Assembly: GCA_964016885.1 (NCBI GenBank)
Contig: OZ024751.1
Span: forward strand, 15,748,001-15,812,000
Source: Eledone cirrhosa
Taxonomy: Eukaryota
Direction: 5' to 3'
Length of the DNA stretch: 64,000 bases
Both the position numbers and the translations under genes were made by a program. The notes beneath the pieces are model-generated. The model did no database searches. It saw only the letters and a list, made by a program, of their open reading frames with translations, and was not told the DNA's origin. Shown here in pieces: positions 1 through 64,000 of the stretch; position 1 is the first letter of the stretch; every line of letters begins with the position of its first letter.

Positions 1-168
1 AGAGAGAGAGAGAGACAAAGATGTTGAGGTAAAGGAATATCTATGTATTTTTACTTAGTAAAGTTAGTAATATATTGTGAACTTGTGAACAACAAACAGA
101 CATTTCTAGGTTTTCAACTTTAAAGATAGGAAAGTTTCAACTCTAATAATCTACACACGCATATATGA

Positions 169-208
<40 letters not shown>

Positions 209-271
209 GTATACTATATGACTTTATATATATATATATATATGATATAGAAGTCATTTCTTTAATAAAAG

Positions 272-367
<96 letters not shown>

Positions 368-369
<2 letters not shown>

Positions 370-467
370 TGTGCTGTGCTCTGCTGCGCTGTGTTGTCCT
401 GTATATATTTTAAAGATTATGTTGACGACATTTCTATGATAATATATGTATATATATATATATTTAT

Positions 468-523
<56 letters not shown>

Positions 524-600
524 TGTGCTGTGCTCTGCTGCGCTGTGTTGTGCTGTATATATTTTTAAGATTATATTGATATTTCTATGATAATATATGT
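368..600. repeat. Tandem duplication of an ~85 bp unit separated by (TA)n
   Basis: actgtgctgtgctctgctgcgctgtgttgt...atttctatgataatatatgta occurs at ~368-450 and ~522-600. Confidence 0.85.
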
Positions 601-670
601 ATATATATATATATATTTATATAAAAAAAAAAAAAAAAAAAAATAAAAATAAAAAAAATATAAAATAAAG

Positions 671-717
<47 letters not shown>

Positions 718-732
718 TTATTTTTTTTATTT

Positions 733-821
<89 letters not shown>

Positions 822-1040
822 AGATAAGATTTATTAAAGTTGAAACTTTTGCAGGATGTAGCCATTTAAATCATATCCGTTCGCCATCTTGGTACTGTTC
901 CTACACTTTTTCCTGCTTTTTATTCTTTTCTTAGTCTACTTTGATAAACCATGTGACTGGAATCGAGAGACCCATTCTCTTTCTTTTTGAGGGTTTTTAC
1001 TTTTACATATATATATAAGTATGTATGTATATATATATAT

Positions 1041-1141
<101 letters not shown>

Positions 1142-1230
1142 TGTATGCATATATATGTATGAATATATGTATGTATATATATGTATATATGTATGTATAT
1201 GTATGTATATATATATATGTATGTATATAA

Positions 1231-1262
<32 letters not shown>

Positions 1263-1444
1263 TTATGTATATATGTATATATATATATGTATATATATGT
1301 ATATATATATGTATAAATGTACATATATATAATATATATACATATATATGTATATATATATATGGACATATATATGGACACACACACACACACATACACA
1401 CATATATATATATATAAATATATATATATATATGTATATATATA

Positions 1445-1826
1445 GAAGAAATAAGATTTCGCTTCAAGCATAGCTTTATACAATATATATAGAAATTTCG
1501 TATCTCCAAAGAAATACCGTTTTAGGAAGCCGTTGGTATGCAAACACCGGGGGGGGGGGGGATAACGCCCTCTGGTTATGCCCTGCAGAAGGAAGGGAGA
1601 CAACCGTCTATGCATTTTAGGCTTAACTGGCCTTCGTCAGGACCAACGCTCGCGACTGCTGTGCTAGAGTAGCGAAGGGATCGTCCTGATGAAGGCCAGT
1701 TAAGTCTGAAATGCATAGACGGTTGTCCTCCTTGCTTCTGCAGGACATCACCAGAGGGCGTTAGCCCCCCCCCCGGTGTTTGCATACCAACGGCTTCCTA
1801 AAACCGTATTTCTTTGGAGATACGAA

Positions 1827-1830
<4 letters not shown>
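1445..1830. mobile_element. PLE-like pseudo-LTR fold-back element (family F1) in (TA)n
   Basis: ~150 bp inverted arms (~1492-1643 and ~1683-1830) around a ~40 bp spacer; the left arm has an extra ~45 nt tail; HHR motif in both arms (left copy GAAA>AAAA); homologous to 39838-40250. Confidence 0.8.
1679..1724 (+). ncRNA. Minimal type I hammerhead ribozyme
   Basis: GAUCGUC-CUGAUGA-AGGC(cagttaa)GUCU-GAAA-UGCA-UA|GACGGUU; palindromic UGCA loop III typical of dimer-acting PLE HHRs. Confidence 0.9.
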
Positions 1831-1882
<52 letters not shown>

Positions 1883-1889
1883 TATGTAA

Positions 1890-2068
1890 ATAATTGTTTC
1901 TACTTTTGGCACAAGGCCAGCAATCACCCAGTACATTACTGGTACTTTATTTTATCGACCTCTGTATGGATGAAAGGCAAAGTTAACCTCGGCGGGATTT
2001 GAACTCAGATCGTAAAGGGACGTAACTATGCTGGAAAGCATGCCCGACCCTCTACCGATACTGCCAAT
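1890..2068 (-). mobile_element. tRNA-derived Nin-domain SINE
   Basis: Reverse strand has B-box gagttcaaatcc, Nin-like core gcctttcatcc...gtcgataaaataaagtaccag and 3' end gtgccaaaagtagaaacaatta; many copies in the window. Confidence 0.85.
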
Positions 2069-2084
2069 ATACACAATATACATA

Positions 2085-2265
2085 ATTCCCTCCGTAAAAA
2101 CGATTTTTCCTGTTTTCCTCTTTTTACTCACGTCTACTTTTGTCTTTCTTCTTCTATCTCTTATTTCATCTGCTAATGAAGGACTAATGTCTGAAACGTT
2201 AAGGCATTTTGTTTACTATATCAAGCGCTAAACTAAAATATATCTTCATTGTAATGTGTCGTTTC
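2085..2265 (+). mobile_element. PLE-like 3' fragment with degenerate HHR
   Basis: Pyrimidine-rich tract, then ctaatga-aggac(taat)gtct-gaaacgtta (core G5 mutated); tail ctatatcaagcg.taa recurs at ~28283. Confidence 0.5.
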
Positions 2266-2290
2266 CTCACACACGCACACGCACACACAC

Positions 2291-2409
<119 letters not shown>

Positions 2410-2464
2410 CACACACACACATATATATATATAAATATATATATATATGTATATGTAAATATAC

Positions 2465-2497
<33 letters not shown>

Positions 2498-2500
<3 letters not shown>

Positions 2501-2960
2501 TAAAATAACAGATTAAAGTTTAAGCAAAGAATCGCTGCTTTCACCCTTAACGGGATCTTCTGAAACTAACAAAGTCAATCTGTGAACGCAGAAGTGAATA
2601 TTTCAAAAAACGTTGCAACCGGAGGAAGACAGGAAGACGATACTTTGGTTCGTGGAAACGTTCCCTGGCAAAGAACGAGAAAAAACGAATATTATACGTC
2701 ATTATTTGGAGCGGTGAAAAACCATTACACGCAAAGACAAAACCACGTTTATGGTATAAAAGAGGTCGTAGACTAATGTTCTCTTAGGTGGTTCATAGAG
2801 ACGTTCTCTGGCAATGAACGAAAAAAAACGACGATAATACGTCATATGTGGGGCGTGGAGAACAATTACACGCAAAGACATAACCACGTAAATGGTATAG
2901 CTGAAGTCGTAGACTAAAATTCTAACTAGGAAACCGAATGATTCTCGGCTTCAGAGTTAA
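2498..2960. repeat. Interspersed repeat with internal ~130 bp tandem duplication
   Basis: Terminus tattaaaataacagattaaagtttaagcaaagaat also at 38045 (+) and ~59075-59112 (-); unit ggttc..gaaacgttc...gtcgtagactaa at ~2645-2776 and ~2790-2917. Confidence 0.7.
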
Positions 2961-3052
2961 GAATAAAGTAAATAAAATACAGAGGCAATTGAAATTAAAT
3001 AAATACATACACGCATCCATATACGTACATACACAAGCATACGCGAAAACAC

Positions 3053-3113
<61 letters not shown>

Positions 3114-3114
3114 G

Positions 3115-3459
3115 ACTGACTTTTCTTATATATCTGACTTTTCTTATATATCTGACTTTTCTTCTCTTTCCCCTTCACTATCCAAGAAAAACTTGAACCA
3201 TTAAGGTATCTTTTCTTGGGTATGTCAAAATTTATAAAACCAACTTTGTATTTTATCTGATGAAAGCGTACCAAAGTTTTGGTACCCTTGAAATATATAT
3301 ATAATAGAATAAATATGGTTTTATAAATATAGTTTCCATTTATTTAATATCATTGAATATTATACTCCAAAAAACCGCCAAAAACCCGCCGAGTGCTCTG
3401 AATCTGTTATAAACATTTATATTTGTTGAATTACCAACAAATTGAATATATCCCTTTTG

Positions 3460-3463
<4 letters not shown>
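3115..3463 (+). mobile_element. PLE-like pseudo-LTR fragment (family F2)
   Basis: HHR followed by tail ...gagtgct...atcccttttgcttata; homologous to 45615-45982, 54460-54718, 55730-55925 and 59275-59530. Confidence 0.8.
3249..3311 (+). ncRNA. Type I hammerhead ribozyme (F2)
   Basis: UAUUUUAU-CUGAUGA-AAGcGUACCA(aagttt)UGGUACcCUU-GAAA-UAUAUAUA-UA|AUAGAAUA. Confidence 0.85.
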
Positions 3464-3503
<40 letters not shown>

Positions 3504-3504
<1 letters not shown>

Positions 3505-3673
3505 GTCAGGTCGCTCTCGAGTGGCACTGGTAATATGTAACCCAGTACAACCTTTCTCATGGTCGGGTCGTCGGCGACTAAACCGGCAACCCCAATATTT
3601 GGATACCCTGCGGGATGAAATACAAGACCCGTCAAAGGGCAGAGGAACTCAGCAGAGTCAACGGCCATCCAAA
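3504..3673 (+). mobile_element. Short interspersed repeat, probably RTE-derived
   Basis: Reverse-complement homolog at ~7133-7327; ggtcgggtc..cggcgactaaac resembles RTE 5' regions (assignment tentative). Confidence 0.55.
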
Positions 3674-3951
3674 TAGTGTTTTTTTTTTTTTTAATACGGA
3701 GAGGTTAAACTCCGAGGTATAAAGCGCTGAGGGCTGTCGTTGTATTTTCCGTGTCAAACATTTGCACCGAAGATATGTGTCGTCAGTTCGCAAACGTGTG
3801 GTTGGTCCTACACAAGCCTTCACCACTTAAAACACAACTTTGTGCGGGTAGTCCAACATCAGTTCACTTTCTCATATTTAACGTTTGTTGGACGATCTTT
3901 AACTTTTGTTGGACACTCATACGTCGGATATGGACGGGAGAGTCCATCATG

Positions 3952-4049
<98 letters not shown>

Positions 4050-5580
4050 GTGTGTGAGTGAGTGTGTGTGTAAACTAAGAGAAACACCCCGTGGGGACTG
4101 TGTTTCGTCTAGTGCATTCAATTAAATTATTACAAAACAATGCAATTTTTTCATCTTCACCCTTTCAACATCAAATCTCGCTTCCTTTTAAAATTATTCT
4201 TTCGCCGAACTCCCTTATATGGAATCTCACAAAGAAGAAACAACGTACTATACAACCTGGCATTTCTAATACTTTAATTGCTTCTCCGTATTTTCCTTTT
4301 TCTTGACTTCTACAGTATTTTATACACACACACACACACGCACACACACACATATATATATATATATTAATATATATTAATATATACATTAAAACATTTT
4401 TTTAATAAGTTTGTAATTAAATTAACTATAATCTACTTTATTCTCTTGATGCTTCACAGAATACTCACGTTAGTTTACATATTTCTCTTCATGTAATATT
4501 TTGGTAATGTTTTCTTATCCCTTGCATTAATATGTTTTTAAGTACTTAAAGTATTTGAACTTCAATAATTTCACAAGTGTGAAATTATTTTTGCTTTCAA
4601 AAATAAATGCAAATTATATCTAAGAAGGTTATTTTTATTTATTTTTTTCTTCAACATTCAAATATAATAATTGTAAAATATAATAATGATAAATATATAG
4701 AAAAAACAATAAAACATGGATGCTTTTATTCTAAGTAGAAAATTTGAATATTTATGGAAAGTCTATTTCTGTACATTTTTAGAATGTGGTGGCGTTTGCA
4801 AAAATATGTTATGCGTGAGTGTACGTATATATATATATATATGTATGTGTGTCTCGGTGTGTCTCCATGTGTGTCTTTATGTGTGTATGTGTATCTGTGT
4901 GTGTGTATGTGTGTATATGTGAGTGTATGTGTGTGTATATGTGTTTGAGTGTGTGTGGATGCATGTGTGTATTTGTGTATATGTGAGTGTGTGAGTGTAT
5001 GTGTGTATATGTGTATATGTGAGTGTGTGAGTGTATGTGTGTATATGTGTTTGAGTGTGTTTGTGTATGTGCGTGTGAGTCTGAGTGTGTATATTCGTGT
5101 ATGTATGTGTGTGTCGCAGAGTATGTATGTGTGAGTGTGTTAGTGAATATATGCCTCTGTGTGTGTGTGTATGTATGTCTTTGTGTATGTGTGTGTTATG
5201 TGTGTGTTTGTGTGAGTGTGTACGTGCATCCGTGTGTCTCTATGTGCGTATGTGTCTCCGTGGTAGCATGTATGTATATGTATATGTATGTGTGTGTATG
5301 TATGTGTGTGTAAGCTTCAAGTATTTATCTTAGACAATATGCTTTTGTAATTTTTAAATTTTCTTTTTATTAACGTAGTAAAAATTATTCAATATGTTGA
5401 GTATCAATACCAAACATATTGAATACTGATAAGATCGAACATATTTTGTATTCTGTCATAATTTGTATTTTTGCAAGGTATTCAATATTCTAACGTATAA
5501 ATAAAAAAAATAACATATCTTTCTGAAAATGTCCTCAATCATATAATTGTGTTAAATCAAGCTACATTAGCATATGTATG

Positions 5581-5639
<59 letters not shown>

Positions 5640-5740
5640 GAAAAGTATAGAAATTTTTGTAGCAAGAAGCCAACAGTATTCCATAATATATATATATATG
5701 TGTGGCTAGAACTTCGATTTATACCTATTTTTATTATAAT

Positions 5741-5809
<69 letters not shown>

Positions 5810-5891
5810 TGCATGTATGTATATATTTGTATATATGTATATATATATGTATGCACCTATATATATATGTATATTGTATATGTATGCATGC

Positions 5892-5965
<74 letters not shown>

Positions 5966-6038
5966 GAGTATTCATAACTTACGACTTCATTTTCTTTTAT
6001 ACTAGTAAATTATTGATTTAAGTTAAAATACGTTTGAA

Positions 6039-6143
<105 letters not shown>

Positions 6144-6269
6144 GGGGAGAGTGAGAGAGAAATAGGAAGTTTTTTTATCAAAAATTATTGAAGGAAATAT
6201 AAAAGAAATGAATTAAAGACAGGGATATGGACATATAATATTAGGAGTTAAAAAGCATTCGACCAATTG

Positions 6270-6700
6270 ATATTCAAATCGTTTGCATTTTTATCTCCTG
6301 GTGGAGAGTCGATGCGACGCCATATTGAAGCCGGCGAGATACTTAAAGTGTTTGCCACAAAGAGTACGAACTAAATCTGTTTTCTGTCTGACAGTAAGAA
6401 TAAGTATTGTCTCGTCAAGTATGAAATTTGTAGGATTTGTGGAAAACAAAATAAATTTCTACAAATTTCTTACATTACGACCCCATATATTCTGTTGGTG
6501 GGTTGACTATATGACTCCTGTGGGGTTTTGGAGTCCTGAGTTTGACAGGTATGTTTGGCCACACTCATGAAGGACGACTGGGTTCACTTCCTCTTCATTG
6601 CAGGCAGCTCTTTTTGGTCTTTGTTCAGCATATTGTCCTTGCATGGAATGTGCGACATATCGTATATTTGTTACCTCCACATTTTTTTAAATCACCATCA
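6270..6700 (-). pseudogene. Degraded LINE (RTE-like) ORF C-terminus with C2H2-like zinc-finger remnants
   Basis: Minus-strand frames read EQRPKRAAC...ECGQTYLSNSGLQNP and LCGKHFKYLAGF, with stops and frameshifts. Confidence 0.5.
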
Positions 6701-6721
6701 GTTGTAAAAATAAATACATAC

Positions 6722-7050
6722 ATACACAAATGATGGCTGCCCCCTCGTTATCGAGTATGGCCATTGCACGATATAATGTTAATAATTATCAATTAATGCT
6801 ATCATGCAATGCCTATGCGTGAAGATTTTTTTTAAAGTGAGGAATGTCTGTGCACTGAACCAATCCCACTCTCTGAGCGACAGTAGCTATAACCCGAAAA
6901 GAAGAAAAGATCAACATCATCGGTAACTACTTAGCCACAGGTTTTATGTCGGAGTTATCCCAGTTTCCTGAGTTGCCTTCTCCTAGAAGAATGTCCTGAC
7001 AAAGGCTAGGGGTCCTTCACTCCCAGTAGTTTAACCGCGCGATCGGGTAT
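6722..7050 (-). mobile_element. Non-autonomous RTE-related SINE-like element
   Basis: Full-length homolog at ~49998-50316 (+) and 3' part at ~34380-34525; contains ctaggagaaggcaactc and ends ctcgataacgagggggcagccatcat + (TGTA)n. Confidence 0.75.
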
Positions 7051-7132
7051 CCAGCCCGATTAGTTCTATGTCCCCTCATGTGTACATGTATATGTATACA
7101 TATATACACATGTATATACATCTTTACACATT

Positions 7133-7327
7133 TTTGGATGGCCGTTGACTCTTACGAGTTCTTCCACCCTTTGTCAGGTTTTGTTTTTTTGTCCTGCAAG
7201 GTGTCCAAAATCCGCTTCCTCACTAAATAAATTTGGTGGGGTTGCCGGTTTAGTTGCCAAGGACCCGACCATGCGAAAGGTTGTACTGGGTTACATGTTA
7301 CCAGTAGCACCCAATAGTGACCCGACA
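7133..7327 (-). mobile_element. Second copy of the repeat at 3504-3673
   Basis: Alignable over ~170 bp in reverse orientation; abuts (TACA)n. Confidence 0.7.
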
Positions 7328-7619
7328 TACATACATACATACATACATACATACATACAAGATAGCTGCAAACTAACGCTAAGAGTATTGCAATCACTTG
7401 TCAGGTTCAGACGCTCGGATATTCATTCTAGCGTTGTGTCTTCTATAGATAGTTATAAAATAAAGCAATATTAGAGGTCGTTAATGTTTTTTACTGTTGA
7501 TTATATATTCATGGTAAACGAGTTGTTATTGGTTTGGTGTAATTGTTTATTTCTTTCTCGTTTTATGTGAGGCTAAAAAAGTGGACGTAGCTTTATGGAG
7601 GCAACTAGAGAATAATTTA

Positions 7620-7905
7620 CTTTTTTTGTTAATTAGGGTCTCATAATTATTAATAATCAACAGGGTCTACATTGTACAGAGCGGGTAGTTATTTGATATA
7701 CTATAGTTGCGGTAAATTCCACAGTTCCGAAGTGTTGTCCAAAGAATGGAGTATTCTAAATTCTTCTCTTTTAAAGACCATATGATCTGTGATAAAGACG
7801 TAGATGATTTCCTCTTAGAGTTCGAGAATGAGCATTTGTGGTTCGCGAAACGCATTTTGAATGTGGACAATGTTGATTCAATGTAATTGTATGTTTTTTG
7901 GTCAG
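7620..7905 (-). pseudogene. PLE GIY-YIG endonuclease C-terminal fragment
   Basis: YIESTLSTFKMRFANHKCSF..KRKSSTSLSQIIWSLKEKNLEYSILW...PLC matches the PLE pattern YIG-T--FK-RF-NHK-SF---T-LS--IW-LK---Y-I-W---C-LC; in-frame stop after LCTM. Confidence 0.85.
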
Positions 7906-9547
7906 TTTTTAGCCTCACATAAAACGAGAAAGAAATAAACAATTACACCAAACTAATAACAACTCGTTTACCATGAATATATAATCAACAGTAAAAAAAC
8001 ATTAACGGCCTCTAATATTGCTTTATTTTATAACTATCTATAGAAGACACAACGCTAGAATGAATGACAATACTTCAATTAACAAGCCTAAACTTTGATA
8101 CACATAACATAATTTGTTAACTTTGATCAATACCTTCATTTCTTTATCTCCTTATTTATACCTTCCTATATATGCTTATAATTTAGTATAATACCTAATC
8201 CTTACATATTTAAGGAATTTATTTAACTGCGAATTTTTAATACATTTGTGATCTCTTTTAAATTTTAGTTTAATACCCAATCCATAAATTTTTATGAAAC
8301 TTATCTATAACTCTAAATTTTTAGCGAGTTTTTGATCTATTATTTATAGTATAATATAGAATATATTTCTTGTAAATATATTTACTACACTATGAAATCT
8401 AAAATTTGAGACGAATTCAAACTTATATATAAATGTGTTTTTTTTCGTTTTTTTCGCTGCGCTTTCGATCTCTTACTTACTTATAATATAATTATAATTA
8501 TAATATATATGTAGTTATATATTATATTTTGTATATTTCAAATATTTTAAAATATACCTACCACATTTCTATATATATGATTCAAATATATAGAAAATAT
8601 CCAAACTAAAAGTTATTATAGACATTATTTTGAACTCTGTATCATCCATGCACTCATTGTTTTACTTATATATATATATGTATTTTGAATGTGATACGTT
8701 GATAAAATTGTAATTGTTATCATTTACCTAAAGTATACTACACTAATAATACCTAATATATATCTATGTATATACATCCATATATCTAACAATATGTCGA
8801 TATATTGGTTGAAGAATAATTAGTGCATTTACACCCAGTTATACATAGGTATATATTTATCCTTAACATCCTTCAATATATTATCTTATTTTATTTTTAT
8901 ATTCGTCGGTATTATTTACCTCAAACATACTGGATCATTAATATATACCTATATACATAATAGTTATTTAAATATTTATAACAATAAGTACTTCAAAAGC
9001 TTTACCTACCTAATATGTTGGTATATTTGTTAAAGTTTGAATTTAGGTAAATAATCAACAGTATATTATTTCATCCTTTATGTGCCAGCTAAATCCCTTA
9101 AATGTTACTCTTAAAATTCAGAAGTTTAGAAATGATAACACACTTATTGAATTTATACAAATAATATATAAATAACCAGCAAATAATCCTTAAATCTGGA
9201 GTCTTCACTATAATATTATGAATTAAATATTTTCAAATTTAACCGTTTAACTTTCGAAAAAACCTCCTTCTACATATTCCCCCCCCCTACACACTTTATC
9301 TTTCCCTCCTTATAAATCTTTTTGCAGTGGCTATCACTGGCTGTTATGATTCATGAGACGTTTTCCTAGATATATCGTAGTAGCATACACTTTAAAACGT
9401 TTTTTCTTACTCACACATTCTCTAATGAATTTATTACGTTTTTCGCATTCTCTCATAGACGGCATATAAATAAAATCTTCTCTTAGGTTAATTACTACCT
9501 TGATTAAATCTTAACCATATAACATCTCAGGGTATGCCATGTATCAT

Positions 9548-9606
9548 TATATTTTGTCTGATGAGGACGTACTGTTGTACATCTGAAATATGTATAATAA
9601 AATGTA
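9548..9606 (+). ncRNA. Type I hammerhead ribozyme (F3)
   Basis: UAUAUUUUGU-CUGAUGA-GGAcGUAC(tgtt)GUACaUCU-GAAA-UAUGUA-UA|AUAAAAUGUA. Confidence 0.9.
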
Positions 9607-9800
9607 ATTGATCAAAAGAACATCTATTTTATTAATACTAATATTTTATTATTAATAACTTCTGAAAATTATTTTCACGTTGAGTGCTTCCAATCTACTC
9701 TAAAACTCATTCTTTGACATAATCATCGAATATTGTTTAACAACTTAATATATATATATATATATATATAGAAGTGGTTACACAACAGTTAGTTCACCCT

Positions 9801-9836
<36 letters not shown>

Positions 9837-9863
9837 GTGGTTACACAACAGTTAGTTCACCCT

Positions 9864-9930
<67 letters not shown>

Positions 9931-10002
9931 AAGAAAAAGAGATGAAATCGAAAATGCAACTGGAGTCTTATTTTTTTTTAAAATATACATATTTATTTGG
10001 TT

Positions 10003-10040
10003 CCTTTACCGGTTTCGCAGTTCTTCTGCTTTTCAAAAGG
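10003..10040 (-). ncRNA. Minimal HHR, U3:A8 core variant (F4 left arm)
   Basis: Reverse complement of 10443-10480. Confidence 0.8.
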
Positions 10041-10442
10041 TGAGTTGAGATGGAGGTTCTGTGGTTTTTCTCACATCTGGCTGGTCTCTGAATGTTACTT
10101 GTTTTATATGGAAAAAGTGGCTCGAAATGCCAGGTTTTTCGAGAAGTAATTTGATTGGTTTGTCAATAATTATAATAAATTTCGCGCCAGTTCGCGTTAC
10201 AATAGTTCTTCAAATAAGAGGGGGGGGGGGGGTTGTCACAGGTTGTTTTTGACCCCCCCCCCCTCTTATTTGAAGAACTATTGTAACGCGAACTGGCGCG
10301 AAATTTATTATAATTATTGACAAACCAATCAAATTACTTCTCGAAAAACCTGGCATTTCGAGCCACTTTTTCCACATAAAACAAGTAACATTCAGAGACC
10401 AACCAGATGTGAGAAAAACCACAGACCCTCCATCTCAACTCA

Positions 10443-10480
10443 CCTTTTGAAAAGCAGAAGAACTGCGAAACCGGTAAAGG
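10443..10480 (+). ncRNA. Minimal HHR, U3:A8 core variant (F4 right arm)
   Basis: CCUU-UUGAAAA-GCAG(aagaa)CUGC-GAAA-CCGG-UA|AAGG; palindromic CCGG loop III. Confidence 0.8.
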
Positions 10481-10966
10481 AACCAAATAAATATATATAT
10501 TTAAAAAAAAAATAAGACTCCAGTTGCATTTTCGATTTCATCTCTTTTTCTTTATACTTTCACTCGTGTAGGACACCTCGGTTATTTTTCATTTTGTAAA
10601 AAAAACCTCACTTTCTAATATATATATATATAGAAGTGGTTACACAACAGTTAGTTCACCCTACCGAGAGATATATATATATATAAAAGTGGTTACACAA
10701 CAGTTAGTTCACCCTACCGATATATATATATATATATATATCTCGGTAGAAACCGATTTTCTTCAAATTTCGAACAAACATGCGTTATATTCCCAGAAGT
10801 GTTGTGGACTCGTAAAAGTTTTAAGTTTTTGTCTAATGCGGCCCCTAGGTGGACGAAGGCTGTCCCTGGATCACCGTGACAATCACGTCACATGTGCGAA
10901 ACTTAAATAATTGTTGGTTAACATTTTACTCATCTTAGTGTGTTACGTCTTCTTTCCTTAGATAAT

Positions 10967-11016
10967 TGTTTCTACTTTAGGCACAAAGCCAGCAAATACC
11001 CAGTGCATTACTGGTA
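10967..11016 (-). mobile_element. 5'-truncated Nin-SINE with 18 bp TSD
   Basis: Flanked by cttctttccttagataat at 10949-10966 and 11017-11034. Confidence 0.85.
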
Positions 11017-11032
11017 CTTCTTTCCTTAGATA

Positions 11033-11203
11033 ATGCCTCTAAGGAAGAGATCCGCCATAGGTCGAAAGACGGCGAAAGCTGAGAGAGGGAAAAGAAGAAA
11101 AGCAAATGAATCGTCAATGGAGGTTGCAATTAGACGATCGCAAGATGCTGAACTTAAAGCTACCACAAGAGCGTTAGAAAACTACGAACAGCGTTGTATT
11201 TAA
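11033..11203 (+). pseudogene. Helitron RepHel N-terminal fragment
   Basis: MPLRKRSAIGRKTAKAERGKRRKANESSMEVAIRRSQDAELKATTRALENYEQR resembles the basic RANE..EQR-type N-terminus of Helitron RepHel; a Helitron-like 3' end (..gaccgctag|t) lies at ~11640-11662. Confidence 0.6.
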
Positions 11204-11971
11204 GGCATAGGTTACTTATGTACTCCGGGTGGTCATGGGCACTTTCATTTTTCCAGATATTAATTATAAGCCGCCCCGGAGGAAGATAACCCCCTTTAAC
11301 CGCTTCCTTGGAGTTGACTGAAGCATTGCAGTGCAATGCAACAAAACGTCAACAAAACTTCTGGAGTTCGCAACCGATTTTCACCAAGCTTGACACATGG
11401 GCTACGTATGTTTTACAGATGAATTTTAACAGTTCGAATTGGCACATATTGAGTAGAGGACCCCTGAAGTGTTATAAATATTTTATAATTTTCCTAGAAT
11501 ACATTTTTCTATTATTTTCTTTATTATTTTGTGTATTTAGATATTCTAAATAGACTTTTAAAATTATGTTGCACAATATTTAAACACCTTTTAAAATCTT
11601 TTATTTTAAGAAACATCGGCATTAAGAAATATGGCCAATAAGGTGCCATGGGAGACCGCTAGTATATATACTAGCGGTCTATATATGTATATATATATAT
11701 ATTCGCATGTACTCATGAATAAATACTTATAGCTCGCCCATCACTTTGTATGTATGACAACTTTCTATAAATATTGATGTTTGAAACGGATGCAAACGAT
11801 AAAATATTTATTTAATATTTCCTTTAGAAAACATTAAGAGCTGTTCACTTCTAAAGATAAAAGTTTCCGAAACTAAATATCAATGATCTGCAAACATTAA
11901 TGTATCATGTATCTGTGTGTGTGTGTGAACATATATATATACACACAAACATTTATATATGTGTACACATA

Positions 11972-12158
<187 letters not shown>

Positions 12159-12344
12159 GTATATACACATTGATATTGCTATGCATATATTGTCGTATGC
12201 ATATAGTGTTCCCAAATTGATGTGCTTACATATATTTCTATGCGTTATGCATACATAATATTATTACTGTTATTTATATTTAGTAAATAACCACAATTGT
12301 CAAAATGTCTCGTTATTTAGTTTAGGTTTATTTAAAAGAACATA

Positions 12345-12671
12345 GTGAATGCGTGTGGTTTTGGAGTTAGAGTATTCGGCTCACAATCGTAAGATCATGA
12401 GTTCAATTTCCAGCGGCGCATTGTGTCCTCGAGCATGTATTCTTTATTTCATCTTGCTCCAATCCACTCAGCTGGCAAAAATGAATTATATCTGTAATTC
12501 GAAGGGCCACCCATGTCACATTTTGTGTCACGCTGAATCTCCCTGAGAACTACATAAACGGTAAGCGTGTCTGTGGAATGCTCAGCCACTTGCACGTTAA
12601 TTTCATGAGCAAAGCTGTTCCATTGATCGGATCAACTGGAACACTCGTCGTCGTAGCCGACGGAGTGCCAG
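12345..12671 (+). mobile_element. tRNA-derived SINE with V/Meta-like central domain
   Basis: A/B-box-like head (gagttcaatt), ttgtgtcctcgagca...ctccaatccactcagctgg core; homologs at 28455-28630, 38312-38500 and 47780-48272. Confidence 0.75.
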
Positions 12672-13114
12672 TAGCAGTAATATTTTAAAGAGTAAGACTT
12701 TCTTTCTGTTCAGATTAATGGATTTCAAGCACACACCCACTCATACACTCATACATACATACACACATACACATACTCACACATACACATTCATTCATAC
12801 ACATGCGCACACACACACTCACACGTACACATTCATACATACACATGCACACATACACACATACTTACAAGCAGACATATACTCAATCTCATACATACAC
12901 ATTCACACGTCCACACACACAAACTCACACATACGCATTCATACATACACACACTTGCACACAAACATACATACATACATACCCGCTCACATATACATAT
13001 ACACGCATACATATACACACACATACACACACACATACACACACTCACATATACCCCCATACATATATACACACATACACACACGTACATATACATACAT
13101 ACGTACCTACATAC

Positions 13115-13395
13115 GACTAGTTAGGAACCAAAAACATTCCAAAAATTCTACATCTAATAACTGCATATACACTTGTACAGATACAAAGTATATGCACATG
13201 TACGCATACGACTCAAAATATACACCACCAGACATACACTAACATCCATGCCTGCACACATGCATGCAGACATGCTATATATCTATCTAGTTGATGTTGT
13301 GCAAATTCCAATGAGAGAGTCTTGTATGTATGTTAGAAACCGACTCTCTCTCTATTGGCAAACATTTGTGAAATTATAAAATCAGAACATACATA
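13115..13395 (+). mobile_element. 3' end of R4/Dong-like LINE in a (TACA)n array
   Basis: Matches the C-terminus and 3'UTR of the LINE at 34525-36087 (gttgatgttgtg.aaattccaatgagagagtc...gtgaaattataaaa.cagaacatac). Confidence 0.8.
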
Positions 13396-13601
13396 CATAC
13401 GTACATACATACTCATATATATACATACATACGTACATACATACTCATATAAATACATACATACATACATACGTACATACATACTCATATATATATATAT
13501 ATACATACATACATACGTACATACATACTCATATATATATACATACGTACATACATACTCATATATATATACATACATACATACATACGTACATACATAC
13601 A

Positions 13602-13955
13602 AATCTTGAGAAGCTAGGCTTCACATGAACAGAAATAACACAACTAGTTAGGAAATTACAAGTACAATCCATTAATGGAACAGTAAAAATATGTAAAACA
13701 TTTCAAAAATTTTGCATCTAATAACTGCATATACACATGTCAGATACAAAGCATATACGCATGCACACATACAACTCAAAACATACACATCCACACATAC
13801 AATAACATCCATATCTACACATGCAGACATGCATACATAATCTACCTAGTTGATGTTGAGTAAATTCCAATGAGAGAGTCTTGTGTCTAAGTTAGAAACC
13901 GACTCTCTCTCTCTATTGGTAAAACTTTGTGAAATTATAAAACCAGAAGAACATA
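13602..13955 (+). mobile_element. 3' end of R4/Dong-like LINE in a (TACA)n array
   Basis: Encodes NLEKLGFT...QLVRKLQVQSINGTVKICKTFQKFCI* plus the same 3'UTR as the 34.5-36 kb copy. Confidence 0.85.
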
Positions 13956-14042
13956 CTCATATATATACATACATACGTACATACATACTCATATATATAC
14001 ATACATACATACATACATACATACACTCTCGCATGCACAAAT

Positions 14043-14340
14043 TCACACACACTTACTCAAACACTTACATAAACTCACACACACTTACTTAAACACTTAC
14101 ATAAACCCACACACGCTTACTCAAACACTTACATAAACCCACACACACTTACTCAAACACTTACATAAACACACACACACTTACTCAAACACTTACATAA
14201 ACCCACACACGCTTACTCAAACACTTACATAAACCCACACACACTTATTCAAACACTTACATAAACCCACACACTTACTCAAACACTTACATAAACCCAC
14301 ACACATGCTTACTCAAACACTTACATAAACCCACACGCAC
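14043..14340. repeat. Minisatellite, ~32 bp unit, about 9 copies
   Basis: acacacacttactcaaacacttacataaaccc. Confidence 0.9.
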
Positions 14341-14787
14341 TCATCAGATTTAATAGCTTCATACTTACAGTAAAATCTGTAGATAGACTTTACACATTTT
14401 GTAACATTCTTATAATTCTAAAGTTTAGCATATTTAAAATGTACCTAATCGATTATATTTGGTAAAATCTGCACAATCACTTTATTAAATCTTTGAAATT
14501 CCATACAACCTAAATGTGTCGCTTATGGAATATTAATATAGAGTTTACATGGTATTGGTGTACAGTGTATAAAGTGTTTTATATATGTCTATATGTCTAT
14601 ATATGTATGTATGTATGTCAATATATGTATGTATATATGTCTATGTATGTATGCATGTATGTATGTATGATTGTATGTATATATGTATGTATATGTATCT
14701 ATGTATGTATTTATGTAGGTATGCATGTATGTAAGTATGTATGTATGTATGTATGTATGTATGTATGTATGTATGCATGTATGTAAG

Positions 14788-14819
<32 letters not shown>

Positions 14820-14984
14820 TGTATGTATGTATGTATGTATGTATGTATGTATGTATGTATGTATGTATGTATATGTATGTATATGTATATATATATGTAT
14901 ATGTCTATATATGTATGTACTTGCACAGGTAACCGGCATTTGAGTCAGTAAAACAATCTACCGAAGGAAATACTTCTGAATGAA

Positions 14985-15561
<577 letters not shown>

Positions 15562-16214
15562 CACACTACTGGCTTGTTAGGATCATTTTATTGACAAAGT
15601 CAATGTAACGGCCGCTATCTTAGGTAAAACCATTGCATGACAATTTGCAGACGACCACGCTATTTGTTGTTGCAGGATATTTAGCTGTGGGTTTCTTCTG
15701 ATACTTTGTTTAGCCAGTTATTATGTCATGCTTCGGGATTTTCTACAATTTCCGCACAAATGTTATTTCTTTACTACAATTGTCTGGCAAGATGAGGCAA
15801 TCATGTGTGTGTGTGTGTGTGTGTGGTTTTGAAAGTGAGTTTGTTTGTGTGGTTTTGTGTGTGTGTATATGTGTTTGTTTATATGTATGAGTGTGTGTGT
15901 GTTTGTGTGTATGTTTGTGTGTGTGTGTGTGGTTTTGTGTGTTTATTTGTTCATTTGTGTGTGTGTATGTGTTGTTCTCAATATTAGAATAAAGAAGTGT
16001 CATTTCTAATGAGTAATCAACACAATTTATAAGAGATTATAAGGGGAGGGAAAGGCGATTGTATCGGAAGCTGAAAAGCGAGGTGACCTCGGAAGGATAT
16101 GAATCCAGAACGTAGAGAGTCTATATATATAACTCTGGTAACTTGATAGGTTTAGGCCAGTGTGTGCCCAGGTCGTGTCTAAATTAATAGCACCACCTGT
16201 ATATATAGTATATA

Positions 16215-16258
<44 letters not shown>

Positions 16259-17251
16259 TACACAACCACATGCACACACACATATATATACTTACATATA
16301 AATATATACATATGCATACGTGTTTATATATATATATACTTATATATATGTATATATGTATGTACAGACACACACACGCAATCCCTCACACACATATATA
16401 TATATATATATGTATGTATATATATGTAGGTCATTATAGTGCAGTATTCCACTATTACCTTTGGTAAGGTGACAGAAGCTCTATGCTCACTAAAATCCTC
16501 ATCTAATAAGAAGTTTAAAAGAGACGAATAAGTCTTTGAAAATCTTGAGGACAGTTCAAAAGACCACGGTTAACAACTGAAATACATTCTTTAATTCCAA
16601 TCTGTTTTTTTTATTTAATTGCTTGCTTCACTCCCAGTGTTTCATATGGAGTCTATTCTTATTGCTTTTCTGAATTTGGTAAACTTTGTTCCTTCTCACA
16701 TTTCCTGAAGAAATGCAGTCAAATGTATTATGTAAAGTGTTAATAATTGCTAATTAACTATGTCCGATTTTATTTTCATATGCATGTACTATTGTAACCG
16801 CGTTGAAACGGAGTAGAAATTAAAGAATGGATTTAAGTTGTTAACTTTGGTCTTACAAGGAAGATGAAAAAAACTTACCTCAACACTAAATTTTAAATCT
16901 TTAATTTTTAGTTTCTAATTCTTATTAATTCTTTTTAATACTCACCATTTGATAAGATGAATCTTACTAATACATCGAAACCGGTTACACTTTATATACT
17001 TTATATACATTATAAAACTCTTTTTTAAAAGAATTGTCCCCCTCATTTTTTCAATAATGTCACTTTGACGAATCAAAGAAACGAAAAAAAATAAAATAAA
17101 AACAGACCCTTAAATATATTTTCCGTGCTATTTCCAATCTTACCTTTTCTCTCTCTCTCTATATATATATAAGATGAACAATGTTTCATAGACAATATGT
17201 TAAGTATATGAAACATTGTTTACACTAAATAATCTCTCTTCAACCGATTGA

Positions 17252-17459
17252 GCCGAGGTTAACTTTGCCTTTCATCCTTACGGGGTCGATAAAATAAAGT
17301 ACCAGTAATGTACTGAGTAATTGCTGGCCTTATGCCAAAAGTAGAAACAATTATATATATATATATAACTTTGCCTTTCATCCTTACGGAGTCGATAAAA
17401 TAAAGTACCAGTAATGTACTGGGTAATTGCTGGTCTTGTGCCAAAAGTAGAAACAATTG
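17252..17459 (+). mobile_element. Two tandem 5'-truncated Nin-SINEs
   Basis: aactttgcctttcatccttacgg.gtcgataaaataaagtaccag...aaaagtagaaacaatt twice. Confidence 0.85.
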
Positions 17460-18211
17460 TATATATATATATATATATAATATATATTTAATACAATAAC
17501 AGAGATAGCTTAAAGCTAAACTCTGACTGGTAACCATCTCACTCAACAAACATTAGGTTATATATTAGTATAAACCCAATTTAAGTGTTTGGGGTGCTAA
17601 CTATATGTATTATGTGGAAAGCCAGTTGTATTATTTTATGAGATATAATTAAAGTTAAAATATGTGGATCAACAGTGTCAGAGAGAGACCAGCATCCTGT
17701 TCTTGTTCCTAATGACAGCCACACTATGGTTGGCAACAACACTTTCCAACTTTACAAATATATTTATATATATTACATTCGATACAGTACATATAGTCGA
17801 AATCATTGTGTACTGTCGTGATGATTTTATGGTTTACAGAATAAATATCATATTAAAAAAAAAAAATGTAACCCTGACGACTCTACTGAGGCGATGTAAA
17901 GTACATAATTCCATCATTAGTCGTACACAATTCTTATACTGTTCATTAGCATAATGACAATACTTATCAGATGTATGAGACAATACTTATGAGAAATCTT
18001 TATTGTAACAGCAAACATCATGTACTGTATAGTTATAGTCTCTATTTGCTTTGCTTTGTATTTCTATAGTGTTTTTTTTAACATTTAGTTCTGATTGGTA
18101 GTTTTCTGGTATTTGTTGTTGTCGTTGTTGTCTTAGCTGGTGTTGTTGTTTTTGTTGTTGTTGCTGTTGTTTAACAAAACACTAAATGGAGATATTGTTC
18201 CATCTGTTGTC

Positions 18212-18242
<31 letters not shown>

Positions 18243-18276
18243 CATACACCCCCCACACCCACACCCACACACCCAC

Positions 18277-18412
<136 letters not shown>

Positions 18413-18482
18413 GGCGATGAATTTGCTTTGCAAAGTTTTTTTTATATGAAATCGTGTGTTAAAACAGTAAGTGTGTTTTATT

Positions 18483-18675
18483 AAAGGGCGGCGAATTGGC
18501 AGTATCGGTAGAGGGTCGGACGCTATGCTTTCTAGCATAGTTACGTTCCTTTACGGCCTGAGTTCAAATCCCGTCGAGGTTAACTTTGCCTTTCATCCTT
18601 ATGGGGGTCGATAAAATAAAGTACCAGTAATGTACTGTGTAAATGTACTTGTGCCAAAAGTAGAAACTATTATTT
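18483..18675 (+). mobile_element. Full-length Nin-SINE
   Basis: Head aagggcggcgaattggcagtatcgg, B-box gagttcaaatcc, Nin core, (ATT)n tail. Confidence 0.85.
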
Positions 18676-19616
18676 TTGGCAATATTATACCGATATGACC
18701 CTCCCCAAAATATAACTCTATATATGTACGTATAAAGTGTTAAAACGATCAAATTTTAGTTTTGAACATTTATTAGCTGACAGTTGTTTCTTCCAGAGGG
18801 AAGTCTGGAATCATCGGAGCATAAGGAGTGTCGAAAACGTGTAACTAGAATCCTAGTCATTTAGGACATTTAGGGTACATAGTTGTTATTAGTGTCAAGG
18901 GAATCATGTGGAGATTCAGGAGTTAAAAAGATGTTCCGCTTGAAATAACACAATTACAGGCAGCACTGGTTGGAAGTATAATAGGTATAAGTAAAAGTAA
19001 AAATCACAAGCCAAAAAAATACAGGGAAAGAAGTTATAAGCAAGGACAATTGGTGTACAATGCAGGAGTCAATACAGTCAATAAGGCATGTATGAGGAAA
19101 GAGTTATAATGCAGTACTTAGTACTACCCTACATATTTATAGTTATATCAAACATATATAAATATAAATATAAATATTACTGTATGTATATATATATATA
19201 TAGGCCGTATGTATATATATATATATTACTGTATGTATATATATATAGGCCGTATGGTCTCCGTTTATTTTTGGGATTCGAAACCGATCGGTAAAGGTAA
19301 CTATAGTAGGTAAAGTCAATTTTTTAAAATTTATTTTGAAACTTTTTCATTATTTGCTAAACCTTGTTTATATATATATATATATATATATATTTTTTTT
19401 CTTTTCTCTCCGAAGCATGTCATATCGAACAATGTAATAGAAGTAGTATTTAGACTACATACAGTTGTAGCATAAACATAAAAAATACACAAATACAGAC
19501 ATATGCATTAGATGTATATATATATATATATATATATGTGTGTACACATATATATATATATATTACACACACAAACACACAGGTATATATATGCATATAT
19601 ATAAACACATATATAT

Positions 19617-19669
<53 letters not shown>

Positions 19670-19808
19670 TATGTAGACAAACATATATATGTGTTTATAT
19701 ATATGCATATATATATATAAATACATATATATGTTTGTGTACATATATTTATATATACATATATATACGCATGCATATATGTGTGTGTACATTTATGTAT
19801 ATACATAA

Positions 19809-19855
<47 letters not shown>

Positions 19856-20374
19856 AGTATATATATATAGATACACGCATACATATATGCACACACATAT
19901 TCACACACACACATGCACACACACATGCACACACACATGCACACACACACGCACACACACGCATGGAAGCATTTCTCATTCTCTTGAACAAAGACATCAA
20001 TGAAGATAGTTGTAGGAACAACGAATATGGCGTATATTTTATTTAATGATTCTTTACTCGAACTTTTGTTCTCATTGTTCAGTTATCATGTTAAATTAGA
20101 GTTGTGTTACAATTTACTTTGGAACGATAAGGAATCATGATTTAAAAATAATACACACGAAGACATATTTGTTAGCCTCAGTCTTTTATCTTTAGTAGTT
20201 TCATTGTACCGCTATTTTTACATTGTTACAAGTAGTATTTCTTTCGCGACGATCTACCAAGTAAGTAAAAGTACACACCAAAGAATTTATCGCAGTGTAC
20301 AGTAAAACGAGCTTTTCTAAAGACACCAAATAGCCAGTATTAACTCAAATAGCGAGTATTAATCCAAATATCCA

Positions 20375-20578
20375 GTGTTAACTGGCCATATCCGGTCAGT
20401 ATGTTCTCATCTCTTTCTGTTCAAACCAGCCATAACCGACTGCTCATAGTTACGTTTAGGTATTGTTCTCAAAGTAAATAATATCAACATTTCGAAGATT
20501 CGATATTATGTGGGATAAAGTGTTTACCTTGAAAATACAATTGTAGATATAGAGTAATGTAAATGCTAAAGGGTTAAA
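20375..20578. mobile_element. piggyBac-like MITE
   Basis: Ends aaatgctaaaggg-TTAA; inverted homolog at 21149-21375. Confidence 0.65.
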
Positions 20579-21148
20579 CCAAACAGCATGTGAGCGTCAT
20601 ACTACCTCACTTGTTTACTCACTTGTTTACTCACTGCTTACTCATAGGAATTGGCCATAATGTTGCTACCAACAAAGGTTTCCAGCTGCTAAAAGATGTC
20701 TAAATATTCGTATTTTAGATATTGATTAACTATTTTCTAGACAAGACTTTTAAATCTTCATAAAATAACCAAGTAAACAAAATCTGTAAATTTAAAACTA
20801 ATTAAATCAAACTTGGAATCATTTGTTTTGATAGATAAAACTTTAAGATATATATTATTTATAAACTGCTTGTAGGAATCGAGTATTTTATTCATAGGTG
20901 GTAAATGTTAACTAGATTCACACGTTTGGTAAATGTTAACTAGATACAGACATTCGGTAAATATTGGTAAACTGTGTTAGTTGATATCCATCGACAAACA
21001 CAGTCAACTGGAAGTTTTTTTAGTTAGTAGCCATTAAACCGCTTTGTTTGAATTGTAACACACGCCGCTCGCTATATTAATTAATTCCAGTTTTTCTTTT
21101 TACATTTTCTATTTCATACTATGTTTAAAACTTCAACAGGATGATACA

Positions 21149-21375
21149 TTAACCCTTTTAGCATTTACATTATTCTATATATACTTTTGTATTTTTGTAT
21201 TAAAGGCTTTATCTTACATAATTATCTCACATGGTATCGAATATACGAGATTTTGATGTTATTTATTTTGAGAACAATACCTCAACGTCAGTGTATCAGC
21301 GGCCGGTTACGACCAGTTTGAACAGAAAGAGGTGAGAGAATTCTGGCTGGATATGGTCGGTTTAAATGCTAAACA
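21149..21375. mobile_element. piggyBac-like MITE
   Basis: Starts TTAA-cccttttagcattta and ends tttaaatgctaaa (TIR remnant). Confidence 0.65.
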
Positions 21376-21498
21376 TGTTTATTTTACAGTATTAAGTTAC
21401 TAAGGTCGGTTGGATCTTTAAACGCATTTCGCTCGACCCGGTAGTCAAATGTTCCACCAAACCACACCATAAATACTTTTAAAAAGTCAAAGTCACAT

Positions 21499-21696
21499 TA
21501 TGAGGGTCAGCTGAAAAGTTAAAAAACTGAAACAGTCATAAGCTGACCAAAATACTCTCATGGAATGACCAAACGAGGTGTACTTTTCAACATAGTCCTT
21601 GGAAAGAAACAATAAGAAGGGTTAAAATTAATGATGCAAGATCTCACAGCCCTAGCATCACTGTCAGCCTATGAATTTTTCACCCTATCCTCGCAT
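21499..21696. mobile_element. Mariner-like MITE
   Basis: Imperfect TIRs tatgagggtcagctgaaaagtt..cataagctgac and gtcagcctatgaatttttcaccctatcctcg. Confidence 0.55.
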
Positions 21697-21992
21697 ATTA
21701 GATTTTTAATCAGCGCTATAACGAAACGGCGTTAAACAAAACAACGTTGGTGATGATTGTTAAGGTGTATCAGAGTAAAAGTACATGTGACTGTGAAATA
21801 TTTAACCACGTACACTATAATTCAATGATAGTTCAATTAATATCAATAGTGGAATTCTATGGAGGATCAATTTACTTGTGTTTGTGAGTCTGTCTATGTC
21901 TGTATATGATCGTATGAATGTATGTATGTGTATGAGTATGTGTGTATATTTGTATATATATTTATATATATATTTGTGTCTATATATATATT

Positions 21993-22104
<112 letters not shown>

Positions 22105-22727
22105 ATTAGATGATTCTATTGATTAATTAATTGTTTAAGTTTGTTTGATGACTTCTAGTCGAGTGCTTTATTCGGTTTGTATAAGGGGATCCATTCCTTT
22201 ACCTCAAATTAGAATACACCGCCTAAGCGGGGGTTAACTCCCTTGGAGAAAACCACGTGTCTGTGGCGACTTTTAAAGTTACAACATACCCGCTTTGGCT
22301 AAGAACGAAAGACTTGCTGAAGAAGTAAATCCTATGTTCTGTCGTCAAAAACCATTATATTGCAGACTCCTGCAATAGGAATTTGTCGATCATGGATTTG
22401 CAGAAACTTAGCGCTGATGTTGCGTGCGATATTGCGATATATATTGTGGATACACGATGTAAGTTATATATTTTACACTCAGCCCCAGCGTTATGTCCAG
22501 GTCAGTATAAAATCTTTTCCTGGGTCCTGTATTTTCGTTGCTCTGGTAATGCGGCTGGACTGCTGACCGCTATATCTCATTTGCTAAGCTGTCTGAACGT
22601 AATGTTATTACTCTGGGGTCTTACCTCATCCGAGTGCTAAAGCTACAGACCGATTATGCATACACGTTAGCTTGGCCGTATACTAAAGCTTCGTCAATGC
22701 TGTACTAAAATATATATATATATATAT

Positions 22728-23380
22728 AGTGAAAAATTGAACGGGAACAAAACAGAGAGGCAGTACGAACAAATGTTTATTAGTTTCACGCTCTTGAGAG
22801 TGGGGTGGTGGTGGGGGACGACGTTTCGGGCATAAGCCCTTCTTCAGGCGAAAAGTGTGTGGGAAGAGAGTTCCAAGGGTGTGTAGGGGAGTGGGGGAGA
22901 GACATTTAGAAGAAAGGGGGTGAGAGGAAACGGTACAAATGAAAATAAATATAAAAGCATAATAAAAATAAAAATAAACATGAAGTAAAACAAGTGGTGG
23001 AAGGGTGTGGGGCGTGTAGGGGTGGTGGCGGGTGGAGTGGGGAGAGGGAGGCGGGGTGTCCGAGCGGGGAGGGCTGAAGGTGGTGTGTGTGTGTGTGTGT
23101 AGGTGTACGTGTGTGTGTGTGTGTGTATTTGAATGTGAGAGTTGGGGGAAGAACGGGGTTGCATGCTTAGGAAAAGATGTGTGTGGGGTGGGGTGTAGGT
23201 CGGTGTGTGTGTGCGTGTGTGAGTGGGGGTGGTGGGTGTCAGAGGGGTGTGGGAGGGGAGGGGAGGAGAGGATTCCGGAGGCTGAGTGTGTAAATATGTG
23301 GTGGTACGCACGTGTGTGTGGTGTTTATACGTATTGAGGATGTAGGTGGCGTGTGGGAAAACATTTTTTTTTAGTGTATA
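22728..23380 (-). mobile_element. PLE-like 3' region with HHR and tail (family F9)
   Basis: Minus strand is a C/A-rich UTR-like tract, then the HHR core, aataaa and a tail ending in (TA)n. Confidence 0.65.
22818..22850 (-). ncRNA. Minimal HHR core (stem I weak)
   Basis: CGC-CUGAAGA-a-GGGC(uuau)GCCC-GAAACGUC. Confidence 0.7.
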
Positions 23381-23686
23381 TATATATATGTATCTAAAAC
23401 TTAAGCAGAAATAACAACACAATGGCTACAGTATATGAAAGGAATATATTAGGTTAATGCTTGAAATAGCAGAAAGAGCGACTTGACGTTAGTCTTTCAT
23501 CAGAAGAAAGAATGAGAATTAACATAGATTGAAGGGACGGGCGGGTTGGAATTGAAAAAAAAAAATGTCTTTAGATAAAAATAACAGGTCCATTCATCTT
23601 GATATATCTTGGAAAACTGTTGGTGCTTGCGTTTTGTGTATGATTTATTTATTTTGAAAAGAGGATGATGGAGCGCGTCTACCTGA

Positions 23687-23777
<91 letters not shown>

Positions 23778-24054
23778 AGATTCTATGTGCCTATCTGTGT
23801 CTGTGAGTTAATTTATAGAAAAAAAGCACCGAGCCTAAAAGATAATTTGAAGTAATGAACAAAATTAAAAACAAAACAAATCAACAAAAATTAAAACAAA
23901 AAAGCCACGTAAAATTCAGGATCAGCGAAAATAACAACAACGACGACAACAACAACAAACACTGGAACAAACCGATAATAGTAATAAAGAGAATAGAGAT
24001 GATATGAAAATAGGGATGAGGAAGAAATGAAGATGTAAAGTCGGAGTGGCAGTA

Positions 24055-24421
24055 ATAATTGTTTCTACTTTTGGCACAAGGCCAGCAATAACACCAGTGC
24101 ATTACTGGTACTTTATTTTATCGATCCTGTAAGGGTGAAAGGCAAAGTTAACCTTGGTGGGATTTGAACTCAGAACGTAAAGGGCCATAAGTCCATGCTG
24201 CAAATCATGGTCTCTAATGCTCTGCCGATACTGCCAACCCACCGCCCTTAATTGTTTCTACTTTTGGCACAAGGCCAGCAATTATTCCAGTGCATTACTG
24301 GTACTTTATTTTATCGATCCTGTAAGGATAAAAGGCAAAGTTAACCTAGGCGGGACTTGGACACAGAACGCTGCAACGCATTGTGTCTGACGCTCTACCG
24401 ATACTGCTAATCCACCGCTCT
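24055..24421 (-). mobile_element. Two tandem Nin-SINEs
   Basis: Copies at ~24055-24250 and ~24251-24421. Confidence 0.85.
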
Positions 24422-25607
24422 TTTGAAGTAATAATGTTTCAATGTTTGAGCGCAGTGTAGATTAAGGCGAGGGAAATGACAGTGTCATTGGAACATCGGA
24501 TAAAATACCTTGCGGTATTCGTTCCAGCATTCTGCGCCCTGAGTTCAAATCCCGCTAAAGTCAACTTCGTCTTTTATATTTTAGTGGTTGGTAAATAATA
24601 TATTTACTTTAATTCAATACTGTGCCTATTTCTACTCTTAACCTCTTTTTCATTTCTCTTTCACTCTTTATGTGTCTCCTGAAGAAATCTACTCTGCTCA
24701 GACCAGGAGCTAAGATGAGTTCTGCTAGGTTTGAATGAATGTTATGATAGCGCCCCTACGACTCTGTAAAGAGTTCAGAGCCCATGGCTGAATGCACGAA
24801 TGGATGAATGGTAGTTTATTCAAAGTAGGCAACTATAAAGTTTGTTTTACAAAAAAGAATATGGCGGAAAAATGAGTAAAAATTTCAACTCCTTGTGCAA
24901 AACTAGAACCTCGTATCTCGTTCAGTACAGAAGCAATCAATACTATTGCTAATCTAATAAAGACTGCACACCAACATTAAAGAACTGCAATATGCTGATA
25001 TTTCTTTTTGTTAGCCAATATAACAAACGTAGTGAAACAGCTGTTAGCTATATTAAATTCATAAGAGTAGCAGATCTATATTTAATTAGACCGAGTGTCT
25101 TTATTACGTTGGTTTCTTACTGTCTAAATCTTCACTCATCTCTCTCTCTATATATATATTCCTATCAATCGCACTATCTTTTGTTTTTGTTAATTGATTT
25201 TCGTTCATGTGATTTTTTTCTCTTCTCCATTTACACCAGACAATTCTAAACATATGTTTATTTGTACACACACACACATACACACACATACACGCACACA
25301 CACGCGCACACATACACACACACGCACACACACACACACACACACTCACACATATACACACACATACACATACACACACATACACACACACACAGACACA
25401 CGCGCGCACACATACACACACACGCACACATACACACACACGCACACATACACACCCGCACACATACACACACGCACACACACACGCGCGCACACATACA
25501 CACACACGCACACATACACACACACTCACACATACACACACGCACACACATACACACACACACACATACACACACGCACACATACACACACGCACACACA
25601 CACGCAC

Positions 25608-25649
<42 letters not shown>

Positions 25650-25748
25650 TACACAGATTATGTAGTCATTTAAGTACAATTGTTTCGTTGGCTGCCTATT
25701 TCCAAAGATAGGTCCCAAATGCTCAGCCCATATTGTAGACACCATTTT

Positions 25749-25781
<33 letters not shown>

Positions 25782-25811
25782 ATCATAACATCACCACTAA
25801 CAATAATAATC

Positions 25812-26223
25812 ATAATTGTTTCTACTTTAGGCACAAGGCCAGCAATTACCCAGTGCATTACTGGTACTTTATTTTATCGACCCCGTAAGGATGAAACGCA
25901 AAGTCAATCTCGGCGGGATTTGAACTCAGATCGTAAAGGGACGTAACTATGCTGGAAAGCATGGCGTCCGACCCTCCACCGATACTGCCAATCCACCGCC
26001 GTGGATGATTTCTGATTTAGGCAAAAGTCCAACAATTTTTGGGGAGGGGAAAATGGATCAATTCAACCGCAATGCATTACTGGTACTTTATTTTATCGGC
26101 CTTGTAAGGATGAAAGGCAAAGCTAACCTTGGTGGGATTTGAACACAGAGCGTAAAGGGCCATAAAGTCTATGTTGCAAAGCATGTTGTCCGACCCTCTA
26201 CCGATACTGCCAATCCACCGCTC
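25812..26223 (-). mobile_element. Two tandem Nin-SINEs
   Basis: Copies at ~25812-26000 and ~26005-26223. Confidence 0.85.
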
Positions 26224-26995
26224 ACCCATCAGTGGCTGCGGAATTCTAGGATAAAGGCAGAGAGTGAGGGATTCATTTTGGCTCCAGAAGACCAGTGTCT
26301 TTCAAAGTGAAAATTTCAAGACAATCTGATCAGAAATGGAATTGACTCAAAGTGTCGATTCTGCGATGAGCATGATGAGACCAATGATCACCTTGTTTTA
26401 GGCTGCAAACTGTCAGCTCTCCAGGAATATAAAACGGAGGGAAAATGGTATAACCTTCACCCAGATGTAGTAACAGGAGGTGAGAATGTGACAATCCTAG
26501 GGGGTTTCCCTATGAATACCGACAGAACCATCAAGGCCAACACACCTGATATAATTGTGAAGGACCATAAAGAGAAAACATGTTTCTTAATTGACATGAA
26601 CATTCCATCAGATCGTAACATCCCCCCGAAAGAGCTTGGATAGCTCAGTAAGTATAAAGAACTATCAGTCGAAATTGAGATAATGTGGAATCTTAAAGCA
26701 TGTACAACACCAGTGATAGTCGGTGCACTTGGAATGATAAAAAAGGGAACTGAAAAATATCTGAACCGGATACCTGGCACTATCCATGTCCCGAGAAGGG
26801 CATTATCAATATAAAACCCTTGCAAAGCATTTACTGAAGTTTGTTCCCTTGTAGCATCATTTGTGGCATCATTTGTATGATAATGGATTGTAAAATGTGT
26901 GTATTATCAAATACTACCTCAGGTGTCAGGTTAGAACTCGGCATGATTTGGGAAAGAAGCAGAATTCAAAGGAAGTTTCAAATAATAATAATAAT
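26224..26995 (+). pseudogene. R4/Dong-clade LINE 3' fragment (CCHC knuckle + restriction-like endonuclease) with (TAA)n tail
   Basis: HQWLRNSRIKAESEGFILAPEDQ..CRFCDEHDETNDHLVLGC..TDRTIKANTPDIIVKDHKEKTCFLIDMNIP..KYKEL..PVIVGALG; two in-frame stops. Confidence 0.9.
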
Positions 26996-27129
26996 TGTTT
27001 CTACTTTTGGCACAAGGTCAAATAATAATAATAACAATATTGGTTTCTTTATTAGCCACAAGGGCTAACACGAAGAAAAACATTAAAGACGGTACAGAAC
27101 GGTAATAATGATAATGATAATGATAATAA

Positions 27130-27552
27130 TAATTGTTTCTACTTTAGGCACAAGGCCAGCAATTATACCAGTGTATTACTGGTACTTTATTTTATCGACT
27201 CCGTAAGGATGAAAGGCAAAGTTAACCTCGGCGGGATTTGAACTCAGAATGGCAAGGGCCGTAATTGAATGCGTCAAAGCATGGTGTCCGACCCTCTACC
27301 GATTCTGCCAATCCACCGCCCTTGATGATAATAATGATAATAATTGTCTCTACTATTGGCACAAGGCCAGCAATTATCCCAGTGTATTACTGGTACTTTA
27401 TTTTATCGACTCCGTAAGGATGAAAGGCAAAGTAAACCTCGGCGGGGTTAACTTTGCCTTTCATCCTTACGGGGTCGATAAAATAAAGTACCAGTAATGC
27501 ACTGAGTAATTGCTGGCCTTGTGCCAATAGTAGAGACAATTATTATTATTAT
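27130..27552. mobile_element. Nin-SINE (-) followed by a fold-back SINE pair
   Basis: 27130-27323 is a full copy; 27340-27552 is a palindrome of two truncated copies. Confidence 0.85.
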
Positions 27553-27556
27553 CATG

Positions 27557-27612
27557 ATATAGCCGTCGAAACGGCTTGAGCTCTGCCGTCGGGATCTTGA
27601 ACAATTTCCTAT
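27557..27612 (+). mobile_element. F5 fragment (3' half of HHR)
   Basis: tagccgtcgaaacggcttgagctctgccgtcggga. Confidence 0.75.
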
Positions 27613-27831
27613 ATATATATATATGTATAAAAACTGTTTAACTTATGCCAAAGTCTTCAAAAGGAGGAAGATACTGTCCATTAAGTTGTCTCCCATGTTA
27701 ATGACACTTTTTTTCTTTTCTGTTGGTTATATATATATATTAAAGGAGTCGGTCGACTTTCGTCAAATTGGATTGAGGAAACAATGTTTCCGTTAGTCTT
27801 TCCAATTGCTAATACTATCTATCGGTCGCAA

Positions 27832-27922
<91 letters not shown>

Positions 27923-27944
27923 CATATATATATATATATATGTG

Positions 27945-28060
27945 TTTTTATATATAGTTTTTTATATATAGGTTTTTATATATAGGTTTTTATATATAGG
28001 TTTTTATATATAGTTTTTTATATATAGGTTTTTATATATAGTTTTTTATATATAGGTTTT
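27945..28060. repeat. ~15 bp tandem repeat, about 7 copies
   Basis: tatatataggttttt. Confidence 0.85.
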
Positions 28061-28093
28061 TAAAATCCACTGTCAATAAATACACCAGGATTT

Positions 28094-28154
28094 TTTCATT
28101 CTGATGACTGAAAGCAAATTTCTTTTGCTTTCAAGAAACCACTGGTAAATGAAA
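28094..28154 (+). ncRNA. Type I hammerhead ribozyme (family F6)
   Basis: UUUCAUU-CUGAUGA-cUGAAAGCAAA(uuucu)UUUGCUUUCAa-GAAA-CCACUGG-UA|AAUGAAA; element spans ~28060-28185. Confidence 0.85.
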
Positions 28155-28185
28155 TAATTATCTTATGTTGTTTATTACATAAATA

Positions 28186-28269
<84 letters not shown>

Positions 28270-28352
28270 GACCTTCTTCCTGCTATATCAAGCGTTAACC
28301 TAATATATCTCTTCCATATACTGTACCGATTGTGTTGTTATTTCTGTTTACC

Positions 28353-28420
<68 letters not shown>

Positions 28421-28454
28421 ATATATATATATATACACATATACATACACACAC

Positions 28455-28630
28455 ACGATGAGATTCTCTGTCAGTTTTGACGATAAGCATTCAGTATTTA
28501 GATCAGTCGAACTACCAATTCGTTAAATTAACGTGTATATGATTGAGTCTTGTGCAGCACGTATACCCTTAACGTAATCTTCAGGTTAAACCAGCGTGAC
28601 AATATACGTGACAAGGCCAAGCCTTTCAAT
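28455..28630 (-). mobile_element. Degenerate V/Meta-like SINE 3' part
   Basis: cccttaacgtaatcttcagg..cagcgtgaca..gtgacaaggc aligns with 12500-12620 in reverse orientation. Confidence 0.55.
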
Positions 28631-29258
28631 TACTACTACCTACAATCCATATCAAATAGATTCCAAATGCTGTCTAATTTTTAGAGCGAGGCTAAAATGC
28701 ATGTTTCTAATTAGCATTCGTACTAGCACAGAGTGATTTAAAGTAAAGGCATATATGAACCTACATACATTTACTGTCACTGTGTGTAGTTTAATCTGTA
28801 AACATATCACAGCTAAGTAGAAATTGGTGCCAGAGTTCGGTATATTTGTATTTCAGAGTTGTTACACACCATCACGAGTTAAAATACCATAGCGAGACTA
28901 GATGCATGTTTGTTAAACATAAACATATTTACTCTTTATGGATCTATACATGCCTTAATGTGTTAACTAAATATATACTACGAAAAACAAAAAGATGCCC
29001 TTATATTTCTAATTATGCTATTGCTATATAGTATTTCTATTAGTTAATTGCTAATTAATTCATTTACGTTCTCAGCGCTTGCAGTGTTATGATAATGGAA
29101 GAAGCCAGTGTCTCTCCCACCTCTCTCTCCCCTCCTCTCTCTCTCTATATATATATACATAAAATACACACGCGCGCACACACAGATATTTGTCTTTATC
29201 TCTCTTTTTTAGTCTCTTTCACACGCACTCTCCCCGTCTGTGTTCCACTCCCCCCCCC

Positions 29259-29376
<118 letters not shown>

Positions 29377-29415
29377 AATACAAATATTAATAAAATAGAT
29401 GTTCTTTTGATCAAT

Positions 29416-29474
29416 TAAATTTTATTATACATATTTCAGAGATACAACAGTACGTCCTCATCAGACAAAATATA
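29416..29474 (-). ncRNA. Type I hammerhead ribozyme (F3)
   Basis: UAUAUUUUGU-CUGAUGA-GGAcGUAC(uguu)GUAUcUCU-GAAA-UAUGUA-UA|AUAAAAU. Confidence 0.85.
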
Positions 29475-30727
29475 ATGATACATGACATACCCTGAGATGT
29501 TAAATGGTTAAGATTTAATCAAGGTAGTGATTAACCTAAGAGAAAACTCAACATTTATACCCTAATAATGAGAAAATGCGAAAACGTAATAAATTCAATA
29601 GAGGATGTATGAGTAAGAAAAACGTTGCTTAATGTGACAGCTATAGAGATTTTAAAATGTGGGATACTACAAGTTATGGTTATCTAGGAAAACGTCTCTT
29701 GAATTATAACTGTTTATGAAGGCAACTGATAGAAGATTTAAAGAGAGGATTTAAAGATAAAGGGGAGTAATATATGCAGAAAAAAATCTTTTTTCCTCTA
29801 AGGCTAAACGGCAAAATATTTAATTTATGATATTTTAAGGGTGAAGAATCAAAATTTTAAGTTTTTTAAAAGTTGATGGTTATTTATATTTATTAATTTT
29901 ATAAATTCTATAAATGTGTTAACATTTCTAAAATTCTGAATTTTATGAAGACACAATTTAAAGGATTTAACTTGGCCAGCGAAAGGAAAATTTACACTGT
30001 TGAATATTTTCCTAAATGTAATCTTTAACGAAAATCACCTATAAGAATGTCAACATTTTCGGTATGTAAAGCTTATGAAGTACTTATTGTTAGAAATATC
30101 TAAAAATTAATTGTCAAGTAGTTAGTGTAATGATTAACGCAGAGTTTTCAGCGACTTATATATATATATGTGTGTGTGGAATTATGGTAATAAATTAATA
30201 TTTGTTATATTATATTAAATCTCTATATAAGTTCTACCTTCATGAGAGGAATAAACTCTAAATAATAAATATGTTATTGTACAAATATCTATATTTGCAC
30301 AAACTATATATTTTCACAAACTATATATTTGCACAAACTATATATAGTGTTAAACCAAAACGGTAATTATGTTATTATACACTATAGATATATATGCAAA
30401 AAAAAAAACAAAAGCTGAGATATAGGTAACTAATAATATGATTATGTTATTATACTGATACGCATATTTGCAAAAATAAAAATTAGGTATAGAGAGATAT
30501 ACTAAGTATTAATGAGCCAGTATACTTTTGGTAAATGATAACGAATATAAAATAATAGATTCAAACATGCTAAAGTTAAATACATACATATATATAAAAG
30601 AGTGTAAAGGCATGAATTATTCACAGTTCAAAATATATAATCTAAAAATTTAAAAGTTATCTAAAAATTAGGTATAGAGAGATATACTAAGTATTAGTGA
30701 GACAGTATACTTTTGGTAAATGATAAC

Positions 30728-30911
30728 TGTTTCTACTTTTGGCACAAGGCCAGCAATTATTCCAGTATATTACTGGTACTTTATTTTATCGACCCCGTAA
30801 GGATGAAAGGCAAAGTTAACCTCGGCGGGATTTGAACTCAGACCGTAAAGGGACGTAACTATGCTGGAAAGCATGTCCGACACTCTACCGATACTGCCAA
30901 TTCACCGCCCT
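30728..30911 (-). mobile_element. Full-length Nin-SINE with 22 bp TSD, nested in the F3 PLE
   Basis: tatacttttggtaaatgataac at 30706-30727 and 30912-30933. Confidence 0.92.
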
Positions 30912-31790
30912 TATACTTTTGGTAAATGATAACGATTATAATCTTATATAATAGATTTCAACATGCTAAAGTTAAATACATACATATATATTTAAAAAGA
31001 GTGTAAACGCATGGATGATTCACAGTTCAAAATAAGGTCCGAAAAAATTTACAGGTTGGATATTTGCACTATATTTAAATCATGGATAGAAAAATATAAA
31101 GGTAGGTATATTTAAAAACTTACAAAAGATAAGTACATACATATTATAAATAAAAGAGTGTAAACACATGAATGATTCACAGTTAAAAATAAATTCCGTA
31201 AAAATTTACAGGTCGGATATTTAAACTAAAATTAAAACTTAGATAGGAAAATAAAGATAGAGAAATAATGGTATGGATCAAAGTTAATAATATTATGTTA
31301 TGTATATCAACGTGTCAGCGTGTTATTGAACAAGTGTCATTCATTCGAGCGTTATTCCTTCTATAGATAGTTATAAGATAAATCAATATTAAAGGCCATT
31401 AAGGTTTTCACCTGTTGATTATTTACGTCTAAAAACCAAGTTTAATGGCTTAGTGTTTTTTTCTGGTCTTATGGGAGGCTAGGAATGTAGACGTAGCTTT
31501 ATGAAGACAATTAGAGAGTAGACTGCGTCCAATCTACTGTAAAACTCATTCTTTGATGTACTCATTGAATCTTGTTTAACTCTTATATATATATATATAT
31601 ATATATATAATACATATACACACACACGCTGTCTGTGCCCTCTCTCTTTCTCGTTCTCTCTCTCTTGCTCTCTCTCTCTCTATACATATATATATATATA
31701 TATTATAATTATATATATATACACACACACACACACTCACATATATATATATATATATTATAATTATATATATACACACACACACACACT

Positions 31791-31828
<38 letters not shown>

Positions 31829-31837
31829 TATATATAT

Positions 31838-31991
31838 AACAAAGGAAATGTGGTAAGGAACCAGATGGACCATAACGCACCAGAGTACTCAATACTTAGG
31901 GAAGTAGAGTGAGAAATAGGCTATTTCTGGACTCAAGTCCAGAAATAGCCGTCGAAACGGCTTGAGCTCTGCCGTCGGGGTCATACTTTTT

Positions 31992-31994
<3 letters not shown>
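31838..31994. mobile_element. F5 fold-back element (internally deleted)
   Basis: F5 tail (-) joined to ggctatttctggact-ca-agtccagaaatagcc-gtcgaaacggc... Confidence 0.8.
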
Positions 31995-32023
<29 letters not shown>

Positions 32024-32029
<6 letters not shown>

Positions 32030-32484
32030 CAAGAAAACGAAAAATCAGTGATGCATCTGGACTTAGTTTATTTCGTGTTACAAATGTTTCGCCGGCATGT
32101 AGCTCGAGTCATGGTCCTTGTATGGATCTGACTGATTCTACTTCTGCGGGTTCTTTCAGACACGGCTGTTATGTCCGGAGCAAATTTTATCACTGGGGTG
32201 TTGTCATCAAAACAACACCCTCAAAACACCCAGTGATAAAATTTGCTCCGGACATAACAGCCGTGTCTGAAAGAACCCGCAGAAGTAGAATCAGTCAGAT
32301 CCATACAAGGACCATGACTCGAGCTACATGCCGGCGAAACATTTGTAACACGAAATAAACTAAGTCCAGATGCATCACTGATTTTTCGTTTTCTTGATAA
32401 TATCTACACTCTACTCTGATGAATATCGAGTGTTAATTTTGGCATACCGCCTACGGAAGCACCATAGCTACCACTATACACAAA
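32024..32484. mobile_element. Fold-back element (family F8) with atypical HHR-like fold in both arms
   Basis: ~172 bp near-perfect arms (32024-32197 and 32229-32402) plus an ~80 nt tail; CGUGU-CUGAAAGA...GAAA-CAUUUG-UA|ACACG at 32262-32352. Confidence 0.75.
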
Positions 32485-32499
32485 TATATATATATATAT

Positions 32500-32804
<305 letters not shown>

Positions 32805-32811
32805 TAATATA

Positions 32812-33008
32812 TAGGAACCAATAAGACCCCGACGGCTGAGCTCAAGCCGTTTCGACGGCTAATTCTCAGAATTCTCAGAATTAGCCGTCAAAACGGCTTG
32901 AGCTCAGCCGTCGGGGTCTTACTGGTTCCTATTACCCACTCTACTACCCTAAGTATTGAGTACTTTGGTGCGTTATGGTCCACCTGGTTCCTTACCACAT
33001 TTCCTTCG

Positions 33009-33010
<2 letters not shown>
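32812..33010. mobile_element. F5 fold-back element
   Basis: Palindrome centred ~32872 within HHR stem II; the right arm carries the tail to ttccttcgtta. Confidence 0.85.
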
Positions 33011-33055
<45 letters not shown>

Positions 33056-33399
33056 CTCACTAGTTAAAGTTAAATGTGTTATTCTTCCCCAAATATACTC
33101 TACTCCACTCCACACTATTCACAGTGGTTCTATTACATTTCTCACTTCCATTCATTTTTTTTTTATCAAACATTTCTCTTAAAATTCTATTTTGTTTTCT
33201 TTAAAATTCTTTGTTTAATAATTTACAACTTTGGTTTTATTGTCCCCAAAATTCTTCCTGGAAAACATTTCTCAAGTTCTACGTTGTAATTGAATGCTAG
33301 AAGACACCTCCCCGCCTCGCCACCATTAATGTTTACTGCCATTGTTCAATGTGCCAAACCATCAAAACTCTTCAAAACAGCTGGCGCCATATTATTTAC

Positions 33400-33589
33400 A
33401 CTAGGTTTCTCCCCCTCCCTCTATCTCTCTCTCCCTTTTTCTCCCTCTCCGGCTCCTTTTTTCTCTCTCTCCCACTCTCGCGCCTTCTTTTTCTCGCTTC
33501 TTCTTATATCTCTCTCCTTCTTTCTCTCATTCTTTCTCCCTCTCCTTCATTCTCTCCATATTTCTCTTTCTCCATCTTTCTCTCTTTCT

Positions 33590-33630
<41 letters not shown>

Positions 33631-33960
33631 TCTCTCTTCTTCTTTCTGTCTCTCTCTCTCTCTTCTTCTTTCTATCTCTCTCTCTCTCCCTCTCTCGTCT
33701 CTCCCTCTCTCGTTTCTCTCTCTTCTTCTTTCTGTCTCTCTCTCTCCCTCTTTATCTCTCTCTTTCTTTCTATTTCTCTCCTTTCCCCCTCTCCTTTCTC
33801 TCCATCTTTCTCTCCTCCTTTTTCTCTCTCTCTCTTCTCTCTCTCTCTTTCTATCTCTCTTCTTTCTTTCTCTCTATCTCCCTATCTCTCTCTTTCTATC
33901 TCTCTTCTTTCTTTCTTTCTCTCTATCTCCCTATCTCTCTCTCTCTCTCTCACCGTCATC
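33400..33960. repeat. Degenerate (CT)n low-complexity tract
   Basis: Near-pure pyrimidine run; explains ORFs 33290-34408. Confidence 0.9.
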
Positions 33961-34379
33961 ACCTCTTTCACTCAAGCTCCCCTTTCTTTTACGTTCGTTC
34001 TTACCACTCTCCCCGTCTCTTTTTATCCCCTCTCCCACTGCAATCTGCTTCATGCTTCGTTTTTCTTTCCCGTTTACAAACATCTCACTATTCTGCCATA
34101 ATATTCTGTCTGTCTCTCCTCTTCTCTCTCTCTCTGTGTCTCTCTTCCTCTCTCGCCCTCTGTCTCTCCCTCTCTCTCTCCCTCTGTCTCTCTCTCTCCC
34201 TCTCCTTATCTTTCTTGTCTCAACGTCGCTCAACATGGAGTGTTCATCAACTTCAAATGCAGAAGCACTCGCATACATAGGATATCAGTGCAGACGGCTA
34301 TTTGCACACACACATTCAGACACGCGTACACCCACCCAGACACAGTCAGTGTCTCTCTATCTCACACACACATACACTC

Positions 34380-34525
34380 ACTCAGTGCACAGTCTTTCCT
34401 CACTTTAAAAAATATCTTCACGCACAACATTGCACGATAGAATTAATTATTAATTATTAATAATGGTATATCGTGCTATGGCCATACTCGATAACGAGAG
34501 GGCAGCCATCATGTATGTATGTATG
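34380..34525 (+). mobile_element. 3' part of RTE-related SINE-like element
   Basis: Homologous to 50190-50316; ends gcagccatcat(gtat)n. Confidence 0.75.
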
Positions 34526-36087
34526 TTCTTCTGGTTTTATAATTTCACAAAGTTTTACCAATAGAGAGAGAGTCGGTTTCTAACATAGACACAAGACTCT
34601 CTCATTGGAATTTACACAACATCAACTAGGTAGATATGTATGTATGCATGCATGTGGATGTTATTGTATGTGTGGATGTGTATGTTTTGAATTGTATGTG
34701 TGCATGTGTATATGCTTTGTATCTGTACATGTGTATATGCAGTTATTAGATGCAACATTTTTGGAATGTTTTACATATTTTTACTGTTCCATTAATGGAT
34801 TGTACTTGTAATTTCCTAACTAGTTGTGTTCTTCCTGTTCCTGTGAAGCCTAGCTTCTCAAGATTTGTATTGAGGCAGTTACTAACATATCCCAGTGCCC
34901 CGATAATCACAGGCATAAATCTGAAGGTGTAATCAGGGTGGGGTATCTGCAGATTTCTCATCAGTTCTGCATAAATATTCTCCTTTTTACTAATCTTTGA
35001 TATTATATTGGCATCTGCTGGGCAGCTAATTTACACTACTGTGCATGTTTCCTTCACCCTGTCCCATATCATAATATCTGGTCTGTAATGCCTGCATTTT
35101 ATTGGGGTTTTTACTGGAACATTCCACCAGTACTCTTTCATATTATGTACATGGATGTCTTCCACATTGTTGTAGCTTTTAATGTGTTTATTATCGGGGC
35201 TATCTTTTTTACGAACTGCATTGTACAGTGTTTTGGCCACTACATCATGCCTCATAGGTAGATAGTACCGCGATGACATCTTTGGACAGCTGCTGATGAC
35301 ATGGGTGATATCCTCGATGTTAGTTCTGCAGAGTCTGCACTTGTTATCACATCTAGGTGTTTTGCCTGCATCCCTATCTCTTTTGTGAATCAGGTATTTC
35401 GTGTTAATCTCCTGTTCTTGGATTGCAAAAGCGTATCCTTCAAAGTGGGAGCCAATATAGCGGTTGTTGTGTGCAAATAGTCGTCTGATGTCCTATGTAT
35501 GCGAGTGCTTCTGCATTTGAAGTTGATGAACACTTCATGTTGAGCGACGTTGAGACAAGAAAGATAAGGAGAGGGAGAGAGGGAGGGAGAGAGAGGGAGA
35601 GACAGGGGGAGGGAGAGAGAGAGACAGAGGGAGAGAGATGAGGAGAGACAGGGGGAGGAAGAGAAAGTCAGAGAGGAAGACAGACAGAATATTATGGTAG
35701 AATAGTGAGATGTTTGATAAACGGGAAAGAAAAACGAAGCACTTTCCTTATCTATATTACTCTCACTCTGGAGCTTCCTGGCAACATATCCATGCATGAT
35801 TTTTTGCTGATAAGCATGCAGTTTTTCATCCATGGATTCACTGCGATACTGCTGAGCGAAAATCCCTGGGTGTGAGTTTTTGATTATCACACAGGGAATA
35901 TCTCTCAAGGAGTTCCTTCCCAACTCTCATGATCTTATCTGTTTCATGCAGATAGACTTGCTCGAGAGACGGGCTCCTACGCTTCGAGGTTCGTAGATGT
36001 CGGAGAGATATGATGCGACATTCAAATGCTGTCTGGACTGATGTTTGGCCTCTGTCCCCCTGCTTACATTTCAAGTAAAGGCGGTCT
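34525..36087 (-). pseudogene. R4/Dong-like RLE LINE 3' half in (TACA)n, with internal insertion
   Basis: FEGYAFAIQEQEINTK..CRLCRTNIEDITHVISSCPKMSSRYYLPMRHDVVAK..RPDIMIWDR..ISCPAD..PVIIGALG; stops and frameshifts; ORF ends at 34746; flanked on both sides by (TACA)n. Confidence 0.9.
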
Positions 36088-36279
36088 GTATGTATGTATG
36101 TATGTATGTATGTATGTATGTATGTATGCATGTATGTATGTATGTATGTATGTATGTATGTATGTGTGTATAAATATATAATATATATATGCACACTCGC
36201 AAACTGACAAGCACACTAATATATATAAAAAAAAGCATAAAAACACAGAGAAAAGAGAGAATGGAGGAGAGAGGCGAGA

Positions 36280-36383
36280 GAGAGAGAGAGAGAGAGAGTG
36301 TGTGTGTGAGAGACAGAGAGAGAGAGTGTGTGTGTGTGTGTGGGAGAGAGAGAGAGAGTGTGTGTGTGTGTGTGAGAGAGAGA

Positions 36384-36422
<39 letters not shown>

Positions 36423-36455
36423 TGTGTGTATGTGTGTGTGGGAGACAGAGAGAGA

Positions 36456-36552
<97 letters not shown>

Positions 36553-36577
36553 TGTGTGTGTGAGAGAGAGAGAGAGA

Positions 36578-36608
<31 letters not shown>

Positions 36609-36631
36609 TGTGTGTGTGTGAGAGAGAGAGA

Positions 36632-36666
<35 letters not shown>

Positions 36667-36715
36667 TGTGTGTGTGAGAGAGAGAGAGAGTGTGTGTGTG
36701 TGTGAGAGAGAGAGA

Positions 36716-36747
<32 letters not shown>

Positions 36748-36835
36748 GTGTGTGTGTGTGTGAGAGAGAGTGTGTGTGTGAGAGAGAGAGAGAGAGAGTG
36801 TGTGTGTGTGAGAGAGAGAGAGTGAGTGAGAGAGG
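36280..36835. repeat. Alternating (GA)n(GT)n compound microsatellite array
   Basis: About 20 alternating blocks. Confidence 0.9.
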
Positions 36836-37037
36836 GATATATATATATATGATTATCCCGGGTTCAATCGGGGGTACCACAGTAAGTAAGGAATTGAATA
36901 CATAGCAGAGTATAAATATTTCTCCCGAATGAAACAGTTCTAGACCTGTAGAAGCCATTTCTCTCTCTCTATATATATATATATAAAGAGAGAGTGAGCG
37001 AGAGAGAGCGAGAGAGGAAGAGAAAGAGAGAAAGAGA

Positions 37038-37096
<59 letters not shown>

Positions 37097-37392
37097 AGTG
37101 AGAAAGAGATATGGAAGAAGAATCGATTCCAGTGGCACTTTTTTTTATCGATCTTGAAAGGGACTTTGGCTGGATTTAGACTCAGAATACAAAGAATCGT
37201 TTTTATTAAAGAACTCGATGTTTCCTTTAAGAATATAATAAACTAGCAGAATGGCCCGGCGTTGCTCGGTATTTGCTCTAGGGTTCTTATATATTTGATA
37301 TATATTTATCCTTATCGAGCCTCGTGAAATAAATACGTTTGATTATATTTTGGTATTGTGTATGCAAAAATATCTGTACACGAATATATAAT

Positions 37393-37481
<89 letters not shown>

Positions 37482-37526
37482 AAGTTAAATAAAAAGTCAA
37501 ATGATTAAAATTTAGCTTCGTTTATT

Positions 37527-37581
37527 ACTGCTATATATATTTCAGTGACAGCCATCTTTGGCTGTGACCTCTTCAGGCAGT
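37527..37581 (-). ncRNA. Type I hammerhead ribozyme (F7 left arm)
   Basis: ACUGC-CUGAAGA-GGUcACAGCCA(aaga)UGGCUGUcACU-GAAA-UAUAUA-UA|GCAGU. Confidence 0.9.
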
Positions 37582-37725
37582 TTGAATTAGTATGGTATAG
37601 ACAAGTACATATGTTGTTGAGGTGTATAATATTGTCAATACTCTGATATGCCCAGTTCCTGGTTGGGTTGTTATTTCACTGAGGAACTGGAATCATATGT
37701 ACTTGTCTATACCATACTAATTCAA

Positions 37726-37780
37726 ACTGCCTGAAGAGGTCACAGCCAAAGATGGCTGTTACTGAAATATATATAGCAGT
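37726..37780 (+). ncRNA. Type I hammerhead ribozyme (F7 right arm)
   Basis: ACUGC-CUGAAGA-GGUcACAGCCA(aaga)UGGCUGUuACU-GAAA-UAUAUA-UA|GCAGU. Confidence 0.9.
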
Positions 37781-38311
37781 AATAAACGAAGCTAAATTTT
37801 AATCATTTGACTTTTTATTTAACTTTATTTAACTTTATTTTACACTACTCCGGAGTAACCAAACCAACCTGCGCACTTCGTCGAGTGCTCCAGCCTGCAT
37901 ACTGAGGTGTTGGTATACAACCAATATAAACTCAAAATATCTCTCTATATATATGTATTGAAATTTCCGTTGGAAACATAAACGTTTGAATTTGTAAAGC
38001 CAAAACAACGCAGGTATGGACATAGAAATAATATATATATATATATTAAAATAACAGATTAAAGTTTAAGCAAAGAATCGCTGCTTTCAGAGTTAACGGC
38101 ATTAGTGATCTGACAGACAGACAGACATACATTCTCTGTTTTAGATATATAGATAACAATAGAATTGAAACAACATCATTTAACAATAGAACTAATGATG
38201 TTCCTCGATAGAGCACTTCTTCCGAAATCTTTTTCAATGTTTTTTCTATTGTCAACCCAACAAAAGTTTATCTCTATTATAGATAAGAAATATTTTTAGG
38301 TAACCTAATAT

Positions 38312-38499
38312 CCATGCGTGGCCTAGAGGTAAAGGTGTTGGACTTATGACTATAACGTAGTGGGTTCGATTCTCGGACTGGGTTGTGTGTTGTGTTCTTG
38401 AGTAAGAGACATCATTTCATGCTGCGCCAGCATACTCAACTGAAAATGAGTACCAGCAATAGCTGGGAGTTTAACCCTTCGATGGACTGGCGTCCGGTC

Positions 38500-38500
<1 letters not shown>
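38312..38500 (+). mobile_element. tRNA-derived SINE (V/Meta-like)
   Basis: A-box tggcctagagg, B-box ggttcgattc, ttgtgttcttgagtaagagaca core. Confidence 0.7.
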
Positions 38501-38534
<34 letters not shown>

Positions 38535-38836
38535 TGGAAACCTGTTGAACCTCCGTGTTTGAGACAGACTTTTGACTAGAGAATCTAGAATCCAGGCAGC
38601 TAATTTCAGACTCATACTAAAGATGTATGATATATACAAGAAAAGAAAACCATGAGACTGATGCTGTAAAACCTAGAACATCTGTAGAACGTCGGATAGA
38701 ATGTTTTGCTTTATTTGTTGCGGCTCTCTGCGATCTGAGTTCGAATACCGCCGAGGTCATCTTTATCTTCCATAATTTCGATGTCGATACTCGAGTCTAT
38801 TCTCTCTCTCTCTCTGTCTCTCTCTCTATATATATA

Positions 38837-39158
38837 TAGTTATGTAATAAACAACATAAGGCAATTATTCCATTTACCAGTGGTTTCTTAAAAGCAAAAG
38901 ATTTTGCTTTCAATCCTTAGAATGAAAAAATCCTGGTCTGTTTATTGAATTTGGATTTTAAAAAACCTTTTTAAAATCCAAATTCAATAAACAGACCAGG
39001 ATTTTTTCATTCTGAGGATTGAAAGCAAAATCTTTTGCTTTTAAGAAACCACTGGTAAATGGAATAATTGCCTTATGTTGTTTATTACATAACTATTAAG
39101 CTCTGTTACCTACATAGAGCACTCTTTTTTCCTGGACTTTTCCGACGGAATTACTTCA

Positions 39159-39162
<4 letters not shown>
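38837..39162. mobile_element. Fold-back element (family F6)
   Basis: ~128 bp arms meeting at ~38966 with almost no spacer; ~65 nt tail; left HHR core mutated (CUAAGGA). Confidence 0.85.
39005..39064 (+). ncRNA. Type I hammerhead ribozyme (F6)
   Basis: UUUCAUU-CUGAGGA-UUGAAAGCAAA(aucu)UUUGCUUUUAA-GAAA-CCACUGG-UA|AAUGGAA. Confidence 0.88.
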
Positions 39163-39191
<29 letters not shown>

Positions 39192-39195
<4 letters not shown>

Positions 39196-39507
39196 CAAGT
39201 AAGTATGTTTTGAAACAGTGAGCAGGTTTGAAATTAGAAAATAGAATAGCTTTCACCGTACTTTTGACTAAAGAAATTTTAGTCTGATAATGAGGTTTAG
39301 AACCCTCAGATAAATGGAAAAAGATGAGTATTGACGTACATGGGAGCATTTACACCAATGGTGTAATGGTAGCACAGTGGTCTGGATAACCAAAGATGTG
39401 GGTTCGACTCCCATGTACGTCAATACTCATCTTTTTCCATTTATCTGAGGGTTCTAAACCCCATTATCAGACTAAAATTTCTTTAGTCAAAAGTACGGTG
39501 AAAGCTA
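39192..39507. mobile_element. Fold-back element with tRNA-like head (family F12)
   Basis: Arms 39247-39346 and 39408-39507; the centre holds A-box tggtgtaatgg, D, anticodon and T hairpins and B-box ggttcgactcc (39351-39417); acceptor stem incomplete; ~55 nt tail on the left arm. Confidence 0.75.
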
Positions 39508-39534
39508 TATGTATATATGTATATATTTATTTAT

Positions 39535-39830
39535 TTATGTAATAAACAACACAGTATAATTATTCCATTACCCAAGGTTTCACGAAGTTAGACGATTCTT
39601 ACAGAAACGTCTGTTTCGTTCATCAGATGAAAAATCTTTATTATGGCTATAAGATATGAAATTAAAATCTATCTTTTTTTTTAGAATTCTGTTAGAATCG
39701 TCTAACTTCGTGAAACCTTGGGTAATGGAATAATTATATTGTGTTGTTTATTATATAATTAAATAGCTCTGTACTACACATAGAGCACTCTTCTTTCCTT
39801 TAACTTTTCTACGGAAATACTTAACATATA
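39535..39830. mobile_element. Fold-back element (family F6b)
   Basis: The minus arm has a full HHR; the plus arm begins inside stem II (~39686) and carries the tail. Confidence 0.8.
39562..39633 (-). ncRNA. Type I hammerhead ribozyme (F6b)
   Basis: UUUCAU-CUGAUGA-ACGAA..AGACG(loop)CGUCU..UUCGU-GAAA-CCUUGGG-UA|AUGGAA. Confidence 0.85.
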
Positions 39831-39837
39831 TATATAT

Positions 39838-40242
39838 GCGAAATTTATATACATATCCGTATACAGCTATGTCTGAAGCTAAATCCTATTTCTATTCTAT
39901 TCTAAGTTGAGCCAATTTATGCAGCTTCATATGCAAATGAGATTAATCACTTCATTTACACAGACGAGAAAACTATATATTCTCGACTGTTTTCAAGTCC
40001 AGCAATCGCAAGTGTGGGAGGGATCGTCCTGATGAGGATCAGTTAAGTCTGAAATGCATCGACGATTGCCCCCCCCCCCCCCTTGCTTCCGCTAGACACC
40101 ACCAGAGGGCGTCAGCCCCGGTGTTTTTTAGCGTAGCTACGGCTTTCTAAATGTTTGCCTGTAAACATACCGTGTTTCTTTAGAAATACGAAATTTCTAT
40201 ACATATCTGTATACAGCTATGTCTGAAGCTAAATTCTAATTC

Positions 40243-40250
<8 letters not shown>
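39838..40250 (+). mobile_element. F1 element in partial direct-repeat (pLTR) arrangement
   Basis: cgaaattt.tatacatatc.gtatacagctatgtctgaagctaaat at 39839 and 40189. Confidence 0.8.
40022..40067 (+). ncRNA. Minimal type I hammerhead ribozyme (F1)
   Basis: GAUCGUC-CUGAUGA-GGAU(cagttaa)GUCU-GAAA-UGCA-UC|GACGAUU. Confidence 0.88.
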
Positions 40251-40334
<84 letters not shown>

Positions 40335-40491
40335 GTATATATATATATAAACTATTAGAATTTCAAATCCGAAAGCAGATAATTATAGGCAAAGAAGTTA
40401 TACAGCTCAAACATACGGGATTTTTTTACGTACACAAAGCTATATACAATTTTATAGAAAAGTAAGAAATACTACTATGAACGATTATGAA

Positions 40492-40559
<68 letters not shown>

Positions 40560-40560
40560 C

Positions 40561-40614
<54 letters not shown>

Positions 40615-40929
40615 CCTCTCACTCTCTCTTCCTCTCTCACTACTCCCCGAGAAAACACAGCTATATTCAAATCTGGAGTGGAGTGGGTTCTGCCAGGTTT
40701 AAAATGCCCAAACCACCATCAGGAGTTGCGGGTTCATATATATACATGCATAAAGACAATCTAGAATCTATGAATAACTAAGCGTATCTTGTATATATAT
40801 GTTCGTAGTCCTTGTATATATATGTTCGTAGTCAAAGAGTAGTCTGCTAGGTTGTTTATTCCATTGTTCAGCCCCCTTGAAAACCCCTTTTGTCAATATA
40901 CAGAAAGTAACCTGCTATCAGTGGATATT

Positions 40930-40989
<60 letters not shown>

Positions 40990-41139
40990 TCCTTCCTTCC
41001 TTCCTTCCTTCATTCATTCCTTCTTCCCTTCCTTCTCCCCCTTCTCTCTCTCGACATCCTTTCTGTTCTCCAGGAAGTATTTGTTAAAGTATGTACACAC
41101 ACATATATCAGCCATATGTTATTTTTGTCAATAGATTTC

Positions 41140-42110
41140 TTACAGCAGCGGTAAATACGTCACAGGCCTATCTCAACTGTCTTCAGTTCTCTTTGCCTTA
41201 TAATTTTACTTAAAGACCGTTGTCTCGTCTATCATACATAATGGTACATGTTCTTTAACAACGAGTGAGATATCCTGTCATAGGTGAGTGCTAGAAGTTC
41301 CGAGTACCATCTGGGTGTGAAGTTTCTCAAATTGGTATTTCTTGATCATGTTTTTCTGTAGTTAGATGTTTGTCATGTTGATTTTATTCTGTTCGTAACT
41401 GTTGGTTTAAGTCTTCTACATTCCTTTTATCTCCAAACTTCTTACTTCAAATACTTAATCAATAATGTTTACATGACTACAATTCTCACTTCATTTATTC
41501 TGTTAAGCTGTTGATCGAATATTCTTTTATTGTTTCTAAACATTCCGTTTTATATTGTTTGATCTAAAGTAGATATTTACTTCTTTGCGCTGTCTTCCGC
41601 TTATTGTTTTTTTTATGAAAATTCTTTTACTAGAATCCTTCCATCTTAATCTACATTCCCTTTCAGATACTTCAAAGTTGTTGTTTACCATGTTCTGGCA
41701 GAAGAAATTAGACACAGACTTCTTTTAGTTATTTTATGTGTCCAGTCCATTCAATCCTTTTCCATCACGGATGTTTTTTTCTTTCTTATTATAATTTATA
41801 TTCCATTAAATATATATTTATGAGGAGTGCAGCCCTACAACATAACAGCAGGTCATTACAAGAAGTTAGGTTATTTTCTCACAATATCATTAACATTTTT
41901 TAAAGCTTAGCCATATATAATCATCATTTCTCGACTGACCTTAATCATCGTAATCTTTCTCAACATCGCGTTCTTATTCTTTCAGTTTCTCTATTACTCC
42001 AGCAAATGTGTTTCTTTGATATCTATAAGTCTGTAAAACATGTGATCTATATTCATTAATAGAAATCCTTTTTTACCCCAGTCTCTTGGTCAATCCTGCC
42101 TTGACACAAT
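41140..42110 (-). pseudogene. Highly decayed LINE ORF region, possibly R4/Dong pre-RT segment
   Basis: Minus strand has remnants resembling PWKRR, MFRNN, PDG and RPVTYLP motifs in the expected order; many stops. Confidence 0.4.
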
Positions 42111-42289
42111 AATCTTATTTTCTTATATATCATATTTTTTTTTAGTATTAATCTATTTTTGTATATCATATATTTATAGTATATTTCTAGTAGTCTCCAT
42201 TTTATGTAATATATTTATAGTATTAGTAGCTTCTTTCCTTTTTATATCATATATTTATAGTATTATTCCAGTACTTTCTTTCCTCTTTA

Positions 42290-42560
42290 TGTCATATATT
42301 CATAGTATATTTATGGCATATATTTATAGTATATTTATGGCATATATTTATAGTATATTTATCGCATATATTTATAGTATATTTATGGCATATATTTATA
42401 GTATATTTATGGCATATATTTATAGTATATTTATGGCATATATTTATAGTATATTTATCGCATATATTTATAGTATATTTATCGCATATATTTATAGTAT
42501 ATTTATCGCATATATTTATAGTATATTTATCGCATATATTTATAGTATATTTATGGCATA
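42290..42560. repeat. 24 bp minisatellite, about 11 copies
   Basis: catatatttatagtatatttat(g/c)g. Confidence 0.92.
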
Positions 42561-42704
42561 CGGCATTTCTTGGACATTTTAAGCCTAGAAAAGCCCGATA
42601 ATTTTTAGTACTTTACCAATTTACTTTTCTTGATATATATTTTTAGTGTGAGTCATAGATTTTTTCCCTTTATATATAATCCTTTAGTATTACTCTACTG
42701 TCCA

Positions 42705-42905
42705 ACGGCCCTTGGATTGGCGGTATCGGTAGAGCGTCGGACAACAGACTTTATGACATAGAGTTAAGGCCTTTTAAGATCTGAGTTCAAATCCCACCGA
42801 GGTTAGCTTTGCCTTTCATCTTTACGGGGCCGATCAAATAATGTACCAGTAATGCACTAGAGTCGATTTAATCGACTTTCCTCTCTCCCCCAAATTGTTG
42901 GCCTT
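42705..42905 (+). mobile_element. Nin-SINE whose 3' end runs into a satellite array
   Basis: Head, B-box, Nin core, then ttgttggccttgta... Confidence 0.8.
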
Positions 42906-44098
42906 GTACAGCCGAAGTCAGCCCTTTTTTTTCTACTGCATGGTTTACTGTACAGCCGAAGTCACCCCCTTTTTTTCTACTGCATCGTTTACTGTACAGC
43001 CGAAGTCAGCCCCTTTTTTTCTACTACACGGTTTACTGTACAGCTGAAGTCATCCATTTTTTTCTACTACATGGTTTACTGTTCAGCCGAAGTCAGCCCT
43101 TTTTTCTACTGCATGGTTTACTGTACAGCCGAAGTCACCCCCTTTTTTCTACTGCATGGTTTACTGTACAGCCGAAGTCAGCCCTTTTTTCTACTGCATG
43201 GTTTACTGTACAGCCGAAGTCACCCCCTTTTTTCTACTGCATGGTTTACTGTACAGCCGAAGTCAGCCCTTTTTTCTACTACATGGTTTACTGTTCAGCC
43301 GAAGTCAGCCCTTTTTTCTACTGCATGGTTTACTGTACAGCCGAAGTCACCCCCTTTTTTCTACTGCATGGTTTACTGTTCAGCCGAAGTCAGCCCTTTT
43401 TTCTACTGCATGGTTTACTGTACAGCCGAAGTCAGCCCTTTTTTCTACTGCATGGTTTACTGTACAGCCGAAGTCAGCCCTTTTTTCTACTGCATGGTTT
43501 ACTGTACAGCCGAAGTCAGCCCTTTTTTCTACTGCATGGTTTACTGTACAGCCGAAGTCACCCCCTTTTTTTCTACTGCATGGTTTACTGTACAGCCGAA
43601 GTCACCCCCTTTTTTTCTACTGCATCGTTTACTGTACAGCCGAAGTCAGCCCCTTTTTTTCTACTACACGGTTTACTGTACAGCCGAAGTCATCCATTTT
43701 TTTCTACTACATGGTTTACTGTTCAGCCGAAGTCAGCCCTTTTTTCTACTGCATGGTTTACTGTACAGCCGAAGTCACCCCCTTTTTTTCTACTGCATCG
43801 TTTACTGTACAGCCGAAGTCAGCCCCTTTTTTTCTACTACACGGTTTACTGTACAGCTGAAGTCATCCATTTTTTTCTACTACATGGTTTACTGTACAGC
43901 CGAAGTCACCCCCTTTTTTTCTACTGCATGGTTTACTGTACAGCCGAAGTCACCCCCTTTTTTTCTACTACATGGTTTACTGTTCAGCCGAAGTCACCCC
44001 CTTTTTTTCTACTACATGGTTTACTGTACAGCCGAAGTCAGCCCTTTTTTTCTACTGCATGGTTTACTGTACAGCCGAGGTCATTCTTTTTTTTCTAC
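42905..44098. repeat. 42-44 bp minisatellite, about 28 copies, with higher-order structure
   Basis: Unit tgtacagccgaagtca(g/c)cccttttttctactgcatggtttac. Confidence 0.95.
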
Positions 44099-44396
44099 AT
44101 TGGCATTATGCAATGTTGGGTTTTGCTTCTGAATGTTTTCCTGTTTAATCCATCTAAAAACGTCATGATCCATCATTGCATTTAGCATAGGACATTTTGC
44201 TACAAGGTCTCTGATCTGAGAAGACATTCGTCCCTTCTTCTCGCCAGTGTTGGAGGCTCCTGAAAAATGAAATAGATGCTGTCACTTCTCATTTGATGAT
44301 GCAATGAAAATACAAAAATCTGTTCAGCACCTTATTTTGGGTGTTTCAGTACCCAAAATGTATAGATGAGTGACTAGTGGGGTGGTTTTAGTTATA

Positions 44397-44397
<1 letters not shown>

Positions 44398-44472
<75 letters not shown>
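44398..44472. repeat. (ACT)n microsatellite
   Basis: About 25 perfect units. Confidence 0.95.
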
Positions 44473-44474
<2 letters not shown>

Positions 44475-44697
44475 AGAAGATGGCGTAGGACAGAACAAAG
44501 GAGAGGCACAAAACAAAGAAAATAATCCCCAGTCATTGAAGAGGTCGCAGAATGAGTGACGAAAGAACTTTAACAAAATATGAACAACAGTCCGGTTGCA
44601 GAACCAACCAACCAGCCAACCGGAAATTTATAATAAATTGAAGTGAAAGCAACTGGTGCGTGTGTTTCTTATTGACAACATGACCTTCCCAAAGTAT

Positions 44698-44752
<55 letters not shown>

Positions 44753-44756
<4 letters not shown>

Positions 44757-45316
44757 AAAAAGTATGACCCCGACGGCAGAGCTCAAGCCGTTTCGACGGC
44801 TATTTCTGGACTAAATTAGAATTTTTAGCCTGGTGAATAAATAGCCGAACTTGTCAAGGGGGTACTTCCTTATATGGGAAGATTGTAGTTGTCAAGAGGA
44901 TTGATTAAAATTTGTTGTAAACACAAATAAGTCTATCATGGCATTTGGTGGGTGGTAGGGGTGGCTGAACTTGCCTGTAGAACAATAGGGGAGTGAGTGG
45001 AGCGGTCAAGCGTTGAAAGTGATATGTATACAGCAGAATCTAAGGATAGTGTATGAAGTGGAGGAGGGAGGTTATAGAATAGGTAAATCGAATGAGAGTA
45101 GGAGACAATAAAAGATAATAGAAAGAAAAATAAATATATAAAATTAGATAGTGAGAAATGAATAAAAACATTCTAATTTAGTCCAGAAATAGCCGTCGAA
45201 ACGGCTTGACCTCTTCCGTCGGGGTCATACTTTTCCCTATTTCCCACTCTACTACTCTAAGTATTGAGTACTCTAGTGCGTTATGGTCCATCTGGTTCCT
45301 TACCACATTTCCTATG

Positions 45317-45318
<2 letters not shown>
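44753..45318. mobile_element. Longest F5 element: UTR + full HHR on minus, inverted pLTR piece with tail on plus
   Basis: Arms 44753-44822 and 45170-45240, ~350 bp unique spacer, tail to 45318. Confidence 0.85.
44757..44869 (-). ncRNA. Type I HHR with U3:A8 core, long stem II and 5 bp stem III (F5)
   Basis: AAGUAC-CCCC-UUGACAA-GuuCGGCUAUUU(..GGCUAAA/UUUAGUC..)AAAUAGCCGuC-GAAACGGC(uugagcucu)GCCGUC|GGGGucaUACUU. Confidence 0.85.
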
Positions 45319-45391
<73 letters not shown>

Positions 45392-45444
45392 CATATATAC
45401 ATATATATAAATATATATACAATTCATATATATATATATATATA

Positions 45445-45600
45445 TTTCGTTTCTGAATTTGTTTAGCAAGATTCTTTATCAGAAAACGTGTGTTGAAACC
45501 GATATTGTTATGCTTGGGAGGGTCATGTTGCCAATAAGAAACACACGCATGGTGCGTGTGTTTCTTATTGGAAACATGACCCTCCCAAAGCATAACAATA
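45445..45600. mobile_element. Short fold-back terminus (family F13)
   Basis: Palindrome 45502-45600; the same terminus catgacc.tcccaaag.ataacaata occurs at 44680-44705, with related ones at ~18695 and ~52955. Confidence 0.65.
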
Positions 45601-45614
45601 TATATATATATATA

Positions 45615-45977
45615 TACAATATATTAACAAATGGAAACTATATTTATAAAACCATATTTATTTCATAATACATATTTCAAGGACACCAAAGCAAATTGTG
45701 GTGCGCTTTTATCAGATAAAATATAATATAGATCAGTTTTATAAACAAATATTGAGATTTGTTTATAAAACTGATCTATATTATATTTTATCTGATGAAG
45801 GCGCACCACAATTTGCTTTGGTGTCCTTGAAATATGTATTATGAAATAAATATGGTTTTATAAATATAGTTTCCATTTGTTAATATCTTGTATTTTTACT
45901 CCAAAAATTTGTTGAGTGCTTTATATCAGTTATAAAAATATTTGCTTGTTGTATCCCAACAAATTAAATATAACTTC

Positions 45978-45982
<5 letters not shown>
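45615..45982. mobile_element. F2 fold-back element
   Basis: Arms ~45620-45750 and 45757-45887, 6 bp spacer, ~95 nt tail; left core mutated (CUGAUAA). Confidence 0.85.
45784..45848 (+). ncRNA. Type I hammerhead ribozyme (F2)
   Basis: UAUUUUAU-CUGAUGA-AGGcGCACCA(loop)UGGUGUcCUU-GAAA-UAUGUA-UU|AUGAAAUA. Confidence 0.85.
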
Positions 45983-46057
<75 letters not shown>

Positions 46058-46098
46058 CACACACACACACACAAACATATATACATTCATACTCATAC

Positions 46099-46135
<37 letters not shown>

Positions 46136-46511
46136 TTTTCTGTATATGCTTCAATATTTATTGGTGTTCTGTTATGTTTAGGAATTTATAATTATATGCA
46201 AATAGGAAGATAAAAATGATATAGAACGATGAAATAAACTAATTCCTTGGCACAGTAAATATCATATTGATTATTGACGTGAAATATCTGTCTCTCGTCT
46301 ATAGGATATCGTATGTAGTTGTTCTAACGCCTGTCTACACGTGCGTTGTGTTTGGGAAAAATGATGCTGATAATAATGTCTTTGTAGGTGTTTGTTTAAC
46401 AACAACAACAACAACAACAACAAAAACAAAGAGAAATTATCATCTATCGTTATTTTATTCTTCTCTTTGTTCTCTTTATTCTCGACACACATACACACAT
46501 ACATATGTATG

Positions 46512-46565
<54 letters not shown>

Positions 46566-46588
46566 TATATATATGTGCATATATATAC

Positions 46589-46658
<70 letters not shown>

Positions 46659-46918
46659 ATATGCATATGTATGTATGTATGTATATATAAATATTTATAT
46701 ATATATATATATATGCATATATATATGCATACATATATAGATGTATATATATATATATATATACCGTATATATGTATATATATATATATGTATATATATA
46801 CACACATATATATGTATATATGTGTATATGTGTACATATATATATATGTGTATATGTGTACATATACTTTTTGATGCATAGAATACTGTTTTCTGCACAT
46901 ATAAGCATAAAGATTCCC

Positions 46919-46998
<80 letters not shown>

Positions 46999-47164
46999 AG
47001 AGAGAGAGAGATATGGGAATGTTTTTGCTTATATGCGCAGAAAAAAGTATTCTATGCATAAAAAATGATATGTACATTTTATCTAGAATTGAAATTTATT
47101 ACTCAGTTTTGCGTTACTGGTTATTCATCCGATTGACGAAAGGAAGTGGCATGACTATATATAT

Positions 47165-47262
<98 letters not shown>

Positions 47263-47267
47263 GTATG

Positions 47268-47331
<64 letters not shown>

Positions 47332-47332
47332 T

Positions 47333-47457
<125 letters not shown>

Positions 47458-47779
47458 CAGTATATATATATTCGCAGACACTTCGAAATATGATTAGTTG
47501 TCGTGATTTCATTGGTTATATACAGAACACAAGATATTTTCGTCTCTTCACATGCAAAACCACGTGATTTTTAAAAAGTTTTTACCATTACATGTATAAA
47601 ACACACACAAACACGGGATGCATGATTTTGCAAATGTCTATATAACTGTAAACCTCTATTTATGCCTGACATGTTTTTGAATGCGTAGAAGATTTAGGAT
47701 AGGGGCGTAAATCTGCTTCCCCTTTTGTAGAAGTCTTTTTCAGAAGGCCAGTCATGTCAAACATTGTGTCATTCGGAGT

Positions 47780-48272
47780 CTAATAAATACGTTAAGGGCT
47801 CGCGTGTCTGCGGAATACTCAGCCATTTGAACGTTAATATCCCAAGCAGGTGGTTCTATTGATTGTATTAACTGGAACATTCCTACGGAGCTCCATTCCA
47901 ATTCATTCCACAATGTTGGAAATGGGTGTCCTTGTAAGGAACGAGGTGTTGGAACTCCGTCGTTTCCGACGACGAGCGCTCCAGCTGATTCAATCAACGG
48001 AACAACATGCTCATGAAATTAACTTGCAAGTGACCGAGCATTCCGCAGACACTTGTACTTGTAACGTAATTTTCCAGGGAGATTCAGCGTGACACAATAT
48101 GTGATGAGGCTGGTCCCTTGAATTACAGGTACAACTCAGTTTTACCAGTTGGATAGACTGGGGACAGCGTGAAATAAAGCGTCTTGCTTAAAGACATAAC
48201 ACGCCGGTCGATCTCAGAATCGAACACCTGACATTATGGTCATGTCCAGGGACCCTAACCACTAAAACACGT
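47780..48272. mobile_element. Two V/Meta-like SINE copies (partial +, full -)
   Basis: 47780-47895 (+) and 47945-48272 (-) align with 12345-12671. Confidence 0.7.
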
Positions 48273-48991
48273 TGTATATATATTTTCATAATATACAACG
48301 TATTGTGGTTACAGAGAATATATTTAATGATACAACAGGTAGTTATAATAATATAGCTTCCACTGGGAGGTATTAATCACCGTAAGTTACACAATTCTAC
48401 TAAATTTTCTGTCCATTCTCTACGGCATCTTGAATATTACTGCTTTCAAGTATCAATCAGTTTTCATTGTGAACATTAACTAATCAGTATTGAACTGAAT
48501 TCAGAGTCGATAATCAATTTAAGTGCCGCAGAATGAACGGTCATCATTTTTATATGGGTTTAATAAATTTGATTAATTATTTCCAGAAACCAAAGAATAG
48601 AATAAAATCATCTGCTCTCAGCTCCTTGCATTCAGGAATTATTGATTATTCTTACGACAACCAAACTCTTGGTAAAGAGTTTGGATTTGGCAAAAATTCA
48701 AGTTGAGATGCAATTTAGTAGTGCATAACAAAATATCTCTTTCGGTGTATCATTAATGTTTTAGCGTACTATCCAACAACAGCCATTTAAATGTGTTTTC
48801 AACGAGGCAATATGGATTTATTAAAAATGAACTTTTAATGAGAAGCAGTTGCTGTTAAATATTTAACGCCACGTTCAATTATTTAAAAACATATATAAAA
48901 AAGAAATGAGGCAAGCCATTAGAATTAATATGATTAGATAATATAAAAATAGGACAGTCAGGTGTAAGCTCCTTGTCATTCGAATCTATTA

Positions 48992-49162
48992 CCGTATTTC
49001 CCGGCATAGAAAACACTATTTCTCCCCCCTAAAAGAAGTCCCAAAAATCTACCATGCGTCCTGGAGGCCGAAGGTTGTTTATTATTTTTTTTTCAAATTT
49101 TTGGTTGTCAAAATTAGGGTACGTCCTAGAGGACGAAGCTTCTTCGGCGCCGGGAAATACGG
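48992..49162. mobile_element. Tc1/mariner-pogo-type MITE
   Basis: Perfect 14 bp TIR ccgtatttcccggc / gccgggaaatacgg with TA TSDs. Confidence 0.9.
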
Positions 49163-49260
49163 TAAGTAAATTCATTTCAAACCGAAGCTAATTTCACTTA
49201 ATGTGTAAAAGGTTTATATAAATCAAGATCAGATATATAATCGATTGCTTATATATGATA

Positions 49261-49561
49261 CTAGCAAAAGAACCTGTCATTGCCGGGCACAGCTTTCGCC
49301 ACTGTAAAGAAAACCCCTCCCTCTCTCCTCAACATGGCCGTCTTTAAATAGCTGTAGAACTCAGCTATTTTAAGGGAGCTATTTTTCCAGCTTTTAAACA
49401 AAGCTATTTTAAGGGAGAGCGAGATTTAAACTATTTGTTGACATGCTCCGGGAACTAAATAATCTTTGAATCAAAGTTGAACAAAATCGGATGGAAACTG
49501 TGGAAATGCATCAGCTGCATAGATACATACAGGCAGACATTTTCGTTTTTACATATATAGA
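49261..49561 (-). mobile_element. Non-autonomous Helitron
   Basis: A|TCtatatatgtaaaaacgaaaatgtctg...ccgatttt...cccggcaatgacagg ttcttttgCTAG|T; inserted between A and T without TSD. Confidence 0.8.
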
Positions 49562-49720
49562 TTAAGGAAGGTAAAATAACAAAGCAGAGACGTACACTTG
49601 AAATATTTTCTTTAAAAAACAACAAAAACAAGACTAAACTTGCAAGTAACATTTTTCTCAGTTGTTTTTCACTAGTGACCTTTAAACTTAGCAGCAAATA
49701 CCTATCTATCTATAGAAAGA

Positions 49721-49823
<103 letters not shown>

Positions 49824-49907
49824 TAACATTTTACACGTTTTTATTGTATGTAAACTTCCCCCTTTGTATGTGTCCCCTTCTTTTGTGCCCCTGTGGCTAA
49901 TAAAGAA

Positions 49908-49981
<74 letters not shown>

Positions 49982-49997
49982 GTATGTATGTATGTAT

Positions 49998-50316
49998 GTT
50001 CCCGATTGCGCGGTTAAACCACTGGGAGGTAAGGACCCCTAACTTTTGTCGGTGCATTCTTCTAGGAGAAGGCAACTCAGGAAACTGGGATAACTCCGAC
50101 ATAAAACCTGCGGCTCAGTAGTTACCCATGTTGTCGATCATTTCTTCTTTTCGCGTTATAGCTACTGTTGCTCAGAGAGTGGGATTGGCTCAGTGCACAG
50201 TCTTTCCTCACTTAAAATAATCTTCTTGCACAGGCATTGCATGATAGAATTAATAATTATTAATAATGTTATATCGTGCAATGGCCATACTCGATATCGA
50301 GGGAGCAGCCATCATC
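49998..50316 (+). mobile_element. Non-autonomous RTE-related SINE-like element
   Basis: Homolog of 6722-7050; follows (TATC)n(TATG)n. Confidence 0.75.
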
Positions 50317-52160
50317 AGGTATATATGTACGAATGCAGAGCATAAATATATAAAGGTTAAAAAACGACCCAGTACTATCTAGTACTTTATTTATCGACCC
50401 CATAAAGATGAAAGGGAATGTCGAACTCGAGAGCCGGAACGAATACGATAAAGCATATTTGTTACATAGATGAATATGCACCATCACCTATGGTGGCTGT
50501 TGGATCACGTTGTTGTACAGAATGAATAGTAAAGTATCTTTCGGAATTTCAGGAAAATTACGTCATCAAAATATCAAAACTGTTTTATACATGCACATGA
50601 AATATGTCCTAATTCTTTCCATACCACATGCTGGCTGTTGGAACACACTTTATTGTTCAGTAAAGTATCTTTAGGAATTTCAGGAAAAACGTCGTCAAAA
50701 TATAAAAAACATGCACGTCAATTCAATCAATGTTGAAGAAAAGAAACAGGAATTCTCAGAAAAATTAGTAGCAATTCCGGTAAATGTAAATATATCGGAA
50801 AATGTTGAAGATCCTTGAAGGAGCCACAAAAAGCAACATATCCTGCTTTCTTTTGGAATACATGGGTTGATCTCCCATAAACACCAGGATTAATTCAACG
50901 AGAACAATATTAAAGTTAAGTCTGAGATAGAATGTATACTGAACACGAGAATTAGGTATAATTTGATAGAAAAGAGAAATGCTAATGGAAAACAAAGATT
51001 TATCTTAAGCTAAACAAAATCTTTATAAAACGACAATAGAATTTTATATATGTTTAGAAATTTATATATATTACAATATACTAGCAGAAAAACCATCCTT
51101 CCGGTGGTTTTCTGCTAGTAGTGTGTATATTGATATTATACGCAGGTATATATACATGTAGATATGATACATCAAATAAAATCGTAATTGACAATATATA
51201 ATACATAGAAATTGAACGAAGACTGCGTTACACTGTCTTATTTAATCAGTAACGTAATCTATGATACATTAAAAAAGACGATATTATATATAAACTGAAT
51301 TAGGAGAAAATTAGTGACAGAAAATTAGTATGTTTATTTAAGCGATGGCGAACCGGAAGTGTTGACATTTCAGAAATGTTAAAGAAGTCCCGCGCTCCAT
51401 ACTTTATTATAGTTTAGATGAGTTTAAAAAAAAAGAGTTAATAAATAAATAAAGAGTTAATAAATAAATAAAGAGTTAATAAATAAATAAAACGTTATAC
51501 TTGTTTTACCCTCCCATTTCCAATTAAACCGAATGCTATCATGACTGTATGTGTGTGTTTGTGTAAATGTATATGTATGAATGCATGTATGTTTGTGTGA
51601 ATGTATGTAAATTTGTGTGAAAGTATACCCTCCCATCTCCAATTAAACTGAACGCTATCATCACTGTGTGTGTGTTTGTGTAAATGTCTATGTGTGAATG
51701 TATGTATGTTTGTGTGAAAGTATATGTGTGAATGTATGTATATTTGTGTGAATTATGTCCGTGAGAGTGAATTTTTATAAGTTTGTGTTTGCGCGATTAT
51801 AGTTATATATACTCATAATAGTTATATACTCATACATATAGATGTATGTATGTATACCATCATACGCGTCAGGTGTAGAAGATCATAATCTCTCTATCTC
51901 TCTCATCACAAACTCTCTCTTTCTCTATATATGGTAGTTGGAATAGTGGTAGTGGCGACGATATTCCGGAAGTGCTACTTTGAAAAGAAGTCAATTTGAA
52001 ATTATTTATTTTTACGAAATTATTTTTGTTTACGAAATTGAGTACATAAATTATGTAATATTCATTCATTATTTATTCAAAGTAATCCAACTTATTTTAC
52101 AAACGGCATAAAAAAATAAACCGTACGCAATCCCGCAGACCTTCCTTTATTATAATTTAG

Positions 52161-52865
52161 ATTTCTTTAATGAAATATATACAAGGAAGATTAATCATTT
52201 TAAAAGGTATCTATATTTAAAGTTCTAGTTAAACTTTAATTAGTTACCTACCTAGCTATGTGTGCTTACACACTTTTACAAATTATTCCCTGTGATTGTT
52301 TCATATGTTTATTTTAGATATATATATATATGTCAATCAATTTCTAGTTGATATAAAATGCTCGGATCTATTCATTGGAATCTTTGAGCATATTCTACAG
52401 TGGATATGGCGCATATCTCTCGGACATGACACCCTTAATTTAATTTCGGATATATATATGGCCCCTTAATTGTAGAGATAACTCAGTTGAAAGGACTCAG
52501 CTGCTATTTCTAGTTGTCGATAACCCTATTCACGCCACTGGGATGAAGCTGGTACGATATGTGTATTAAAAAAAAAATGCAACACGTACTGCTAGTCATT
52601 CGCAGATTTGAATTTGCTGTGTGAACACAGATAGTTAAATCCTCTCCCCTGTTGAAAATCCGGTTTGGCTACTGTGGTTTACCGATCGATTGATGGTGAA
52701 ATATATTTCTTTAATGAAATATATACAAGGACGATTAATCATTTTAAAAGGTATCTATATTTAAAGTTATAGTTAAACTTTAATTAGTTACCTACCTAGC
52801 TATGTGTGCTTACACACTTTTACAAATTATTCCCTGTGATTGTTTCATATGTTTATTTTAGATAT
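52161..52865. repeat. ~160 bp direct duplication bracketing ~385 bp
   Basis: atttctttaatgaaatatatacaagga...gtttattttagatata at 52161-52320 and 52705-52865, nearly identical. Confidence 0.9.
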
Positions 52866-53002
52866 ACCGATATAAAAGACACAGAAGCGAAAAGCGAAAA
52901 CCAACCAAACAGTGAGTGTGTTCTGTTATTAATTCTGGCAATATTACACAAATATCACCCTCCCCAAGTATAACAATATATATATGTCAATTGATTTCTA
53001 GT

Positions 53003-53308
<306 letters not shown>

Positions 53309-53459
53309 ATATATATATATATAATATATATCTATATATATACCGTATATATATATATTTATATTTATATTTATATTTATATTTATATATATATGCATGC
53401 AAATATATTTATATATATATATGCATACAAATATATATAGATATATACAAATATATATA

Positions 53460-53515
<56 letters not shown>

Positions 53516-53596
53516 AATATATATATAATTATATATATACAAATATATATATAATTATATATATATATATAAATATATAAATATATAAATATATAA

Positions 53597-53633
<37 letters not shown>

Positions 53634-54424
53634 TATATAGTATATTTTATATATATATATATATAATATATACTATACACACATACACACACACACATAC
53701 ACACACACATATATATATACAGACACTTAGAAATCGATACTTTTCTTTATATACATATTTTATCACGTAATCTTACACCCCTTTCATCATTTTATCTTTG
53801 GGGGAATAAGAAACAAGAGGTATATACTTGATATTATATTTCTATGCTATATATTCATTTGTTCATTTGTTTATTCTTTATTAATTACTAAAGTGGTTAA
53901 TTTATTACCTCCCTTTTGTACAGACAATATACGAATGGATAATATATAATACATACTTTCGTTAAGGCAGTATATATTCGCGTAGAACGTATTGATAGCT
54001 GGAAGTGTAAGCAGGAAAACAAGCAAACAGGACTGCGTTGATATCAGCTTACTTATTCTTATTTATTCATTTCTACCTCTCTGTAATCTCGCGGAAATGT
54101 GTAGAGAATTGCACAGTTTCTTTTTTTGTGTAAACATATCTATTTTGTCATTATATGTTGGGAGTACTAAGATTGTTTAAAATTGGTTGTGAAGCTGTAG
54201 TACCGGGGGGTATTGTTCTTTCGTGTTTGGTAGGGGCAATTGAGGGTGAGATTGGAGAAGAAGGGGATGGCTTGGGAGTGGGAGTGGGATTCTCCTTTCG
54301 GGAATAGTGAGAAACAAACAACATATGTTTCCCCAGATACACATTGACAAATATATACCCACAAGTACACAAGTATATAGATTTAAAAACTGTATATAGA
54401 TAAAAAGTATATAGATAAAAACTG

Positions 54425-54459
<35 letters not shown>

Positions 54460-54460
<1 letters not shown>

Positions 54461-54718
54461 GATATTAACAAATGGAAACTATATTTATAAAACCATATTT
54501 ATTTCATTATACATATTTCAAGGATACCAAGTTAAATTACGGTATGCCTTCATCAGACAAAATACAATATATACCAGTTTTATAAATAAACATTGACGTA
54601 CCCTTTCAAAATGCGACCGTTACTTTTGGAAGACATCAAATACTTGTCGAGTGCTTTATATCAGTTATAAAAATATTTGCTTGTTGTATCCCAACATTTA
54701 AAATAGAACTTTTGCATA
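54460..54718. mobile_element. F2 element (HHR on minus, tail inverted on plus)
   Basis: Homologous to 45615-45982. Confidence 0.8.
54500..54564 (-). ncRNA. Type I hammerhead ribozyme (F2)
   Basis: UAUUUUGU-CUGAUGA-AGGcAUACC(loop)GGUAUcCUU-GAAA-UAUGUA-UA|AUGAAAUA. Confidence 0.85.
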
Positions 54719-54977
54719 TATATATATATATTTATATATATATAAACAAATAAAGATTCAGTGAGAATCGCATTTTCGGCGGGCAGGAAAAGCGAAGCGA
54801 AACGCAAAAATCAGAAATGATACTGGCAAAGTGCTCAATAGTTAAAAACCAGAGCTAAACAATGTGTTAAGAAGCCATACAAAACTGAAAAGGTGGTCAA
54901 GAAAGCATTAACCACCCAAGCCAAAAAACAAATCAAGCTAAACAGTCCCAAACAAAATGAATGATAAAAAATAAGTG

Positions 54978-55014
<37 letters not shown>

Positions 55015-55076
55015 CACACATATATAATGGTTTCCAATTTAGGCACAAGCCAGGCAATTTTGGTAAAGGCAAGTCG

Positions 55077-55138
<62 letters not shown>

Positions 55139-55394
55139 CTATATATATATATAAACGTATATATATATATAAATACTATATATATATATAAACCATATAT
55201 ATATATAAATAATGTATATATATATATATAAATAATATAAATATATATATATATACAAATAATATATATATATATAAATAATATATATATATATAAATAA
55301 TATATATATATATCAATAATATATATATATAAATAATATATATATAATATATATAAAGATTCAGTGAGAATCGCATTTTCGGCGGGCATGTATA

Positions 55395-55484
<90 letters not shown>

Positions 55485-55698
55485 TAAATATGTATATATT
55501 TTAAGTAACAATGTTAGCAAAAATTTTAAGTAAAACTTTAACAGAATATTTTTCATAGTAAAAAACGTGTGTTGAAGATGTTTACTCTAAGTTAACTTAA
55601 TATTCAATAGTTTGTAATGCACTTAATGGTTCTAAAATAGATTGTTTACATCTAACTATCTATACATATTCATACATACACATATACCCCCCCCCCCC

Positions 55699-55729
<31 letters not shown>

Positions 55730-55771
55730 CAATATATTAACAAATGGAAACTATATTTATAAAACCATATT

Positions 55772-55839
55772 TATTTTATTATACATATATTTCAAGGGCC
55801 ACCAAGGCAGATTATGGTGCGATTTCATCAGATAAAATA
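55772..55839 (-). ncRNA. Type I hammerhead ribozyme (F2); element ~55730-55925
   Basis: UAUUUUAU-CUGAUGA-AA..CACCA(loop)UGGUG..UU-GAAA-UAUAUGUA-UA|AUAAAAUA. Confidence 0.75.
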
Positions 55840-56236
55840 CAATAAATACAATACAGATTAGTTTTATAAATAAATATTGACATACCCTGAAAAAATGCAA
55901 CCTTAACGGTTGAAGCTTCCTTTTTATTATATATATACATATATATTTATATATACATATATATACATATATATTTATATATACATATATATATATATAT
56001 AATATATATATATACATATATATTTATATATACATATATATATATATAATAAAAAGGACGATTTGTTATGTCTTCATTACGTTTATTGAGTAGTGAAATG
56101 CGTTTGGCTATCGATTCGATCAGCTCAACGTTCGATCTCTATCGATTATTATTACACTTTGCTTAGTACTACACCTCTACACTTACACGCATCGAATGCT
56201 CACTCTGGTGAACCTACAGTAACTGGACGTTACAAC

Positions 56237-56290
<54 letters not shown>

Positions 56291-56398
56291 TCATTCTATA
56301 TATATATATATATTATATATATATTCATTCTATATATATATATATATTCATTCTATATATATATATATTCATTCTATATATATATATATATATATATT

Positions 56399-56441
<43 letters not shown>

Positions 56442-56454
56442 TTCTATACTCTGC

Positions 56455-57780
<1,326 letters not shown>

Positions 57781-57995
57781 TCATACATTTATACATACGT
57801 ACATACATTCATACACACATACATAGGAATATACTGATACATATCTACATACATAGAAGCATGGAAGTAAACACACGTCTGCGAAGGCACAATCGTAAAA
57901 TCTTCTGCCGAGAAAATCTTTGACGAAATCTAATAATGTTGATGGAAAAATAAGAGAAAAAACCACAAAAAACACCCCAAAACAACAACAAAGAA

Positions 57996-58031
<36 letters not shown>

Positions 58032-58962
58032 AACAAAAACAAAAACAAAAACAAAAACAAAAACAAAAACAAAAAACAAAAACAAAAACAAAAAAAACTA
58101 AACAAAAACAAAAAGCAAAAATATACTAAAACCTCCATGAAAATTAGAGAATTGGAAAGAAACTTAGCGTGTGACTTGTTCGATAAATAACTACTAGAAT
58201 ATAGAGGTTGTACACTGCAGAGAGGTGGTGGGTGTTGGAAATGGGAGGTGATATTAAATTTATGATTATGAACATCTATCATCTTGTTAATGCATAGACT
58301 AATTCGATTTATGTGAACATTTTAATTTATTTTCGTCTATTGACACAATTACAAGAGAAAGAACATAATTGGTATGTTATTGGAATAAATATTGATTTCT
58401 TATATCTTCACGAGGTTAGAAATTTGTTAGAAAGGCATTTACCAATTCCTAATTAAAGTGTTTCTCATGTCAAATACAGGTGATTTTTGATTTCTTTATT
58501 CATCTTTATAAGATTCATAAAAATATGTATCTTTAATCGATCATTTATTCTTTACTACCGCAAAATTGTGGGCCTGTGCTACCAGCCAGGCCAACTAGGA
58601 CAGCTCGCTGAGGGCGCAACCCCACCCATCACAGAGAGGTGCATTACTGAACTTCAAAGAATAACAGTTTTATATAAATCTATATAATACATCTTTTCGT
58701 AGCTTCCATGTACTCAAAGATTTTGTTCATATTTTGTAGACCTGTAATCAGGTCTAAAGAACCACAGTTTTATATAGATTTATATAATAAGCTTACATAT
58801 ATGATAATTTCCAGTGATGTTGCTATTAAGATCAACTAGACAGTTCGTCGAGGGCCCAGACCTCGGCGAGGTGCATTACTGAACTTTATTTATTTATTTA
58901 TTTATTCAATTTAAACGTCCGTATAGAGCTAGTTAGCCATGACAGACTAGGGAAAGTATCGA

Positions 58963-58998
<36 letters not shown>

Positions 58999-59106
58999 AT
59001 AATAATAAAATTGAAGACTAAAATCCAAAGAGGGCTCGATAAGGAAAATATATATCAAATATATAAGAACCGTAGAGCAATTCTTTGCTTAAACTTTAAT
59101 CTGTTA

Positions 59107-59187
<81 letters not shown>

Positions 59188-59205
59188 AATATATATATAT
59201 ATACA

Positions 59206-59871
<666 letters not shown>

Positions 59872-60035
59872 CAGAGTGTTGTAGTTTGCTTAAAGCATTG
59901 TTGAATAGCAAACGCAAATTTAAATAATTTTGACAACCATACAATGCCAAGGTTAGATTCTTTTGTTATCTTAGCAATTATTATTTTTTTCTTATCTTAG
60001 CAATCATTTTCTTTGCAGTGCATTGCATGGTTTTC

Positions 60036-60103
<68 letters not shown>

Positions 60104-60384
60104 CCAGTGTACATGATACTCAGTTCTGGCATGAGGTCATATGTGGTTTTTTAAACCAGATATACTTTTAAAAAGCCGTTCACATAAATTGCATATTAGC
60201 TTTAGTGCAGCATGGACTCCTTGTAGACTTGATGGTCCTTGAAATGTCTCTTTAGACCTCCTTGTTGTGGCATATATGGCATCGATAAGGGTGAACTGGT
60301 TTGAATATTCTAGAGTCAGTAAGGAGTGCCTTGTTTTGTGCTCTTATGTGAGATTAATTTTACCACAAACACACACACTCACAC

Positions 60385-60515
<131 letters not shown>

Positions 60516-60544
60516 ACACCCACACACACACATATATATATTTA

Positions 60545-60767
60545 ATTATGTAATAAACAGCACAATAAAATTATTCCATTTACCCAAAGTTTCACGAAGA
60601 CAGGCGATCTCAACAGAAAGGAAAATTTAATAATAGATGGCTGTCGCCTGTCTTCGTGAAACCATGGGTAAATGGGATAATCGTATTGTGTTGTTTATTA
60701 CATAATTAAATAGTTCTGTACTATACATAGAACGCTCTCATTTCCTTTATCTTTTCTACGGAAATAC

Positions 60768-60772
<5 letters not shown>
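60545..60772. mobile_element. F6b-type fold-back element centred in HHR stem II
   Basis: tttc-acgaagacaggcga...tcgcctgtcttcgt-gaaa-ccatggg-ta; no CUGANGA; tail on the right arm. Confidence 0.8.
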
Positions 60773-60852
<80 letters not shown>

Positions 60853-61463
60853 ATATATGACACATCGTGTCGAGCACTCTTGAACATGAGAATGCAAAAA
60901 CATACCCAAAAACAAACAAAAAACTCCCAAAATACAGCCATTACTTATTTTAAATAATAATCTATCCATTTAGAAGCATGTTTTTGAAACTTCTAAAGTA
61001 AAGAATCATTGTTTATTAGAAAAGTAGTATATAGACAAAATTTCTCTGACCGGTGTGAGCAGGTGAGAAACTACATTTAGAACATATATGGATTTGAAGG
61101 CGAACAATACACAACCAGCAAGTCCATTAATGAATGATTTCGAGTTGGATATATTTTACTCCAATCAAGAATAAAAAAAAAGAAAACCCAAGAAATGTAC
61201 TAACCAAAAATAATCTGAAGACAAAGATTAGGAACTATACAAGATTTAGTATTTTCGTCCATTCACACAAAACTAGTTTATACTATGTTAACGATAAGGT
61301 AATATGTGAGTCTTGAGGAGAAATAGTATTACACTCCACAATTACATTGTTTCAAATAAATCAGGAAATACCTTAACTGTATGTGAGAATTACTGTCTTC
61401 CATCTTGCAATAATTTTATCATATATATGTATGTATGTATATTTATATATATATGAATGGATA

Positions 61464-64000
61464 TCTCTCTCTATATATATATAAATGCAAGTTTACGATT
61501 CTGTGTGTCCACCTAAAACTAACAAACTACCGTAACAAACTCCTCAAAATTACATGTACATATTCACTATACACTCGGACAGGTAACGGCTGAAAAAGTT
61601 TTACTTTGCAAAGCAAGGAATTCATTTAAATTCAATTTATCTTATTTTCTAATGAATATCAAAAGAGATGATCCATTTTGTTTCTTTATGTTCTCCAGTC
61701 TGTAGATAAGAGAGTGAGGGATGGGAGAGAGAAAGAGAGAGAGAGTGAGGGATGAGAGAGAAAGAGAGAGAGAGAGAGTGGGATATGGGACAGTAAGGGG
61801 ATGAGCGAGAAAGAGAGAGAGAGAGAGTAAGGGGATGTGAGAGAGAAAGAAAGAGAGTAAGGGATGAGAGAGAAAGAGAGAGAGTGGGAGATGGGAGAGA
61901 GAGCGAGAGAAAGAGATTAAGGGGATGAGAGAGAAAGACGATAAAAGAGAGAGAGGGGGAAAGCAGCCAGCGTTTTTAACTTTTATTTATTTATTATTTT
62001 TACACTTTTTAACTCTCCCGCTTCCTTAACGTTATTTATCTCTTCTTTATTTTTTGTTCTCTATTCTGTAGAGAGAGGGGGATGTGAGAGGGAAAGAGAG
62101 TGAGAGAGTAATGGGATGGGAGAGAGAGAGAGAGGGAAAGCAGCCAGCGTTCATTAACTTTTATTTATTTATTATTTTTACACACTTCTATATCTCCCAA
62201 TGTTATTTATCTTTTATTTATTTTTTGTTCGCTATTCTGTAGAGGATGAGAGAGAGAAAGCAAGAGAGGAGATGAGAAAGAGAAAGGGAGCGAGGCGGAT
62301 GGGGAGAGAAAGACAATAAGAAAAGAGAAAAGATGGGAGAGAGAAAAAAGTAAAGCGGCAGGAGAACGGAAGGGTGATTGGAGGGGTTCTTCACCTAACG
62401 TGTGTCTGCGTTTATATATATATATTTACACACACATATGTGTGTGTTATGGGGGAGGGGGAGCGTTCTTTAACAGACGATATATGTTACCATCAAAGCT
62501 TATTTTTTACATATGTCTAAAGAAATCACAGCTGCTTTTATAGAAGTTGTATTATTAACAGACAAAAAACAAAAAAAATAAGAAAAACGGTATTTTTAAA
62601 AGATATTATTTGAATTAACACAAAAAATTGGGTTTTCTGCGAAGGAATCAAACTAAGTTGAGGACAGATAACTACATCTACCTTAGAGATGCCATCAATT
62701 CTGATTTTGACCCAAGAAATATTGGCCAGCCAGTCATCTACCACCAAGCTTCACGGGAGGTCCACGTTACATGCATGAACGTACGCAAGATGCAATGGCC
62801 TATGTCAGAAAATTTGGTCGGCCAGATCTCTTCATTACATTTACATCCAATTCAAACTGGTTAGCAATATCAAATGAATTATTTTAAAATCAAAAACCAA
62901 AGGATCGACATGACCTCATTGCTCGGGTTTTCCATGAAAAGCAAAAAAAAAAAAACACAAACTCATCTGGCTCCTAAAAGAAGGAAGAATCTTTGGTGAG
63001 CTTAGTGCTTGGATGACCACTATTGAGTGGCAGAAGAGAGGTCTTCCTCACTCACACACACTAAACTGGTGCAAGGAGAAGATAAGACCAGATGATGTTG
63101 ATGAGATAATTTCAGCAGAGTTGCCTGATAAAGGTGGTGATCCAGAGCTCTTTGAAATTATCAAGTCCAAATCATTCATGGTCCATGTGGAGTCATCAAT
63201 CCAGCCTCTCCCTGCATGAAAGATAAAAAATGCAGCAAACCTTATCCTAGAGCTTTTATTCGGGAAACTCGGACTGACAATAATGGATAGCCCCTTTATC
63301 GTAGGCGTAGAGCAGAACATGGAGGCAATACTGCAAGCCTAAAAGTTCGAGGAGAGGAGCTGACCATAAACAATCAGTGGGTCGTCCCACACAACAAATT
63401 GTTGTGTAAACTTTTAAAAGCTCATATCAATGTTGAGTATTGCAGCTCCGTCAAGGCAATCCTATATGTCACAAAATATATCAACGTGGGCAGTGACATG
63501 GCTACCTTTATTACTGACAAAGAACTCAATGATGGAGGGCTGGATGAGGTCAAACGGTATCAAACAGGTCGATACATCTCCAGTAATGAAGCTATCTGGC
63601 GAATCTTTGGATTTGATATCCACCAACGCCACCCAACAGTGGTCAACCTCGAAAATACCCAGAGAGTGTACTTCACTGAGATCACTGCTCATCAGTTGGC
63701 ACAAGCATCACATGACACTACACTAACTGCTTTCTTTAAACTCTGCCAGAATGATGAATTTGCTCGATCCCTCCTATATGCTGAAGTTCCAACATACTAC
63801 ACCTGGACCAATTGCAAGACCTGGAATCGAAGAAAGCAGGGTCATTTAGTGGAAGGTCATGGAGTCAAGTCAAGTGATGCTATTGGGCGTGTTTACAATG
63901 TCCAACCCAACAAGAGAGAATGTTTTTATTTACGGCTACTTCTGCATACTGTTCGAGGACCAACGTCATTTGAGGATCTTAGGTGCTTCAGAGGAAGGGA
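61464..64000 (+). mobile_element. Helitron (runs off the window end)
   Basis: Putative 5' A|TC..tatatataaatgcaagt..gtgtgtcc end, then Rep coding region from ~62628; linkage of the 5' end is inferred. Confidence 0.7.
62628..64000 (+). pseudogene. Helitron RepHel Rep (HUH endonuclease) domain, frameshifted
   Basis: PSFTGGPRYMHERTQDAMAYVRKFGRPDLFITFT, IEWQKRGLPHSH, IISAELPD, HGPCG, WVVPHN..HINVEYC..YVTKYIN, GRYISSNEAIWRIF, FYLRLLLHTVRGPTSFEDLR; stops and frameshifts. Confidence 0.97.

What the first reader, a model, noticed from the sequence alone, without database searches (positions are those of the whole stretch)
44753..45318. Family F5: large U3:A8 hammerhead seen whole only once; other copies break in or near the ribozyme
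Seen: the minus strand gives CCCC-UUGACAA-long stem II-GAAACGGC-loop-GCCGUC-GGGG, with a stable 5 bp stem III, a GUC site and a partly palindromic loop (GAGCUC; UGAGCUCA in the 32.8 kb copy). Established: C3:G8 is a tertiary pair that tolerates the U3:A8 swap. Standard CUGANGA searches would miss it, and it differs from the minimal PLE type. Five more F5 loci (15085, 27557, 31838, 32812, 53105) keep only the 3' part.
Basis: partly seen in the sequence, partly recalled or inferred. Interest (0 to 1): 0.75.

Follow-up and report, generated by a model that had tools for sequence, protein, structure and literature searches.

The report
Penelope ribozyme split by RNA start
This is a hammerhead-type self-cutting RNA motif, with an already known base swap, at the end of a very abundant Penelope-like jumping gene; the new point is that most copies stop 40 bases before the predicted cut site, inside the ribozyme, which likely marks where the element's RNA starts, so that the front copy of the ribozyme would be incomplete and the message would escape being cut.

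Summary
The type I hammerhead with a U3:A8 core is present on the minus strand (44861-44768, predicted cut after 44772). Stem II covaries between subfamilies. It lies in the pLTR of a Hydra-clade-like Penelope element (3,096-bp unit, RT plus C-terminal GIY-YIG, (TA)n target). It is whole only once in the window, but thousands of whole copies exist genome-wide. U3-A8 is already published for Schistosoma Penelope elements.

The breakage pattern is the interesting part. In an unselected 1.19 Mb sample, 47 of 78 arms end 30-45 nt before the cut site, peaking at -40 on the A of a conserved TYAGT inside loop II. Both arms of one insertion stop or cross together. Thirteen palindromes have both arms ending exactly at +1, as expected if cleaved RNA was copied.

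Best reading (inferred, no RNA data): transcription starts inside the ribozyme, so only read-through or 3' copies can cleave, and internally primed RT runs off at -40. This scan noted fixed-start Penelope stubs in other genomes, ending just before the ribozyme rather than inside it.

The parts
44753..45168 (-). Arm A: 3' end of the Penelope-like element (pLTR), from -397 to +20, ending in (TA)n
   Evidence: 95.5% identical to the 3' end of the full unit L031
44768..44861 (-). Type I hammerhead: stem I CCCC/GGGG, core U3-U4-G5-A6-C7-A8-A9, 9-bp stem II, GAAA, 5-bp stem III
   Evidence: sequence, fold and covariation
44771..44772 (-). Predicted cleavage site, after C17 of GUC
   Evidence: hammerhead consensus; genomic copy ends cluster here
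44810..44814 (-). Conserved TYAGT in loop II; its A (44812, -40) is the dominant 5' edge of copies; likely initiator and RNA start
   Evidence: the reading as a transcription start is inferred
44837..44843 (-). TATA-like TATTTAT, 31 nt before the -40 edge (overlaps stem II; absent in the divergent subfamily)
   Evidence: sequence; likeness to TATA variants is recalled
44786..44801 (-). Alternative hairpin AGCCGU-CGAA-ACGGCU, predicted when the RNA begins at -40; it hides GAAA
   Evidence: z-score 0.07, so only a hint
45166..45320 (+). Arm B: inverted arm from -54 to +100, with the 3' half of the ribozyme (two substitutions in stem and loop III) and the 80-nt tail
44704..44752 (.). (TA)n target repeat, left
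45321..45378 (.). (TA)n target repeat, right
15083..15191 (-). Single arm B stub, -8 to +100
27556..27612 (+). Single arm A stub, -34 to +20
31836..31996 (.). Head-to-head stub: arm B from +16, arm A from -40
32811..33012 (.). Head-to-head stub: arms from -35 and -36 (UGAGCUCA subfamily)
53103..53310 (.). Head-to-head stub: both arms from -40, with 6 extra letters between them

Best explanation
The locus is a two-armed insertion of the ribozyme-bearing end of a Penelope-like retrotransposon, and most copies of the family stop at -40 inside the ribozyme, likely because the element's main RNA starts there. SHOWN: hammerhead anatomy; the parent element (RT, C-terminal GIY-YIG, tandem pLTRs 3,096 bp apart); two fixed 3' ends at +20 and about +100; a dominant 5' edge at -40; a rare edge at +1; both arms of an insertion sharing their class. 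INFERRED, step by step: (1) Pol II starts at TYA(+1)GT in loop II of the upstream pLTR, so the capped RNA carries only the 3' half of the ribozyme and keeps its cap. (2) An RT-endonuclease pair nicks (TA)n and primes internally at +20 and +100 (by analogy with Anolis Poseidon), then runs off at -40, giving roughly 200-bp palindromic stubs. (3) RNAs that contain the whole ribozyme (read-through or the 3' pLTR) are sometimes cut at C17, giving +1/+1 palindromes and free 3' ends that RT can jump onto. (4) When such RNAs stay uncut or are religated, they template the long copies, including this one.
For: Edge: exact counts fall from 13,169 (-30..0) to 4,710 (-40..0) to 854 (-47..0). 47 of 78 unselected arms start at -45..-30, 10 at -40 and 5 at -41. 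Arms of 60 nt and 140 nt stop at the same base, so the stop depends on position, not length. The divergent subfamily also starts at AGT(-40) although the rest of its loop differs. Junctions differ between loci and carry extra letters, T-runs or ORF pieces; the listed contig joints from six upstream places land on -40/-39. Against a random stall: 0 of 17 pairs with a long arm have a partner stopping at -45..-30, and 0 of 107 pairs with a stopping arm have a long partner. Only 5 of 22 copies that came through the ORF stop there, against 47 of 60 first-pass arms (Fisher p=1.2e-5). Cleavage footprint: 13 of 47 short palindromes have both arms ending exactly at +1 with foreign letters between. 4 of 24 tandem junctions end exactly at C17, and 2 more may. 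L275 joins a >=1,483-nt segment ending at C17, via 4 extra letters, to a -40 arm. Stem II 5' strand predicted from the 3' strand was found 357 times, control 0; 3 pairs are compensatory.
Against: No RNA 5' end, cap or cleavage has been observed. A cap-derived extra G is not evident: G precedes -40 in 6 of 24 arms, T in 14, C in 4. The TATA-like motif is missing in the divergent subfamily, and TYAG also fits a splice acceptor. 16 of 24 tandem junctions end at +4..+17, not at the cut site, and 13 of 16 jumped segments stop again near -40, so jumping to the cut 3' end is rare and cannot be the usual route to long copies. The +1 test has no control on the +2..+11 side, and 10 of the 47 are microhomology joins. 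One long arm has a partner at -29, just outside the stop class. 15 of 100 cores are C3.A8. Two other copies do not fold into the hammerhead at minimum energy. Cleavage was dispensable in vitro for Poseidon (PMC11167929).
Confidence: 0.6

Rival explanations
1. -40 is a stop imposed on RT by RNA structure or a bound protein on an RNA that continues upstream; the stubs are stall products.
For: The edge lies at the foot of the loop II hairpin, just after stem II is unwound. 13 of 16 jumped segments stop there again. An earlier scan note on another genome preferred a stop.
Against: The loop hairpin sequence differs between subfamilies while TYAGT and the edge stay. Crossing is all-or-none per insertion. 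17 of 22 copies coming from the ORF cross it. A stall shared by a whole RNP is not excluded.
Confidence: 0.17
2. The RNA does end at -40, but the end is made by processing (a splice acceptor YAG, or a nuclease), not by transcription start.
For: TAG/CAG at -41..-39 is conserved. PLE 5' UTR introns are known (PMC2377424). This fits the all-or-none pairing equally well.
Against: Arms usually keep the AG and have no common upstream exon. No listed contig joint skips to -38.
Confidence: 0.12
3. The ribozyme is a decayed passenger with no meaningful cleavage in vivo; the conserved structure serves protein binding or dimerisation.
For: C3.A8 and U3.G8 cores propagated (15 and 2 of 100; 6 U3.G8 of 100). 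Stems I and III show no compensatory change. Cleavage was dispensable for Poseidon in vitro.
Against: N7 varies freely while U4-G5-A6 stays in unselected long copies (two exceptions). There are 13 +1/+1 palindromes and exact C17 junctions.
Confidence: 0.08
4. The short palindromes are a self-propagating non-autonomous (MITE- or SINE-like) family with a fixed centre.
For: One junction recurs in many of the 30 loci, but that query contained the junction.
Against: In unselected samples junctions differ from locus to locus. Either arm can be the longer one (A in 9, B in 6), as for independent twin priming.
Confidence: 0.03

Closest known systems
Hydra clade of C-terminal EN+ Penelope-like elements (Craig et al. 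2021, PMC8557442; read passages, sections 6 and 11, supplement parts 1-2 of 59 and searches)
   Same: DKT, RW[K/R], CxCX5C linker, CxxC and CxH in the endonuclease, (TA)n target, tandem or inverted pLTRs with a tail. By eye the N-terminus resembles Hydra-1_Obim.
   Different: All Hydra-clade hammerheads listed in File S2 have CUGANGA, 3-4 bp stem III, 1-3 nt loop III and loop II of 10 nt or less. Here: UUGANAA, 5-bp stem III, 9-nt loop III, 33-nt loop II, an 80-nt tail and a 3.1-kb unit.
U3-A8 minimal hammerheads of Schistosoma Cercyon PLEs (Cervera and de la Pena 2014, PMC4209133; read parts 1-2 of 4)
   Same: Same core covariation, type I, in a PLE pLTR; also opposite-strand pairs.
   Different: Those lack a stable helix III; no start or copy edge inside the ribozyme is described in the parts read.
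Anolis Poseidon PAc mechanism (Frangieh et al. 2024, PMC11167929; read parts 1-2 of 4)
   Same: Two internal RT start sites bounding the tail, both DNA strands extended, AT-rich targets.
   Different: No RNA ends at the cleavage site were found there and uncut RNA was the main substrate; here genomic junctions mark the cut site and a fixed upstream edge.
D. virilis Penelope promoter (Schostak et al. 2008, PMC2377424; passages)
   Same: Start site and internal promoter lie in the pLTR.
   Different: There the start lies upstream of an intron whose end abuts helix I (PMC4209133), so the ribozyme is whole in the 5' leader.
LTR retroelement strong-stop DNA and U3-located processing signals (recalled, no call)
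   Same: Works like it: priming near the RNA 5' end, run-off, terminal redundancy, and a 3'-processing signal complete only in the downstream repeat.
   Different: Not a member: no tRNA primer or integrase; target-primed; the jump to the cut end appears rare.

Membership tests
Type I hammerhead ribozyme | Three helices around the core, stem I open | tested here: met
   91.9% of cells paired in 28 copies
Type I hammerhead ribozyme | Core C3-U4-G5-A6-N7-G8-A9, G12-A13-A14, NUH | tested here: met
   Met as the accepted U3:A8 variant (PMC3088659); GUC site
Type I hammerhead ribozyme | Compensatory covariation of stems | tested here: inconclusive
   3 pairs in stem II, essentially one subfamily split, with copies picked by 5'-strand patterns; none in stems I and III
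Type I hammerhead ribozyme | Self-cleavage | not testable with these tools
   Only indirect genomic footprints
Type I hammerhead ribozyme | Rfam hammerhead model match | tested here: not met
   No hit at E<=10; a model miss, not a defining biochemical feature
EN+ Penelope-like element | Single RT + GIY-YIG ORF between pLTRs | tested here: met
   L031 tandem pLTRs 3,096 bp apart; RT motifs and VIY..AYIG read by eye in broken frames. Pfam gave no hit on our pieces; homologue P0009 hits GIY-YIG
EN+ Penelope-like element | Inverted 5'-truncated copies and a one-sided tail | tested here: met
   the tail is 80 nt, longer than the usual 30-40
Hydra clade | DKT, RWK, CxCX5C, CxxC and CxH motifs | tested here: met
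   SDKTG, RWR (variant), CNCPDRSTC, CNLC, CKH
Hydra clade | (TA)n insertion preference | tested here: met
Hydra clade | Canonical CUGANGA hammerhead as found in the described families | tested here: not met
   U3:A8 in 82 of 100 and 88 of 100 listed cores; C3:G8 in 1 and 4. A reported trait rather than the basis of the clade
Hydra clade | Phylogenetic placement; absence of CCHH | not tested
   No tree built; published sequences were only viewed
Minimal PLE hammerhead (min-HHR) | Absent or 1-2 bp helix III, dimer needed | tested here: not met
   5-bp helix III, pair probabilities 0.71-0.90; a palindromic GAGCUC loop is kept
Non-LTR retrozyme | Head-to-tail arrays of units each with a whole hammerhead | tested here: not met
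   Copies are mostly head-to-head half-ribozyme stubs

The most novel reading that the evidence does not exclude
A Penelope-like element that places its promoter inside an enlarged loop II of its hammerhead, so the ribozyme is switched off at the mRNA 5' end and whole only downstream, like an LTR poly(A) signal in U3. About 200,000 genomic arms record the RNA start, and rarer junctions record cleavage at C17 in vivo and RT jumping onto the cut end.
Probability: 0.45. Interest if true: 0.72.

Novelty: new variant of a known kind. Interest (0 to 1): 0.52.

Why it matters
What hammerheads do in Penelope-like elements is open: cleavage in the 5' repeat should remove the cap from the mRNA, and the one reconstituted element did not need cleavage. 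This family gives base-precise fossils of three template classes (5' end at -40, 5' end at +1, continuous). It suggests a simple solution, a start site inside the ribozyme, which one 5' RACE and one cleavage assay could test. It also shows that CUGANGA and Rfam searches miss thousands of whole ribozymes in this genome. The U3:A8 swap alone is not new.

Tried and rejected
Rfam scans: only microsatellite-driven miRNA hits among the 150 of 319 rows shown for the window and no hammerhead in the region.

Pfam on five ORF pieces and a PDB search: nothing. A protein search found 366 relatives, nearly all unnamed.

A DNA search with the 3' half found nothing because very common words are skipped., 28 was biased by a junction in the query and was not used for counts.

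Sequencing runs: no RNA holder listed. The four runs laid are contigs of unknown kind and cannot show RNA ends; the second lay added nothing.

My first idea, that long copies usually arise by a jump to the cut 3' end, was dropped as the main route (1 of 16 jumped segments continues; no mixed long/stop pairs). Fold-back self-priming from the tail arm was rejected because arm A is often the longer one. A cap-derived G was not found. L274 was first read as ending at 0 and then reassigned to +4.

Rows dropped: 46 of 124 hits (start beyond +30, mostly TA-repeat chance hits, about 4 real tail pieces), 17 antisense artefacts, 3 mixed loci and 7 tandem duplicates of 51, classed by eye, with flanks read for 19 loci; L240 (wrong strand) removed.

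Literature searches found no paper describing a start site or fixed copy edge inside a PLE hammerhead; the library lacks most subscription papers. Figures and supplements of PMC4209133 and PMC11167929 were not seen and may bear on this. Also seen: 10.64898/2026.07.22.740005 part 1 of 5; passages of PMC12029980, PMC3846280, PMC6155905, PMC3088659; PMC2920678 part 1 of 2.

Full report
OBSERVATION. Positions are relative to C17 = 0 (window 44772, minus strand). The minimum-energy fold has all three stems, with z = -2.23 on this strand and -2.22 on the other. Rfam does not detect it. The element 44753-45320 is two head-to-head arms between (TA)n runs: arm A from -397 to +20 and arm B from -54 to +100. 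The five other loci lack the 5' half; six of their eight arms start between -34 and -40.

PARENT ELEMENT. The genome has 3.0 Gb; the kind of animal was not determined. The 146-nt query had 1,531 candidates and 13 perfect matches among the 40 scored. [quoted passage not shown] The motifs RWR, DKT, CNCPDRSTC, CNLC and CKH and the (TA)n target match the Hydra clade of Penelope-like elements (PMC8557442). No tree was built. Pfam missed our pieces; one of three homologues scanned hits GIY-YIG. The Hydra-clade hammerheads listed in that paper's File S2 all have CUGANGA and small loops, so this ribozyme is a different build.

IS THE RIBOZYME REAL? The core pattern occurs 2,301 times (control 0). Among the first 100: U3:A8 82 (N7 = C 35, A 31, U 13, G 3), C3.A8 15, U3.G8 2, C3:G8 1 (counted by hand). 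From a divergent subfamily's 3' strand I predicted its 5' strand and found 357 matches (control 0); of the first 100, 88 are U3:A8, 6 U3.G8, 4 C3:G8 and 2 look unrelated. In 28 copies 91.9% of cells pair and three stem II pairs change on both sides; stems I and III show no compensatory change. This rests on essentially two subfamilies chosen by pattern. U3-A8 is known in nature and active in vitro (PMC3088659, passages) and known in PLEs (PMC4209133). The C3.A8 copies suggest that selection on catalysis is loose.

THE -40 EDGE. Exact counts fall from 13,169 (-30..0) to 4,710 (-40..0) to 854 (-47..0). Of the first 30 matches, 27 start between -31 and -43. In 119 unselected 10-kb stretches, 78 arms remained after dropping 46 hits beyond +30: 47 start at -45..-30 (10 at -40, 5 at -41), 8 carry the whole ribozyme, 5 start at -100..-46, and 18 are shorter. 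This scales to roughly 200,000 arms and 20,000 whole ribozymes, a rough estimate. Contig depth from four runs of unknown kind also rises about tenfold at -40. The edge is the A of TTAGT or TCAGT, conserved while the rest of loop II diverges; this resembles the initiator TCA(+1)GT (recalled). Junctions differ between loci and include extra letters, T-runs and ORF fragments, as expected for run-off and end-to-end jumping (recalled from R2 RT).

END OR STALL? Among 141 head-to-head pairs from all loci held (a selected set), none of 17 with an arm beyond -100 has a partner stopping at -45..-30, though one stops at -29; none of 107 with a stopping arm has a long partner. Of 35 copies that span the tail-ORF junction (36 genome-wide with L031), 13 end at +14..+95, 5 at -34..-47 and 17 go further. 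That is 5 of 22 stopping, against 47 of 60 first-pass arms (p = 1.2e-5). So stopping is a property of the template class, not an independent chance per arm. Arm A is longer in 9 and arm B in 6 asymmetric long pairs, which fits twin priming as shown for Poseidon rather than fold-back.

FOOTPRINTS OF CLEAVAGE. A search for palindromes centred near the cut site gave 47 loci. In 13 both arms end exactly at +1 with foreign letters between; 3 are blunt and ambiguous; 10 are microhomology joins; 26 have at least one arm at +1. No other exact pair of ends without microhomology exceeds 3. The +2..+11 side was excluded by the anchors. Of 24 independent same-strand junctions onto a -40 arm, 4 end exactly at C17, 2 may, 2 are one base off and 16 end at +4..+17 (binomial p about 0.02 for 4). 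L275 joins at least 1,483 nt ending at C17, via four extra letters, to a -40..+103 arm. But 13 of 16 jumped segments read stop again near -40, so this route is rare.

MECHANISM. Shown: anatomy, parent element, fixed 3' ends at +20 and about +100, 5' edges at -40 (common) and +1 (rare), shared class of both arms. Inferred: the main RNA starts at -40, holds only half a ribozyme at its 5' end (predicted to fold a GAAA-hiding hairpin, weak), stays capped for the ORF starting at about +191, and yields stubs when RT primes internally and runs off. RNAs with a whole ribozyme are sometimes cut, or stay continuous and give long copies such as this one. Approximate odds: hammerhead in a Hydra-like PLE 0.95; RNA 5' end at -40 0.7; that end being a transcription start 0.6.

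COMPARISON AND VERDICT. The ribozyme class, the core swap, the element type and the inverted stubs are known. In D. virilis Penelope the start lies upstream of the ribozyme. My searches found no report of a start or fixed edge inside one. Earlier notes of this scan describe fixed-start stubs in other genomes ending just before the ribozyme (unchecked); I had noted the -40 idea before reading them. Verdict: new variant of a known kind, interest 0.52. The U3:A8 swap deserves little; the split-ribozyme architecture and the cleavage footprints make an open question testable.

Noticed in passing
window 44655-44703 and 45500-45600: A second, unrelated (TA)n-flanked family: a roughly 100-bp palindrome at 45500-45600 and a single arm at 44655-44703 beside the F5 insertion; possibly stubs of another Penelope-like element.
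   Followed up: no
window 38861-39070: A near-perfect palindrome with arms of about 100 bp around an A/T-rich centre (source of the MIR7533 chance hit); MITE-like or fold-back stub.
   Followed up: no
L225, L233, L234, L239: A subfamily with core CUGAGAA (C3.A8, G7), 13 of 100 listed cores; either a mismatch intermediate between C3:G8 and U3:A8 or a shifted register.
   Followed up: partly
L247, L215, L216: The 5' strand of stem II resembles one subfamily and the 3' strand another; possibly recombinants from template switching near -40.
   Followed up: partly
G000:C457:100162-100420; C22:18110524-18110601; C14:35628609-35628696: Short tandem arrays (periods 53, 42, 47 bp) of the segment that starts at -40.
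   Followed up: no
L117:9310-9586: A 137-nt piece of the element's ORF captured between two arms ending at -38 and -40.
   Followed up: partly
L371-L405: 13 of 35 copies coming from the ORF end within the tail (+14..+95), as if RT meets its own earlier product after a full round on the same or a circular RNA.
   Followed up: partly
L033:6957-7271: A different GIY-YIG fragment with a CNC-X5-C linker, from another Penelope-like family.
   Followed up: no
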